Notes under the pieces: generated by a model | What the model saw: the letters and a program-made list of their open reading frames with translations, nothing else | Database searches by the model: none | What the model was told of the DNA's origin: nothing | Made by a program: the position numbers and the translations under genes | From: an uncultured bacterium | GTDB taxonomy: Bacteria > Planctomycetota > UBA1135 > GCA-002686595 | Direction of reading: 5' to 3' | Assembly: GCA_937896235.1 (NCBI GenBank) | Contig: CALBMX010000107.1 | Location: forward strand, 6,245-70,244 | Length of the DNA: 64,000 nucleotides | Shown here: piece after piece, positions 1 through 64,000 of the stretch | Position numbering within the stretch: the stretch's first letter is position 1 | Layout: each line of letters starts with the position of its first letter

Positions 1-1291
1 AATAACGCCCGTATTCCTGTATCTAGGCTCGGGATTCTTTGATCCGGGCTCTCCGCTGGCCGGGCTTTTTATGGGACTTGCGGCGGGAACGTTTCTGTAC
101 GTCGCCGTCTGCGATTTGCTGCCAGAAGTTTTTCACGGCGAGAGGCGCCTTCCCGAAGCCGCTGCACTTGTCTTGGGGGTCGTCCTGGCGGGGGCCGGCG
201 ATGGGGATACGTTCCTAGTGAATGCCGGAGTCGCGCTGGTGGATGTTTTCCTCGAGATGTCGGGCTGGCTTCTCTTTGGCTTCGTAGTCGCCGGAATCAT
301 TTCGCAGTGGTTGAACCCCGAGCGCTTGAAGCCGTGGTTAGCTGGACGCAACCTGAAGAGCGTTGCGGTCGCGTCGCTTGTCGGGGCCCCGCTGCCACTG
401 TGCTCCTGTTCCGTTCTCCCGGTGGCGATCTCCCTCCGGCGCGCCGGGGCAAGCCGCGGCGCAACCTCGGCATTCCTTATTGCGACCCCCGAAACGGGTG
501 TGGACTCCGTCGCGATGAGTTACGCGCTGCTCGACCCGTTCTTGACGATTGTGCGGCCTATCGGCGCGATCTTCTCAGCGATCGTGACGGGACTCCTAGT
601 CAGTGTCTTCGAGGACAAGGACGAGTTAGATCCAGGCGCTGCGGAGACTGACAAGGAGGTGGGGTGCCATGACCATGACCACAGTCACGAACACAGCCAT
701 GACCATGCGCCTTCGCCCGTCGTGAAGCCCAGCTTCCGTGGTGCCATCCGGTATGCGTTCGTGGACATGATGGATGACCTCGCAGGTGCCATCTTGTTCG
801 GGCTTGCAGTTTCGGCAGGAATCTACGCACTGCTCCCAGCCGAGCTCTTCGAATTACCCGTGTTCGATGGAGTCTGGGGTTATCTGGTCATGCTGCTGGT
901 CGGTATTCCAATCTACGTTTGCGCATCGGCGTCGACGCCGATTGCCGCCGCGATGATCCTCAAAGGCCTGAGCCCAGGCGCTGCCGTCGTTTTCTTGATG
1001 GCCAGCCCCGCCACCAACACGAGTGCGTTATTGGTAATCTTGAAGGAGCTCGGAAGGCGAACCCTATTCATCTATCTGGCCGGCTTGGCACTCTGTACCT
1101 TGTTCGTGGGATGGGCCGTTGACGCCGGTTATCGGGCGTTGGATCTCACCCCGACCTTTGAAGGCAGCGTTGACGGGCACGAGCATGCGGGATGGTTTTC
1201 GATCACTGCAGCGGTTGTGCTCGCGGTGCTGCTAGGGATCTCCCTGTGGCGCACTTCTCGCTCAGATCAAGAAAAGAGCTGCTGCGACTAG
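1..1291 (+). CDS. Metal transporter, 5'-partial: ZIP-like C-terminal helices fused in frame to an ArsP/DUF318-type permease (SO_0444-like Cu/Zn efflux family) with a His-rich loop
   Basis: The frame is open from base 2 with no stop upstream of ATG 71, so the CDS runs off the left edge. GLAAGTFLYVAVCDLLPEVF resembles the last TM helices of ZIP/ZupT transporters. From about nt 215, PLPLCSCSVLPVAISLRRAG and SAFLIATPETGVDS match the predicted-permease family. The His-rich loop CHDHDHSHEHSHDH lies at nt 665-708. Confidence 0.7.
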   Translation, partial: ITPVFLYLGSGFFDPGSPLAGLFMGLAAGTFLYVAVCDLLPEVFHGERRLPEAAALVLGVVLAGAGDGDTFLVNAGVALVDVFLEMSGWLLFGFVVAGIISQWLNPERLKPWLAGRNLKSVAVASLVGAPLPLCSCSVLPVAISLRRAGASRGATSAFLIATPETGVDSVAMSYALLDPFLTIVRPIGAIFSAIVTGLLVSVFEDKDELDPGAAETDKEVGCHDHDHSHEHSHDHAPSPVVKPSFRGAIRYAFVDMMDDLAGAILFGLAVSAGIYALLPAELFELPVFDGVWGYLVMLLVGIPIYVCASASTPIAAAMILKGLSPGAAVVFLMASPATNTSALLVILKELGRRTLFIYLAGLALCTLFVGWAVDAGYRALDLTPTFEGSVDGHEHAGWFSITAAVVLAVLLGISLWRTSRSDQEKSCCD

Positions 1292-1440
1292 CCGATTTCG
1301 ACCCGATTGTGGGACGGATACCACGCAATAGGGGCGATGGAGCTAAAGGGTCTTCCCTGACCTCGATCCCCGGCCTAAGAGTCTGATTCCCAAGCTCTAG
1401 ACCCTGCCACAGGTAGTCTCTCCAGTCCCTCGCGCCCCCT

Positions 1441-4400
1441 ATGCGAAATCGCTTTTTTGTCAGCCTCTTCACTCTATTTTGCTGCTTACTCGGAGCGCCC
1501 GAGGCCGGTGCGCAAGAGTTTTGGACGGGCGCGGTTTCGACGTCTTGGTTTGATGGAAACAACTGGCTGAGCGGCCAGGTGCCTGACGCCTCGACCAACG
1601 TGACGATTGGCGGGGCTCCGCTTCTCCCGGAGATCTCTTCCGGAGTCGGGAGCGTTGGGGACATTGACGTGCTCGCGGGGGCGACGGTGACCATTTCGGG
1701 TACGGGTACTTTAGAGACCCACGGCGCGGTCCGGTTGCTCACAGCGGCTGGTCAAACTGGGGTGTTCAACTTGGACACGGATACGACAGCGCTCAAGGTT
1801 AATGGAGCGTGGACTCAAGACGATGCAGCCGCCGTCGTTAGCAATGGTGGGCGCGTCGTCTTTGAGGGAGGCGCATCACTCGGAGGCAGCGCCGTCGCCA
1901 TTCCTTTTGCGCGGCTGTCGACAGGGACGACTACTCTGCTTTCGAATGTGTCGGTGGAAAACCTGGATGCGACAGGAGGAGTTTCGGCTGGTGCTGGATT
2001 CGCTTGGGAGTTTTCCGCGCCCACGGCAACTCTAGCGAGTGGTGCTCAGCCCATTCACTTGGTTCGTATCAGCGCGGGAGTGGTGACTGTGGGGACCTCC
2101 GTCATCCAAGAGCTTGAGCTGACCGGTGGAGAGATGTTTGTCAATATCGCGAGCGATGTGCAGTTCGCTACACGTCTTGAGCTGATCGGTGGAAAGGTGG
2201 GCTTTGGGAATCTCAGCACCAGTGTCCTTCGCGTGTTGGGGGACTTGATCTGCGGGAGCGCCGTAACCTGGGGGTCTGGCTACGTGGACATGGATGGGCC
2301 AGCTACGACGATTAGTGGTCCGGGTGGCACGACCGGCCACATGTCTCGATGCCGCTTGAAATCGGGCTCAACGGCCCTGCTTACAAATGTTGAGATCGAT
2401 GCCTGGCTGGGAAATGTCGGTGGTGCTACTACCGGAGAATGGTTTGAAATGGTGGGATCCTTTGCGTTCCTCTCCGGCGGCGGCAACCTCCATCGACTTC
2501 GCATCCTGTCGGGCTTGACGAATTCGTTCAACTGCAGTGCAGACGAGTTCGAGCTGCAAGGAGGAACTTTTAGCGTTGTCGGCGGCCAGACGTTTAACGC
2601 GGGCGTGAGTGCCGATCTCGTTGGCGGCAGCATGGCGTGGTCGAATCCGATCTCCGCAAATTTCCGATGCCAAGGCACTTTGATCGCCAGCTCTGGAGTG
2701 ACCTTCGGAGACGGATTCATTGATATGGATGGGACGACTACGATCTCTGGACCCGGCGGTGGACCAGCTCGAATCGGCAAGCTGAGGCTTTTTTCGGGGG
2801 TTTGCACTCTTTTGGCACCTGTGCAGATTGACTTTGAGCTCCAGTCCGCTGGCGGAACATCTGCGGGGGACTGGTTCGAAATGGTCGGTACAGATTCGAC
2901 GATTAGTTCCACCTCGGGCTCCTCTCACCAAGTCCGAATCACCGGTGGAAAGTGCTCGGCCGATGGAGCAACCGTCGACACATTAGAGATCACGGGCGGG
3001 ATCTTGGAGGTTCCCTCAGGTGAGATCATGACCGTCACGGGTGACGCGAATTTCCTCGGTGGTCAGCTGCAATTTGCAACGGATCTTTTTCCTACCGCAG
3101 CGCGCTTGGATGTGCTCGGCAACGTGGCTCAGACCGCCTTAGCCGGGGCAGCCACGATGAGTAGTAAGGGAAGCCTGCGCTGCATGGGCACCTGGACAGC
3201 TAATGCGGCGCTCGATTTGGGAGAGAGTTTTGTTGAGTTCGGAGAGGGCTCATCCGTGACGGGACTTGTGTCCGAGTTCCACAACGTTCGCATTCCGGCG
3301 GGGAGCACTCCCGTTAGTCTCCTCGCGCCCGTCCGGGTGTCCGGTCGCTTAGAGAGCGATGGTGGGGTCACCCAGGGACAGTGGTTTGAGATGACCGGTC
3401 CTAGCGCTGTGCTCGCGACGACCGACGACTCTCTACATGAGGTACGTATCCTGTCGGGCGTGACCACGGTTGAAGTAGCGACTTTGGATAAGCTGCAACT
3501 TCTAGGTGGCGAGCTTACTGTGCCTGCGGGAAAGACCTTGACGATCGTAAACGCGCTCGAGCTCCTGGGTGGCACGCTCGCCATGGATCCGACCGACTCC
3601 GGGACGGATGCTCGGATCATTGCTTCGGGTACGGTGACGCAGCTGGGTACGGGAGCTGCCCTGACGACGGGATCCGGTGGTACCCTTCGGTGCGACGGGA
3701 TCTGGCTTGGGAATGCCCCGATCGACCTCGACAAGAGTTTTGTTGAGATGGGGCCGAACTCCACAATCATTGGAAGTGCGGTCTCGTTCGGGCGCCTGCG
3801 CTTGGCCGAAAATGCGGCGGTTAGTTTGAATGCATTGGTGCCCGTGACCACGGAGCTCGTCGCGGAGACGGGATCAAGCACGGTTGGTTTCTTTGCACTT
3901 GAGGCCCAACCTGGTATTGGAAATACGATGGCCTTTTCTGGTGAAGGGCAGATCAGCGAACTCTCGATTGTGAACGGTCGTGTGGATGCGGCAGGTGCGC
4001 ATGTTGGGGTGCTGAAGTTACAGGGCGGGGTCTTTGCGGCAACGGGAGTCGGTCCCGATACGGAGGCGGCGTCCCTCTCCTTGGAGGGCGGCGAAGTTCT
4101 CGTCCGGGAAGGTGCCACCCTCTTGGTGACGGGTGACGCAACCCTGACCTCGGGATCGGTCGGTTTCGAGGTGGACGCGGGTGATGGTGCGGGCCTCGAC
4201 GCCATATTCCAAGTCGACGGCAGTGTTCATCAAATCGGTGCAACGGCGGCTGTCACAACGATAGCCAATGGCGCTCTGAGGTGCCGGGGGCTATGGACCG
4301 GAGACACTCCGATCGATTTGGGGCTGTCGAGGGTCGAGCTCGGGAGCGCCTCTGGAAGCACCTCCATTGGCGGTTTAGCGCCGGGATTCGGCAATCTGCG

Positions 4401-7400
4401 CATTGTGGATGGCCTGGTGACCTTGACTGTCCCCGTCCCCGTCACGGGGCGCTTAGAGTGTGAGTCAGGGACTTCAACTGGAGACTGGTTCGAGTTGGGA
4501 GGGCCAGCGGCGGAGCTGGCATCTGGGGAGAATAGCTTGCACGCCGTGCGGATCGTAGCGGGCGTTGTTCTCGGACTGGATAGTCAGGTCGAGGACATGG
4601 AGCTCGTAGGCGGCGAGCTGCTCATCGACGCCGCGAGCACCGTGACCGTGAATCAGGACCTTGAGATGATCGCCGGAACTTTGGCGTTTGCAAATGACCT
4701 TGGCGCATCGAGCGCGCGTCTCGAAGTGCTCGGGAATGCGCATCAACTTGGGACCGCACCGGGAAGTGTGAGTCACAGCGACGCCGTGCTCTCCGTCGCC
4801 GGTAACTTTATTGGTGATGGTCCGTCCGTGTATGGCAGCGCATGGATCGAGCTACAGCCCGGTGCGCGCCTCCTCGGTTCGGCCCCCGTCATCACCCGCC
4901 TGCGAATTGCCGGGCCTAAGGTGCAGGCTGCCTTTGGGCCGCAACCAGAGCAGGCAACCATCGCCGTCGGTGTCGGTGTCACGCTCGACTTTACCGTCGA
5001 AGTCGGATCGAGATTACTTGTGGAGTCGGGTGGCCTCGTCCTTCTCATGCCTTCGACGCTGATCGCTGGCGAGCTTGAAGTTGCAGGTGGGACTCTCTTG
5101 GGGTTGGGTTCGACAACGACAGTGACGGTGAGTAGCACGGGCCGGTTGGCTCTACTCGGAGGAGCGGGCTCACCTGCGGAGGTCACCGGGTTTGGCATCG
5201 GTGGTTACACCTTGCAGATTGACGGAGAGCTCGCCTGCCGCAATTTCGCCTTCAGAGATATGGGGGCAAGCGGAGTGGTCGTTGGGCCCGGTGCGACGAT
5301 TGGCAAGGAGGGCGTGCACGCTGGGGTATTTGATCGCGGCTTAGGAGTTGCCGGTGGAGTCCTCTTGGACTTGCAGATGCCCGGGACCTACGACATGGTC
5401 GGAATCGACTTTGTCGGACAGGGTGGCGATAGCAACGCTAGGCGACTCGCAAATCCCGGTTTAGGCGAAGTTACGTTTCACGCTTATGGAGGGGGAAGCG
5501 GTGGCGAAGGCGCAGAAGACGACCCTAGCCAGTCGCCGACAGGAGATCTCGACGGGCTCTTGGTTTGGCAGATCCTAGGGCACGCAGATTTGGCCGCGCT
5601 GGACATCTCCAGCGATGAAGAGACCGTTTTAGGTTGGCCGTTGAACATCGACTTTTCAGTCATTGACCAGGGAGGCGTGACGGCAACTGGTCCCTGGACC
5701 GATCGTCTGATTCTGACGAGTAACGACATCGTGGGAGATGCCGATGACGTCTTTCTAGCGGAATACGCTCACCCGGGCGATGAGCTCTCCGGCGGGCTCT
5801 ATCAAATCCTGGATGCTCCGCTGCTTCCCTCCGTGGAGGTGGGGACTTGGCAAGTTGCTCTCGTAACGGATGCTAACGATGCGGTCGATGAGCAGCTCGT
5901 CGAGGAAAACAATACATTGCTTTCCGCGCCGTTTGAGGTCTACGCCACTCCAAGGCCAGACTTGCTCGCAGGTGGCATGACGGGTCCGGCCGCAGCGACG
6001 GATGGGGAAGTGGTCAGTGTGAGTTGGACTGTGTTTAGCGATGGACTCGGTCCAGCGGTGGGGACCTGGGAAGACCGGGTGTACCTCTCCGACGATATGG
6101 TTTGGGGAGGGGACTTTTTACTGAGTAACTTTGCGATTGCCGTGGGAGAGGAGTCCGGCGGGTTTGCCGTGGGGACCTCCTACACGGAGATACAAGACGT
6201 CACTCTCCCCCTAGGTATTTCGGGTGACTACTACTTCATCATTCGGACGGACTCGGTGGACGATGTTAGCGAGGAGACAGACGAGGACAACAACGTCTTA
6301 GTCCTTGATACGGCGGTCACGGTGACCCAGTTGGACCTGCCGGACTTGGTGGGAAGCTTTGAGCCAGTTACGTCCCCTCTTGGCGCGCTGTACATCAACT
6401 CCGCAGTCGATTTGAATTGGCTTGTGACGAATGATGATGCAGACGTAAATGGCCTGGGTTCGGCGAATGGCCCCATCCATACACAGTTTTGGTATTCGAT
6501 CGACAACATCCTTGACCCGCTTGTCGACACCCTGGTTTTTGCCCATCTGCATGAGGGCCTTGTGGGCCCCGGCGGAGATTTCGGCGAAGTGCAATCGATC
6601 GACCTGCCTTCGCTGCCCGGGACATGGTGGCTGTTTGGCGAGACAGATGACCAGGCGGCAATAGCGGAAGGTGACGAGTCCAATAACAAGTGGGAGGCCA
6701 TCCTCAATGTAGCCGCAACGAGCTGGACGGGCTCCGTGGCAACCACCTTTGTCGAAGGGCTCTCCTCAACGGGCGTTGGCACACAGCCCATCACGATGAC
6801 TGGGCAGTCGACCAAAAAGGGAACCGCAATCCTCGAACCCAACGCGGACTTGACCGTGCGCGTGCGCCGTGGGGACACGCGCCGAGTGTTCCCCGTGACG
6901 ACAAACGCGCTCGGCGCTTACACCTTTGTGTTTGAGCCCATGGTGGGTGAGGCCGGACTCTTCGAGGTGTTCTGTGATCACCCCGCAATCGAAGAAAACC
7001 CCTTGGCACCCCAGGCGAGCTTTACGCTCGTGGGTGTGCACCCAACTCCAACGAGCTTCTCCAAGGTGTTGATTACCGGGGAGCTCGTGCCCATCTCTAT
7101 CGGCCTTGACAATCCGGGCGAGCTTCCGCTCACAGGAATCAGCGCGACGGTGACCGGCGTGCCAGCCCACCTCTCCATTTCAAATCTAGTTGTCCCAACG
7201 GACCTCGCGGGAGGCGCAGGTGATGTGCTGTCATTCGATCTGACAGCCATCACCGATTCCCCTACTCCAAGTGTAGAAGACCTGCTGACAATCGACATCT
7301 CGATGGATGTGGCGGGACTCCCGACACTTGCGGCGAGTACCACGGGTGCAATCTGGGTGACCTCTTTTGCGCCGTCCATCTCTGCCCCCGACATGCCCAA

Positions 7401-8667
7401 AGCACTCTCGTTGTCAGCGACGGAGACGACGGGGCTCACCTTCCACGTTGTGAATAGTGGAGGCGCGCCCGCTACGGGTGTGACGGTCGCGATTGATAGT
7501 GCGCTCGACCACGGGTTGAGCTGTTTTACAGTAGAGCCCTTTGTGCTCTTGAGTCCGCCGAGTCTTGGGACCTTGGCCCCCGGTAGCTCCGCCGCGATCG
7601 AGCTGGCCTTTATGCCCGGCGACTGCACGGCACTCTCCGTAGGGTCCTCGGTTTCTGGATATCAGGTCACGGTGACTAGCGATCAAGGTGTTGATGTCTT
7701 TTCGGTCAACCTCAGCGTTGCCGCCAATCCCCTTACAAGTCTTAGCGTTCGTGTCCAGGATGTAGCTACCTGGTGGCACTCCGGTGGATTTCCACTGGGT
7801 GGTACGGGGCCCCTTCTCACAGGCGCCGAAGTTGTCCTGACCGGTTCTGATGGTGTACAGCACTTTCAATCGACTGCAGTCGGCGGGATTGCACTCTTCA
7901 GTCCTCTGGCCCCGGGGACGTACGACGTCTCTGTCCATGGGCCGCTAGGCGCGAATACCCATGGCTCTTGGTCGGGTCCCATCTCTGTTTCTAAAGGGCA
8001 AGCAACCCTGGTGAATGCGTATCTGCCAGCGCTTGATGCATCGTATCTGATTACCGGAAACGAGCCGTTTGGCGCTTCTTTGGGAGAGCTTGATTTTTCG
8101 AGCTCTAGCACGGCTTCGAATTTGCCTCAGGCCAGCCACCTAGAGATCACGGGTCAACTCCTCGACTTGGAGATGGCGGTCGGTGAATCGAAACAGTTCG
8201 ACCTGACTCTGAAGAACCTAGGCGGAGCTCCGGTCTTTGGAATGGAGCTGATCCTTCCGGATCTCTCCGACTTCGACGTGACCTTGGAGTACGCTTTCCT
8301 TGGCGACCTGTTAAAAGGGGAAAGTACAACTGCCGCGATTGTTGTGACACGCACGGGTCTTGGCAATCCATGCGATCTTGGAACCGGTTGGGGAGTGCGC
8401 TCCTATACCTTCGGAGATCGAGCGATTTGGCGTTGGACACCACTCTTCCTAAGTGCTCCTGATTCCGCTGGGTGCACTAGTTTTGTTGTGGGGGGCGCAC
8501 CGCCTCCCAACCTCCCGACACCCTCAGCGTCTCCCCCCACGGGCCCGCCGCAGTTGATGGGGCCAGGAGTGCCCCCGTTGCTGGGAGCCGGTTCGAATAA
8601 TGGAGCCGATCCCCTAACGCCTCTCGCTCCTGCCCCCGCCGTCTTTACCTTCCCACTGGGGTCCTGA
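1441..8667 (+). CDS. Giant secreted surface/adhesin-like protein (2408 aa): six novel tandem modules, three CARDB-like domains, Ig-like segments and a Pro-rich tail
   Basis: Sec signal MRNRFFVSLFTLFCCLLGAPEAGAQE. The N-terminus FWTGAVSTSWFDGNNW is typical of PVC-type giant surface proteins. CARDB-like units end in EENNTL, EDNNVL and ESNNKW (nt ~5580-6700). This is one uninterrupted 7.2-kb ORF, and all antisense ORFs within it look like GC shadows. Confidence 0.85.
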   Translation: MRNRFFVSLFTLFCCLLGAPEAGAQEFWTGAVSTSWFDGNNWLSGQVPDASTNVTIGGAPLLPEISSGVGSVGDIDVLAGATVTISGTGTLETHGAVRLLTAAGQTGVFNLDTDTTALKVNGAWTQDDAAAVVSNGGRVVFEGGASLGGSAVAIPFARLSTGTTTLLSNVSVENLDATGGVSAGAGFAWEFSAPTATLASGAQPIHLVRISAGVVTVGTSVIQELELTGGEMFVNIASDVQFATRLELIGGKVGFGNLSTSVLRVLGDLICGSAVTWGSGYVDMDGPATTISGPGGTTGHMSRCRLKSGSTALLTNVEIDAWLGNVGGATTGEWFEMVGSFAFLSGGGNLHRLRILSGLTNSFNCSADEFELQGGTFSVVGGQTFNAGVSADLVGGSMAWSNPISANFRCQGTLIASSGVTFGDGFIDMDGTTTISGPGGGPARIGKLRLFSGVCTLLAPVQIDFELQSAGGTSAGDWFEMVGTDSTISSTSGSSHQVRITGGKCSADGATVDTLEITGGILEVPSGEIMTVTGDANFLGGQLQFATDLFPTAARLDVLGNVAQTALAGAATMSSKGSLRCMGTWTANAALDLGESFVEFGEGSSVTGLVSEFHNVRIPAGSTPVSLLAPVRVSGRLESDGGVTQGQWFEMTGPSAVLATTDDSLHEVRILSGVTTVEVATLDKLQLLGGELTVPAGKTLTIVNALELLGGTLAMDPTDSGTDARIIASGTVTQLGTGAALTTGSGGTLRCDGIWLGNAPIDLDKSFVEMGPNSTIIGSAVSFGRLRLAENAAVSLNALVPVTTELVAETGSSTVGFFALEAQPGIGNTMAFSGEGQISELSIVNGRVDAAGAHVGVLKLQGGVFAATGVGPDTEAASLSLEGGEVLVREGATLLVTGDATLTSGSVGFEVDAGDGAGLDAIFQVDGSVHQIGATAAVTTIANGALRCRGLWTGDTPIDLGLSRVELGSASGSTSIGGLAPGFGNLRIVDGLVTLTVPVPVTGRLECESGTSTGDWFELGGPAAELASGENSLHAVRIVAGVVLGLDSQVEDMELVGGELLIDAASTVTVNQDLEMIAGTLAFANDLGASSARLEVLGNAHQLGTAPGSVSHSDAVLSVAGNFIGDGPSVYGSAWIELQPGARLLGSAPVITRLRIAGPKVQAAFGPQPEQATIAVGVGVTLDFTVEVGSRLLVESGGLVLLMPSTLIAGELEVAGGTLLGLGSTTTVTVSSTGRLALLGGAGSPAEVTGFGIGGYTLQIDGELACRNFAFRDMGASGVVVGPGATIGKEGVHAGVFDRGLGVAGGVLLDLQMPGTYDMVGIDFVGQGGDSNARRLANPGLGEVTFHAYGGGSGGEGAEDDPSQSPTGDLDGLLVWQILGHADLAALDISSDEETVLGWPLNIDFSVIDQGGVTATGPWTDRLILTSNDIVGDADDVFLAEYAHPGDELSGGLYQILDAPLLPSVEVGTWQVALVTDANDAVDEQLVEENNTLLSAPFEVYATPRPDLLAGGMTGPAAATDGEVVSVSWTVFSDGLGPAVGTWEDRVYLSDDMVWGGDFLLSNFAIAVGEESGGFAVGTSYTEIQDVTLPLGISGDYYFIIRTDSVDDVSEETDEDNNVLVLDTAVTVTQLDLPDLVGSFEPVTSPLGALYINSAVDLNWLVTNDDADVNGLGSANGPIHTQFWYSIDNILDPLVDTLVFAHLHEGLVGPGGDFGEVQSIDLPSLPGTWWLFGETDDQAAIAEGDESNNKWEAILNVAATSWTGSVATTFVEGLSSTGVGTQPITMTGQSTKKGTAILEPNADLTVRVRRGDTRRVFPVTTNALGAYTFVFEPMVGEAGLFEVFCDHPAIEENPLAPQASFTLVGVHPTPTSFSKVLITGELVPISIGLDNPGELPLTGISATVTGVPAHLSISNLVVPTDLAGGAGDVLSFDLTAITDSPTPSVEDLLTIDISMDVAGLPTLAASTTGAIWVTSFAPSISAPDMPKALSLSATETTGLTFHVVNSGGAPATGVTVAIDSALDHGLSCFTVEPFVLLSPPSLGTLAPGSSAAIELAFMPGDCTALSVGSSVSGYQVTVTSDQGVDVFSVNLSVAANPLTSLSVRVQDVATWWHSGGFPLGGTGPLLTGAEVVLTGSDGVQHFQSTAVGGIALFSPLAPGTYDVSVHGPLGANTHGSWSGPISVSKGQATLVNAYLPALDASYLITGNEPFGASLGELDFSSSSTASNLPQASHLEITGQLLDLEMAVGESKQFDLTLKNLGGAPVFGMELILPDLSDFDVTLEYAFLGDLLKGESTTAAIVVTRTGLGNPCDLGTGWGVRSYTFGDRAIWRWTPLFLSAPDSAGCTSFVVGGAPPPNLPTPSASPPTGPPQLMGPGVPPLLGAGSNNGADPLTPLAPAPAVFTFPLGS
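1870..4930 (+). repeat. Six divergent tandem protein-level repeats (145-200 aa each) inside the giant CDS
   Basis: The landmark motif recurs at aa ~188, 333, 478, 648, 817 and 1016 as FAWEFSAP, EWFEMVG, DWFEMVG, QWFEMTG, GFFALEA and DWFELGG. Each is followed by LH-x-VRI-x-G, L-x-L-x-GG and (L/F)RC-x-G-x-(W/L), with the Cys lost in the last module. Confidence 0.6.
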
Positions 8668-8677
8668 GGAGTCCAAC

Positions 8678-10498
8678 ATGAACAATCGAACCAATAGAAC
8701 CCTCGCCCCTCTTTTTGCGACGCTGCTTGCGTTGGGGTGCGTTGCGGCCTGGATACCTACCGCCAGTGCAAGTGATGTCGAGGCAAAAATCGCCCTCGAT
8801 CCCGCCAATGTTACCACCGGCGATACGGCCCAGTTCCGCTTCACGTTGGACAACAATTCGACCGACTTGGTTGAGGATGTTTCCGTCGTGCTCGACTTCT
8901 TGGACGCGTCTGGTGGGAGTGTCTCCACACTCTTCTCCGTGGGGAACCCAGCACTCTCTGGCATCACCGCAGTGGACGGAAGTGCGAATCTTCCACCAGG
9001 CTCGACAGCTACAGCGGACTTCCCAGTGGTCGCATTACCCGCCGCAACCGCGGGCCCAGATTCGGTTCGTTATCGTGTTACGGGGGTACTCTCCGCTCGG
9101 ATCGAAGGCGCCCTCGTAACGCGCACTCTTCCCGCACAGGGGCTAGAGGTCTTTCCCGGCGCAACTCTCGAGATCGAAGCCTATGTCCCCACCCGAGTTC
9201 ATGGCGACTGGGCGGGAACGCCAGCCTTTCCCGAGGACTCGGAGCCGTTTTCGATCGGGCTTGTCATCCGGAACACAGGAGCAGGCCCGGCGAAAGCTCT
9301 CTCGATCTTATCGGGAGGCCCCAAGTTTGTACCCGATCCCGCGGGTCTCTCCCTGTTGGCTGAGATCACAGGTGTCGAGCTAAACAACACGCCCATCGAA
9401 GGGGGCTTCAACCTCGGCCCGAGTCAACTTGGAGACCTTGCACCGGGGGGCGAGCTCCGCCTTCTTTGGAGTCTTGCGGGGAACCGCGAGGCCGAGCTGA
9501 GTGGCTTTGATCTGGCGGTTGTTCACGGTAGCTCTATCGGCGGTGTTGCTGTGGCCAAGCCTTCCGCTCAATCCGAGGAGGCGCTAGTGCACGCCATGCT
9601 CGCTGTAGAAAACCCAGGGGGCCCCTTGGATGATGGAGTGATCGATTTTCTAGTGGACGAACCACTGATCTCAGCACCCATCGACCCGGTTACCGGATTC
9701 GAGTTCGAATCTTTCCCGTCCATCTTGCGGACGAGTGGTGGTGTCTCTCTCCCGCTTACAGGGCTCGTCAATGGGGTCACTGGACCAGCTCCCTCAAAGG
9801 CCAACCTGAACTCCTCGGCTTCCATCTCAAGCGCGTCCGCCGGTTGGCATTACATCCGCTTTGATGACCCCGGAGGACATACGTTTGGACTTGTACAAGT
9901 CTCTCGCACGACCACTGCTTTCCATTACACGGGGCTGCAAGTCGGCGGCTCCGGAGACGTGTCCGCTGTATGGACTACCGCGCGCCCAACGGATGCAACG
10001 GGGGATGGAGTCCCCGACTTCACTAGGCGCGAAGTTCATATCGTTGACTTCTTGCCGGGCGCCGGAAACTACAAGTACAACTTGGTGTACCAAGAGACCG
10101 CCGCCAACGCACTAAGTGCAGATGTTGAGTTCCTGTCGGATGCAACGGGAGGCACGCAGCACCTCACTCTCGACGCAGGAGTAGCTCACGCGGGAGAGAT
10201 TTATCTGGTACTCGGAAGCTTTTCGGGAACCGTTCCGGGGACTCCGGTCGGGAATACGGTGCTCCCGTTAAATGTGGATGCTTGGTTTCTGAGTACACTC
10301 ACAAACCCCACTCTACAGGCTCTATTTGGTACTTTTGGGCTACTCGATGCGAGCGGGCGCGGTACTGCGATGCTCATTCTTCCCCCGGGTTTGGTACCTG
10401 GAGGCGGAGTCACGGCGCATCACGCTTTTGTAGTCGTGCCAACGATGACACCGATCGATTTTGCGAGCAACGCGGTCCCGCTATTTGTGTTGCCCTAG
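8678..10498 (+). CDS. Secreted hypothetical protein with Ig/CARDB-like N-terminal domains; probable partner of the giant protein
   Basis: It starts 10 nt after the giant CDS stop, with a GAGGAG Shine-Dalgarno about 8 nt upstream. Signal peptide LAPLFATLLALGCVAAWIPTASA. I recognised no catalytic motif. Confidence 0.75.
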   Translation: MNNRTNRTLAPLFATLLALGCVAAWIPTASASDVEAKIALDPANVTTGDTAQFRFTLDNNSTDLVEDVSVVLDFLDASGGSVSTLFSVGNPALSGITAVDGSANLPPGSTATADFPVVALPAATAGPDSVRYRVTGVLSARIEGALVTRTLPAQGLEVFPGATLEIEAYVPTRVHGDWAGTPAFPEDSEPFSIGLVIRNTGAGPAKALSILSGGPKFVPDPAGLSLLAEITGVELNNTPIEGGFNLGPSQLGDLAPGGELRLLWSLAGNREAELSGFDLAVVHGSSIGGVAVAKPSAQSEEALVHAMLAVENPGGPLDDGVIDFLVDEPLISAPIDPVTGFEFESFPSILRTSGGVSLPLTGLVNGVTGPAPSKANLNSSASISSASAGWHYIRFDDPGGHTFGLVQVSRTTTAFHYTGLQVGGSGDVSAVWTTARPTDATGDGVPDFTRREVHIVDFLPGAGNYKYNLVYQETAANALSADVEFLSDATGGTQHLTLDAGVAHAGEIYLVLGSFSGTVPGTPVGNTVLPLNVDAWFLSTLTNPTLQALFGTFGLLDASGRGTAMLILPPGLVPGGGVTAHHAFVVVPTMTPIDFASNAVPLFVLP

Positions 10499-10746
10499 CC
10501 AACCGCAGGAGATCACCAGCTCCTCTGCGCCATGGACACAACGCCGGCGCCCACACTCTGTATTGTGAGCACTTGGCCAGGGGAAGCGCCGCTCTCAGCG
10601 AGCGTTTCTCCCGACATGGCTTGCGCCGCAGCCGGCAGCTGCCCAGCGCCAGTAGAGCGGGTGGAAACCTAGGGTCGTTGCGGTAAGGCTTGGATACAAA
10701 TCCGGGGATGGTCTCCCGCCATGCAATTTGCGCTTCCGGTTGCTAG

Positions 10747-14849
<4,103 letters not shown>

Positions 14850-14868
14850 GCGTTGGGGAAACTCTTCG

Positions 14869-17025
14869 CTAGCAGCGCTCCAAGCGGACCCGCATATCTA
14901 GGATGCAGCTCCCTTCGCCGTCGTATCCAGCTAGGAATGGATTGAGGTCGAACTCGGCGATCTCCGGCAAGTCCGTCAACATTTGGCTGAGGCGCAAGAG
15001 GAGCTCCTCTAGCTCAGCTTTGTTGACAGGCGGCTTCCCGCGGGCGCCTTCTAGCATCGCAACCGAGCGGATGCCATTGACCATTTCCGCCGCGTCCGCC
15101 GGGGTTAGGGGGTGAACACGGAAGACTACGTCCTTTAGGATCTCAACGTGGATCCCGCCCAAACCAAAGGCGAGCATCTTGCCAAAGACGGGGTCGCTGG
15201 CGGCGCCGAAAAAGGTCTCGACGCCACCCGAGCGCATCGACTGCAAGAGGATCTCCATGTTGGGGAAGTCCTTGCCGAAGCGCGCCTCTAAAGTGTCGTA
15301 GGCGTCAAGCAGATCTTCACGGTCCCGTATCCCAAGGATTACCCCGCCGCTGTCGGACTTATGGGAGAGCTCTTTGATTTCGACCTTTGCAACAAGGGGG
15401 AAGCCGAGCCTCTTCGCCTTAGAGAGCGCCTGTTCCCGGCTAGAGACGATGCTGCTAGGCACAACCGGAATACCGTAGGCGCGTGTCAATGTGAATAGCT
15501 CGGTACCGTTGAGAGTGTCACGCCCTGCGTCGAGTGCCGAGGTGATGACCTTCCGCGCTTTGGTCTTGTTGACACGGAACTTGGGTGCAACTTCACTGGG
15601 TCGTTCGCGAAGTTTCTTGAGCTTGCGAAGGCCGATGAGGACGGCTGCGGCCTCTTCCGGGAAGCGGTAGTTTGGCACACCGGCGCGGTGGAGAATCTCG
15701 ATCGCCGGATCGTGTTGGTCTTTGCCTGGGAGGCAGGTCACAAACGGCTTCTCCGTTGCAGCAGCGTGCTTCGCAAACACCGTAGCTACGGACTCTGCAT
15801 CAATCATGATCGGCGCAACAAAGATCGCTAGGACCATGTCCACATTGGGATCGGTTCGCACAATTTGGAGGGCGGCGTCAAAGCGCTTGGCGTCTCCGCT
15901 TGCGATCAAGTCTACGGGGTTTGCGAACGACGCTTCCGGCGGGAGCAATTTCTTCAAAAGCGTGTTGGTCTTCTTGGAGAAGTCCGCCATCACTAGCCCC
16001 TCGGAGACAATAGCATCGGTCGCCAAAATACCCGGGCCCCCTGCATTGGTGACGATCGCGAGGCGACGACCTGAGGGGAGCTTGCCCGCCTGGACAGCGC
16101 CAGCAAGTGCAAAGAGCTCCTTCATCGAGTCGACGCGAAGCACGCCGCACTGGTAGAGGAGTGAGTCCACTGCCGCTTCCGATCCGGCGAGAGAGCCTGT
16201 GTGGGAAATCGCTGCTTTGGCGCCACTTGCGGTCCGGCCAGACTTGACGACTAGAATCGGCTTCTTGCGGGAGACGCGACGGGCGATTGGCATGAAGCGC
16301 TCGGGTTCTCCGAAGGCCTCTAGGTACATGAGGATTTCGGTGGTCGCCTCGTCGTCACCCCAATACTCGAGCAGGTCCGCAGGGGAGACGTCCGCTCGGT
16401 TTCCAACACTCGCGAACATGCTCATGCCAAGACCCAAACTGCGAGCGTCGGAGAGGATCGCCGCACCAAGTGCTCCCGATTGGGAGAGGAAGGCGGCGCG
16501 CCCACGAATGGGCTGCGTGTCCGCGAACGAGGCGTTCATCGAGATGTCCGCCGCTGTGTTCAAAATGCCCATGCAGTTCGGGCCGATCAACCGGATACCG
16601 AACTTTTTGCAAAGGGCGACGAGCTCGACCTGCCGCGAAGTCCCCTCGCCGCCAACCTCGGAGAAGCCCGCTGTGATCACCACGATGCCTCGAACCCCTT
16701 TCTTGCCGCAGTCCTTGACGGCATCGAGCACGAGTGGGGCAGGGACCACGATCACGGCTAGATCCACGACACCTGGGATTCCCGAGACCTTCTTAAAGCA
16801 GTGTGCAGAGTGCACAACGGTCGCCCCCGGGTTGACGGGATAGACAGGACCAGTGAAGTTGCCCTCAACCAGGTTGCGGACGATTTGGTGCCCGATCTGG
16901 TTTACCCTGCGGCTCGCGCCGATCACCGCAATGGCGCGAGGCCGAAAGAGCGCGTCCAAGCTAGAAGGCGAGTTGGCCTTTGTGGGTGCGATCTTAGGTG
17001 TCTTGCGCTTGCGGCTAGTGGCCAT
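14869..17025 (-). CDS. Acetyl-CoA synthetase (ADP-forming), fused alpha/beta type (acetate--CoA ligase family)
   Basis: CoA-binding start FRPRAIAVIGASRR, a GPNCMGI motif, and an ATP-grasp C-terminal half (GFPLVAKV...SHKSDSGGV). The ORF is open to 17115, but the MATSRKRK start at 17025 is more plausible. Confidence 0.85.
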   Translation of the reverse strand: MATSRKRKTPKIAPTKANSPSSLDALFRPRAIAVIGASRRVNQIGHQIVRNLVEGNFTGPVYPVNPGATVVHSAHCFKKVSGIPGVVDLAVIVVPAPLVLDAVKDCGKKGVRGIVVITAGFSEVGGEGTSRQVELVALCKKFGIRLIGPNCMGILNTAADISMNASFADTQPIRGRAAFLSQSGALGAAILSDARSLGLGMSMFASVGNRADVSPADLLEYWGDDEATTEILMYLEAFGEPERFMPIARRVSRKKPILVVKSGRTASGAKAAISHTGSLAGSEAAVDSLLYQCGVLRVDSMKELFALAGAVQAGKLPSGRRLAIVTNAGGPGILATDAIVSEGLVMADFSKKTNTLLKKLLPPEASFANPVDLIASGDAKRFDAALQIVRTDPNVDMVLAIFVAPIMIDAESVATVFAKHAAATEKPFVTCLPGKDQHDPAIEILHRAGVPNYRFPEEAAAVLIGLRKLKKLRERPSEVAPKFRVNKTKARKVITSALDAGRDTLNGTELFTLTRAYGIPVVPSSIVSSREQALSKAKRLGFPLVAKVEIKELSHKSDSGGVILGIRDREDLLDAYDTLEARFGKDFPNMEILLQSMRSGGVETFFGAASDPVFGKMLAFGLGGIHVEILKDVVFRVHPLTPADAAEMVNGIRSVAMLEGARGKPPVNKAELEELLLRLSQMLTDLPEIAEFDLNPFLAGYDGEGSCILDMRVRLERC

Positions 17026-17171
17026 AACGTATTGCCGCGGTGTACCGGGCGGTGGGTGTTTGCTCGGGGCGCCGGGCAATGGGTGGACTGAAGGGAGCAG
17101 CGATTTCGCGGACAAGTATATTTCTTATGTCATCGAAATGGCGCGCCATCACCGCGTTGTTGCACGATCGC

Positions 17172-19742
17172 CTAGTGGTTGGCGGAATCGGCCAGGGGCT
17201 TCTCCTCTTGGGCGATCCACTTTCCGAAAACATCGTGGCCAAGGCCTCGTGCTAGGTCGTCCCATACAGCAAGCAGTCCAGGGCCTCCTGTGGTGAGCAG
17301 GGGCGCTAACATCGGGGCATGACGATCTTCGACATAATTCGTCGCTGTCTCGTTGATGAGCATACGGGGTCCAAGGGCTCTTCCGTCCGCGCTGACGCGT
17401 CGCATGAAGCAGTGATCGCGACCTGAGATGTCGTCTTCCCATGCGATAAAAAGTTCACCGTTGGGCATGCGAACGACCTCGGGATAGTCCTGCTCATTTG
17501 CCTTGACCGAGACGCCCATCGCCGGGCCGGACGGCTCTCCATTCGGGGCCATCGGCCGTGCAAACACATCGCGAACGGGACCGTCGTTTCCGGTCCAAAC
17601 AAGCAGGAAGGAGCCCGCGGGGTTGAGGCTGCCCGCTCGCAGAGGTGCGACGGAAGGATCAAGGTCCCCACCGTTGGGTGAGGGGGCGAAATGGAGAGAC
17701 TCGCCTTGGGGGTGCCCATTTGCGTCGAGGAAACGGCCCGACAAGATACGCGTCTCCTCTTGGGGCTTTCCAGCGACTTTCGAAGCCGAACCACGTGCCG
17801 GCGGGGACTGGCCGATGTCGTCCCAAACTGCAAGGAAGCGGCCGTCATCCAAGTGACAGAGTGCAGGCCTTGCGGCGTTCTCAGCAGTGCGATTGGTCAG
17901 AGAGTGGGGACTCCCCAGCGCCTTCCCTTGATGATCGAGTCGCAAGGCGAAGGGGCCTTCCCCGCTCCGAGTCCATGTCAGCATGTAGCCAGCGTTGCGC
18001 GGGAGTGCAACTAGGGCGGAGCCCCACGTCCCTGAAACCGTATGGCCCGAATCCAAATCGGTGGCGGCACCGAGCGAGCTCCCATCGGAGTCAAAAGCCT
18101 GGCCTCGCAAGACGAAGCCACCCTCTAGAGACTCCGCCCAGGTCACTAGGAACGAGGTGTCCTCGGCAACGGCAACCTCGGGGAAAGCGCATCGGACGCC
18201 GTTGAACTCGGCATAGATCTCCTCACCCAAAAGCAGAGAGCGCGACGCATTGGCCTCCTCACGACGTGTTGCATTGGAGCCCGCTGCCACGTGGATCGTG
18301 CGGGCTACGATTCGCGCCTCGCCATCTCGGCCGTCTTCCCACACGGCGACGCCGGTCTCACCAGAGGCGGCGACGGCGGCGTGAGTTTGGTCGCTACTCG
18401 CTATATCCCGGTTCCAGCAATAAGCCTCTCGGAAGGGCTCGGCGAGGGATATTTGACGATAATAAACATCAGCGGTGTCCGCGCGCGAGTCCGTCCATGC
18501 GACAAGAAAGTTGACGCCGGAAGCCGCGATTCTTGGGCCGCGAGCATCCATCGCACCCGCATCAAGCGCATCGATCCCACCGGGTGGCGTGACCGCTTTG
18601 CCCTTGTCATCAAAAATGTGAAGTTGGAATGCGCCAGCACGACAGCGGGGAACAAGTTGTGGAGGCTGCTCACGTTTTTCTTCAACGACAACCGCGATGG
18701 CTCTCCCATCGGCCCAAGTGCACATGTCTGCAGAGGCGACTTGGCCCTTGGCAAGCGCTGCAGTCTTGCGGTCAGTGCGCCCTGTAATATCGAGGTGGAT
18801 AAGCGAGAGCTGACCTTTGGTTTGTGCAAGAACCCACCATCCGGCATCCGGCGCAGCTTCATCACGACTCACCTCAAGTATTCGACCACTGCCAAGCCCA
18901 ATCGCAGTGCCCGGTTCCCCGGTCTTGGGCATACTCATAAGCTGTAGGCGCATCTCTCCATCTGCCGTCCATCCGACGGCTAGGTCTCCGGTTGTCGCTA
19001 AGGCGAGGTGGAACTGGCCACCCGCTGCAGTCACGCTCTCTGCCAGGGTGAACTCCGGACCAGGCCGCAGCACGCCCTTCTCTGTATCCCGAGTCAAGCT
19101 ACGACCAACAATCGAACCCGCCCGTAGCCAGGCAACGGCACCGAATCCGTTGTGGAGTACTTGGATTTGCGCACCTGAGAAGCTATCAAGCGCGCCCAAG
19201 CTGATCGGCGGGCTGGTGAATACCTCTTCGCCAGCAACGCTGGTGTCGAACATACGGACGGTCGTCAGGATGCCACCCATCTCCTGTGCGGTCCAGGCGA
19301 TCGCGCCGGCCGTCCGACTGGAACCCAGAGGGAACTGGGCGAGCGTGGGCAGAACCTGCCGACTTGAGCGAGGCGCGTGGATTGGAATGCCATCCGCCGA
19401 CTCTTTCGCCCCAATCCCCAGCAGCCCAAAATAGAGACCGAGGTTGCCGTCTCGCGTGTCCGACCAAACCGCCGAAAACCCAGATTGTCCACCTGCCAGG
19501 GCCTTCAAGGTCTGATTGGCACCACCTGAGTTGTCGCTGTGAAGCTGCTGCCCTTGCGCAGCCCGAACGGCTGGCGGAAGCACACCGGGCTCGCCAACTT
19601 CCATAGTGAAGCCACCTGGATAGTAGATGATTCCATCGCGAATATCTTGAGCCTGAGCTTGCGTGGCAAACAAGAAGGCAACGGGAAGAAAGGTGGCGTG
19701 GGCTAAGGCGAGGAGAGACGTTGGGCGATAGGGCAAGTTCAT
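17172..19742 (-). CDS. Secreted repeat protein, about 14 W-x-D/E blades (beta-propeller-like), unknown function
   Basis: Signal MNLPYRPTSLLALAHATFLPVAFLFATQAQAQD from the internal ATG at 19742. Repeats include VWSDTRDGNLGLYF, VAWTDSRADTADVYYRQ, VAVWEDGRDGEARIVAR, LVTWAESLEGGFVLRGQAFDSDG, LLVWTGNDGPVRDVFARPMAPNG, FIAWEDDISGRDHCFMRRVSADG and LAVWDDLARGLGHDVFGKW. Confidence 0.7.
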   Translation of the reverse strand: MNLPYRPTSLLALAHATFLPVAFLFATQAQAQDIRDGIIYYPGGFTMEVGEPGVLPPAVRAAQGQQLHSDNSGGANQTLKALAGGQSGFSAVWSDTRDGNLGLYFGLLGIGAKESADGIPIHAPRSSRQVLPTLAQFPLGSSRTAGAIAWTAQEMGGILTTVRMFDTSVAGEEVFTSPPISLGALDSFSGAQIQVLHNGFGAVAWLRAGSIVGRSLTRDTEKGVLRPGPEFTLAESVTAAGGQFHLALATTGDLAVGWTADGEMRLQLMSMPKTGEPGTAIGLGSGRILEVSRDEAAPDAGWWVLAQTKGQLSLIHLDITGRTDRKTAALAKGQVASADMCTWADGRAIAVVVEEKREQPPQLVPRCRAGAFQLHIFDDKGKAVTPPGGIDALDAGAMDARGPRIAASGVNFLVAWTDSRADTADVYYRQISLAEPFREAYCWNRDIASSDQTHAAVAASGETGVAVWEDGRDGEARIVARTIHVAAGSNATRREEANASRSLLLGEEIYAEFNGVRCAFPEVAVAEDTSFLVTWAESLEGGFVLRGQAFDSDGSSLGAATDLDSGHTVSGTWGSALVALPRNAGYMLTWTRSGEGPFALRLDHQGKALGSPHSLTNRTAENAARPALCHLDDGRFLAVWDDIGQSPPARGSASKVAGKPQEETRILSGRFLDANGHPQGESLHFAPSPNGGDLDPSVAPLRAGSLNPAGSFLLVWTGNDGPVRDVFARPMAPNGEPSGPAMGVSVKANEQDYPEVVRMPNGELFIAWEDDISGRDHCFMRRVSADGRALGPRMLINETATNYVEDRHAPMLAPLLTTGGPGLLAVWDDLARGLGHDVFGKWIAQEEKPLADSANH

Positions 19743-19809
19743 ACCATCAGGATAGCTTGGTCGGTGACTTGTAGCGAAACCGGTTTGTAACCGGATCGAA
19801 ATCTGCACT

Positions 19810-21081
19810 CTAATCGCGTTCGCCAAACGCGGGCACAACGTAAGTCGCCTCTGGATCCACGACGTAGCTGTACGGAGAGGTCCAATTAGCAGTGTAGAAG
19901 TCGGCCAGCGTTCTTACCGCGCTGGCGCCGTCGAGCAAGAAGCCCACATTGCGCGACTCATAGAAATAGTTCTTCTCCCAGTTACTACTTCCGACCCACG
20001 CCTTGTCGCTATCTACCACCATGTACTTCGCATGGATCACACGGCCGAATGGAATGTGGCCAGTCGTATGCTCTGGGACCGTGATCATGCGGACTTGTAT
20101 GTCATCGCGCGCACTTAGCTTCTGTAGGCCCTCGATCGTCCCTTTGCGCTTTCCCCAATCAGCTACGAGGATTCGCACGTCCACACCCCGCTCCGCCGCG
20201 CCAAGAATCGCAGCTTGCAAAGCGGTGAACTCCTCACCATTCCAGCCGTTCATACGAAAGGTCATGACCTGGATCCAGAGCCTCTCCTGTGCGCCGTCGA
20301 TACGTGCGAGGATGTGGGGGAGATCCCAGGAGTCTTGGTGAGGGAGCAGGTCTTTAGGGCTGAATACGGGCGTGACCACGATCGTCTCTCCAGTGGTGCT
20401 TCCTGCGGGAATGTAGAGTGTCGTGTTGCCCACAAGAGGCCAGCTCCCTTTGGGCTCGGGGCAGCTCCCTCGCTCACCGCCCCCGGAGAGGTACCAGTCC
20501 ATTTCAAAGACGTCGGTCATAGCGATGCCTACGGATTCGATCACAACCGAGAGGCCGAGCTCTTGGATGTGCTCTAACGAGCGCCAGTCGAAGTTCGCAC
20601 TGCCAGCGTAGAACGACTTGCGGTCAGCGATCATGTACTTGGCGTGCATGACTCCTCCGGCCAGGGCTTTCATGTTGAGTGTCCGAACCTCAACGCCCTC
20701 CGTGGATTGGAGGCGTGCCAAGAGGGCTGGATACGTCCTTTCAAAACCACTATCGGCAATCATTCGAATCGCTACTCTGTCTTTTGCGGCGGTGATCAGG
20801 CTAGCGATAACCTCGGTCAATGCGGTGGGGGTCTCTGGGTCGATATCGCCGTCGGGTCCGCAATCGCTCGCGTAGAAAAACGCTAAATCCAAGGATGTCT
20901 TCGCGCTTCGGATGTGCTGCAACCACTCGTCCTTGGTGGCTGGCAGGTTGCTTGGCAACTCCGTTTGAACGGGTGTTGTCGCTGCGAAAAGGCTTGTTGG
21001 GGGACTGCTCTCACCCTCCAGAATCCTAGGAGTGGCGGAGGCGAAGGTCACGATGGCAAGGAAGATTATGAATAGACGCAT
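19810..21081 (-). CDS. Secreted phospholipase D family protein (two HKD motifs)
   Basis: HAKYMIADRKSFYAGSANFD and HAKYMVVDSDKAWVGSSNWE. Signal peptide MRLFIIFLAIVTFASA. Confidence 0.85.
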   Translation of the reverse strand: MRLFIIFLAIVTFASATPRILEGESSPPTSLFAATTPVQTELPSNLPATKDEWLQHIRSAKTSLDLAFFYASDCGPDGDIDPETPTALTEVIASLITAAKDRVAIRMIADSGFERTYPALLARLQSTEGVEVRTLNMKALAGGVMHAKYMIADRKSFYAGSANFDWRSLEHIQELGLSVVIESVGIAMTDVFEMDWYLSGGGERGSCPEPKGSWPLVGNTTLYIPAGSTTGETIVVTPVFSPKDLLPHQDSWDLPHILARIDGAQERLWIQVMTFRMNGWNGEEFTALQAAILGAAERGVDVRILVADWGKRKGTIEGLQKLSARDDIQVRMITVPEHTTGHIPFGRVIHAKYMVVDSDKAWVGSSNWEKNYFYESRNVGFLLDGASAVRTLADFYTANWTSPYSYVVDPEATYVVPAFGERD

Positions 21082-21099
21082 GATGAAGAGACGGAGAGG

Positions 21100-21779
21100 C
21101 TAAAAGGGGAAGTTTGGCGGCTTTTGGAGGCGGCTGCGCCTCTTGCGGTACTCATCTCGTGCCAAGTGAAAGCGCTCGGGTTGGAGCCGTGGCTCTTCGC
21201 AATCGGTGACTTGAACTCCCGCGGTGCGGAAGGCGCCAAAGTCGTCGGAGAGCGCGCGGTGATAGGTCGGGAACGCGCTTGTGAAGCGGCCGCGTGCGGC
21301 AGCTAGGTGGGCGCGACTCTCGAAGTAGCTGTGTGTCCACCGATAAGTGACCACCGAGCTGCGTGGATCTTCATCGACAGTAGTGGTGTTGTCTTTGGGG
21401 AAGCAGGGGTGGCTGAAAATTGCGATGGCTATACCGCCGGGACGAAGGGTCGCAAACAGGCCATCCAGCGCGGACTGGATGTCGGGCAAGTCCATGAGCA
21501 CGTAGTTCGAGATAGCTAAATCGAATGAGCTTGCGCGCAGAGAGCTTGTCTCCATTAGGGACATGCAGCTACCCGGAAAGTGGTCGACTCGAGTCCTTGT
21601 TCCGCAGCCCGTTGGCTCGCGATCGGGATCATGCGCTCGGAGGAATCTACGCCGACGAAACGCGCTCCACGCCGCGCCATTTCGCGTGACAGGTAGCCCG
21701 TACGACAACATGCATCGAGCACGTCGAGGGCCGCTACTTCGCCTGGAGAGCGCCACCGGACGGGATTCGAATTTAGGCG
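21100..21779 (-). pseudogene. Class I SAM-dependent methyltransferase, disrupted by an in-frame TGA and a frameshift
   Basis: Motif I and its surroundings (EVAALDVLDACCRTGYLSREMARRGARFVGVDSSERMIPIA) read only in the frame of nt 21779-21558, which ends in TAA at 21555-21557. The C-terminal half (FDLAISNYVLMDLPD...LRPGGIAIAIFSHPCFP) reads in a different frame (21566-21100). The N-terminal frame has no start codon after the TGA at 21780-21782. Confidence 0.6.
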
Positions 21780-22346
21780 TCAATTCGGGTCGCCCTCCTC
21801 ACCAACCTGTGTATCCCAATCGCTCGCCTTTACATCCCAGCTCGACGTGGCATCGGCGAGGTCTGGCGAGTAGACCACGTCAAAACGCTCTGCGGCGAGC
21901 AGCATGTTTTCATCCGGAAGGAGGCCCGCTTTGCCAAGTACCCGAGTGTAGTAATCCCAGTGCACACGCCGCCAGTACGCTAGGCTCTTGTCGCCCTCAC
22001 CTTCGGTTGCGGCAAACTCCGCCGTGATCTCGTTGAACGGCACGATGTCAACTCGCGTGGTTTGAATGACGCAGCGCGCAACCCCCGCGCTATCGAGGAT
22101 GAGGCTGAGCTCGCCAACGTGGGGGAGCGGATCGCCAGCAGCCTCGAATTCGGCTAATGAGCCAGCTGTGGCGCGTTTGATGCCTCTGAGGACTAGCGCG
22201 AGAAGCTGATCGGCATCCGCGGCGTTATCGCAAAACGGCCATGCCGTAAATGTCTTTTCCGTTGTGGCTACAGTCTCACCGAGGGATGCGAGGTAGGCCT
22301 CCCAAAGTCGTGAAACGGATCCTGCATCCGGAAGAGCCTGCGCCAT
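21780..22346 (-). CDS. ASCH domain-containing protein
   Basis: LALVLRGIKRATAGSL, a GELSLILDSAGVARCVIQTTRV core and EFAATEGEGDKSLAYWRRVHWDYY are typical of ASCH/YqfB-like proteins. The last ~25 aa (SSWDVKASDWDTQVGEEGDPN) look like a methyltransferase N-terminus instead. Confidence 0.75.
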   Translation of the reverse strand: MAQALPDAGSVSRLWEAYLASLGETVATTEKTFTAWPFCDNAADADQLLALVLRGIKRATAGSLAEFEAAGDPLPHVGELSLILDSAGVARCVIQTTRVDIVPFNEITAEFAATEGEGDKSLAYWRRVHWDYYTRVLGKAGLLPDENMLLAAERFDVVYSPDLADATSSWDVKASDWDTQVGEEGDPN

Positions 22347-22355
22347 GAAGCCCTC

Positions 22356-22565
22356 CTAGCCGGCGCCGTTCGCGCCGATCGCGCCGATAGCAGCGGCGAT
22401 CGCCGCGACTGCGCCGCCGCCCATTGCGAAAAATACGGCGCAGAGAAAACTCACGATAAACATGGCGGGGATCGAAGCTAAGCTCCACTTCACCATCAAT
22501 CCAACCGCGGAAAAAAAGGAGATGTCGACCCCGGTGATCACGACCTCTTTAGGTGCAGGCGCCAT
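22356..22565 (-). CDS. Small two-TM membrane protein (69 aa), hypothetical
   Basis: The ATG lies 2 nt after the fabI stop codon. It has two hydrophobic helices (ISFFSAVGLMVKWSLASIPAMFIVSFLCAVFFAM) and a Gly/Ala-rich tail. Confidence 0.4.
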   Translation of the reverse strand: MAPAPKEVVITGVDISFFSAVGLMVKWSLASIPAMFIVSFLCAVFFAMGGGAVAAIAAAIGAIGANGAG

Positions 22566-22567
22566 GG

Positions 22568-23341
22568 CTAAACCCCCATGATGTGATAACCCGAGTCGAC
22601 GTAGATCGTCGAGCCCGTGATGCCGTGACTCATGTTGGAGCACAGGAAAAGGCAGGTGTTTCCGACCTCCTCCCCTGTAATGTTTCGGCGCAGCGGAGAG
22701 TGCGCTTCGATGTGATCGAGGATCTTGCTGAAGCCCTCAACACCTGAAGCGGAGAGCGTTCGGATCGGTCCAGCGCTAATCGCATTGACGCGGTGCCCTA
22801 GGCGACCGATGTCGTTGGCGAGGTAGCGAACGCTTGCTTCGAGAGCGGCCTTTGCAATCCCCATAACGTTGTAGTTGCGAACGACACGCTCGGACCCGAT
22901 GTAGGTCAAAGTTACGATCGTTCCCTCACGTCCTTCCATCAGGGGAAGGGCCCGGCGCGCCACGGCCGTCAGGGAGTATGCGCTGACCTCGTGCGCGAGC
23001 ATGTAGCCCTCTTTTGAGGTGTGGTAGAAGTCTCCTGCGAGCTCCTCGCGTTTCGCGAAAGCGACGCCGTGTAGCAAGGAGTCGAGGTGTCCAAATTCCC
23101 TCTCGATTTCTTCAAAAACAGAATCGATCTCTTCGGGGCTGGTGACATCGCAGCGAAGGATGAGCGGGTTCGTCAACTCCTCGGCGAGTTTTCGGACGCC
23201 AGCCTCGAGTCGATCCGTCGCGTAGGTGAGACAGAGGCGCATCCCTTGGCTGTCTAGCGCCTTGGCACAGGACCAGGCGAGAGAGCGCTTGTTGGCAACG
23301 CCAAAGATGACGCCTGTGCGATCGGTAAGCTTAGTGGGCAT
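22568..23341 (-). CDS. fabI: Enoyl-[acyl-carrier-protein] reductase (NADH) FabI
   Basis: GVIFGVANKRSLAWSCAK, SDR fold, YNVMGIAKAALEASVRYLA, and length 257 aa. Confidence 0.93.
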   Translation of the reverse strand: MPTKLTDRTGVIFGVANKRSLAWSCAKALDSQGMRLCLTYATDRLEAGVRKLAEELTNPLILRCDVTSPEEIDSVFEEIEREFGHLDSLLHGVAFAKREELAGDFYHTSKEGYMLAHEVSAYSLTAVARRALPLMEGREGTIVTLTYIGSERVVRNYNVMGIAKAALEASVRYLANDIGRLGHRVNAISAGPIRTLSASGVEGFSKILDHIEAHSPLRRNITGEEVGNTCLFLCSNMSHGITGSTIYVDSGYHIMGV

Positions 23342-23637
23342 GATTTCGAGGGGCGCTCAAGACCCGAGCGCGGAGGTGAATGGGAACTTTTGCCTGTTGG
23401 TGGCAGCTACCTTGGAATGTAGCGCCCTGCATTTCACCGAAAATGCGAGTCAAATGCCATTTGGGCAGCCCGTCTTTTTTGGGAAGAGGCCCGTTTCAAG
23501 CCGATCCTCGCCGTTTGATGGAAATGCACGAGTCTTCGGCCCCAAGAACTTGCGCGCTGCCCTAACCTGAAGTTCGAAGCGACTCTCCCTAGTCCGCCCT
23601 CCCGCGCTCCGCTCGCAACCCCACGATCACGCAGCTA

Positions 23638-24225
23638 ATGACCAATCACTCGAATGAGAGCGCAGAGCCATCCCCAACAGCGACGATCGGTTACGCGTCT
23701 CTCGTGGAAGAGGGCCCGCGCGCGTTGCTCGACCGCCTTATCGATGGTGATCCACTGGAGATGCGCGCCCTCGTTCACGCGCGCTTAGCTGAGCGGTCGC
23801 TATTGTGGGACGAGGAGGCGCTCTGCCTTCGGGCACTCGCTCTTTGTGCGCACCAGACGGTTGTACAGCGCCGCCGTCGGTTGGATCGCGAGTGGCTGCT
23901 TGGGATCGTGGACCGCTCCATTGAACAGCTCGCATTGCTCGGCGAGGACATGTCGGATGGAAATCCGGCAGCGGGCTTCGCGGTGTTTGGGTTGCCCTTG
24001 AACTTTGAGCCCAGCGCGGTGCGACGAGCTTGCTTGGCACTAAACCGAATGGGGGACTTCCAAAGGCGCTGCTTCCGTGCGCTCCTTATAGATGGCCGCG
24101 ATCTCGATGCTGTGGCCCACGAGCTCGGCAGAGACGGGGGGGCGGTCGGGCGAGGGGCGCGCGAGGCCCTCGATAAATATTTAGGAGCATTTGTGTCACC
24201 AATGGCTTCGCCGTGCGACCACTAG
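23638..24225 (+). CDS. Sigma-70-like HTH protein (degenerate region 2 / region 4), hypothetical
   Basis: The C-terminal FQRRCFRALLIDGRDLDAVAHELGRDGGAVGRGAREALDKY resembles sigma region 4. It is the first gene of a three-gene same-strand cluster. Confidence 0.5.
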   Translation: MTNHSNESAEPSPTATIGYASLVEEGPRALLDRLIDGDPLEMRALVHARLAERSLLWDEEALCLRALALCAHQTVVQRRRRLDREWLLGIVDRSIEQLALLGEDMSDGNPAAGFAVFGLPLNFEPSAVRRACLALNRMGDFQRRCFRALLIDGRDLDAVAHELGRDGGAVGRGAREALDKYLGAFVSPMASPCDH

Positions 24226-24241
24226 CTTGACGGTACCCTCC

Positions 24242-25147
24242 ATGCATTACATCACACACGAAAACGACGACGACTCCCTGCAAGCTGAGCTCTACCGCGT
24301 TGGCAGCGGGATCGAATTCAGCTTCCGCGCACATGCCGAGCTCGATTCTGTTCACCGGCGCGAGCTCTCTGGCCTGCTGATTGAGGCCGCTAGAATTGGG
24401 CTAGGCCTTGGCGGTGTTGGAACGGCTGAGTATGGGACTCTGCTAGAGCCTCCGTGCGCGGGTTGGGAGCGTCGGGCGCGCCTCGAACTCGATCTGCTCG
24501 CGCACGACAGCTGTGAGCTTGAGGGTGGGGATCTGCTAAAGATGCAGCTCGATGGGGATCAAAAGCCGTCGCCGGAAATCCTGATCCTGGTCGGGCTAAA
24601 CCTGTGGAAATCGCCTGCGGGTTATCTTGCGCTTGGACAGGTCTTGTTGACGCGTGGCGAGGGGCGCCGGGCTCGTGACATGTATGCGGAGCTACTTCGC
24701 CAAGAGTTGGACGGTGAGTGCGGAGAGGACCGCGACATTCCTTGGCGAATTCGGGAGGGCCTCGGAGCAGCGTGGGCGCAGCTTGGGTCGGATCGCCTTG
24801 CTTTGGGTTGTTTGCGCAAAGCTGTCGAGATTCCGGGCTCGGGTGCCGGGCCCCTAATCACGGCATTTTTCTTGGCGCTTGAGCTCGGCCTCGGTGCCGA
24901 AGCCCTTGATTTCGGAGCACAGTTGGACCACCGGTTCTCGAGTTTATCTCTACGATTGCAGGCTTGTGCCAAGAGCTTAGGCGCACGAATTCAGCGGCGA
25001 CAAAATCTTCGGGGCGAGGGGTGTTGGACACCACCATCAACTTCGGTTGGCGCTCTGAAAGAGCTACTGGCAAGCCGTGGTGTTGCGTCGCAGATTTGCG
25101 AGGGGTTGGTTGGTCAGGGTGGCGACTTTGGGGGGCTGGCCTCATGA
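24242..25147 (+). CDS. Hypothetical helical-repeat (TPR-like) protein
   Basis: Start MHYITHENDDD lies 17 nt after the upstream stop. Its stop overlaps the next start (ATGA at 25144-25147). It has Leu/Ala-rich helical repeats and no catalytic motif. Confidence 0.5.
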   Translation: MHYITHENDDDSLQAELYRVGSGIEFSFRAHAELDSVHRRELSGLLIEAARIGLGLGGVGTAEYGTLLEPPCAGWERRARLELDLLAHDSCELEGGDLLKMQLDGDQKPSPEILILVGLNLWKSPAGYLALGQVLLTRGEGRRARDMYAELLRQELDGECGEDRDIPWRIREGLGAAWAQLGSDRLALGCLRKAVEIPGSGAGPLITAFFLALELGLGAEALDFGAQLDHRFSSLSLRLQACAKSLGARIQRRQNLRGEGCWTPPSTSVGALKELLASRGVASQICEGLVGQGGDFGGLAS

Positions 25148-27789
25148 TCGACGAAGCCCTTGAGCTCCTTGCCCCTGACATGTGCAAAGCCGGCGGCGCT
25201 GTCGCTGGTCGTTTGCGATCAGCGATTACCTTGGCGCGCCTGTTGGCGACCGAGGGCCGGGCTCCTCGGGCCGAGTCGATTGGGCTCGATATCTCCCGGG
25301 CAGAGGGCGAGCTGAATTTATGTATTCGGGTAGATGCTTTAGCGCTCTTGTCCGAGCTGTTTTTCGCTCATATGGTGAAGCGCTCAGGGCTTGAGCCCTG
25401 GGAGGTCGGGGCGCGCTCCACCACAGAGTTATGGCATGGCGTGGTGCGGTTGGAAGAGCGCAAGCTCGGCCTCGCATTACCCAGCTTGCCAGGTCCCGGA
25501 GAGTGTCGATCTGCGGTTTCGCAGCGGATCTTAGCGGCGGCAATGTGCTTGGGGTTGTCCTCCGTATCTAGTGCCCTCTGGCGTGGCCATATCGCATTTT
25601 CAGAGCAGGAGAGCCGGCGGGCCGAGCTCTCCTACCGTTCCGTTCTAGGGGGTGCGGAAAGGGGAAGTTTCAATGAGTGCAAGACCGCTATCTCTGGGGT
25701 TGCTGGGTGTCTCCTGGATCGAGGGGCTGTATTTTTGGCGAGGGATTGGATGGAGCGGCACTTAGATCTGGTTGCCGCATCGCCGGAGCTGGTTCGTCTT
25801 GCGGGACTCGCCAACTTGGCGGCCGGCGACCTAGAGGCGGCTGGCGAGTTTCTGGCCCCTCAACTTCGCCGGTGTCTACCGCTGGTCTTCGCGACCCTTG
25901 GGGATCGTCGCCCCGACTTGCGAGGGAGTCTATCGGGGCCCATGAAGTGGGAAAAGCCAGCTAAGATTCCAGGCGCTCAAAAACCCCGCCGGCTAAATCG
26001 TTCTGATGTCGGAGCCTCGGGCCTGTTTGTTTTAGAGGCTCCATCGCGGGGGCACTCTGGTCGATTGCTGTTTTCAGACTTGGCTAGCTCTTTGGGTGCA
26101 CCTTCCGCTGCTTGGCGCGATCGCCAAGCAGCAGCTCCATTTACATTGGGGGAACCCGAACAGGATCTTGTTGCGACTGCGAATCTCTGGGTCGGATTCA
26201 CAGACGACGAAGGCGGTGCGCGACTGCTCCGATCTTGCCACTCACCACTGACGAAGGCCGTGGCCCTAGTGCCGATTGGACGGGACGCCCCACGGGGCGG
26301 CGACCTACTGGGTTGGATCCGACTCGAGTTTGATCACCTCTTAGTTCCAGATGCCAAGCGTCTTGCGGCGTTAGGAGAGGCCGCAAGACGAGTTTTTTTG
26401 GGGTTGCCCAACCCGGTAGAAGAGGTACTTGAAGTCGAGCGCTTGACTCCTCTTTTTGAGAAGTTGACGAAAGGGATTTCCTTGGGGCGGCGCCGCTGGT
26501 GGGGGTTCGTCAAGGGGAGCAACGGGCCGGAATTCATTGCGTCCAGCGGCGAGGCTTTTGGAGACTGGGAGCGAGTGAGTGGCGGTTGCGGCGCTCTTGA
26601 GCGCGCCGAGAAGCAGGGAGACCGGATTGGGGAATCCCTTAGTTACGCCAAGGGTGCAGGGGGGACGGAAGGGGTGCACCCCGACGCGGCGGCGGGGCTA
26701 GTCCTTCCGATTCGATCCGGCGGCACTTGCGGTGGGGTTTGCGGTTGGCTTGTCGTGGAGTCCGCTCGACGAGACGATCTGGGGGCAAAAGAGAGCGGCT
26801 CTCTCTTGCGGGCTTGTCGCAACGTGGGGGCTGAAATAGGCTTGGCGCGCTTCGATTTGTGGCATCAAAAGACCTATAAGCATGCTGTCTTTTTTGCTGC
26901 CAAAAACTTAGCTCCACTGCCTGCACCTCTTCTCGCCCTCTTGGGGGACGAGGAGAGAGAGCTCGCATCTTGTGGACCGGAGACGGTCCCGCTTCTAAGT
27001 CTCGTATCCCAGGCCGCTACAGCAAGTTTAGGAGTGATCGTCTTAGTTGGTGGCCCAGGTGCAGGCAAGCGCATAGCAGCGCGATTGATACATTTTGAGA
27101 GGCAAGGGGGCGAGGCGGCGCCCAAAGTTCTGAGTTTGCGCACAACGGGCATCTCCGAGTGGCTGGGCGCACTTACTACAGCTGCTCCCGGAGGTGTGAT
27201 CCTTGAAGACTTGGAAGATCTAGATCCCGTTGGGCAGGAAGCTCTATTTGAACTTGTTGAGCGAGGAGAAGCCTCCCTTCGCCATGTGGTGATTACGACT
27301 CGGACTCCCCTAAGAGAGGGCAGCCTTTGGCCGCGTCTAAGAGACCTGCTGCAACACCACCAGGTCATCTTGCCGCCACTGACCGAACGCCGTGGGGTCC
27401 TGCCGGCGTTTTTTGACCTGTTTCTGTCGCGAGCGGCTCGACGAGAGCGGCGTATCGCACCCTTTGTTACTCCGCGCGCTACAGGGCTTATCTGGAGGGG
27501 AGACTGGGAAGGAGGGTTGCGTCAGCTTGCGGACTTCGCCCACCGGGTCATTATTTTTGGAGAGTCCGACCTATTGGACGAAGACGAGCTGCGGCGATTG
27601 GCGAAGCAGTCATCGCTAGAGCTGCCCAAGCGCTTTTCCAGCAAACATCCCGATCCAATGGCATTGTGGTGCGCGCTCGATACCAATCGGAAAAAGAGTG
27701 GGGGATTTCACCGAACCCGCACTGCTGAGCTCATGGGGTGGGACCCCGACACTCTTACCCAGAGGTTGCGAGAGTTGGGGGTAGATTGA
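25144..27789 (+). CDS. Large GAF-like / AAA+ enhancer-binding-protein-like regulator with C-terminal Fis-type HTH; GAFTGA loop absent
   Basis: Walker A is VLVGGPGAGKRIAARLIH. The Walker B region is GGVILEDLEDLD. Also present are LPPLTERRGVLPAFFDLFL (compare LPPLRER-EDI), WRGDWEGGLRQLADFAHRVII (compare WPGNVRELEN) and the HTH RTRTAELMGWDPDTLTQRLRELGV. Only ~25 aa separate Walker A from Walker B, with no ESELFGHEKGAFTGA-type segment. Confidence 0.7.
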   Translation: MIDEALELLAPDMCKAGGAVAGRLRSAITLARLLATEGRAPRAESIGLDISRAEGELNLCIRVDALALLSELFFAHMVKRSGLEPWEVGARSTTELWHGVVRLEERKLGLALPSLPGPGECRSAVSQRILAAAMCLGLSSVSSALWRGHIAFSEQESRRAELSYRSVLGGAERGSFNECKTAISGVAGCLLDRGAVFLARDWMERHLDLVAASPELVRLAGLANLAAGDLEAAGEFLAPQLRRCLPLVFATLGDRRPDLRGSLSGPMKWEKPAKIPGAQKPRRLNRSDVGASGLFVLEAPSRGHSGRLLFSDLASSLGAPSAAWRDRQAAAPFTLGEPEQDLVATANLWVGFTDDEGGARLLRSCHSPLTKAVALVPIGRDAPRGGDLLGWIRLEFDHLLVPDAKRLAALGEAARRVFLGLPNPVEEVLEVERLTPLFEKLTKGISLGRRRWWGFVKGSNGPEFIASSGEAFGDWERVSGGCGALERAEKQGDRIGESLSYAKGAGGTEGVHPDAAAGLVLPIRSGGTCGGVCGWLVVESARRDDLGAKESGSLLRACRNVGAEIGLARFDLWHQKTYKHAVFFAAKNLAPLPAPLLALLGDEERELASCGPETVPLLSLVSQAATASLGVIVLVGGPGAGKRIAARLIHFERQGGEAAPKVLSLRTTGISEWLGALTTAAPGGVILEDLEDLDPVGQEALFELVERGEASLRHVVITTRTPLREGSLWPRLRDLLQHHQVILPPLTERRGVLPAFFDLFLSRAARRERRIAPFVTPRATGLIWRGDWEGGLRQLADFAHRVIIFGESDLLDEDELRRLAKQSSLELPKRFSSKHPDPMALWCALDTNRKKSGGFHRTRTAELMGWDPDTLTQRLRELGVD

Positions 27790-27960
27790 CTCGGAGACGG
27801 TCCAACAGCGGGCTGTAAAGAAACTGGCGCCGTAGGATTCGTCGTCACCGTTCGCATGAGAAGGTGGGAAGACATCGCTTGGTGGTCGCAAAGCATGGGG
27901 CTTGGTACCGCCACAGGCCGTTTTCGGGCGGATGATTTGAAAGGGCATACATTTCTACGG

Positions 27961-28063
27961 CTGTTAACGAAAATGGCACCGACGCTTTCGCATCGGTGCC
28001 CCAGAGTCTCCATCTCCCAGATCGGGAGAAAATCTCTCGACCGCCCCCCCCAGGGTAGTCGAG
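27961..28063 (-). ncRNA. Candidate structured RNA unit A (three hairpins, conserved 15-mer, terminator-like 3' end)
   Basis: Minus-strand reading is CTCGAC[..CCCTG8CG]GTCGAG, then TCTCCC-GATCT-GGGAGA, then TGGAGACTC, then GGCACCGATGC-GAAA-GCGTCGGTGCC, then ATTTTCGTT. It is paralogous to unit B. Confidence 0.4.
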
Positions 28064-28389
28064 TGATGACCTCTTATTCGGACTCGGTGGTCTTCGAGAA
28101 TAGGGATCTTCGTTATCTGTGGGAATGTTCCCAAAATCGGCTCGAGGCAACGGGTATGTCCCGGGAGGGGGGGGGCGAGTTGTCCGACCCTCAATCGAGA
28201 GCCAGCCACACCTCGCCTAATTGGGCTGTATCGAGAATGCGATATCTTCAATCTCATTTGGAGGCTTGTGGTGGACGCACAGGGGGCCTCTGGGTTCTGC
28301 GCCCAATTCGGCGGGCTGGCCGTTGCAAGGTCAGGCTAGCGCATTCAAGCTTAGACCAACTTGGAGAGCGAATCCGTTGAGCTACCAGG

Positions 28390-28500
28390 CTTAAATGAGA
28401 AGTGGCGCCGCCACTTTCGTAACGGCGCCACCGAGTCTCCATCTCCCGTACGAAACGGGTAGATCAGCGCTTGTTGGCCCCCCCCGGGGCAACCCGCGCT
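28390..28500 (-). ncRNA. Candidate structured RNA unit B (paralogue of unit A)
   Basis: Minus-strand reading is AGCGC[GGGTTGCCCCG8CCAACA]AGCGCT, then ATCTACCCGT-TTCGT-ACGGGAGAT, then GGAGACTC, then GGCGCCGTTAC-GAAA-GTGGCGGCGCC, then ACTTCTCATTT. The block GGGAGATGGAGACTC is identical to unit A. Confidence 0.4.
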
Positions 28501-28642
28501 AACAACCTCATCGTCTTGGATGCATACTGTCGAGAGGGGATTCCGGCGCGGCTCCTTGCTTTCCCAGCATCGGGTCAAATCCCATCCCTCGATCTTCCGG
28601 AATACCGATTTTGATAGGTTTAGACCGCATTCCTTCAGCTTA

Positions 28643-30058
28643 ATGGACACACAAAACCCAGTAACTTCCCCATCTCGGGGGGGCTCGGCGCGCCGCTTTC
28701 TCATTCTCGGGGCATGTCTGATCCTGGGCGTTTTGGGGGTCACGTTATCTGGGGACCTAGCGCACTCTCCTTTGCTTGTAATCGGACTGTGGCTTGCCTT
28801 GGGGGTCCTATGGGGTTGCGCGCTGCTCTGGGCCCGAGGGTTCAATCGCGGGAGGAGCATGCTGCTCCCAATCCTGGTCGTTGCCGTATCGATGCGGGCA
28901 CTAGCCCTCTGTGCGGAGCCGAACCTGTCAGACGATGTTTGGCGTTATGTTTGGGAGGGAGGCCTGGTTCTTGAGGGGAAAAGCCCCTATGCCCAGGCAC
29001 CCGACGATCCGAGCTTGGCCAAGGAACGCGAACAATGGAGCGTTGCCTATGACCGGATGAACAACAAGGATGTGAGCGCCGCCTATCCACCCGTAACCCA
29101 AGCGGCGGTTGCTGCGGTGGTCGGCGCTATGGGGGGGAGTGAACAGCCCGACCGTGCGCGTTTCGGATTACGGATACTTTTCTCCTGCGCGGATCTACTC
29201 GCGCTAATCCCCCTCTTGGCACTTCTACGGCGAAGAGGTTTACCTGACGCCCTGCTCGTTTCTTGGGCCTGGTGTCCCCTGGTTGTATTTGAGTTTGCAA
29301 GTTCAGCACACCTCGACAGCTTGGGAATCCTATTCCTTCTGAGTGCTCTCGCCCTGCTGGATCGTCCCCTAGCCCTTCCGAAGGAGCAGTCCTCTCGGGT
29401 ATTTCTTGGATTGCTTTCACTGTCAGCGGCCTTCCTTGTGAAGTTTCTTCCGCTGCTGGCATTTCCGTTCGTCCTGCGCCGCCGAACGGTAGGTGCCAGT
29501 CTGTCCTCAGCACTAACCCTGGCCTGCTTGATTGCCCTTGGCTTTCTGCCGGTACTCGCACTCGAAGGGGGCCTCTCGGGCATCTTGGACGGGCTCGCCA
29601 ATTATGGATTGAGGTGGGAGTCATGGAATCTTATCCACAGGCACGTCGAGCCTATATTTAGCATGTGGGGAGACCGGGACGGGACTTGGTCCGACCCGAG
29701 AAAGCTCTCTAAGTTATTTACGGGCGGGTTAGCTGCCCTATGGATGTTGAGGCTTATCGTGCGGAGGGAGGAGCCCGTACGCGCAACAGGATTGGCCCTT
29801 GCGGCCTTCTTGATTGTGTCTCCAACTCTCCACCCATGGTACTTGACGTGGATCATCCCGTTTTTGGCCTTCTCAAAAGGTCGCGCTTGGATGTTCCTCG
29901 TCATCGCTTCACCGCTACTCTATTGGCCGCTGACGTCCTGGCAGCTTGTGGGCACATGGACCGAACCCGTATGGCTCTGGCCCCTCGTAGCCCTGCCCTT
30001 CTTTGGCCTACTCCTATCCGACTACAAGCGCAATCGAAGCGCACCCCATGCGCGTTGA
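28643..30058 (+). CDS. Polytopic membrane glycosyltransferase-like protein (GT-C fold, DUF2029/GT87 or PIG-M-like)
   Basis: It has many TM helices. The first loop, LSDDVWRYVWEGGLVLEGKSPYAQAP, resembles the DxD-like loop of GT87/PIG-M mannosyltransferases. The MDTQNPV start is preferred over the longer ORF from 28520. Confidence 0.55.
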   Translation: MDTQNPVTSPSRGGSARRFLILGACLILGVLGVTLSGDLAHSPLLVIGLWLALGVLWGCALLWARGFNRGRSMLLPILVVAVSMRALALCAEPNLSDDVWRYVWEGGLVLEGKSPYAQAPDDPSLAKEREQWSVAYDRMNNKDVSAAYPPVTQAAVAAVVGAMGGSEQPDRARFGLRILFSCADLLALIPLLALLRRRGLPDALLVSWAWCPLVVFEFASSAHLDSLGILFLLSALALLDRPLALPKEQSSRVFLGLLSLSAAFLVKFLPLLAFPFVLRRRTVGASLSSALTLACLIALGFLPVLALEGGLSGILDGLANYGLRWESWNLIHRHVEPIFSMWGDRDGTWSDPRKLSKLFTGGLAALWMLRLIVRREEPVRATGLALAAFLIVSPTLHPWYLTWIIPFLAFSKGRAWMFLVIASPLLYWPLTSWQLVGTWTEPVWLWPLVALPFFGLLLSDYKRNRSAPHAR

Positions 30059-31184
30059 CGATTTTGATTACGAGCTCCCGAGAGAGTTGATTGCCCAAGC
30101 ACCGGCGGACAAGCGCGACGCAGCTCGACTGCTGTACTTCGACGAGAGCGCACCGCGCGGCGCCGAATTGGCAACAAGGCATGGGGTGATCTCGGACTTG
30201 ATTGAGCTCCTCGAGCCTGGCGATCTATTGGTGCTGAACAATACGCGGGTTCGAGCGGCGAGGTTGTTTGCCTACCGTGCCACAGGCGCCCGCGTGGAGT
30301 TCCTCTTTTTACGGCCGGAGCAGGGGCAACCTAAGCGGTGGACCGCGTTGGTAAATCCCGCCCGCAAGATCAAAGTCGATGAGGTGCTCACATTCGAGCT
30401 CCCGGGTGGCACCGATCATGGACGCGTGCCGACCCTTAGGGCGATCGAGCGTTTACCCCATGACGCAGAGCCCGATAAGCCCGGCCCCACATGGCTCGTC
30501 GACTTTGAGGGCGAGTTCAGCCCCGAGCAGCTCGAAGAGTTCTTCGAGCTGGCGGGGCACATGCCTCTGCCGCCTTACATCTCCCGCAAGCAAGGGACGG
30601 CCGATGACTCCACGGAGGCGTTTGACCGAGAGCGCTACCAAACGGTCTTTAACGAGACTCCCGGTGCCGTGGCGGCGCCGACCGCGGGATTGCACTTTAC
30701 ACCGGAGCTCTTAGATTCCCTTGCGCGCAAGGGAATCGGGAATACCACGGTGACCCTGCATGTCGGGCTGGGCACATTCGCCACCGTGGAGGCCGCGGAT
30801 ACGGCGGATCATAAGATGCACTCGGAGCGCTATGAGCTACTCCCGAGCGCAGTTCAAGAGATCGAGAAAGCGCGCGCGAACGGCGGGCGTATCGTCTGTG
30901 TCGGAACCACAGCTGTACGTGTTCTGGAGTCTTGCGCCGCGCAAGACGGCGTGCTGCGGGCGGGTGTTGGTGAGACGCGCCTGTTCCTGACACCCGGCTC
31001 AAAATTTCACGTGTGTGACATGTTGCTCACGAACTTCCACCTGCCCAAGTCGACTCTCCTGATGTTGGTCTCAGCATTCATCGGGCGCGACCAGGCGCTT
31101 GGCCTCTATGCAGAGGCGATCGGGCAGCGCTACCGATTCTTCAGCTATGGAGATGCAATGCTACTCGCCAGAGGGTCGCATTAG
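30048..31184 (+). CDS. queA: S-adenosylmethionine:tRNA ribosyltransferase-isomerase QueA
   Basis: MRVDDFDYELPRELIAQAPADKRDAARLL, PLPPYI, AAPTAGLHFT and TNFHLPKSTLLMLVSAF. Confidence 0.92.
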   Translation: MRVDDFDYELPRELIAQAPADKRDAARLLYFDESAPRGAELATRHGVISDLIELLEPGDLLVLNNTRVRAARLFAYRATGARVEFLFLRPEQGQPKRWTALVNPARKIKVDEVLTFELPGGTDHGRVPTLRAIERLPHDAEPDKPGPTWLVDFEGEFSPEQLEEFFELAGHMPLPPYISRKQGTADDSTEAFDRERYQTVFNETPGAVAAPTAGLHFTPELLDSLARKGIGNTTVTLHVGLGTFATVEAADTADHKMHSERYELLPSAVQEIEKARANGGRIVCVGTTAVRVLESCAAQDGVLRAGVGETRLFLTPGSKFHVCDMLLTNFHLPKSTLLMLVSAFIGRDQALGLYAEAIGQRYRFFSYGDAMLLARGSH

Positions 31185-31211
31185 GGGAATTGAGCGATTT
31201 ATAGATTTCGG

Positions 31212-31904
31212 CTAGGCCGAGATTTGATTGCGCAAATCGCGAGCCGCAGCTTCGGGATCTTCTGCTGCCAAGATTGCTGAAGAGACGGCCATGCGACCGA
31301 CGGGGCGTAACTCGGAGACCGATTGAGAGTTGATGCCGCCAATCGGAAAGATGGGCAAGCCCGTTGCCGTTGCCGCCATCCAGGCCCGCTCCGGTCCGAT
31401 GCCCGAAGTGTATCCCTTTGTCTCCGTTGGGAAGATCGGACCAAAGCCGAGGTAGTCCACCGCCTCTTCCGAGGCCAGGACGACCTGTGCAAAGTCGTGC
31501 GTCGATCGACCGATAAGGGCGACGTCCCCCAGGAGTTGTCGCGCGTCTCGCGATGGAAGATCGCCTTGGCCAAGGTGGACTCCGGAGATGGGCCTAGATG
31601 GGTCGGAGGCACCGAGCGCAAGGGCCACATCAACGCGATCATTTATCAGCACGGGCAGCTCGAGACCATTGTGCGCTGCGAGTACATCAAGTGCTTTGTG
31701 GGTCCACTCGAACAGGTCTCGAGCGCCGGACTTGATTCGTATTTGAAGGACGTCGATGAGCGGAAGGGCAGCATCTAGAATGGCCAGCGAATTGGCCTCT
31801 CCACCTCGACATAACCCGGGCGTGAATAGAAGCATCAACCGACTGCGACGCAGAAGCTCGCGCTGGTAGAGGCGATGGGGGGGGACGGGTTGCGATTCTG
31901 ACAT
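31212..31904 (-). CDS. thiE: Thiamine-phosphate synthase ThiE
   Basis: LQIRIKSG, INDRVDVALA, GVHLGQGDL, VDYLGFGPIFPTETKG and PIFPIGGI. Confidence 0.85.
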   Translation of the reverse strand: MSESQPVPPHRLYQRELLRRSRLMLLFTPGLCRGGEANSLAILDAALPLIDVLQIRIKSGARDLFEWTHKALDVLAAHNGLELPVLINDRVDVALALGASDPSRPISGVHLGQGDLPSRDARQLLGDVALIGRSTHDFAQVVLASEEAVDYLGFGPIFPTETKGYTSGIGPERAWMAATATGLPIFPIGGINSQSVSELRPVGRMAVSSAILAAEDPEAAARDLRNQISA

Positions 31905-31970
31905 GGTCTAACCAAAGGGAGGGGCGAGCCGCGATGCTGCGATTCGCCCCTCCCAGATTCTAGCTATCGA

Positions 31971-33119
31971 TTAGCAGCAGCCCGCCTCGGGCTCGCAACA
32001 GGATGCAGGTAGATTGTTTGCGCGCTCGACGCCGAACTTTGTTTCCGCCGGAGTTCGCGCACCGTCGCTAGCACAATCGAAATCGACAGCGTCGGCCTCG
32101 CTGACTTCGATCAGGGGACGTACGGGAGTGAACTGGCCCTCGTAGGGTGCACTTGTGAGGATCCCGAAAGTCTTGCGGCACACGGCAGTGCGGACTCCGC
32201 GTTTTAGCACGTGGCCGTCGTCGTCACGCACCTCGCTAAAGGGGCCGTTATAGATGACGGCTTCCTTATGGTCTAAGCAGGGACCCTCCTTACCTTTGTA
32301 GGCGACGACCGTCATGGAGCGGAACTCGATGCCCTCGACCACGGCCCACGCTTCTTTCTGGTAGACGGCGATCTCCACGCCGTACAACCCCGCATCGGCG
32401 AAAGCCTGAAGAAAACGATCTTCGCGCATGGCGCCACTGATGCACCCACTCCAAAGCTCGGGATCATTTTGCATCGAGAGCGGGACATCTTCGTCACACA
32501 CGATGTCGGAGATAGCCGCGCGACCGCCTCTCTTGAGCACCCGTGCGATCTCCTTGAACATCTCGGCCTTCTCGTCGGAGCCGACGAGGTTCAGAACACA
32601 GTTGGACAAAACCAAATCAACCGACGCATCGGGAATCATGGGCTCGTCTCGGCGCAGGCGTGCCTTCTCTAGCTCGAGCGCTTCTGTTCCGGCGAGGTCC
32701 TTTACCGGGTTCGATTCAAGCCAGGAGGCGAGCTTGTCACGATCGAGGGCCAGATCTTGAATCCAACCATGGCGGAATTCGACGTTGTGCCAGCCGATCT
32801 TGTCACCCACCTCCTTGTTGGTACGACGCGAGAGGTCGAGCATATCAGCGGTAGCGTCCACTCCGATCACACGCCCCGTTGGGCCAGCCACTTGGCTCGC
32901 CATGAAGCAGATCTTGCCCCCGCCTGCACCGAGATCGACGACGACGTCACCCTCATGAACGAACTTGCTGGGATCGCCGCACCCGTAATCGCGGTCAATG
33001 ATCTCTTGGGGCAGGACTTTCAGCAGGCTGGCGTCGTAATCCACTGGGCAGCAAAGCTCCGGGACAACGGCATTTGCGCCCTTGGCGTAGCGTTCACGTA
33101 CGTTTTCGATGATGCTCAT
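31971..33119 (-). CDS. ArsM-like SAM-dependent methyltransferase with Cys-rich termini
   Basis: VRERYAKGA...ELCCPVDYD...DYGCGDP...VVDLGAGGGKICFMASQVAGPTGRVIGVDATADML parallels arsenite methyltransferase N-terminal architecture. The C-terminus is PASCCEPEAGCC. Confidence 0.75.
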   Translation of the reverse strand: MSIIENVRERYAKGANAVVPELCCPVDYDASLLKVLPQEIIDRDYGCGDPSKFVHEGDVVVDLGAGGGKICFMASQVAGPTGRVIGVDATADMLDLSRRTNKEVGDKIGWHNVEFRHGWIQDLALDRDKLASWLESNPVKDLAGTEALELEKARLRRDEPMIPDASVDLVLSNCVLNLVGSDEKAEMFKEIARVLKRGGRAAISDIVCDEDVPLSMQNDPELWSGCISGAMREDRFLQAFADAGLYGVEIAVYQKEAWAVVEGIEFRSMTVVAYKGKEGPCLDHKEAVIYNGPFSEVRDDDGHVLKRGVRTAVCRKTFGILTSAPYEGQFTPVRPLIEVSEADAVDFDCASDGARTPAETKFGVERANNLPASCCEPEAGCC

Positions 33120-33376
33120 CGTTCGAATCTGATCTCGATTTGGTATTGGGAGCGGCCTCTTGATTCTGTCAGTTTAGGCGCCGACCTGCTCCCCGGAAGG
33201 GTAAGAGGCGCATAGGGTAGCTTCATCCTCAAAAGATTTACGTCCGAGTTATGTTTCCTTGGCTATCAGAAAAAGCCGATCCATGGGATCTTTGGCGTCT
33301 TGAGCCCCGTCCTAGACGGCTCCTCGCCTCTCGATTCGGCCCCATTTCGGCTTCTTTCACCCCCCAAGTGTTCTCA

Positions 33377-35587
33377 ATGTCTACATCGTCCCTCCGATTT
33401 TCAGCGGTTTGCCTAGCCGCAGCTGGTTTTTTAGTCGCGCCCTCTGCGGCTCAGCAACTCCAGCACATTCCTGGCGCATTCCCCAACCCCAAGCGTTGGA
33501 CTGAAGGCGTCGAGTGCGCCGATGTCGACAACGATGGCGACTTGGACGTCTTCTTTGCCGAAGGGGATGGCTTTTCAAGTGCTGGCCCCAAGCGCCAGAA
33601 CGTCCTGATCATCAATAAGTTCGAAATTGCACCAGGCACCCTTGTCGACGAGAGTGTCGCACGGCTTGGTGTCCACCTTTCGAATGGAAAGTCTGCGGAC
33701 ACCGGCGATGTGGACGGCGATGGTTACATCGACGCGATGTTTGCTAACGCATTCAATACGGACCCCCCGTTCCTCTACATGAACGTTGGAGGCGCGTCCC
33801 CGGGCTTCTTTAGCTTCGAGGGCGTCGCTCGTGGATTCAACATCCCATTCAGTTCGGCTTGCTCGAACTTTGGCGACCTCGACAACGATGGTGACTTGGA
33901 CGTCATCATTTCGGACTCGGGCAGCTCCTTTCTTGGTGGCTCGGGATCGCGACCGCACCTGTTTTTCAACAATGGTGCAGGTTTCTTCAAGCAGAACCAG
34001 GGGGCACTAAGTGCGCCGATTATGAAGGCGCACATGGACGTGCAGTTCGCTGACGTCGATGGAGACTGGGACCTCGACTTCATCGGCCTAAACCGAGCGA
34101 CGACCCAATACTTGATGCTCAACGACGGCGCAGGAAACTTCACCGACGCATCAAACCTTGTCCCGGCGACCTCGTCGAATGTCTACGAAGCTGAGGTCGG
34201 CGACCTCGATGGCGACAGTGACATCGACATGTTTTTTGTCAGCCTCTCGGGTTTCGGAGAGGGTCCGATTAAGAACAACTTCGCTCCTAGCGGCACCCTC
34301 AGCTTTACGAAGGGCGTGACGACCGGCGGTGACGACGACAACGAGATCGCGCTCTTTGACTACGACAACGACGGCGACTTTGACGCCGTTGTTGGGTCTC
34401 TGGCGTCCAAGGAGAAAATGCTGAACAACGACGGCAATGGCATCTTTAGCAACGCTGCGGGTGTCTTTACTGCGATTAGCGATTCGACTCTGGATATCAC
34501 CGTTGCCGACCTCGACAACGACGGTGCTTACGATGTGATCAGTTCACAAGGCGAGTCCGGATCAACCCAGTGGGACGCCAAGTTTTACAAGAACATGGGG
34601 TCCGCCGACACGCTTGATCCCGTGATCGTTCGCGAGGAGAACGTCGTCCCTGGTAGCGCTGGCCCATGGGTCGTGCGTTCAGAGATTCGCGACCAGGTCA
34701 TGGATGACGGACGCAACTGGGTTGGGGCGGAGCTCGACTATGTCGTGCGAACTGCACCGATGACCGCTTCCGTTTCGGCCCAGGGCCTATCGTTCACTCC
34801 TTCCGTCTTGGTTGTGCCAGCCGGAACAACGGTGACTTGGACAAACAACGACTCAGGCGTGACGGTCCACACCGTTACGAGTTCGACTCTAAATTATGAT
34901 TTCAACTCGGGTAACATCCCTCCGGGTGGAACCTACAGCTACACGTTCGTTCGCCCTGGAACCTACGATTACATCTGTATCCCTCACGCCAGCTTCGGCA
35001 TGAGCGGACAGGTGATCGTGACCGCTGGCACTTCGACAACTACGGGCGTGACGGAGATGGGCGGAGGCGGCCAGTTCCGTTTCGAGATGGCAGATACCTC
35101 TGGCGGTACCGCCATTGACGTCGCCTACGAGCGGCGCTTCACGGACTGGGCCGGCAACGTCACTGTTTCGGAGCCCACCGTCGTCGCGGTTGCGGGCGGT
35201 ACGGGTGGCGGAAGCTTTACGGTCTATGGAACGGGCGCATCTGCGGCCAACTACATGTCGATCAGCGGCTCAGGCGGAACGAAGATCGGCAATGCGTTTG
35301 CTGTGACGACAACCAACATCACCCAGGCCGGCGTGTTTATGGTTGTCAGCCTCAATCAGATCAGCACCCCTGCATTTGGTGGTGTTCTTCTGGCTGACTT
35401 CTTCAGCCCGGTCGTCCCGTTGAGCTTCCTTCCCGCGTCTGGAGGAAGTGCCATCTTCAACAGCGCAATCCCAAACAACCCCGGGATCGTCGGCATTGGT
35501 GTCTACTTCCAAACAGGCATCAGCGATGGCAGCCAGCCCGGCGGATTTGGAATGTCGGACGGGCTTGAGCTGATTGTCGGTCAATAA
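33377..35587 (+). CDS. Secreted FG-GAP/VCBS repeat protein with an embedded type-1 copper (cupredoxin/plastocyanin-like) domain
   Basis: Repeated DVDNDGDLDV, GDVDGDGYID, GDLDNDGDLDV and ADLDNDGAYDV motifs. The cupredoxin block is VPAGTTVTWTNNDSGVTVHTV...GTYDYICIPHASFGMSGQVIV, supplying His, Cys, His and Met ligands (nt ~34780-35022). Confidence 0.8.
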   Translation: MSTSSLRFSAVCLAAAGFLVAPSAAQQLQHIPGAFPNPKRWTEGVECADVDNDGDLDVFFAEGDGFSSAGPKRQNVLIINKFEIAPGTLVDESVARLGVHLSNGKSADTGDVDGDGYIDAMFANAFNTDPPFLYMNVGGASPGFFSFEGVARGFNIPFSSACSNFGDLDNDGDLDVIISDSGSSFLGGSGSRPHLFFNNGAGFFKQNQGALSAPIMKAHMDVQFADVDGDWDLDFIGLNRATTQYLMLNDGAGNFTDASNLVPATSSNVYEAEVGDLDGDSDIDMFFVSLSGFGEGPIKNNFAPSGTLSFTKGVTTGGDDDNEIALFDYDNDGDFDAVVGSLASKEKMLNNDGNGIFSNAAGVFTAISDSTLDITVADLDNDGAYDVISSQGESGSTQWDAKFYKNMGSADTLDPVIVREENVVPGSAGPWVVRSEIRDQVMDDGRNWVGAELDYVVRTAPMTASVSAQGLSFTPSVLVVPAGTTVTWTNNDSGVTVHTVTSSTLNYDFNSGNIPPGGTYSYTFVRPGTYDYICIPHASFGMSGQVIVTAGTSTTTGVTEMGGGGQFRFEMADTSGGTAIDVAYERRFTDWAGNVTVSEPTVVAVAGGTGGGSFTVYGTGASAANYMSISGSGGTKIGNAFAVTTTNITQAGVFMVVSLNQISTPAFGGVLLADFFSPVVPLSFLPASGGSAIFNSAIPNNPGIVGIGVYFQTGISDGSQPGGFGMSDGLELIVGQ

Positions 35588-35615
35588 TTGAGCCTCACTG
35601 GCTAACCTAAGGCCC

Positions 35616-37319
35616 ATGCGGATTGCCTCTATAACGAGTGCCTGCATGGGCCTTTTTGTGTCATCTCTTTCGGCCCAGCAGTTTGAAGAGATCGGCCCGG
35701 AGGCCCTGCCAGGTGTATCAACCACATCCGGATCCCCTGAAGTGGATTGGATCCTTGAAGTGAATGGCGGCGGCGTCGTGCTTGGAGATTTTGACGGGGA
35801 GGGGATTCTCGACCTGGTGGTCATCGATGGATCGACCCCCGAGCGCGTCCAGAAAGGAGAGCGAGGAAATCCTCCACGACTCTTTCTTGGCAAGGGGGAT
35901 GCGACGTTCCGCCCTGCCGAAAGTGCCTGGAACATACCTGGCGGACGCTGGGGAATGGGGGGCGTCGCAGGGGATCTGAACGGCGACGGGGCGCTAGATT
36001 TATTCCTGACTGAGTGGGGGCCGGATCGTATTCTGCTTGGCGGAGAGGGATTTCAAGAGGCGACTAGCGGGGCCGGACTGCAAGGCGAGAATTGGGGGAC
36101 AAGTGCCGCGCTTCTCGACTTTGATTTGGACGGCATTCTCGATGTTGCCGTGATCAATTACCTGGATTTCGACTTCAAGCTCGTGGCGTCTAGGCAGAGT
36201 GGGGAGTGCACTTGGAAGGGGCGTCCCGTGAACTGCGGCCCCGAAGGGCTTATGGCGCAGCACGATCAACTCTATCGCGGTTTGGGAGGCGGCAAGTTCG
36301 AACTTTGCGACGGCGCTTCGTTCGGATTTCGGCCCAGAGAGGCTGCGTTCGGGCTCGGTGTTGTCACAGGTGACTTTGATGTCGACGGGGATACGGACCT
36401 GTATGTCACGAACGACTCGACGCCCAATCATCTCTGGGAAAATCGTGAGCGTGAGGACAAGTCCGGCCGTCGCTTTGATGATGTGGCCTTGCGCCTGGGC
36501 GTGGCTGTTGACGCCAATGGCCGCGAGCAGGCGGGAATGGGTGTCGGCTGTGGAGACCTGGATGGCGACGGGCGAACCGATTTTTTCGTGACGAACTTTA
36601 GTGGTGAAAATCACTCCCTCTATCTCTCCGGAGATCGTCGCAGCTACCGCGAGCGCTCCCATCAAGCTGGCATTGCAGGGATAAGCACGCAGCTCTTAGG
36701 GTGGGGCGCTGGACTGGCCGATCTCGACAACGATGCCGACCTCGACCTGTTCGCATTTCACGGGCATGTCTATCCCGAAGCGGACCGCGACGGTACGGAC
36801 ACAAGCTATGCCCAGCTGGACTACTGGATGGAAAACACGAGTAGTTCCGAGCGCCAACGATTCGTGCCTAGGTTGCTGACCGCGGGTATTGCGACGGTCT
36901 CGAGAGCGGCGGTGTTTGGCGATCTCGACCGCGATGGCGATTTGGATCTTGTAGCTTTGGATCACGGGGGGCCGGTGCGAGTTCTTCGCAACCTCCAAGC
37001 GAACTCGGGGGAATCTTGGATCGGCTTTCAGTTGACTGACAAGAGCTCATTGAATCAGGCCGGGCTTGGGGCAAGGATTGAACTCGATTTTGCGGGCCAA
37101 GGGGAGGGTGAGCCGATGCGCACGATCCATCGTGAGATTACCGCAGCGGGAGGTTTTCAGGCCGGTCTTCCCGCCGAAGCTCACTTCGGGCTTGGCGCGT
37201 TGGGTAAGCCCCACTCTGGCCGTATTTTTTGGCCCGGCGGTGATGTTCAAGAGCTAGAGGCCGGAACATTGGCCAACGTTGGGAAATGGAATCGCCTTGT
37301 GCGCACGGGGGCCAGGTGA
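35616..37319 (+). CDS. CRTAC1-family protein (FG-GAP repeats plus ASPIC/UnbV domain)
   Basis: Signal peptide, then GDFDGEGILDL, GDLNGDGALDL and GDLDGDGRTDF repeats. The C-terminal WIGFQLTD...GARIELDF...HREITAAGGFQAG...AHFGLG is UnbV/ASPIC-like. Confidence 0.85.
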   Translation: MRIASITSACMGLFVSSLSAQQFEEIGPEALPGVSTTSGSPEVDWILEVNGGGVVLGDFDGEGILDLVVIDGSTPERVQKGERGNPPRLFLGKGDATFRPAESAWNIPGGRWGMGGVAGDLNGDGALDLFLTEWGPDRILLGGEGFQEATSGAGLQGENWGTSAALLDFDLDGILDVAVINYLDFDFKLVASRQSGECTWKGRPVNCGPEGLMAQHDQLYRGLGGGKFELCDGASFGFRPREAAFGLGVVTGDFDVDGDTDLYVTNDSTPNHLWENREREDKSGRRFDDVALRLGVAVDANGREQAGMGVGCGDLDGDGRTDFFVTNFSGENHSLYLSGDRRSYRERSHQAGIAGISTQLLGWGAGLADLDNDADLDLFAFHGHVYPEADRDGTDTSYAQLDYWMENTSSSERQRFVPRLLTAGIATVSRAAVFGDLDRDGDLDLVALDHGGPVRVLRNLQANSGESWIGFQLTDKSSLNQAGLGARIELDFAGQGEGEPMRTIHREITAAGGFQAGLPAEAHFGLGALGKPHSGRIFWPGGDVQELEAGTLANVGKWNRLVRTGAR

Positions 37320-38479
37320 GCTTCCCATTTCGAGCACTCAGTTTTGTCCTTGTCGCCATATTCGCCGGCTCCACCTATGGTCGCCAAACGCCAGGGAGCC
37401 CTCCCGAGATTCAGTTGCCAGCGGCCAATCGTCTGGATGCACTTGGCCTCGGTAGTGTTCCGCGAGCAGCGCCTGGAACCTGGGCGGATCTCTTCCGGGA
37501 TCACCAACCGGACCCCGAGAGGATGGCCGGAGTCACGCCCCAAGTCGCTCGCCTCGCGATGTTATCGCAGGCCGCTTTTGGCGAGGCGGATTACCCGCGC
37601 TGCTTGGCCCAAAGCCGCGAGGTTCTTCGTATCTTGCCGGACTTCCCGCCGAGCCTTCTCGTATACGGTTCAGCCGCGTTTCGCCTAAGGCGCTACGGGG
37701 ATTGCAAGGTTGCCATGGAGAGGTTCTCCGAGGTCGCTCCCAGTGAGATTTGGCGAACGCAAATCTTGGGGCACTCTCTCTATTCATTGGGATTCTTCCG
37801 CGAAGCTAGGGAGCACTATCTCGCCGTTATAGAGGGCGCGCCTAGACCTGAGTTGATCAGCACAGAAGCTCGCCGTGGGTTGGCCCTAGCGCACTACCGT
37901 TTGGGCGACGAAACCGAGGCCCTCGCTATTTTGAACGAGCTCGTCCGCAGCTCGCCAGACCATGGAGATGCGTGGGCTTGGTTGGCACAGATCCAGTTCG
38001 ATGGGGACGCGCTTGGAGAGGCGCTCGCGTCTGCGCGAGAGGCGATGGAGCTTCTGCCTTTCGAGCCCCGACCGTTTTTCTTGGCCTTCCGAATTCTGAA
38101 TGACTTGGGTGAGGACAAAGAGGCCCTAGCCCTCGAAGGCAGATGGCGAGTTCTCAGTGCGGCCGCGGGTGAGATTCAGTCCTTAAACAATAGGCTGTTG
38201 TTCCATCCCGGGGACCCCAAACTGCTCCGTGCCCTCGGGGCGCAATACCGAGACCTAGGGAATCTAGACGCACTCGCTGGTGTCTTAGCAAGGTTGATGG
38301 GCGCTGAAGACCTGCTTGATCCGAGAGGCATCAGCAACCGTATCTTTGCGATTGAGGCCTTTCGCGACGCCGGTGGGCTCCTTCGGGCCCGCGAGCTGCT
38401 GGAGCGCACAGCCAGGGAGTTTCCAGGTGCCTCAGGGCTCCCGGAGATCCCTCCGGATGGCGAGTTGTCCGAGCTTTAG
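37316..38479 (+). CDS. Secreted TPR-repeat protein
   Basis: The GTG start overlaps the upstream stop (GTGA). Signal VSFPFRALSFVLVAIFAGSTYG. Contains TPR-like helical repeats. Confidence 0.65.
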   Translation: MSFPFRALSFVLVAIFAGSTYGRQTPGSPPEIQLPAANRLDALGLGSVPRAAPGTWADLFRDHQPDPERMAGVTPQVARLAMLSQAAFGEADYPRCLAQSREVLRILPDFPPSLLVYGSAAFRLRRYGDCKVAMERFSEVAPSEIWRTQILGHSLYSLGFFREAREHYLAVIEGAPRPELISTEARRGLALAHYRLGDETEALAILNELVRSSPDHGDAWAWLAQIQFDGDALGEALASAREAMELLPFEPRPFFLAFRILNDLGEDKEALALEGRWRVLSAAAGEIQSLNNRLLFHPGDPKLLRALGAQYRDLGNLDALAGVLARLMGAEDLLDPRGISNRIFAIEAFRDAGGLLRARELLERTAREFPGASGLPEIPPDGELSEL

Positions 38480-38941
38480 AGTCCGCGCTTCGAGCAGCTC
38501 TCTCCTAGTGCGAGCCATGGGGTCGGGTCTTGGATCCTCTCTTCTTCAAAACGTTGCTATCAACCCGGCCCCTAGCAGCCCGTTGCTAGCCAGGGGGCCG
38601 TAAACCTCGCTGTGAATGGAGCCAAGCTCCAAGCGGTTGAGATCTTTCCGAGTTCGCGCAACAGCGTGGCACCCTCGGGGGGAATCTTGTCGCTAGGAGC
38701 GCGGGGCTCAACAGCCTCTGCAGGAACCGCACAGGCGATCGTTTCCAATCCTAACGGGTTCTAATCCCACACTCGTAGCTCTTGTTGTCTACCACCCTGG
38801 CCCGACGAGAAACCAACTGGCCTAACGGTCGGAACCGATCCGATTCCATGGACTCTGATTCCGGAAGCTTCTAGGCCAAACTCTCTAGTGAAGCTCTCAC
38901 CCTGTGCTAGGTCTGCCGATCCGAACAGGGGGCTCGGGCTT

Positions 38942-38985
38942 CCTGAAAAATGAAGCCCCTGGCACCTCGCGGCAACAGGGGCTTC
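38942..38985 (-). terminator. Intrinsic terminator of the small zinc-ribbon gene
   Basis: Minus-strand reading is GAAGCCCCTG-(14-nt loop)-CAGGGGCTTC followed by ATTTTTCAGG. It has a perfect 10-bp GC-rich stem and lies ~75 nt downstream of the stop at 39060. Confidence 0.6.
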
Positions 38986-39003
38986 CACTTCCACTTCCAC
39001 TTC
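38983..39003. repeat. Hexamer microrepeat (TTCCAC) x3.5
   Basis: Read directly: ttccac ttccac ttccac ttc. It abuts the terminator stem, in the 3' UTR of the zinc-ribbon gene. Confidence 0.9.
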
Positions 39004-39059
39004 TCGTGCTCTACCCCCTTGTCTTCCACAACCGGGGGGCTGAGCTTCGAGTGGTCTTG

Positions 39060-39272
39060 TCAGGCGGAATCCCGCTTCTTGTCAGGGGAATCGCCTTTGA
39101 TTCGTCTTGGCTTGAGATTCTCTGAGAACTGGCTCCAATCCTCTTTCGAGAAGAGCTGCACCCTCGAACCGCAGTTCGAGCAATAGCTGTGCTCTGCGCT
39201 CATGAGGTACGGGACATACTGGTCACATTCGAGGCAATACTTGCGGTCGTCGTAAAAGCTGCTACTGGCCAT
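39060..39272 (-). CDS. Small zinc-ribbon protein (70 aa), hypothetical
   Basis: MASSSFYDDRKYCLECDQYVPYLMSAEHSYCSNCGSRV has CxxC...CxxC pairs and a basic tail. It has its own terminator and is flanked by long non-coding DNA. Confidence 0.55.
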   Translation of the reverse strand: MASSSFYDDRKYCLECDQYVPYLMSAEHSYCSNCGSRVQLFSKEDWSQFSENLKPRRIKGDSPDKKRDSA

Positions 39273-39669
39273 GGCGTCTCTCTTTCCAAATTGGGGTAAA
39301 ACCGGAGGTGTCACTCGTGCCACTTCCTACAAGACGCTTGCAGGTAGCCACGCTGGACGCTCTTCCGAGGAATCTCAAACTGGTTGGTCTTAGCTTAGTT
39401 GTAGGGGCGAGTCTAAAGGGAAGCGATGCACTTCCGTCCTTAGGGGTCAGCCACTACTAGAGACGTTATAAAGGGCCGAGGGGTTCCCCATGAACGGGGG
39501 GAAGTGAGCGCGAAATGACAGACTTTGAGATCATGAATTAGCTATAAGCGATTGTTGTATAGTCGTTTACAGCAATATCTACAATTGCCCTCAGGGCTAA
39601 TTTATAGGATTCTGACCCTGTAGACTCGGACAGGCCGTTAGGCGAAAGGGTCGGCCTGCTGGCGAAGAC

Positions 39670-40806
39670 TCAGTCAGCGATTTCCCGATCTTGGAGTAGA
39701 AGGGCTCGCCAAAAGGGGTCGCTCTCCCTTTGGATAGCATGATCCAAGGCCTCCTGGACACCCGCATCTTTGCCGTGACCATAGGCTAGAGCCCAAGCCG
39801 CGGCCTCCCTTGCCAAAGGAGAGTCGTGGGATGACAGCGTCTCGCAAAGTACCTCTAGACTGCCGTCAACCGGATTTGAACCCAAGATCAGCGCTGCGTT
39901 GCGAGCCAATCCTTCGCGCTTGGGCCGTTGGAGAGGTGATCCTCGCCAAGTGTCCTTGAAGCTACTTGCCGGTTCGCGGAGCCAATCGAAGAGTCCCAAG
40001 TTCTCAACGGCCGGGTGTTGACCCCAATCTTGGCTGCGATCACTTCGTACTTCGGCCCGGATTCCCCATGGGCAAACCTCGGAGCAAATGTCGCAGCCAA
40101 AAGCAAAGCCGGACAACTTGGGGCGCAGTTCGTGGGGGACGGGGCCGCGATTCTCAATCGTCTGGTAGCTGATGCAGAGGCGCGCATCGACTTGTCCGGC
40201 CGCTACGATTGCATCCGTAGGGCAGGCGTCGATACAGGCCGTACAGGTGCCGCAAGAGCCCGCGGGGGGAGGCGAAGGGCCAAAGTCTGAGTCGATTTCG
40301 AGGATCAACTCGCCAAGGAAGAACCACGGTCCGTGCTCGGGATTTAGCAAGGTAGCCGCCTTGGAACCGAAGCCTAGCCCTGCTTCCGATGCGTGGGAGC
40401 GCTCCAGGATGGGGGCCGCGTCGGTCATAGCTCTGCCCGCTCGCCCTCCCGTCAGGAGTCCCTCTCGAGCCAGGCGCTTGCCCAGCCTTACGAGCATTTT
40501 TCCAAGGCGATTGTGATAGTCACGGCCGGCGGCATAGCGGGCAATGCGGCCTCCACCGGGGAGATCGACCTTGGCACGGGCATGCCCCAAACCGACGACC
40601 AGCATGACGGCGGGGCCCTTAGAGAGGCCCCGAGGGTCCACAATGCGCTCTCGATTCCGTTCGAGCCAGTCCATGTCCGCGGCTCGGCCCTTGTCCAGCC
40701 ACTGTTCAAACAGCTTCGCATCCCTTGGAGGCGCCAATGTTGTGAATCCGGCCAGGTCGAGCCCCATGTCTAGGGCTATTTCTAGGATTATCGATTGAGC
40801 ATTCAC
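39670..40806 (-). CDS. queG: tRNA epoxyqueuosine(34) reductase QueG
   Basis: CGTCTACIDACPTDAI, CISYQTIE, FGCDICSEVCPW and a HEAT-like C-terminus. GTG at 40806 (VNAQSIILEIALDMGLDLAGF) is preferred over the long N-terminal extension to 41010. Confidence 0.85.
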   Translation of the reverse strand: MNAQSIILEIALDMGLDLAGFTTLAPPRDAKLFEQWLDKGRAADMDWLERNRERIVDPRGLSKGPAVMLVVGLGHARAKVDLPGGGRIARYAAGRDYHNRLGKMLVRLGKRLAREGLLTGGRAGRAMTDAAPILERSHASEAGLGFGSKAATLLNPEHGPWFFLGELILEIDSDFGPSPPPAGSCGTCTACIDACPTDAIVAAGQVDARLCISYQTIENRGPVPHELRPKLSGFAFGCDICSEVCPWGIRAEVRSDRSQDWGQHPAVENLGLFDWLREPASSFKDTWRGSPLQRPKREGLARNAALILGSNPVDGSLEVLCETLSSHDSPLAREAAAWALAYGHGKDAGVQEALDHAIQRESDPFWRALLLQDREIAD

Positions 40807-40952
40807 AGACCTATCATTGGTTCCGTAGCCTCTATTGTCACCACCTGTCTGCACTCTCCGGGGAATGAGTTGTTCCACATTGCCCCGGACAGCCTCATCG
40901 GCGGTAGACTTACGACTCCTCCCTTTCCTTTTGAACCCCTGCTCCTCGCACC

Positions 40953-41816
40953 ATGCGTTGTCTCGGATTTCTCCTCCCTCTTCTCGTTGCAGCACCTCTA
41001 GCAAGTGCACAAACCCCCGTCAACGGTGGGGGCAAACCAGCTGAGATCGTCGTCTCCTCGGATTGGGAGCGCATTCTGCGTCTCTATCAACAAGTTCACG
41101 GAGGCCCAGAGCGGCTTGCGGAGCTCCAACGGATGAGCTTCGATTTTACGACCTCAACTTTTGACGGAGAGGGAAAAGAGCTCGTTGCGGATCCGCAAAA
41201 AGTGGAGATACGATTCCACAACTCTGCATCCATTGACCAAGGTGAGGCCGGTCCGAGCAAGCCCGTTCCGAGGGCTGTCCGCGTCGAATCCCAGGTGGAT
41301 TTGGGCGGAGAGAAGGTCGCGCTGATCTCTGTCGTCACACCGGGTAGTGTCCATGTGTGGGTCGAGAACGCAGAGGGCGGATTCGATGAAACCAATGCGC
41401 GAGAGCTTCGCACAAATGCAGCCAATGATGCAAACGCCCTTCTCGCACACCTCGATCTCATCTTGATGCCGGACTCCGAAGAGCTCCTATTTCGGTTTGT
41501 AGGTGTTCGCCAAAGGGATGACGTGAAATACGCGGCGGTCGAGGCGGAGTTCATCCCCATGCGTGGCGTACAGCAGCTGTATCGGAACTACTTCAGCCCG
41601 GTAACGTCGCTGATTGAACGGATGGACATCTACGATCCCAAGTCCAAGCGAAGAGTTGGTTGTACCCGGATTGGGGACTATGAGGATCACGGTGGAATTA
41701 AGTTTCCCCGCAGCTTCAAGAGCTACGACAAGAATGAAAACCCCGTGGGTTCTTGGGTCCTGAGCTCAGTGAAGGTCAACCCCGAGTTGCCAGCCACACG
41801 CTTTTCGGCTCCATAG
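40953..41816 (+). CDS. Secreted hypothetical protein (287 aa)
   Basis: Signal MRCLGFLLPLLVAAPLASAQ. I recognised no domain. It is divergent from queG. Confidence 0.6.
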   Translation: MRCLGFLLPLLVAAPLASAQTPVNGGGKPAEIVVSSDWERILRLYQQVHGGPERLAELQRMSFDFTTSTFDGEGKELVADPQKVEIRFHNSASIDQGEAGPSKPVPRAVRVESQVDLGGEKVALISVVTPGSVHVWVENAEGGFDETNARELRTNAANDANALLAHLDLILMPDSEELLFRFVGVRQRDDVKYAAVEAEFIPMRGVQQLYRNYFSPVTSLIERMDIYDPKSKRRVGCTRIGDYEDHGGIKFPRSFKSYDKNENPVGSWVLSSVKVNPELPATRFSAP

Positions 41817-41824
41817 CTCAGATC

Positions 41825-41848
41825 GCGCCAGCTGTTGGCGCTATTTCT
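41825..41848 (+). terminator. Possible intrinsic terminator
   Basis: GCGCCA-gctgt-TGGCGC followed by TATTTCT, 9 nt after the stop at 41816. Confidence 0.45.
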
Positions 41849-42064
41849 AACTGAAGTATTTACAGACGCTTACGCTTCTTTAAGCGTTCGGAAGTGGACG
41901 ATATCCCGCTGATTGCAAAGGATCTAGTAACCTCGGATCTACCCACGTCTAATAATAAATGTTCCCCCGACTCTCCGGGGCCAACATCCCCCTCCCCCAA
42001 GGACATAGGCCAGAGAGACTGCATGCAATTTGGAATCTTCCACCACTAAATTGGAGCGCAAGGC

Positions 42065-42973
42065 ATGAGTCCTTCGTACTTCAGCGGGCAAGAGGCTCTG
42101 ATCGCCCCTGCCTTCAACACTTCGGAGCTTCGGCCAAAGCTTCTTGAGATCTCTTCGGAAGTTGAAGGTGTCTCCGTCGCCGACCTTCAACCGCTCTTTG
42201 CGATCCTTGAGGGAACCGATGGGAAAGAGCGCACCCAAGATCAAGTTCGAGACGCGCTCTCAACAAAGATCATGGAGTTCTTCCGATTACACCAGAGCAG
42301 AGTCTGCTTCGGCTTGCTCTACGAGCTCAACGGGCCGCACCTGGTTCAACAGGTGGCAGCGCGCTTGCGCCGCTACCAGAGCCGTGCAGATGCTCGAGAC
42401 GTCCTTCAAGAGGTCTTCTTTAACGTCCACCGTTACCCGCATCGTTTCAACGCCGAGCGCGAGGATGCATTTCGGGTTTGGTCTGCGACGATCGTACGCA
42501 ACACGGTATTGAAGCATTTGAGATCGCAAAATCGCGGGGGTCGTTCCGAGGTGCCTATCGACGATCTCCCCGAGCCTACCGAAAACGGTGTGAAGTGTCC
42601 GCTTGCGGGCGCTGTGGACAGGGAAACCACCGAGGAGTGCAATCGCGTCTACGTGACCTACTTGCACCTCTACTTGCGGTTCTATTCGGAACTTTCGGAT
42701 CGCGAGCAGCGCGCCATCCACCTCGTTGAGGTGGACAACTGCAGCTATCGTGACGCGGCAGCCGACCTGGGCATCAAGCTGGAGAATCTAAAGATGGTCA
42801 TCTTCAGGGCCCGTAGAAAAATCCATCGCTCGATGCGCCGCGTATTTGATGGCCTTCCACCGGATGTTCGTCCCGCGAGAAGCCCCAAACCCCAAAGACC
42901 AGTTCAGTCGCGTGAACTTTCGACCACACGCGTCTCTACAACGAATCACCCACTTGGAGGTCGTTTGTCATGA
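42065..42973 (+). CDS. ECF-type RNA polymerase sigma-70 family factor with N-terminal extension and Pro-rich C-terminal tail
   Basis: Region 2 is VLQEVFFNVHRYPHRFNAEREDAFRVWSATIVRNTVLKHLR. Region 4 is LSDREQRAIHLVEVDNCSYRDAAADLGIKLENLKMVIFRARRKI. The start is uncertain, with an alternative ATG at 42272. Confidence 0.8.
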   Translation: MSPSYFSGQEALIAPAFNTSELRPKLLEISSEVEGVSVADLQPLFAILEGTDGKERTQDQVRDALSTKIMEFFRLHQSRVCFGLLYELNGPHLVQQVAARLRRYQSRADARDVLQEVFFNVHRYPHRFNAEREDAFRVWSATIVRNTVLKHLRSQNRGGRSEVPIDDLPEPTENGVKCPLAGAVDRETTEECNRVYVTYLHLYLRFYSELSDREQRAIHLVEVDNCSYRDAAADLGIKLENLKMVIFRARRKIHRSMRRVFDGLPPDVRPARSPKPQRPVQSRELSTTRVSTTNHPLGGRLS

Positions 42974-44034
42974 ATAGCACTTTCTGGACCGAGGTCACCC
43001 CAAATGTGTGCCTCGATTTTCAATCCGATTTGTCCGCGCTTGTAGACGGCGAGCTTGACGATGCAGCAGCTACACGCGCCATCGCTCACCTTGAGGTCTG
43101 CGCCGGATGCCACGACTTCTTGGACGACACGCGCTCTATGGTGAGCATGCACCAGGACATCGCCAACCCGGACTCTCTACTTTTGCGCTTCTCGGCCCTG
43201 ACGGGTAAAGAGCTCATGGATCAAGCGGAATCGTCGCTGCTGGTGAGCCGACTTGCGACCGTGTTCTATCAGCTGGGGAAGGCTTATGTCCTTGCCGCAA
43301 CCGATGCTCAGTATCGCAATGACGTTTTCGAGCCCGCTGTTCGCGTCGAGCTTGAAAAAACCCGGGGACGAGGATTTGTGGATGGTGTTCTGGCAAGCGG
43401 CCGGGACTCCATTTCCGATGTCGACTGGAGCGAAGCTCGACACATGCTGAATGGAAGGCTGACCAAGATCGAGAACTCTCTCGAGAAAGGTAAACGCCTC
43501 CTTGAAGAAGCGCTCACGATCGATGCCGACCACGAGGAGGCACGCCTATATCGGGCGTTTGTTCATTCGCACGAAGGGCGTCGTATGCGGGCCGCCGAGG
43601 ATCTTCGCTATGTCTTTGATACGGCGATGGACGAGGCCAACCGTGGCCATGCGGCGATGCAGCTCGGCAAGCTCTATGGGGCAGAGGGCGACCATAAGCG
43701 AGCCCTTGTCTGCTTCCGCTGGGTGACCATTAGCGGCCTTGCGGATGTAAATCCGCGCTTCTTCCTTGCGCGCTATAACGCGGCTATCTGTCACCTGCGT
43801 CTCGGTTCGGCCAATCGCTCCGTGGATGTGCTCCGAGACCTTCTCGACCGCCACCCCAACGAAGCGGCGCGCATAGCGGACGCACTTGCTGAGTCCTCTC
43901 CCAAGCTGCAATCCATCATGGCAAGCCTAGATGGATTTGCCGAAAACCTGATCCAAACCTGTCCCGAGTTATTCGCCTTGCCTTCAGAGGCAAAGCTCTC
44001 CCAAAGTGACCAAGCTTTGGAAGGGGAATGCTAA
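42970..44034 (+). CDS. Anti-sigma factor (zf-HC2) with TPR-like C-terminal domain
   Basis: ATGA overlap with the sigma gene. LVDGELDDAAATRAIAHLEVCAGCHDFLDD is the zf-HC2 signature. Confidence 0.75.
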   Translation: MNSTFWTEVTPNVCLDFQSDLSALVDGELDDAAATRAIAHLEVCAGCHDFLDDTRSMVSMHQDIANPDSLLLRFSALTGKELMDQAESSLLVSRLATVFYQLGKAYVLAATDAQYRNDVFEPAVRVELEKTRGRGFVDGVLASGRDSISDVDWSEARHMLNGRLTKIENSLEKGKRLLEEALTIDADHEEARLYRAFVHSHEGRRMRAAEDLRYVFDTAMDEANRGHAAMQLGKLYGAEGDHKRALVCFRWVTISGLADVNPRFFLARYNAAICHLRLGSANRSVDVLRDLLDRHPNEAARIADALAESSPKLQSIMASLDGFAENLIQTCPELFALPSEAKLSQSDQALEGEC

Positions 44035-44036
44035 AC

Positions 44037-44660
44037 ATGAATTCTAAAACAACGATTGCGACCATTCTAGGTCTTAGCCTTTTTATCGGTGGCTTCCAGG
44101 CAACTGCTGGTGGTGGAGGATTTACACCAGGTGACGACCTCATCGGCACCTTGCCAGCGATCTACCTCGGCCCGGATGGCGGAGTCACCTCTGGCCCCGA
44201 AGGACTCGGCGGGAATTCGGGAGATCAGGCGATGGCACCGAGCCTAATGCTTGTTGGATCGATTCAGGCTCTGGACGCGGCAATCACCGATGCTTATGGC
44301 AACGGTTATGTCACTGTTGAAGAGACCTCGAATGCCTCGATCTTTAGCTTCACCTTCCACGGCGATGTAACCGTAGTTGTGGATCGGAAGGAGATTGAAG
44401 AGCGGGGGATCGGTACGCTACTGCGCGTGGGGTACAACTATCTCGGCGGTGTCGGTGTGACCCAATGGGCGGGCTTCCAAGGCTCTCCTTTCACGATTGG
44501 GAAATACGAGATGGTCATGCCCTACGCAGAGCTCCTTCTTTCAGGGACAGCGGATGCGGGGTCGATTGACTTGATCTTGGCCAACCGCGGAATCGCGGAT
44601 TCTTACATCGGGCTTGAGGCCTTCGGCAATCTCGCTCAAATCGAGCAGATCACGAACTGA
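44037..44660 (+). CDS. Secreted hypothetical protein (207 aa), third gene of the sigma/anti-sigma cluster
   Basis: Signal MNSKTTIATILGLSLFIGGFQATAGG. No domain recognised. Confidence 0.55.
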   Translation: MNSKTTIATILGLSLFIGGFQATAGGGGFTPGDDLIGTLPAIYLGPDGGVTSGPEGLGGNSGDQAMAPSLMLVGSIQALDAAITDAYGNGYVTVEETSNASIFSFTFHGDVTVVVDRKEIEERGIGTLLRVGYNYLGGVGVTQWAGFQGSPFTIGKYEMVMPYAELLLSGTADAGSIDLILANRGIADSYIGLEAFGNLAQIEQITN

Positions 44661-44707
44661 TCCGATTTTAGCTACGACGGTCCTCACCTGAGGGCTGATC
44701 GAACTCG

Positions 44708-44752
44708 AAGGGTTTCACCTAGGATCACTCCTAGGTGAAACCCTTTTTTTGT
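44708..44752 (+). terminator. Strong intrinsic terminator
   Basis: AAGGGTTTCACCTAGG-atcact-CCTAGGTGAAACCCTT followed by a T run (16-bp perfect stem). Confidence 0.8.
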
Positions 44753-44766
44753 TCTATGTTTTCCCC

Positions 44767-46248
44767 ATGGCGACAACGATTATTGGCTTGGATACGGGGA
44801 CGACGGGAGTTACCGCTCTGCTCTATTCCGTGGACCGCTCCTCTGGGTTGAAACCGCTATTGCGCTCCTATCGTGAGTTTCCACAGCACTTCCCCAAGCC
44901 GGGCTGGGTGGAACATCATGCTGCGGACATTCTTGGGGCTGTCGATGAGGTGCTCGCAGAGCTTTTGAACGACCCGCGCGCGAGCAATGTGGTCGGCCTA
45001 GGAGTGACCAACCAGCGCGAAACGGTTTTTGCAATGGACCGCTCGGAAAAGGGGCGAGCTCTGGCTCCGGGAATCGTTTGGCAGGATCGGCGGACCGACG
45101 AGCGTTGCCGGCAGTTGGCGAGCGAGTCGGGGCGAGCGACCTGGATACGAGAGCGTACGGGACTTGTTATCGATCCCTATTTTAGCGCCTCCAAAATCGA
45201 ATGGCTGCTGCTCAACGTCCCCGGCCTTAGTACACGGGCTCATAGAGGGGAGGTCGTTTTTGGGACTGTGGACACTCTTGTCTTAGCACACCTGACTGAA
45301 GGCCGGATGTTCGCCACGGATCCAACAAATGCCTCGCGGACGATGCTGTTTGACATCCATCGCAGGGAGTGGGATGGGGAGCTCTGTGATTTGTTTGGAG
45401 TTGACCCGCAGTGGCTTCCGGAGGTGCGCAACTCAAGGGGAGCTTTCGGGCAAACCTCAACGGAGGTCGTGGGGCGCAAGATTCCAATCCTGGCAGTCAT
45501 GGGGGATCAGCAAGCCGCACTTTTTGGTCAAGGAGCGACGGAGCCCGGGAGCTTGAAATGTACTTTCGGAACAGGCATCTTCTTGCTGTTCAACCACGGT
45601 GAGTCGAGTCCGCAACTCAGCGGCTCAGGATTGCTGGCGACGCTTGCGGTCGGCCCTCAAGGCCAGAGCGTCTACGCCCTCGAGGGGAGCATCTTCATGG
45701 GCGGGGCCATTATCCAATGGTTGCGGGATGAGCTGGGTATTTTGAACAGCTCCGAGGAAAGCGAAGAGGTTGCCGCCGGTGTTCCGGACACGGGGGGAGT
45801 CACCCTAGTGCCCGCATTCACCGGCCTCGGAGCCCCCTATTGGGATGCCGAGGCGCGTGCTGCGATCTTGGGCCTGAGTCGAGGATCGAATCGAGCCCAC
45901 ATCGTCCGTGCTGGCCTGGAAGCGATTGCGCTTCAGACTGCGGAGCTCATCGAGCTGCTGAGGCAAGAGACAGGTCACGAAATCAAGTCCATGCGCGTGG
46001 ATGGCGGAGCAACTTCAAACAACCTGCTCATGCAAATGCAGGCGGACTTGGCGTGTCTGCTTGTGGAGAGACCCGAGTCCATCGAAGCGACTGCCCGCGG
46101 CGCCGCACTGCTCGCTGCCGTCGAGCTCGGCTTGGTCTCTCAAGGGGCGGCTCCTCAAGTGGAGCGCACCTTTGTTCCCAACCAGAGCGTTTCGCAGGCT
46201 ACCCAGCTCGCCAAGTGGCGCGCCGCAGTCGCGAGAATCCGATCTTAG
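44767..46248 (+). CDS. glpK: Glycerol kinase GlpK
   Basis: GLDTGTTG, GWVEHHAADI, GVTNQRETVFAMD...IVWQDRRT, YFSASKIEWLL and GDQQAALFGQ (FGGY kinase family). Confidence 0.92.
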   Translation: MATTIIGLDTGTTGVTALLYSVDRSSGLKPLLRSYREFPQHFPKPGWVEHHAADILGAVDEVLAELLNDPRASNVVGLGVTNQRETVFAMDRSEKGRALAPGIVWQDRRTDERCRQLASESGRATWIRERTGLVIDPYFSASKIEWLLLNVPGLSTRAHRGEVVFGTVDTLVLAHLTEGRMFATDPTNASRTMLFDIHRREWDGELCDLFGVDPQWLPEVRNSRGAFGQTSTEVVGRKIPILAVMGDQQAALFGQGATEPGSLKCTFGTGIFLLFNHGESSPQLSGSGLLATLAVGPQGQSVYALEGSIFMGGAIIQWLRDELGILNSSEESEEVAAGVPDTGGVTLVPAFTGLGAPYWDAEARAAILGLSRGSNRAHIVRAGLEAIALQTAELIELLRQETGHEIKSMRVDGGATSNNLLMQMQADLACLLVERPESIEATARGAALLAAVELGLVSQGAAPQVERTFVPNQSVSQATQLAKWRAAVARIRS

Positions 46249-46260
46249 ATCCGTGGAGCG

Positions 46261-46644
46261 CTACTCCTCGCCGTAGCACTCCTCGCAGTCCTCAAGGTCG
46301 CAAACCTCTTCATCGGAGTCGATGAAAGGTGTATTGGGATCATAGAAGAGTGTGCCTAGGCCAACATGCAGAGGTCCCAAGTTGAAAGCGGCACCTAGCA
46401 CACCAATCTCAAGGCCGAGAAGATTACTAATGCGGAGGTGCAAGATACCGCCATCACTGGGGCCATCCAAAACGCTCGCCTCAAGGATACCCGTCTCATC
46501 GGACATACCAAACGCGATGTGCCCGTCGACTAGGCCGTGGACCTGTAGTCCAGGAAGGTCGCTGTCCGAGTCGATTTCGATGACTGTGCAGGACGAGGAA
46601 GCAGACGCCAGCAAAGCGAAGATAAGTGTGGAGGTCATTTTCAT
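46261..46644 (-). CDS. Small lipoprotein-like hypothetical protein with acidic Cys-containing C-terminus
   Basis: Lipobox-like LLASASSSC. The tail is DSDEEVCDLEDCEECYGEE. Confidence 0.5.
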   Translation of the reverse strand: MKMTSTLIFALLASASSSCTVIEIDSDSDLPGLQVHGLVDGHIAFGMSDETGILEASVLDGPSDGGILHLRISNLLGLEIGVLGAAFNLGPLHVGLGTLFYDPNTPFIDSDEEVCDLEDCEECYGEE

Positions 46645-46719
46645 AGAACACTGATTCGAACGCGCCGATCGGTTCTTTGTGATAACCCCGAAAAAGCTAC
46701 TTCAGGTGGAGATAAATTC

Positions 46720-48216
46720 TCACTGGTCTTGGAGCCAACGCAAGAAGCGGCCTTCTAAACACTTCTTGTCCTGCTCCTTGTTGCTCAACGGTAGCTCATA
46801 GATCTTGGGGATAACCTCTTCGAATGTGGGCGCATCCTCGGAGGTCCCGCCCTCGCCGATTGCGGCTAGCAGGGCTGCGAATCGTTTCGCCGAGTCCTTC
46901 TTGGAGCTGCCAGCTTCGGTCCGTAGCCAGTGCATAAACACAGTGCGGTACGCGCGGAAGAACTCTTGGTAGTCGCCAACGAATTCAGAGGCCGGCATCG
47001 GTGCCGTGATGGCCGGCGTGCCAAGGAAAGGACTGCTCACAACGAACTGGGATGCTCCGCTGTCGTTCACCAGAAGGAAACTCTGAAGCCGGGCCTGTTG
47101 GTTCTGATTCGCTTGGTTGCCGGCCTCTTGCGCCGCAGCCAGTTTGTGCACGTAGCGGAACTCGCCCTCAAACTCCCTCCAAGGACTCTCTGCGCTAAGC
47201 GGGGGGAGGTAACCTCCATCGGGGTTGCCGCCGGGCACGAAGACCTCACGGGGCGGCGTAGATCGTCCGCGTGGATCTCCCTCAAGCCGACTGTGATCAA
47301 TTCCAAAGAGGTCAATGTTGAAGTTGATCGCGAATCCGACGGCGAGGGCGGGATCAAAGCGATCGCCAAAATAGTTTCGCATGAGGCTGAGGAAGGCACG
47401 CTGTATCACATGCTGCGCTAGCTCGTCGGGGCGTTTGGCGTCCATGGGCACACCGCCGTAGATGTCACCTGCATCCCGGCCCGAATCAACGTATTCGAGC
47501 GCAAGGACTCGCATGTCCATGATGCGACCTTCGATCCACTCGTGCAGATTGTCGGCCCAGTAATTCGAGCGCTCCTCTTCGAACAGAAGTCCCGCATAAC
47601 AAACGAGACGAACAAACTCCATGCGTGTAGGACACAGAATCAACGACGCAGGCATGACCTCCTCGAGGTCTCTCTTGAGTCCGAGGCACTCTCCTAGCAA
47701 GAAGCTCTTGCGGAGATTTTGAGAGGCTTCGATGTAGCTGTCCTTTGCCTTGAGTGCTGTGAGCAAGTCGTGCCCCCCCCCTTGGTCGAGGTCGGCCAGC
47801 TTGCCAGTACTCCAAGAGTTCACCCACTTCTCAAGAGTCTTGATGTCCTTCTCGACCTCTTTTTGACGGCCCAAACTCGGCGCTAGATTGTCTAACCAAT
47901 TTTGCTGTACAGCTAAAAGAAGCAGGCAGAGCTCTTGAAATGTGCGAGCGACTCCGGTGTTTTCCAAATCGGGGATCGGATGGTAAACCTCAAACAGGCC
48001 CAAGCTGACGTGTGCGTAGGCCTCGTCGATGACGTCTTTGAACTCGACCTCCATGTCCGTCAGGCCGGTCAGCTTGTGGTCGAGGGCGAAACCGTCGGCA
48101 TGGCGCTTAAAGTCGATCTGATCTTGAGCCTTAGCCGCTTGGAAATTACCGAGCAGAACTAGGGTGGCGAGCGAAAGAGTGCGGAGGAGGCGAGCGGGGG
48201 AAAGAGAGCTGATCAT
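46720..48216 (-). CDS. Secreted hypothetical protein (~498 aa)
   Basis: Signal MISSLSPARLLRTLSLATLVLLGNFQAAKAQ. It lies directly downstream of the sulfatase-like gene. No domain recognised. Confidence 0.6.
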   Translation of the reverse strand: MISSLSPARLLRTLSLATLVLLGNFQAAKAQDQIDFKRHADGFALDHKLTGLTDMEVEFKDVIDEAYAHVSLGLFEVYHPIPDLENTGVARTFQELCLLLLAVQQNWLDNLAPSLGRQKEVEKDIKTLEKWVNSWSTGKLADLDQGGGHDLLTALKAKDSYIEASQNLRKSFLLGECLGLKRDLEEVMPASLILCPTRMEFVRLVCYAGLLFEEERSNYWADNLHEWIEGRIMDMRVLALEYVDSGRDAGDIYGGVPMDAKRPDELAQHVIQRAFLSLMRNYFGDRFDPALAVGFAINFNIDLFGIDHSRLEGDPRGRSTPPREVFVPGGNPDGGYLPPLSAESPWREFEGEFRYVHKLAAAQEAGNQANQNQQARLQSFLLVNDSGASQFVVSSPFLGTPAITAPMPASEFVGDYQEFFRAYRTVFMHWLRTEAGSSKKDSAKRFAALLAAIGEGGTSEDAPTFEEVIPKIYELPLSNKEQDKKCLEGRFLRWLQDQ

Positions 48217-48260
48217 GAATGGGTCAGGGGTTGGGCGGAGCGACTTGGGGAACGCCACTT

Positions 48261-49895
48261 CTATTTTGCGGGCGGGGAGGCGAAGCAGCCGTCCATGCAG
48301 AGTTTGATCGTTGTGGAAACGGGGGTGCCATCTCGACTCTCTAAATATCCCATACCGGAGAGCTCTTCAGAGACTTCATTTCCGAGTCGTGTGTAAAGGT
48401 TCGCCCGACTTGGCGCGAGATCGCGCTCTGCTTGTGTTTTGGCACGGAGGCCCCCTAGGAGATCGTCAAAGTGGGCGAATGCATCGCCGTCGAGGGGGGC
48501 ACCGAATCCACTCGCTACAGGATTCTTGGTAAGGTCGAAGTATTCTCCTGACCGGGAACCATCGCGCTGCACCACCCGCAGCCAAAGCTCGTCTCCAAGT
48601 CGGATTCCCGTATGCCTCACAGGTACTGGGTTGCCACTCTGGAACAGCTGGAGTTCGGTTAGGTAAGGCGCGAGAGCCTGCTCTTCTGCACCATGCAAGA
48701 CGGCGCTCAGATCTCGACCGCTCACGGAGCTTGGCGGCGCTACGTTGAGCAGGGAGCTGATCGTCGGAGCTATATCGACAATGCCCGCAGGGCTCTTCAC
48801 GCGCCGGCCTACATCGAGATGACCCGGCCATGAGAAAATGAGGGGCACGTGAACCGTTTCCGGGTAAAGCTGAGATCGATGGGTCTTGTGGCCATGCTCA
48901 AAAAACTCTTCGCCGTGATCGGATGTCAGGACGATGAGTGTGTTCTCGCGAAGGCCGCGTCTCTCGAGCTCACTCAGCAGGCGCCCGATTTGTGAGTCGA
49001 CCCAGGCGACCTCCCCGAGGTAGCGCGCACGAAGATTTTCGAGGTCGCGTGCAGGCATCTCATGGTTTACCTGGGACTTGTCACTGCTGACTTCGGTGCC
49101 GTCGACGGGGCCCGTGTACAGAGGGTCGAACTGCGTTGCGAAAGGCTCGGGGGCCAAGTATTCGTCATGCACGTCAAACAAGTGCAGAAACAAGAAGAAG
49201 GGTTCACCCTCGACGGTGTCCAGCCATGCCAATCCTCGGTCGACAACCGCATCCGTCGTAGGTGCTTGGTAGTCGAACTGTTCAGGACTCAGGCTGGCCC
49301 ACTCCTTGAGTTCCGCCACTTTGTTGGCCTTCACAAGTTCTTTGTACTTGGCCTTGAGTGCTGCGTCGGACCAAACCGTATTGCCGACGCGCGTCCACTC
49401 CTCGAATCCTTGTCCAAATCCAAAGTCTGCGTCTAGGTACTCCCATGTGAAATAACCTGCCGTTCGGTAACCGGCACGCAGCAATGGTTCAGAGATGTAC
49501 TCCCCCCTTAAAGGAAGCTGAGGAGGTCCGCCTGGCAGCCCAACAGCTCCCCAGAGTCGTTCGTCGCAGATTCCGTGGGCGCTGATGTTTAGACCCGTGA
49601 GCATCGAAATGTGCGCCGGCAAGGTCCAAGAAGTCGTAGAAGTTGCCTGCTCGAACAGGACACCATTTTGGGCGAGCGAGTCCACATTGGGACTTGTTGG
49701 TAGCTCATTGCCATAACATGAGAGAGCATCCGCCCGCAGGGTGTCGATGCTAATAAACAGCAAATTCGGCCGGAGGACGGTGCTTTTCGAGGGGGGAACG
49801 GGTTCGTTTTGGGGCCCACAGCTAGCGCCAGCCACCAGGGCGAGGAGGGCCCCGAAGGAGGTCCAACGTGATCGAGAGTCGTTTGGTCGTTTCAT
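48261..49895 (-). CDS. Sulfatase-like hydrolase/transferase (alkaline-phosphatase superfamily) lipoprotein
   Basis: LLFISIDTLRADALSCYG metal-site motif, and TSDHGEEFFEHG. The nucleophile region reads TTSWTLPAHISMLTG, with Thr/His in place of the Cys/Ser-x-P-x-R formylglycine motif. Lipobox LVAGASCG. Confidence 0.8.
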   Translation of the reverse strand: MKRPNDSRSRWTSFGALLALVAGASCGPQNEPVPPSKSTVLRPNLLFISIDTLRADALSCYGNELPTSPNVDSLAQNGVLFEQATSTTSWTLPAHISMLTGLNISAHGICDERLWGAVGLPGGPPQLPLRGEYISEPLLRAGYRTAGYFTWEYLDADFGFGQGFEEWTRVGNTVWSDAALKAKYKELVKANKVAELKEWASLSPEQFDYQAPTTDAVVDRGLAWLDTVEGEPFFLFLHLFDVHDEYLAPEPFATQFDPLYTGPVDGTEVSSDKSQVNHEMPARDLENLRARYLGEVAWVDSQIGRLLSELERRGLRENTLIVLTSDHGEEFFEHGHKTHRSQLYPETVHVPLIFSWPGHLDVGRRVKSPAGIVDIAPTISSLLNVAPPSSVSGRDLSAVLHGAEEQALAPYLTELQLFQSGNPVPVRHTGIRLGDELWLRVVQRDGSRSGEYFDLTKNPVASGFGAPLDGDAFAHFDDLLGGLRAKTQAERDLAPSRANLYTRLGNEVSEELSGMGYLESRDGTPVSTTIKLCMDGCFASPPAK

Positions 49896-50050
49896 GTCGC
49901 CTGCGATTTTAGCGACCTCTTGGCATAAGGGGCTAATCCCATTGGACACACCTCCGATACCAGAGGGGTACCTCGATCAACTGCTCCCCCTCGCTTGGCA
50001 GCCCAAGTAGGCCCCTAAACCCTGGCAAATGGCCATGGACCCCAATCACC

Positions 50051-51169
50051 GTGGATAAAAACCCCTACGAAGTCCCGAATCACAGCGTTTCCGGGACGGC
50101 CTCAAGCCAACGCAAACAGCTCGCCGCCGCCTTGCGTGTTGGGCGTGTCTTACTCGGACAAGTTGTCGAGGTTTTTGGGGACGGCTGTTTCCTGATCCAG
50201 GTGGGCCGCCATCGCTTTTCGCTGCAGTCAGATGTTCGGCTCCTCATGGGGCAGTCCTTCTATTTCCGAGTGGAAAAAGGTCGTAAATCTGACGAGCTGA
50301 ACTTGGTTGTCTTAAGCGAACCTGGACTTGCCGAATTTCGTCTGCACGACGCCCTTCGCATGGTCTTGTGCCAAGACATGCCACTAGGCGATTTAGTGAT
50401 CGACTTGGCGGCGAATCTAGTCTCCACGCTGGCGTTCAAAAAGGATACCGATGGGAAGTGCGAGATGCTGCTCTCGAGGCTTGAGGACCACCTTCTCCAG
50501 CCCGGGGCCGACGGCTTGGAGCTCGCCGACGTACTGAACCGGATCGGTTTGGGATACGAAGCGAACCTATTGCGGGCAGGTGCACTCTCCGATGACATTG
50601 CATGCTTATTGGAGATCGATCGCGACCTCAAAGGGGAGCTGCTTAGCACCCTTTCGAAAGATCCGAGTCCTGAACTGCGAGTTGAAGTCGAGCGCGCTCT
50701 GGCTGGACTAGAAGCTGAACAGGTCTTGCAAATTGCGAGACAGGTCGAAGGCGACCCCAACCACTGGACCTTCCCTGTGCGCGATGGAGATCGTTGGGTT
50801 TGCGCAAGCTTGTTTGTGCAGCATCGCGAGCTCGAGGATGGTGATCCAATGGGGACACCGATCTGGCGTGTGACGATCGGGGTTGCTTTCGAGAGCCTGG
50901 GCCCGGTCCGTGTGGATTTCACCTACGGTAGCGGGGGAGTCTCGATGCGCGTGCTTGTGAGCGATCAGGCCCTTGTTCCCGAACTGCAGGCGCGTGCCCG
51001 AGCTCTGCAAGACGATATTGCGGACACCATTGACCTCGATATCGGTAGAGACTCTCTACCCGCCCGAGTCTCTGTGTTTGCAGCCTCAGCGGAAGACATC
51101 GATGTCTCTAGAAGGCACCTCGACATCGGCTTCTTGCGGAAGCGCAAGGTGCTCGATCTCCGTGGCTAA
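50051..51169 (+). CDS. FliK-like (flagellar hook-length control C-terminal domain-like) protein
   Basis: The N-terminal LLGQVVEVFGDGCFLIQVGRHRFSLQSDVRLLMGQSFYFRV and the C-terminal IWRVTIGVAFESLGPVRVDFTYGSGGVSMRVLVSDQALVPELQARARALQDDI follow the Flg_hook pattern. GTG start. Confidence 0.5.
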   Translation: MDKNPYEVPNHSVSGTASSQRKQLAAALRVGRVLLGQVVEVFGDGCFLIQVGRHRFSLQSDVRLLMGQSFYFRVEKGRKSDELNLVVLSEPGLAEFRLHDALRMVLCQDMPLGDLVIDLAANLVSTLAFKKDTDGKCEMLLSRLEDHLLQPGADGLELADVLNRIGLGYEANLLRAGALSDDIACLLEIDRDLKGELLSTLSKDPSPELRVEVERALAGLEAEQVLQIARQVEGDPNHWTFPVRDGDRWVCASLFVQHRELEDGDPMGTPIWRVTIGVAFESLGPVRVDFTYGSGGVSMRVLVSDQALVPELQARARALQDDIADTIDLDIGRDSLPARVSVFAASAEDIDVSRRHLDIGFLRKRKVLDLRG

Positions 51170-51205
51170 TCTCCTGTCCCTCATCACTCTTACCAAAACG
51201 ATCCG

Positions 51206-51493
51206 ATGCACGACGTCACACCACTCAAACTCTATCTGCGCTATCCAGGCACCTCGAAAACCGGTCGCCGGATTATCGAAGGCCAGGGTGAGCTCGCCGA
51301 GCGCGTGGTTGCTTCGGCCAAGCGGCGCAAGGTCCCCGTTGGAGAAAATGCAGACCTACTCCAGCTGCTCGCTCGCGTGGATTTCGGGGAGAGCCCGAAC
51401 TTGGATGTTCTCGACGTGATTGCCAGTACTTTGAACTGGCTGCGAGCCGGCGGCTCCCCCGAGCTCGCGGCAGAGCAGCGCGACGAGGTCTAA
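51206..51493 (+). CDS. FlhB C-terminal-domain-like small protein (YlqH/FhlB-domain family)
   Basis: LRYPGTSKTGRRIIEGQGELAERVVASAKRRKVPVGENADLLQLLARVDFGESPNLDVLDVIASTLNWL parallels the YlqH / FlhB-CC pattern (A-x-G-x-G-x-x-A-x-x-I...vPi-x-ed-x-x-L). There is no NPTH autocleavage site. Confidence 0.6.
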   Translation: MHDVTPLKLYLRYPGTSKTGRRIIEGQGELAERVVASAKRRKVPVGENADLLQLLARVDFGESPNLDVLDVIASTLNWLRAGGSPELAAEQRDEV

Positions 51494-51565
51494 GCTTGTA
51501 ATAGACGCGGAATTGTAGAGGGGATGTGGGGAAAGGGGGCGCCACCTGCGTAGAATGCCGCGCCT

Positions 51566-52573
51566 ATGAGTACGCCCTTCGGAAGTAGGGGGAGCACTGC
51601 GATTCGCAGTCTTCCCAGAATCGCGCTGACCTTGGGTGATCCCGCGGGGATCGGCCCTGAAATCGTTCGCGCCGCCCTTGTGGATTCACGTGTGCAGGCT
51701 GCCGTTGAGCTTGTCGTCTTGGGCCCGAGGGAGCTGCGCATGGAGGGGTGCCAAGTTGTCGGAAGCGGTGAGGAGCTCGCTCTCGTTCCCAGCGACTCAT
51801 CACGCGCCCTTTGGATGGACTCCTCTGAGGGGAAGCTCGGTGCATTCGAACTTGGTTTTGCGCAAGAAACGTGCGGGCGGGCGGCTCTAGATGCGCTGCG
51901 ATTAGGAGCCGACCTCGGTCTCAGCGGCGCGGTCGACGCCCTTGTGACGGCGCCTGTTTGCAAAGAGGCCTTGCACCTCGCGGGCGAAAAAGTGGAAGGC
52001 CAAACCCAGCTCCTAAGTCGGTGGGCGGGAGCCGAGAGTTGTCAGATGATGGCACTTGCGGGTGATATGCGAGTGCTGATCGCAACGCGGCATATGCCGT
52101 TGAAGGCCGCCCTCGAGAGCCTGACTCCCGAGCTTGTTTTGGAGCGCCTCTTACTTCTAAACGAATCGCTGCAAGCGTTTGGTTTTCCCGCGCCTCGGCT
52201 GGCCCTTGCGGGGATCAATCCCCACGCGGGAGAGGGGGGCTTGTTTGGCGATGAGGAGACGCTCATCTTAGAGCCTGCTCTCGTGCGCGCTCGCGCAATG
52301 GGGTTGGATGTGACTGGGCCCGAGCCGCCCGACACCGTTTTTGTTCGTGCGCAATCTGGTGTGTTCGATGCTGTCCTCGCCCTCTACCATGACCAGGGAT
52401 TTATTCCCGTCAAACTCGCTGCGCCAACTACGGGGCTGACCGTTCTACTTGGCATGCCCTATCTCCGCGTAAGCCCTGCGCACGGGACCGCATTCGATAT
52501 CGCCGGCCGCGGGACAGCCTCGCCTGAAAACTTAATCACTGCGCTCCTGCAAGCCGCGCAGTGGTGCCGCTAG
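51566..52573 (+). CDS. pdxA: 4-hydroxythreonine-4-phosphate dehydrogenase PdxA
   Basis: LTLGDPAGIGPEIV, VTAPVCKEAL, GINPHAGEGGLFG, YHDQGFIPVK and SPAHGTAFDIAG. Confidence 0.9.
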   Translation: MSTPFGSRGSTAIRSLPRIALTLGDPAGIGPEIVRAALVDSRVQAAVELVVLGPRELRMEGCQVVGSGEELALVPSDSSRALWMDSSEGKLGAFELGFAQETCGRAALDALRLGADLGLSGAVDALVTAPVCKEALHLAGEKVEGQTQLLSRWAGAESCQMMALAGDMRVLIATRHMPLKAALESLTPELVLERLLLLNESLQAFGFPAPRLALAGINPHAGEGGLFGDEETLILEPALVRARAMGLDVTGPEPPDTVFVRAQSGVFDAVLALYHDQGFIPVKLAAPTTGLTVLLGMPYLRVSPAHGTAFDIAGRGTASPENLITALLQAAQWCR

Positions 52574-53385
52574 AGAGCCTCCCGAGGGGGGACCGGTAGC
52601 AGTCGCTCGGCAAGAAGTGCGCAGAGGATTCCAAAGGGTATCCCGGCAGCGGTGTCGATACCCCAATGGATCGCTAGCACAAGCACGGACAGAGTCACGC
52701 CGAGGGTCAATGGCCAGCCGACGAGGGCCAGTCTGCGGTTGCCATACCGAACCGCAAACCAAAGCGCTGTGACGGCAATCGAGACGTGTAGGCTGGGAAG
52801 GCAGTTGTCGAGTGCACTTTCTGCGCGGAGGGGTTCGGTGATCCCAGGCCAGTGCTCTTCGAGCAGCTGACGAGTGTTCGTTAGCCCGCTCCAAGAGACC
52901 TCTCGAACCGGAGCGAACAGGTAAAACGGCAAGGCGAGCGCGTAGTTGAGCGCAAAAGCAGCCACGTACGTACCGGCGGCTTGAACTCGGCCCAATCCGA
53001 AGAGTGCGAAGACGGGCAACACGAGCCAGGCGATGTACCCAGCGGTATAGACGAGGGCGAGAATGCCGACGAGAAAGTCAGCCCCAGGCAGCGCGAGGAA
53101 GCCGTCTTGGATAGCCTGAACGAAGTTACCTTCCAAGGCGAAAACAGTCGGAGTCAGGTCGTAGCCTAGCGCTTGGGTGAGAGCGTCGTCGAAGTGCCCC
53201 TCAATCAAGCTCACACTAAGGACACCCCCATAGGCTCCGGCTACTAAGCGGCCTCCGCGTGTCGTGCGGAGCGCTTGAAGAGCTTCGGCGAAGATGGCAA
53301 AGGGCGTCTTCGCAGGAACAGTGAAGGCGAGTAAGGCCCAAAGCAAGAGAGGTGCGAAGACGAAGTAGTGGAGGGGGAATGCCAA
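52570..53385 (-). CDS. PAP2-superfamily membrane protein (PAP2_3/IPC-synthase-like)
   Basis: It has six or more TM helices and a CLPSLHVSIAV motif. Its 4-nt stop region overlaps the pdxA stop in convergent orientation. Confidence 0.6.
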   Translation of the reverse strand: MAFPLHYFVFAPLLLWALLAFTVPAKTPFAIFAEALQALRTTRGGRLVAGAYGGVLSVSLIEGHFDDALTQALGYDLTPTVFALEGNFVQAIQDGFLALPGADFLVGILALVYTAGYIAWLVLPVFALFGLGRVQAAGTYVAAFALNYALALPFYLFAPVREVSWSGLTNTRQLLEEHWPGITEPLRAESALDNCLPSLHVSIAVTALWFAVRYGNRRLALVGWPLTLGVTLSVLVLAIHWGIDTAAGIPFGILCALLAERLLPVPPREAL

Positions 53386-53456
53386 GTGGGAATCGGGATG
53401 GAGGGGGGACTTGCGAACTCAGGTGGGGAGGGGTGAGGAGGCGAGCGTTCCTATTC

Positions 53457-54797
53457 ATGCACGAGCGGAGTAGAATGCCCCTAACTATGAGTGGATTATT
53501 ACAAGAGATTGTTGGAGCGCCCGATAGGCAAGACTTACCCGGTGAGATCGGCGTAATTTCGTGGGACTCCGAGGATGATCCCCAGTTCTTGTCGGAAGTT
53601 GCGGAGCGCGAGCGGGATCGCGTCGAGCTCACTCGGCGTGGTATCTCCCATGGTTCTTGGGCGGAGATCTCGACTGCGGGACTCTGTGATGTCGAGGCCG
53701 CTGACATCCACGTATGGCGCCAACGGTGGGCCGACGCGCGGCCGATTTTATTGCGCGGTTTGCTGGACTCTACCTTGCCGGGGTTTGCGCCCTTGATTGC
53801 CGAGCGCTCAAAGTTGCACGAAGCGATAAGGACCGATGGCGCTTTGGATGCGTTTCTCGAGGCAAGCCTGGGGCGACTCGACCCGAGGTTTACCGTTCGG
53901 GGAGCGGAGGAGTCGGACGCCTTGGGTGAAGCAGCCGACGCGGAGAATCTGCGTGACATCGAGCGCCGTTTTCTGGGCTTTGATGGTGGGGAGGCGGACC
54001 GGAAAACTCCTAACTTTTGGGTCAAAACCCAGCGACTGTCAGATCACGAAGAGGACATGTCTGCACGTGTTCGAATCTCTTTTGGCGTCGAGGTCGACGA
54101 CGATGCGAGTCACGATGAAGTCAGCCATCGAGTCGTCGAGAAGCTGGGTCGTGAACTCCTGCCTGAGACAGCGCTAATTCGCGAAAACAAGGAGCTCGAG
54201 AAACTTCTTGTTGAACTCGATCTGATCGAAGAAGTCGAGGAAAGTGATGATGGGCCCCAACCTCCCCAGGGTGCGCACTACTTCACCCAAGACATCGCCT
54301 ATTGGAATGCTCCGAACGGGGGTGTACTCATGCACCACGACGCATTTGACGAGGACTACAATCACCGGCAGCGGGGGGTGGTCTACGCGCAACTCTCGGG
54401 CGTAACGGCGTGGATCGCACTCTCCACACAGGAGCTAGCCGCTCGCGTGACGGAGTTCGTGGAGTTCATCTCGGAAGGCGAGATGCCTTGGCTAAAGTCG
54501 GCGCTCTTTCGCGGTCATCAAGGAGCGACGTTGATGCGGAAAATCCTCAAGGGTGGTCGCTTTGTCTATGAAGAGCTGGATAAGCCCGGTTGCGGACAGC
54601 TGGCGCGACTCGTAAACCGCGGACCCGAGTTTACGAACCTTCTTGCTGACGCCGGTCACGCATTTATGGTGCGTCCAGGCGACGTGCTTGTGATGCCTAA
54701 TCACGGGCTTGGGCACACACTTCTGCACTCCGTCTTTTGTGCATCTGCGGAGCCGGGCTACTCTCTCTCTTTGGCCCTGCGCCGGGCGTCGAAATGA
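53457..54797 (+). CDS. Hypothetical protein, possibly JmjC/cupin-like Fe(II) oxygenase fold
   Basis: GGVLMHHDAFDED (HxD-like) and a distal NHGLGHTLLHSVF, with the beta-rich segment VYAQLSGVTAWIALS. The start is chosen downstream of the divergent PAP2 gene. The assignment is inference only. Confidence 0.5.
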   Translation: MHERSRMPLTMSGLLQEIVGAPDRQDLPGEIGVISWDSEDDPQFLSEVAERERDRVELTRRGISHGSWAEISTAGLCDVEAADIHVWRQRWADARPILLRGLLDSTLPGFAPLIAERSKLHEAIRTDGALDAFLEASLGRLDPRFTVRGAEESDALGEAADAENLRDIERRFLGFDGGEADRKTPNFWVKTQRLSDHEEDMSARVRISFGVEVDDDASHDEVSHRVVEKLGRELLPETALIRENKELEKLLVELDLIEEVEESDDGPQPPQGAHYFTQDIAYWNAPNGGVLMHHDAFDEDYNHRQRGVVYAQLSGVTAWIALSTQELAARVTEFVEFISEGEMPWLKSALFRGHQGATLMRKILKGGRFVYEELDKPGCGQLARLVNRGPEFTNLLADAGHAFMVRPGDVLVMPNHGLGHTLLHSVFCASAEPGYSLSLALRRASK

Positions 54798-55408
54798 CAA
54801 ATCCAAATCTCGAACCCTGCTTCAATTGGCGTGGGCGTTATGAAGAAGACCACACGCCCTGGGACCTTGGTGGCGCTCATCCCGGGCTTGTCGATTGGAT
54901 GCGAGAGAATCCAGCGAATGGACGGGCGGCGTTGGTCCCAGGTTGTGGCCGCGGGCATGATGCGCTCGCTCTCTCCCAGGCTGGCTGGCGGGTGGATGCG
55001 CTCGATATTGTCGACCTCGCCGGAGAGACCTTGGGGGACTCGTACACTCAGATTGGCAGCCGCTTTCTGGTGACGAACGCGCTCGATTTCGATCCGGAGG
55101 GGAGCCTTGGTCAAGGTGCTTACGATCTTGTGTATGAGCACACGATTTTTTGCGCGATCAGCCATGAGCAGCGCGAGATTTTTGGTGCGAATCTCGCACG
55201 CTGCGTCAAGCCCGGTGGGCTGCTCTTGTCTCTGCTATTCCCTACGAACAAGCCATCGGATGAGGGTGGCCCTCCGTTTCGCGCAACTCCTGACGAGCTC
55301 GCCACAGCGCTGGGTGAGTCCTTCGAGTTGCTCGAAGACGAAGCGTGGGTCCCGACCTCGGGCGGGCGTCGCTGGGCCGAGCGCAGACTGGTTTTCCTCC
55401 GCAGGTAG
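54794..55408 (+). CDS. TPMT-like (thiopurine/thiol S-methyltransferase family) methyltransferase
   Basis: WRGRYEEDHTPWDLGGAHPGLVDWM, ALVPGCGRGHDA and YDLVYEHTIFCAI. ATGA overlap with the upstream gene. Confidence 0.75.
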   Translation: MTNPNLEPCFNWRGRYEEDHTPWDLGGAHPGLVDWMRENPANGRAALVPGCGRGHDALALSQAGWRVDALDIVDLAGETLGDSYTQIGSRFLVTNALDFDPEGSLGQGAYDLVYEHTIFCAISHEQREIFGANLARCVKPGGLLLSLLFPTNKPSDEGGPPFRATPDELATALGESFELLEDEAWVPTSGGRRWAERRLVFLRR

Positions 55409-55435
55409 AGAGGGGCCTCATGCCGTGAACGGGCC

Positions 55436-56974
55436 TCACTTGGCAGCGATTTTCTCGAAGCGGTAGAAGCGGAAGCGGCCGCGCTTAGCTTGCATTCCGG
55501 GGAGCTTGTCCACGAGGGCGAGTCCGCGCCCAACAAAGCGTGCGATGCTGCGGGTTCGAGAGGAGAAATTCCGGGTGCGGAACTCGATCTCCTCGGGCTG
55601 GGGAACGGCCTGTAACCCAAGGCTTTCCGCTAGGATGAGCCCTTGCTCTAGGAAGAGCTGCTTGACGTCTTCGCAGTCGACGGCCGCAAACGGACCGATG
55701 TTTGGATCCGGCGAGAGTACGTATTCGACGCCGCGCGGGCCGCCGCGGCGGGCGCGTAGGCGCTCAGTCCAATCGTGGAAGGAGTGCCTGTTCACCACAC
55801 CAAGAATTAGGCTACCTCCGGGAGCTAGCCAGCTCGCCATTTCACGGGCGAGGTCGGCGCGGTCGCACGGCGCCACTCCCTCGAACCGGAAGATGCACGA
55901 GACGATGTCATAGGTCCCCGCGGTGGGCGCTTGAAGTTGCGGGCCTTGGGATTCGGCGTCGATGTGGACGACCGCGCCCTGCACGGAGCGGAGGCTCGCC
56001 TGCTCTGGAAGGGACCGCGCGTCTGGCCAGCAGAGTAGCCCCGCCTTTGGTCGTGTGCGCCCGCCCGCAAACTCGGCCACGCCGCGGCTACGCTCGACAA
56101 CATCGAAGTGGTATCCACGGGCGCGCTTGGACAGGCGCTCAGTGACGATACCTGTGCACGGGAGAACGTCGAGCCAGCGCGGAGCCGGCGTGGCCGTGTT
56201 GTCGGCGGGGGGAACAAAATGCTCGATCACCTCATCAATAGCACGCACTTCCCATGGACGAGGCTTGTTGTGCCGCAGGCCGTTCAAAACACGGGCGCGC
56301 TGATAGATCGCCAGTAGGTCCGGTGCCCACTTGTCGGGCTGCGCGGTGGAGGGGATGGGGCGGCCGCCGTAGTGATTCCAGTGTCTAATATCGGTCAGAG
56401 GTCGCCGCTTGGGCGCGCGTTGTTCGGCCTTTTCCGGATAGCCAACGGCGAGCACAGCTACGACAAAACGATCGATGGGGAGCCCCACCAGTTCGCGCAC
56501 TTTTTCTGCGCCACCCATCTGCGTGATCCAAAAGCTGCCAAGGCCAAGAGCGCTCGCTGCGAGGCTCATGTTTTGGATCAAGGCGCTAGCGGATTGGATG
56601 TTCGCATATCCCTCCTCTGAAAACGCGCGCCCGTAAGAGACGACAATGTTGAGGGGGGCGTTGCCCATTTGAGTCGAGAGCTTGGCGAGGGTTCGATTGA
56701 CCTCGGGGTCGTCGACGGCGATGAGATCCCACATCTGATAGTTGCACGATGAGGGTGCCCAAGTCCCCGCATGCATGATGCGGTCGGCGACGTCTCTAGG
56801 GACCGGTTCACCGCGAAATTTGCGAACGGAGCGCCGGCTGTAGACCTCTTTCCAGAAGCCGGCACTCTCGGTGCCCAAAAGGACATCCAAGCCGAGGAGA
56901 TCGTCGGCTTGAGGTGGGCAAATCGACTTGTTCGTTTCCCTATTCGAGCCCTCAGGAAGTGCGTCAGGCGTCAT
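55436..56974 (-). CDS. Nitroreductase-family domain fused to a class I methyltransferase-like domain
   Basis: The N-terminal half has RRSVRKFRGEPVPRDVADRIMHAGTWAPSSCNYQMWDLIAV and LGLGSFWIT. The C-terminal half has WLDVLPCTGIVTERL, YDIVSCIFRFEG and LAPGGSLILGVVNRHSFHDW. Confidence 0.7.
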   Translation of the reverse strand: MTPDALPEGSNRETNKSICPPQADDLLGLDVLLGTESAGFWKEVYSRRSVRKFRGEPVPRDVADRIMHAGTWAPSSCNYQMWDLIAVDDPEVNRTLAKLSTQMGNAPLNIVVSYGRAFSEEGYANIQSASALIQNMSLAASALGLGSFWITQMGGAEKVRELVGLPIDRFVVAVLAVGYPEKAEQRAPKRRPLTDIRHWNHYGGRPIPSTAQPDKWAPDLLAIYQRARVLNGLRHNKPRPWEVRAIDEVIEHFVPPADNTATPAPRWLDVLPCTGIVTERLSKRARGYHFDVVERSRGVAEFAGGRTRPKAGLLCWPDARSLPEQASLRSVQGAVVHIDAESQGPQLQAPTAGTYDIVSCIFRFEGVAPCDRADLAREMASWLAPGGSLILGVVNRHSFHDWTERLRARRGGPRGVEYVLSPDPNIGPFAAVDCEDVKQLFLEQGLILAESLGLQAVPQPEEIEFRTRNFSSRTRSIARFVGRGLALVDKLPGMQAKRGRFRFYRFEKIAAK

Positions 56975-56975
56975 G

Positions 56976-57425
56976 CTAATAGGGTGTGCGATTCTCTTGA
57001 GCACGCCAATCGTCAAATGCGGAAAGCGCGAGAGTGCGCTCCATTTGGGCGATGGGGAGGGTTCGCTCGTCTAGGGCGAGAGAGAGCTCGAGGTACAGGG
57101 CGTCGTCATCGAATCCAGCCTCGGCCGCATCTTTGCGCGAGGCGCCAAAGTAGATGCGGTCCACACGCGACCAGAAGAGGGCGCCTAGGCACATCGGACA
57201 GGGCTCACAGCTCGAATACACCTCGCAACCCTCGAGTACATGGTTTCCGAGGGCGCTCGCGGCCGCCCGGATTGCACAAACCTCTGCATGGGCGGTTGGA
57301 TCAGAATCCAGAACGACCCGGTTGGATGCTTCGGCAATGATTTTACCGCCTCTGACGACGACGGCACCAAAGGGGCCGCCTCCCGCGGAGACGGATTCGC
57401 GTGCCAGCTGGACGGCGCGTGCCAT
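56976..57425 (-). CDS. guaD: Guanine deaminase-like CDA-fold nucleoside/base deaminase
   Basis: GGPFGAVVV, DPTAHAEVCAIR, SSCEPCPMCLGALFW, DAAEAGFDD and a terminal Tyr closely track my recollection of B. subtilis GuaD. It could alternatively be TadA-like. Confidence 0.8.
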   Translation of the reverse strand: MARAVQLARESVSAGGGPFGAVVVRGGKIIAEASNRVVLDSDPTAHAEVCAIRAAASALGNHVLEGCEVYSSCEPCPMCLGALFWSRVDRIYFGASRKDAAEAGFDDDALYLELSLALDERTLPIAQMERTLALSAFDDWRAQENRTPY

Positions 57426-57878
57426 GAAGGGATTAGAGGTAGGGGCGATAGCTGGATCGGGTGAGGGGCGTTTTGGGGAGGAGTATACTGGGGATTCTAA
57501 TCGGCACTTCTGCCGCCGCTCTCAAGGGCAAGCGGGGCCTACCTCCGACGGGTTTTGCATTGTCCCATCGGCCAGGGGCGATGCGAGGGGAGACTTCTCG
57601 ATTTTTGGGGTAGATTCTCGGCCTGGAAGAGCTCGTGAACGCTCTCGACTTGGCGAGGTGGCGGTGGGAAAACGGAGATTCGGCAAAAGGGGCCTTCATC
57701 GGGTTCTGGCAAGGCCGAGGTAAGTTCGACTCGCTGTCTTTTAGCTGGTTGAAATGGCCGTTTCTCTCCGTTGCTAGGTAGAATCCGTACAGCGGGTCGC
57801 GTTACTCTCAATAGGGTGTGCTCTAGCTCCGGAGCCCACTTGCCACGGGGATTCTTCGTGGTTGGGAGGTCCGCATTC

Positions 57879-57911
57879 GGCGTATCTAGGCGGGATGCGC
57901 CTAGATACGCC
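57879..57911. repeat. Perfect 14-bp inverted repeat (GGCGTATCTAGGCG-ggatg-CGCCTAGATACGCC)
   Basis: Read directly from the sequence. It lies in the ~500-nt non-coding stretch upstream of the porin ORF. There is no flanking T or A tract. Confidence 0.9.
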
Positions 57912-57952
57912 GTTGGGAGCGCGCTGGGTTCTCAAAAGTTCTCACAAGAATT

Positions 57953-59140
57953 TTGTCCGATCCCCTAAAGGTCCCGGCGATGAGCATATGTCGGACCCTT
58001 TGGGGTGCTATCGCAGTCGCGGTAGTTGGCGCTCACCTCAAATGGTTGAGGGTTACCGCCCTGACCAGCATTCCTATTGCTGCTTCACTTCATCCTGTAC
58101 CTCACCCCCAAATACAAAAGAAACTCATTGGCCTCGTGGCCTTCTCTTTCCTCGCCCCGCTTGCCGGTGCTAATGAAGCCTCGTGGCTTGAGCTCGACCA
58201 GGACATCGCGTCCCTCTCACCTATGGCAGCAGTCGCGGGTGAAGGTCTAGCGGTCAGTGGTTACATCAAGAACTACTACATGAGCGACTCCGATGCCAAT
58301 ACTGGTGGATGGGGTTTCAATGCAGTTCGTGTCAACATCGTAGGCAGCGTCGAAGACGTCGCCGTCAAGGTGTCCTGGGACATGAAGAGTGGCTCCCTAG
58401 TGCTCAAGGACGCCTATGCGCGCTGGGACGCAATGGACAACATGGCTGTCACTTGGGGTCAATTCAAACGCCCGTTTTTGCACAGCTTTACAACTTCGAG
58501 CAACAAGCTGCTCTTCATCTCTACGACAGCCAACGCAGCCAACGAGGCGCGCGATAACGGCGTGATGCTTAACGGCAATATCGCCGAAATGGGCACGTGG
58601 CAAGTCGCCGCAACGAACGGCGCTGACCTCGCCACGGACGAGAACTACTACACAGCGCGCGCCGCATTCACGGTGATGGGCGCTGGCGGGTTTAACTCTC
58701 TCGAAGGCGGTCGTGGTTCTAGCGATGGTACCAACGCTTCCATCGGCATCTCCTACGCTGAAGAGAACGGCGCGACTTTCGAAGGCGACAAGCTTGGAAT
58801 CGAGCTTGCCGGCAACCTCGATGCCATCTTCTTTCACTTGGACATGGTTCAGTACGACGACACTTTTGCTGGTCTCGACACGAACCTTGGAACCGCTCTC
58901 GCCGACACGAGCCCCATGGGCATCACGTTGAGCTACATGCTTGACGACAACATGGAAGTCGCTGCGCGTCACGAGGACTTCGACGATGTCGACAGTAGCA
59001 CTCGACTTAGTCTTGCTTTCAACTACTACAGCGTTCTCCCGAACAAAATGATGTGGCAGATCAACTACAGCGACATCTCCAGTGATGACACGCTTTTGGA
59101 AGCGCAGCTGCTTCAGCTTGGCTTGACCCTGTCCTTCTAA
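57953..59140 (+). CDS. Outer-membrane porin-like beta-barrel protein
   Basis: C-terminal LQLGLTLSF with a terminal Phe and alternating amphipathic strands. There is an AXA-type signal (LIGLVAFSFLAPLAGANEA) about 60 aa into the ORF, so the true start is uncertain. Confidence 0.6.
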   Translation: MSDPLKVPAMSICRTLWGAIAVAVVGAHLKWLRVTALTSIPIAASLHPVPHPQIQKKLIGLVAFSFLAPLAGANEASWLELDQDIASLSPMAAVAGEGLAVSGYIKNYYMSDSDANTGGWGFNAVRVNIVGSVEDVAVKVSWDMKSGSLVLKDAYARWDAMDNMAVTWGQFKRPFLHSFTTSSNKLLFISTTANAANEARDNGVMLNGNIAEMGTWQVAATNGADLATDENYYTARAAFTVMGAGGFNSLEGGRGSSDGTNASIGISYAEENGATFEGDKLGIELAGNLDAIFFHLDMVQYDDTFAGLDTNLGTALADTSPMGITLSYMLDDNMEVAARHEDFDDVDSSTRLSLAFNYYSVLPNKMMWQINYSDISSDDTLLEAQLLQLGLTLSF

Positions 59141-59189
59141 GTAACGAGACATAAGCTCGACTGCGCGTCAGTCGGGCCCAAAGATTCAC

Positions 59190-59222
59190 GAGCCAGCCTT
59201 TGCCGCGTGCAGAGGCTGGCTC
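59190..59222 (+). terminator. Possible terminator hairpin after the porin gene
   Basis: GAGCCAGCCT-(13-nt loop)-AGGCTGGCTC followed by GAATCGTTTCC. It is preceded by a second small hairpin, CGACTG-cgcgt-CAGTCG. The U tract is weak. Confidence 0.4.
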
Positions 59223-59466
59223 GAATCGTTTCCAGCACGAAAAGGGGAGGGCATAACTCCATTGGGCCTCCCCCCCCAAAAAAAGGCCCCACGTTTAGGG
59301 AAGAACCCCGCTGGCAGTGTCTCCGGGGACGATAGTGGGGCGAATCCAGCAGCCCAAAGGGGACGCAGGTTCGGGCTGCGAGCCGAGTTCGGGGGTCTTT
59401 GGCAAGATGTGCGTGCCAAGTGATACGCGTGTGCGCTGCGCCCCGAGACTCCGCTATATTGGTCCC

Positions 59467-60657
59467 ATGAATTCATCCCCACGCACGCCCCTGCCCGCGA
59501 TTCCCCGCTCCAGAGAAGACGACTTCTCCAAGGAGATCGTCGAGGCGCGTCGCGCCCTAGCACGGAGGGTAACCGGTCGTGAACTTCCCCATGTCTTTGG
59601 TCGCTCGGTAGCGCCAGAAGAGGCGCGTGGCAATGTCGAAAACTTCATTGGATTCGCACAGGTTCCGATAGGAATCGCAGGGCCACTTCTTGTGGACACT
59701 AGCGCGGGCGTCCGAGAAGTTATCGTCCCTTTAGCTACGACCGAAGGGGCTATGGTCGCCTCTTACTCTCGTGGCATGAGCTGGATTCACGCCTCGGGTG
59801 GGGCTGTTGCGCGTGTCGTTCGCGAAGGGCTGAGCCAGCATCCCGTATTGGTTTTCGAAACGATAAACGAGGCTGTAGCAGCTCGTGAAATCGCGCTGCA
59901 AATGAAGCCTCAGTTCGAGGCGATTACCGCGGCGATCACAAGTCACGGTCGCCTTGTCGAGGTGGCTCCAAAGGTACTGGGCCGACGGCTGATTTTACGG
60001 CTAGTGTTCACTACTGGCGATGCGATCGGTATCAACATGGCGGCACACGCAACGGATCTTTGCGCTGCCGAATTGGCGAAGCGTACGCAGCCGAAGGAGC
60101 GTTATGTGCATGGTCAAGATGTCGAAAAACGTGCGCATGCAAGTGGCGCAATCGAAGGGCGTGGTCGCAGTGTCGGGGCAGAGGTTGTCCTTCGTCGCGA
60201 GCTCCTCAAAGAGAGGGCGAGGTGCACCCCCGAGTCGATGGTGGCCATCCTGGAAACCTACCGCATCGGATTTGCGGAGCTCGGAACGCAAAATCAAATG
60301 GTGCAATCAGCTAACGGCTTGGCCGCGCTTTTCTTAGCCACCGGGCAGGACCCCGCCTATGTCACCGAGAGCTGCTGCGGACAGCTTGACTTCTCCCTGA
60401 CGGACGGCGGCGATTTACGTGCGGGGGTCTGGATTCCCTCCATGCTTGTAGGGACCGTGGGGGGCGGGAGCGGCCAGGGAACGGCGGCCGAGTGCCTTGA
60501 TTTACTGGGGTGTCGAGGCTCTGGTACAGCGAACACGTTTGCTGAGATCGCCGCCGCGATGGTGCTTGCGGGGGACTTGTCCCTCATGGCGGCTTTCTGC
60601 AGCCACGAATTTGTCGAGGCTCACGAAAGCCTTGGGCGCAACCGTCCCCCAAAGTAG
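59467..60657 (+). CDS. Hydroxymethylglutaryl-CoA reductase, class I-type
   Basis: ENFIGFAQVPIGIAGPLLV, PLATTEGAMVASYSRG, TTGDAIGINM and VGTVGGGSG follow the class I (eukaryal/archaeal-type) pattern rather than the class II Pseudomonas type. The MNSSPRTP start is preferred. Confidence 0.85.
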   Translation: MNSSPRTPLPAIPRSREDDFSKEIVEARRALARRVTGRELPHVFGRSVAPEEARGNVENFIGFAQVPIGIAGPLLVDTSAGVREVIVPLATTEGAMVASYSRGMSWIHASGGAVARVVREGLSQHPVLVFETINEAVAAREIALQMKPQFEAITAAITSHGRLVEVAPKVLGRRLILRLVFTTGDAIGINMAAHATDLCAAELAKRTQPKERYVHGQDVEKRAHASGAIEGRGRSVGAEVVLRRELLKERARCTPESMVAILETYRIGFAELGTQNQMVQSANGLAALFLATGQDPAYVTESCCGQLDFSLTDGGDLRAGVWIPSMLVGTVGGGSGQGTAAECLDLLGCRGSGTANTFAEIAAAMVLAGDLSLMAAFCSHEFVEAHESLGRNRPPK

Positions 60658-60724
60658 ACCGGCCCCCTGGGGCCCAAAAAGGGGGGGGCACTCCACGGTC
60701 TCACCAGATCCGCCGTGCTAGGGG

Positions 60725-60752
60725 TTGACGGATCGATAGTGGCCGCTACATT
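60725..60752 (+). promoter_or_regulatory. Candidate sigma-70-type promoter for fusA
   Basis: TTGACG, a 16-nt spacer, then TACATT, about 200 nt upstream of ATG 60957. The pattern match is by eye only. Confidence 0.3.
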
Positions 60753-60956
60753 AATTCGCCCTGAGCGTGAATCTACCTGTAAGTGACTCTTTTTGGAGCC
60801 GCGACAGGAGCCCTTCGTGTTTATCCCGGACGGCGTCGGTTTCTAACCTCAAGCCCGACCTCTCTTCTTTCACTTCTACCTTGAAGGCGTGCCTCGCAAT
60901 TCGCGAGCCCCCTCCCTCCTCGGCACACGCTGTGCCCCCTGCCCGAAAAACCTGTC

Positions 60957-63053
60957 ATGACCGCCACAACGACGATCGCCTCCACAAAGAAGGACCCGCT
61001 CACGATGCATCGCAACATCGGGATCATGGCCCACATTGATGCGGGTAAGACCACAGTGACCGAGCGCATCCTATTTATGACGGGTGTCATCCACCGCACC
61101 GGCGAAGTCCACGACGGCGCCGCCACGATGGACTACCTGGAAGAGGAGCAGAAGCGCGGCATTACCATTCAATCTGCAGCGACAGCTGTGACTTGGGAGA
61201 ACTATGCGATCAACATCATCGACACCCCCGGTCACGTGGACTTCACAGCAGAAGTCGAGCGCTCGCTTCGAGTCCTCGACGGCGCCGTCGCAGTTTTCGA
61301 CGCCGTGAGTGGTGTCGAGGCTCAGTCGGAAACGGTTTGGCGTCAGGCCAACTCCTACGGCGTGCCTCGCATGTGTTTCATCAACAAGATGGACCGCGTT
61401 GGCGCAGATTACGACAAAGCTGTCGCATCGATCGTCTCACGTCTCGGCGCACGCCCCGTTGTCATCCAAGCACCTATCGGCGCTGAAAAGGAATTCCGCG
61501 GACTGGTGGACCTGGTCACCATGCGCTTCTTCGAATTTGCCGAAGACGATGGCTACATTGTCGAAGAGAAGGACATTCCCGAAGAGTACCTAGACGACAT
61601 GAAGATTCGTCACCAGGAACTTTGCGAGACTGTCGCAGAGTTCGATGAGGAGATGCTTGACCTGTTCGTTGATGATCAGCCGATCAGCGTCGAGATGATC
61701 AAGCGCGTCCTTCGTGTCGCGACTCTTGCGATGGAGGTGACTCCGGTTCTCGCGGGCTCCGCCCTGAAAGACAAGGGTGTGAAGTTCCTCCTCGATGCAG
61801 TCATCGACTACCTCCCCAGCCCACAAGATCTGCCACCCGTCGAGGGCAAGCACCCTCGCACCGAGGAGCCGGTCTTCCGCGATCGCCTCCCCTCGTCGCC
61901 CATCAGCTTGATGGCATTCAAAACCATTGCTGAGCCGACCGGCGACCTTACCTTCATCCGCGTGTATTCCGGTACCTTGCGGAAGGGCAGCAAACTTCTT
62001 AACCCACGCACAGGTAAGTCCGAGCGCATCGGGCGAATCGTGCGTATTCACGCCAACAAGCGTGAAGCCGTTGACGAAGTACCCGCTGGCGAGATCGCAG
62101 CAATCATCGGTCTAAAGTTCACCGTGACAGGTGACACCCTCTGCGACGAGGCTCACCCGATTGCACTCAGCAAGATCAACTTCCCAGAGGGCGTGATCGC
62201 GATGTCTCTTGAGCCCGAGCGCGGCGAAGATCGAGACAAGCTAGGCCTCATCATCGGTCGCATGGTTCGCGAAGACCCGACCTTCCGCGCCAGGACCAAC
62301 GAAGACACCGGCGAGTTAGTGATCTCGGGCATGGGCGAACTTCACCTCGAAGTGATGGTCGGCCGGATCAAGAACGAGCATAACTGCCCGGTCGTTACAG
62401 GGCGCCCGAAGGTGTCCTACAAGCAGCGCCTCACCGCAGACGTCGATACGATCGCTACGTTCAAGCGTCAGTCAGGTGGCCGCGGTCAGTACGCTGTCTG
62501 CCATGTGAGATTTGATCAGATGGAAGACATGACGGGTCAATACGAGTTCGTCGACGCCATCAAGGGTGGAAACATCCCGCGTGAGTTCATCCCAGCGGTG
62601 AACAAAGGTCTTGAGGCCACGGTGAAGGCTGGTGGCAAGCTCGGCTTCCCTTTCGTCGGTGTTAAAGCGACCCTCTATGATGGTAAGTACCACGATGTTG
62701 ACTCCAGCGAGCTTGCTTTCCAGCAGGCTGGCGCACTGGCATTCCGTCAGGCATGCCAGGGCAACATCACCCTGCTCGAGCCGATCATGAAGGTCGAAGT
62801 TCGTGTCCCCGAAGAGTTCCTTGGTGCTGTTGTGGGTGACCTCAACTCACGCCGTGGCGAGGTCTCCGATGTGGACACTTTGGACGACCAGCGCATCGTT
62901 CGCGGCATGGTCCCGATCGCTGAGATGTTTGCTTATTCCTCTTCACTTCGTGGCGCGACCCAGGGTCGTGGCTCGTACTCGATGGAGCTCGAAGAGTACC
63001 GCGAGACTCCGATGCACATCGCTTCGAAAATCCTCGAAGCAGACCCTGAGTAA
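60957..63053 (+). CDS. fusA: Elongation factor G
   Basis: [27 protein letters not shown] and domains II-V throughout (698 aa). Confidence 0.93.
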
Positions 63054-63093
63054 GCTAGCCGCCTAGCGCGAACGACCTCGTTCGCCATTGGAT

Positions 63094-63140
63094 GAAGGAG
63101 GGGTAGAACCAGATTCACTGGCTCTATCCCTCTTTCTAGA
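63094..63140 (+). terminator. Probable intrinsic terminator after fusA
   Basis: GAAGGAGGGGTAGA-(15-nt loop)-TCTATCCCTCTTTC, up to 14 bp including two G-U pairs, running into TTTCTAGATTC. It is preceded by the small hairpin GCGAACG-acct-CGTTCGC at 63068-63085. Confidence 0.5.
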
Positions 63141-63233
63141 TTCACCTCTTTCGAGACTCAGCTACTTTTGGAGTTCAGATTCCAAGGGCCGAAAGTTCAG
63201 ATCCCGCCTCCGACTGATAGACTTTCCAGCACT

Positions 63234-64000
63234 ATGACACGCACCGCGCGAAGACGTTGGAGCCGAGAGCTCCTGACTCAAGTGGATGGGCTCTGCCTCG
63301 CCGCTTCCGGACCAATCTTGCTTCACGGCTACGAAGAACCCGTAGGGGGGAAGTGGATCGATGAGGTGATTCCCGGCAAGCTCGGCGCAATCGATCGGTC
63401 AACCGGGGAGACCCTTTGGTCGAGTCCCTGTGAAGTCGGATATGGCAGAGGGTTTGGAGCGGGCTTCGGGCGCGCCCAAAACGCTGTTGTACTCGGCCCG
63501 AGCCCACAGGGGCACCGCGCGATTCGCATGGATATAAACTCCGGCGAGCTGCTGATGGTGCAGGACCTACCTGCATTTGACGTCGCCCTTGTCTTTGAAG
63601 ATATCTGCATTAGCGTGCAGCCCGGTCAGGTCGTCGCCTATGACACCGATACATTCAAAGTCGTTTGGAAGTATGGGACCTCAGGGGAGCGCTATCACAC
63701 CGCCGTTCGCGAGGGGGCTCGCGTTTTTGTTGTCTACACGGACTCGACGACAAGTAAGCAGGGTGTGCTCATGCTGAATGCGGAGACCGGAAAGAACCCA
63801 GTCATTTGGGTTGCTCCCAACGTCCCGGTCATCCACGGGATGACCGTCGGGCCGCACGCGGTTGTCATCCTCCTGGAAGAGTTGATCACAGCGCTGTCCC
63901 ACGAGGGCCTTGTCGCGTCGGCGACGACCTTGGGGGATATCGAGGAGGCCGGGCACCAGACCAGTGGCCAGGCACTACTTGCCTTGCGCACCGACGGGAG
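63234..64000 (+). CDS. PQQ-like/BamB-like beta-propeller repeat protein, 3'-partial
   Basis: This is my own translation from ATG 63234. The frame stays open to the window end, so it is absent from the ORF track. MTRTARRRWSRELL..., GAIDRSTGETLWSSP, VVAYDTDTFKVVWKY and MLNAETGKNPVIWV are PQQ_2-type blade motifs. Confidence 0.6.
   Translation, partial: MTRTARRRWSRELLTQVDGLCLAASGPILLHGYEEPVGGKWIDEVIPGKLGAIDRSTGETLWSSPCEVGYGRGFGAGFGRAQNAVVLGPSPQGHRAIRMDINSGELLMVQDLPAFDVALVFEDICISVQPGQVVAYDTDTFKVVWKYGTSGERYHTAVREGARVFVVYTDSTTSKQGVLMLNAETGKNPVIWVAPNVPVIHGMTVGPHAVVILLEELITALSHEGLVASATTLGDIEEAGHQTSGQALLALRTDG

What the first reader, a model, noticed from the sequence alone, without database searches (positions are those of the whole stretch)
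27961..28500. Two paralogous three-hairpin RNA units with compensatory changes, unassignable to a known RNA family
The units are A (27961-28063) and B (28390-28500). Their conserved blocks are 429 nt apart in the same orientation, inside an 853-nt stretch with no credible ORF. On the minus strand both read as four elements. First comes a stem enclosing a CCC(C)-G8 tract. Second is a hairpin whose 3' arm is GGGAGA. Together with the next bases it forms the identical 15-mer GGGAGATGGAGACTC. Last is an 11-bp hairpin capped by a GAAA tetraloop, followed by a U-rich tail (ATTTTCGTT or ACTTCTCATTT). The terminal hairpin differs at three base pairs between the copies (A-U to G-C, A-U to U-G, G-C to A-U) yet stays fully paired. 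Its G-U pairs exist only on the minus strand and would be C-A mismatches on plus, which fixes the transcribed strand. The pattern fits sibling sRNAs with intrinsic terminators and a single-stranded GGA-rich seed, or modules of one larger RNA. I could not match it to tmRNA, RNase P, SRP, 6S, group II domain V or common riboswitch cores.
Basis: seen in the sequence. Interest (0 to 1): 0.75.

Follow-up and report, generated by a model that had tools for sequence, protein, structure and literature searches.

The report
Tandem small RNA genes in Planctomycetota
Two neighbouring copies of a roughly 110-base, three-hairpin non-coding RNA gene, conserved at the same chromosomal spot across a group of uncultured Planctomycetota, form a real RNA family that matches no Rfam family and whose function is still unknown.

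Summary
Units A (27961-28068) and B (28390-28502), both on the minus strand, are paralogous three-hairpin RNA genes.

The same unit sits in the same gap, between an AAA+/HTH regulator gene and a GT87-like membrane glycosyltransferase gene. This holds in all 11 distinct related metagenomic populations examined whose contig covers the gap, with 1 to 5 tandem copies each.

On 24 distinct sequences, 89.5% of cells are paired and 28 of 37 pairs show double changes. No shuffle of 500 reached this, and slid controls gave 41-49% paired. G-U pairs (105, against 22 A-C) and GNRA terminal loops (18 of 24) fix the minus strand.

No Rfam family matches. There are no dispersed copies in 185,579 species genomes, no viral copies and no conserved ORF.

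Each unit ends in an intrinsic-terminator-like hairpin. Each is preceded at fixed distance by three conserved boxes that look like a two-box alternative-sigma promoter plus an upstream site.

The most conserved unpaired parts are an apical CCYG7-8CC loop and a GGAGAUGGAGAC linker.

Best reading: sibling trans-acting small RNAs that arose by tandem duplication. Expression, targets and mechanism are untested. It is a new family of a known kind, of moderate interest.

The parts
28390..28502 (-). sRNA unit B (whole covariance-model match, about 113 nt)
   Evidence: cmsearch 98.4 bits, E 1.6e-20. Orthologous B-type units are in L001, L003/L011, L004, L005, L016, L026 and L033.
27961..28068 (-). sRNA unit A (whole covariance-model match, about 108 nt)
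   Evidence: cmsearch 87 bits, E 6.5e-18. Orthologous A-type units are in L001, L003, L004, L005, L016 (two copies) and L033.
28465..28501 (-). Unit B helix P1, with the apical C4G8 hairpin at 28478-28489
   Evidence: MFE fold. In the family alignment, 14 of 17 P1 pairs show changes on both sides.
28033..28066 (-). Unit A helix P1, with the apical CCCU-G8 hairpin at 28044-28055
   Evidence: MFE fold. P1 covariation. The apical sequence CCYG7-8CC is nearly invariant in the family.
28441..28464 (-). Unit B helix P2 (AUCU-A-CCCGU / ACGGGAGAU)
   Evidence: MFE fold. P2 pairs are counted.
28013..28029 (-). Unit A helix P2 (UCUCCC / GGGAGA)
   Evidence: MFE fold. P2 pairs are counted.
28433..28447 (-). 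Unit B conserved 15-mer GGGAGAUGGAGACUC (3' arm of P2 plus the purine-rich linker)
   Evidence: Exact match. The linker is nearly invariant across the family.
28004..28018 (-). Unit A conserved 15-mer GGGAGAUGGAGACUC
   Evidence: Exact match. Linker conservation.
28393..28432 (-). Unit B helix P3 (14 bp, GAAA loop; 28401-28432) plus the tail UCUCAUUU. Intrinsic-terminator-like.
   Evidence: Terminator scan. P3 cells are 96.5% paired, and 9 of 12 pairs have double changes.
27966..28000 (-). Unit A helix P3 (11 bp, GAAA loop; 27975-28000) plus the tail AUUUUCGUU. Intrinsic-terminator-like.
   Evidence: Terminator scan. P3 covariation.
28556..28571 (-). Upstream Box 1 of unit B (GAUGCUGGGAAAGCAA), a candidate regulator-binding site
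   Evidence: The motif nnnnnnGRGAA starts 70 +/- 1 nt before the model start in 16 of 19 units.
28123..28138 (-). Upstream Box 1 of unit A (GAUUUUGGGAACAUUC)
   Evidence: (position -70) and the in-register print.
28506..28538 (-). Candidate core promoter of unit B: Box 2 CCCTCT (28533-28538) and Box 3 GACGATGAGG (28506-28515)
   Evidence: In-register comparison of 19 upstream regions. The Box 2-to-CGA spacer is 17-19 nt in 17 units, read by eye. The promoter role is inferred, not shown.
28073..28105 (-). Candidate core promoter of unit A: Box 2 CCCTAT (28100-28105) and Box 3 CCGAATAAG (28073-28081)
   Evidence: Inferred, not shown.
25144..27789 (+). Context: AAA+ (Sigma54_activ_2) plus C-terminal HTH regulator gene, convergent with the sRNAs. 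It has no GAFTGA motif.
   Evidence: Pfam. Motif check. Syntenic in all relatives.
28643..30058 (+). Context: MptA_B/GT87-like membrane glycosyltransferase gene, divergent from unit B
   Evidence: Precomputed PF26314 on the identical protein P0001. Synteny.
23638..24225 (+). Context: 195-aa ORF that opens the regulator operon. A cryptic ECF-sigma-like protein and a candidate sigma for the sRNA promoters.
   Evidence: Its profile hits M. tuberculosis SigD sigma-4, E 0.0029. The AF2 model has pLDDT 74.6. Foldseek top hits are nearly all ECF sigma factors, with TMt 0.7-0.83 over the sigma-4 domain.

Best explanation
Units A and B are two paralogous genes for a small (about 105-112 nt) structured non-coding RNA on the minus strand. 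They belong to a family confined, as far as the data reach, to a lineage of mostly uncultured Planctomycetota.

The proposed parts of each unit are:
- its own promoter: conserved Box 2 (CYYAC) and Box 3 (CCGA...), 17-19 nt apart and ending a few bases before helix P1, plus a Box 1 site about 27 nt further upstream;
- a long helix P1 capped by an invariant GCCC-(U)GGGG-GGGC hairpin;
- a short helix P2 (UCUYCCC / GGGAGA);
- an exposed purine-rich linker (GAUGGAGACUY, with GGA every 6 nt);
- a GNRA-capped GC-rich hairpin P3 with a U/C-rich tail that terminates transcription.

The family began as one copy and has multiplied by tandem duplication: 2 copies here and up to 5 elsewhere, some of them decaying. 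Stems have drifted by compensatory change, while the apical G-loop and the linker stayed fixed.

I infer that the loop and linker are the working surface. The RNAs most likely act in trans as sibling regulatory sRNAs, pairing with pyrimidine-rich sites in mRNAs. Transcription is probably controlled by the adjacent conserved operon (ECF-sigma-like protein, unknown protein, AAA+/HTH regulator).

What is shown: the structure, conservation, strand, copy-number dynamics, synteny, terminator-like ends and conserved upstream boxes. What is inferred: the transcript ends, the promoter type, trans action, pairing as the mode of action, and the identity of the regulator.
For: Reality and strand
- The covariance model hits only 27961-28068 and 28390-28502 in the window, at 87 and 98 bits.
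- On 24 distinct family members, 89.5% of cells are paired and 28 of 37 pairs have double changes. The covariation score is 0.493, against 0.21 in shuffles (0 of 500 reach it) and 0.065-0.145 for slid partners (similar result).
- There are 105 G-U cells against 22 A-C cells. This gives 89.5% paired on this strand against 79.9% on the other.
- P3 loops are GNRA in 18 of 24 sequences.

Orthology
- The same regulator | gap | GT87-like | QueA order holds at 45-68% glycosyltransferase identity, with the unit in the gap every time.

Autonomy
- L006, L008, L042, L043, L044 and L045 carry a single unit.
- Spacers between units are not alignable.

Termination
- The terminator scan flags both P3 hairpins on the minus strand.
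- P3 stays a hairpin with a U/C tail even where its sequence is entirely different, in L043-L045.

Promoter
- Box 1 lies at -70 +/- 1 in 16 of 19 units, although the intervening sequence has diverged.
- Boxes 2 and 3 are in register.

Not coding, not mobile
- ORF similarity to relatives is limited to the RNA unit, in several frames.
- A scan of one genome per species for 185,579 species gave 14 hits, of which only 2 Planctomycetota MAGs are real.
- The metagenome scan found three true loci carrying the unit.
- There were no viral hits.

Regulator link
- The 195-aa ORF at the head of the adjacent operon is ECF-sigma-like.
Against: - No transcript data are available, so the 5' and 3' ends and even expression itself are unproven.
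- No target was found. The linker shows no conserved complementarity to the translation-initiation regions of the regulator, glycosyltransferase, queA, thiE or methyltransferase genes in 11 loci. The window holds no good complement other than the antisense of the units themselves.
- A purine-rich seed would not pair with Shine-Dalgarno regions, which are the commonest sRNA target.
- The linker's GGAGA is predicted to be partly paired with the pyrimidine tail, with mean unpaired probability 0.44. That pairing is no better than composition-matched shuffles.
- The promoter boxes were read by eye, and they resemble ECF promoters only loosely (AC-ending -35, CGA -10).
- No matching motif with the same spacing was found upstream of the sigma-like gene.
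- The alignments used for pair counting were fitted to the model structure, which inflates the paired percentage somewhat.
Confidence: 0.6

Rival explanations
1. Protein-binding (sponge or scaffold) RNA. The invariant G-rich apical loop and the GGA-every-6-nt linker are recognition sites for an RNA-binding protein. Candidates are a CsrA/RsmA-type GGA binder, Hfq, or a lineage-specific protein from the neighbouring operon. The RNA would titrate or deliver that protein rather than pair with mRNAs.
For: - The unpaired segments are conserved in sequence far beyond what pairing with varied targets needs. The same linker sequence recurs in most of the main clade, in the window and in relatives whose glycosyltransferase is only about 50% identical.
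- The distant members L044 and L045 have three GGA motifs spaced 6 nt apart.
- No mRNA target signal was found nearby.
- From general knowledge, sRNAs with only two GGA motifs, such as E. coli McaS, can bind CsrA.
Against: - There are only 2-3 GGA motifs.
- The first GGA lies inside the P2 stem, and none sits in a hairpin loop, which is where CsrA sites usually lie.
- From general knowledge, a 6-nt spacing is too short for one CsrA dimer to bridge.
- Whether this lineage has CsrA or Hfq was not checked: the window was not screened for csrA or hfq, and the rest of the genome is not to hand.
Confidence: 0.2
2. Cis-antisense element or shared terminator. The RNAs act on the plus-strand transcripts they are complementary to, namely the 3' end of the convergent regulator mRNA or read-through into the glycosyltransferase gene. 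Hairpin P3 would double as the 3' end-forming structure of the regulator mRNA.
For: - In several relatives the unit's 3' end abuts or overlaps the regulator's stop codon. L006: gene end 3633, unit from 3629. L044: 3724 against 3714. L045: 3751 against 3748. L003: 3367 against 3381.
- No plus-strand terminator-like site exists in 27500-28900, so regulator transcripts may run into the antisense of the units.
Against: - In the window, unit A ends 171 nt after the regulator's stop codon.
- Antisense action needs no sequence conservation of loops and linker, yet these are the most conserved parts.
- G-U pairs and GNRA loops show selection on the minus-strand fold only.
- The plus-strand hairpin is not followed by a U tract.
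Confidence: 0.12
3. The two units are domains of one larger (about 550-850 nt) non-coding RNA that spans the whole gap.
For: - Both units lie on the same strand, 429 nt apart, in a gap with no conserved ORF.
- C-rich tracts in the spacer could in principle pair with the G-loops.
Against: - Six related loci have only one unit in a 250-460 nt gap.
- Spacers differ in length (about 300-630 nt) and share no sequence.
- Each unit carries its own terminator-like hairpin and its own copy of the upstream boxes.
Confidence: 0.03
4. Not an RNA gene. The repeat would instead be a DNA-level element (a REP/MITE-like element or a protein-binding site), or part of a small protein-coding gene.
For: - Public gene callers annotate a 174-aa ORF across unit A.
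- The plus-strand sequence also folds, with z-scores of -4.6 and -4.9.
Against: - Copies occur only at this one syntenic locus and are absent elsewhere in the 64 kb.
- The ORFs are not conserved beyond the RNA unit and match relatives in several frames.
- The substitution pattern is compensatory in stems, with a strand-specific excess of G-U pairs.
Confidence: 0.02

Closest known systems
Pxr sRNA of Myxococcus and other Cystobacterineae
   Same: [quoted passage not shown]
- Restricted to one lineage.
- Always found in the intergenic region beside an NtrC-type AAA+ regulator gene (nla19).
- A single copy in most species, with tandem paralogs in one genus that diverge faster than orthologs do (PMC5568312, read).
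   Different: - No sequence or structure match to any Rfam family at E <= 10.
- Pxr is described as lying downstream of nla19 and transcribed from a sigma-54 promoter. Here the RNA is convergent with the regulator, and the gap has no -24/-12 match within 3 mismatches.
- The regulator here lacks the GAFTGA loop.
- The published Pxr probe sequence implies a C-rich segment in Pxr, not a G8 loop.
- This is an analogy of organisation, not homology.
Sibling sRNA sets such as PrrF1/PrrF2 (tandem, Pseudomonas) and Qrr1-5 (Vibrio)
   Same: - Paralogous sRNAs of about 100 nt.
- Identical exposed segments with diverged stems.
- Each copy has its own promoter and intrinsic terminator.
- Tandem arrangement, as in PrrF. 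These points rest on general knowledge; the PrrF tandem duplication is cited in the reference list of PMC5568312.
   Different: - A different phylum, with no sequence similarity.
- The seed here is purine-rich.
- Dependence on Hfq, targets and inducing signal are all unknown here.
ECF-sigma-dependent sRNAs (MicA, RybB and MicL under E. coli sigma-E)
   Same: - Possibly an sRNA driven by an ECF-type sigma factor.
- Boxes 2 and 3, spaced 17-19 nt apart, end in AC and CGA.
- The neighbouring operon starts with an ECF-sigma-like protein.
- The divergent neighbour is a cell-envelope glycosyltransferase.
   Different: - The sigma-promoter link is inference only.
- The promoter boxes match ECF consensus loosely.
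- There is no homology to those sRNAs, and no envelope-protein targets have been identified.
CsrB/RsmZ/McaS-type CsrA-titrating RNAs
   Same: - Conserved GGA motifs in a small terminator-ended RNA.
   Different: - Only 2-3 GGA motifs, spaced 6 nt apart.
- The motifs are not presented in hairpin loops.
- CsrA is not known to be present in this lineage.

Membership tests
Any described RNA family (Rfam 15) | A covariance-model match at or near the family's gathering score | tested here: not met
   - No hits at gathering score in the whole window.
- The only hit at E <= 10 in 27700-28750 is a eukaryotic lncRNA model on the plus strand, at 10.7 bits.
- In six orthologous loci the only hit is BjrC68 at 20.9 bits against a gathering score of 39, E 0.46.
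Trans-encoded bacterial sRNA with intrinsic terminator | Intergenic, non-coding, and conserved as RNA structure | tested here: met
   - Covariation is shown.
- ORFs are not conserved.
- No same-strand gene lies upstream or downstream within the gap.
Trans-encoded bacterial sRNA with intrinsic terminator | A GC-rich terminal hairpin followed by a U-rich tail | tested here: met
   - Both units are flagged by the terminator scan.
- P3 is retained with wholly different sequence in L043-L045.
- The tails are a U/C mix rather than pure U.
Trans-encoded bacterial sRNA with intrinsic terminator | Its own promoter and a discrete transcript | tested here: inconclusive
   - Three conserved upstream boxes lie at fixed distance from P1.
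- No sigma-70 consensus was found.
- No transcript data are available.
Trans-encoded bacterial sRNA with intrinsic terminator | A conserved accessible seed with complementary mRNA targets | tested here: inconclusive
   - The linker and G-loop are conserved.
- Predicted accessibility is 0.73 for the loop and 0.44 for the linker.
- No conserved target was found among neighbouring genes or in the window.
- A genome-wide search is not possible with these tools.
REP / MITE-like dispersed repeat | Many copies scattered through a genome | tested here: not met
   - There are two copies in 64 kb, both in one gap.
- In relatives, copies occur only in the syntenic gap.
- Only 2 true genomes were found among the representative genomes of 185,579 species.
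Sigma-54-dependent sRNA next to its enhancer-binding protein (Pxr/Qrr type) | A -24 GG / -12 GC promoter upstream of the RNA | tested here: not met
   TGGCAC-N5-TTGCW has no match within 3 mismatches between 27090 and 28685 on either strand.
Sigma-54-dependent sRNA next to its enhancer-binding protein (Pxr/Qrr type) | The neighbouring AAA+ regulator carries the GAFTGA sigma-54 contact loop | tested here: not met
   There is no G[AS]F[TS]G[AG] motif in the 941-aa translation, although the Walker A motif GGPGAGKR is present.
CsrA/RsmA-titrating RNA | Multiple GGA motifs presented in hairpin loops or well-spaced single strands | tested here: not met
   There are 2 GGA motifs (3 in L044 and L045), spaced 6 nt apart. 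One lies in the 3' arm of P2 and none in a loop.
Cis-regulatory leader or riboswitch | Lies in the 5' UTR of a downstream gene on the same strand | tested here: not met
   On the minus strand, the next feature after unit A is the antisense of the regulator gene. No minus-strand gene follows.

The most novel reading that the evidence does not exclude
The RNA may be the dedicated partner of the adjacent, equally lineage-specific operon (a cryptic ECF-sigma-like protein, an unknown ~300-aa protein and a GAFTGA-less AAA+/HTH regulator), not a generic base-pairing sRNA. Its invariant GCCC-GGGG-GGGC apical hairpin and GGA-hexamer linker would be bound by one of these proteins. This would form an RNA-protein signalling module of a kind not yet described, for instance an RNA that gates a sigma or anti-sigma switch or the AAA+ regulator. 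Such a role would explain why the RNA and the operon have stayed adjacent across the whole lineage.
Probability: 0.12. Interest if true: 0.7.

Novelty: new member of a known kind. Interest (0 to 1): 0.45.

Why it matters
- Three full-text literature searches turned up no paper describing an sRNA in Planctomycetota, and Rfam has no match for this one. This candidate has strong covariation support, a fixed genomic address and a recognisable promoter and terminator layout. That gives an entry point to RNA-based regulation in a phylum with unusual cell biology.
- The locus shows sRNA birth and death by tandem duplication at several stages: 1, 2, 3 and 5 copies, with stems drifting while loop and linker stay fixed.
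- The work flags a likely mis-annotated 174-aa 'protein' in public assemblies.
- It also reveals a cryptic ECF-sigma-like gene that Pfam misses.
- Without expression data or a target, it remains a well-supported candidate rather than a mechanism.

Tried and rejected
1. Rfam. Searches at gathering score and at E <= 10, on the window and on six orthologous loci, found nothing usable.

2. Dispersed-repeat idea. The genome scan returned 14 hits. Twelve are chance matches inside ORFs of unrelated phyla, several encoding a GWSLGG-type motif. The metagenome scan returned 18 loci, of which only L026, L033 and L039 carry the unit. The viral scan returned none.

3. Coding potential. tblastn of seven ORFs overlapping the gap against 11 related loci hit only the RNA unit, in several frames.

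4. A third, decayed copy in the window's spacer. None was found with filters off. Decayed copies do exist in L001 and L016.

5. Sigma-54 promoter. There is no -24/-12 match in the gap and no GAFTGA in the regulator.

6. Sigma-70 promoter scan. No sites were found.

7. A fourth helix between the GGAGA linker and the pyrimidine tail. The mean duplex energy is -5.46 kcal/mol, against -5.05 for shuffled tails, and 50 of 300 shuffles do as well. There is therefore no evidence of selection for it.

8. Neighbour genes as targets. Duplex energies between the linker and translation-initiation regions scatter across the background distribution and are not conserved between loci.

9. Complements of the linker or G-loop elsewhere in the window. 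Only the antisense of the units themselves matches.

10. Box 1 (GRGAAC) as an ECF -35 element. The distance to any CGA/CGT-like -10 varies from 10 to 18 nt, so I treat Box 1 as an upstream site. Boxes 2 and 3, with a constant 17-19 nt spacing, are treated as the core promoter.

11. An autoregulatory copy of the boxes upstream of the sigma-like gene. Nothing convincing was found.

12. Population variation. Four other contigs of the same population are identical across the gap, so they carry no information.

13. Engelhardtia mirabilis, the only cultured organism named among the listed glycosyltransferase homologues. Its locus could not be fetched.
Full report
**Observation**

The minus strand of 27600-28800 contains the two units as described.
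- A repeat search finds a 48-nt core at 27971-28018 and 28400-28447, 429 nt apart and 81% identical.
- The 15-mer GGGAGATGGAGACTC occurs exactly twice in 64 kb. All other matches need 3 mismatches, which is what shuffles give.
- Each unit folds into three hairpins, with z-scores of -4.4 and -5.7.
- The plus strand also folds, as any hairpin set does. Only the minus strand gives terminator-like sites.

**Surroundings**

The gap 27790-28642 lies between two plus-strand genes.
- Upstream is a 941-aa ORF with a Sigma54_activ_2 AAA+ domain and an AAA lid.
- Downstream is a 471-aa membrane protein, followed by queA and, on the other strand, thiE.
- The membrane protein's closest relatives are hypothetical proteins of uncultured Planctomycetota, carrying the MptA_B/GT87 family mark.

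**Related sequences**

I fetched contigs that encode homologues of the membrane protein at 45-68% identity.
- All keep the order regulator | gap | glycosyltransferase | queA.
- The gap holds the RNA unit on the strand opposite to the genes in every locus whose contig covers the gap (L002 starts only 183 nt upstream of the glycosyltransferase gene).
- L001, L003, L004 and L005 carry both an A-type and a B-type unit.
- L006, L008 and L042 carry one unit.
- L041 carries two diverged units.
- L043, L044 and L045 carry one strongly diverged unit. Its terminal hairpin has a completely different sequence but is still a hairpin with a U/C tail.
- A-type units group with A-type, and B-type with B-type, across L001, L003, L004, L005, L016 and the window. 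The duplication therefore predates the split of those species.
- Single-copy genomes have a B-like P1 and an A-like P3, which suggests each paralog later changed a different stem.
- L016 has five units and L001 three, including low-scoring, apparently decaying ones.

**Distribution**

- An exact-pattern scan of one genome per species for 185,579 species returned 14 loci. Only two Planctomycetota MAGs are real. The rest lie inside ORFs of unrelated organisms, at about the number expected by chance.
- A second pattern, built from the G-tract and linker so that P3 was left free, found only three true metagenomic loci. It found nothing in viral contigs.
- In the window, the covariance model finds only the two units, even with filters off.
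- This is therefore not a dispersed repeat.

**Structure**

- I built a covariance model from 19 units and realigned all the matches.
- On 21 distinct sequences, 90.3% of cells pair and 26 of 37 pairs change on both sides.
- Adding the distant members gives 24 sequences, 89.5% of cells paired, 28 of 37 pairs with double changes, and a covariation score of 0.493.
- Column shuffles give 0.21, and none of 500 reaches the observed value. Sliding the partners gives 41-49% paired and scores of 0.065-0.145.
- These alignments were fitted to the model, which favours the structure. The margin is large, however, and a plain MAFFT/RNAalifold run already showed 11 of 24 predicted pairs, 8 of them in P3, kept through changes on both sides.
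- There are 105 G-U cells against 22 A-C cells, so the opposite strand would lose about 10 points of pairing.
- P3 loops are GNRA in 18 of 24 sequences: GAAA, GAGA, GACA and GUGA.
- The unpaired parts that stay fixed are the P1 apex (GCCCYG7-8CC) and the linker (GGGAGAUGGAGACUY). In L044 and L045 the linker becomes three GGA motifs spaced 6 nt apart.

**Not coding**

Mechanical ORFs cross the gap, and public pipelines call the 174-aa one a gene. Yet tblastn against 11 related loci matches only the ~100-nt RNA unit, in three different frames on both strands.

**Upstream signals**

- In 16 of 19 units, a motif (CCC)AUUUnnGRGAA starts 70 +/- 1 nt before the model start, although the sequence in between is unrelated.
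- Printed in register, two further boxes appear. Box 2 is CYYAC, about 38-31 nt upstream. Box 3 is CCGA(C/A)AUAA-like, about 20-8 nt upstream.
- I counted 17-19 nt between the AC of Box 2 and the CGA of Box 3 in 17 units.
- This is the layout of a two-box promoter whose start site would fall a few bases before P1, with Box 1 as an upstream binding site.
- No sigma-70 consensus and no sigma-54 consensus is present.
- The neighbouring regulator lacks the GAFTGA loop needed to contact sigma-54.
- The operon that ends with this regulator begins with a 195-aa ORF that Pfam does not recognise.
- A profile of that ORF's five homologues hits the sigma-4 domain of M. tuberculosis SigD, with E 0.0029.
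- Its AlphaFold model has pLDDT 74.6. The model's best Foldseek matches are almost all ECF sigma factors, with weak E-values but TM 0.7-0.83 over sigma-4.
- I therefore propose, as inference, that an ECF-like sigma drives the sRNA promoters.
- I did not find the same boxes upstream of the sigma-like gene.

**Mechanism**

What is shown is a conserved, structured, terminator-ended RNA gene family with tandem paralogs. How it acts is inferred.
- Sequence conservation is concentrated in an exposed loop and linker while the stems drift. This is the usual signature of sibling base-pairing sRNAs, so that is my preferred reading.
- I could not find targets. There is no conserved complementarity to the start regions of the five syntenic neighbour genes, and there are no complements elsewhere in the window.
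- The linker's predicted pairing with the tail is no better than composition allows.
- The chief rival is a protein-binding role.
- A second rival is a cis-antisense or shared 3'-end role. It rests on the unit abutting or overlapping the regulator's stop codon in L003, L006, L044 and L045.

**Comparison with known systems**

- The closest analogue in organisation is Pxr of myxobacteria. It is about 108 nt with three stem-loops, is lineage-restricted, sits beside an AAA+ regulator gene, and has tandem paralogs in one genus (PMC5568312).
- Pxr uses a sigma-54 promoter, and there is no sequence relationship with the present family.
- Tandem PrrF1/2 and the Qrr set are similar as sibling sRNAs.
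- Three full-text literature searches returned no paper describing an sRNA in Planctomycetota.

**Verdict**

This is a real RNA family that matches no described family, and it is a new member of a known kind. Interest is moderate (0.45), because expression and function remain untested.

Noticed in passing
window 23638-24225 (+): A 195-aa ORF at the head of the regulator operon has no Pfam hit. A profile of it and its four homologues matches M. tuberculosis SigD sigma-4 (E 0.0029), and its AlphaFold model matches ECF sigma factors. It is probably a highly diverged ECF-type sigma factor, with only 5 homologue clusters among 5.8 billion proteins.
   Followed up: partly
window 27856-28380 (+): Public assemblies of this population call a 174-aa ORF here as a gene (L046, L047, L049). 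It runs antisense across unit A and the spacer and is not conserved in relatives. It is probably a spurious annotation.
   Followed up: yes
window 28167-28175 (minus strand C9 run); also L001 ~3565-3595 and L005 ~3595-3620: Long C runs sit on the sRNA strand in the spacer upstream of the A-type unit in several genomes. They are complementary to the G7-8 apical loop. Possible readings are chance, a Rho-loading site, or a relic.
   Followed up: no
L016 2667-3975 (GTDB MAG JBLHWM010000009.1); L001 3638-3741: L016 carries five tandem units scoring 103.8, 52, 102.3, 24.4 and 88.8 bits. L001 carries a third, weak unit at 37 bits. These show ongoing duplication and decay at this locus.
   Followed up: partly
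window 25144-27789 (+): The Sigma54_activ_2 AAA+ regulator has a Walker A motif but no GAFTGA loop, and it ends in what looks by eye like a Fis-type helix-turn-helix. It is unlikely to be a true sigma-54 activator, and about 650 N-terminal residues have no family assignment.
   Followed up: partly
L006 3629-3633; L044 3714-3724; L045 3748-3751; L003 3367-3381: In several relatives the 3' tail of the sRNA unit overlaps, or lies within 14 nt of, the stop codon of the convergent regulator gene. Hairpin P3 may therefore also shape the regulator mRNA's 3' end.
   Followed up: no
window 28533-28571 (minus); equivalent positions in L003, L005 and L016 B-type units: In B-type units, Box 1 (GGGAAAG) and Box 2 (CUUUCCCC) are mutually complementary, about 17 nt apart, forming a possible hairpin or inverted-repeat operator. 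A-type units lack this.
   Followed up: no
window 23401-23416 (+): TGGCAGCTACCTTGGA matches the sigma-54 -24/-12 consensus with 2 mismatches, about 220 nt upstream of the sigma-like ORF. At this stringency it could well be chance.
   Followed up: no
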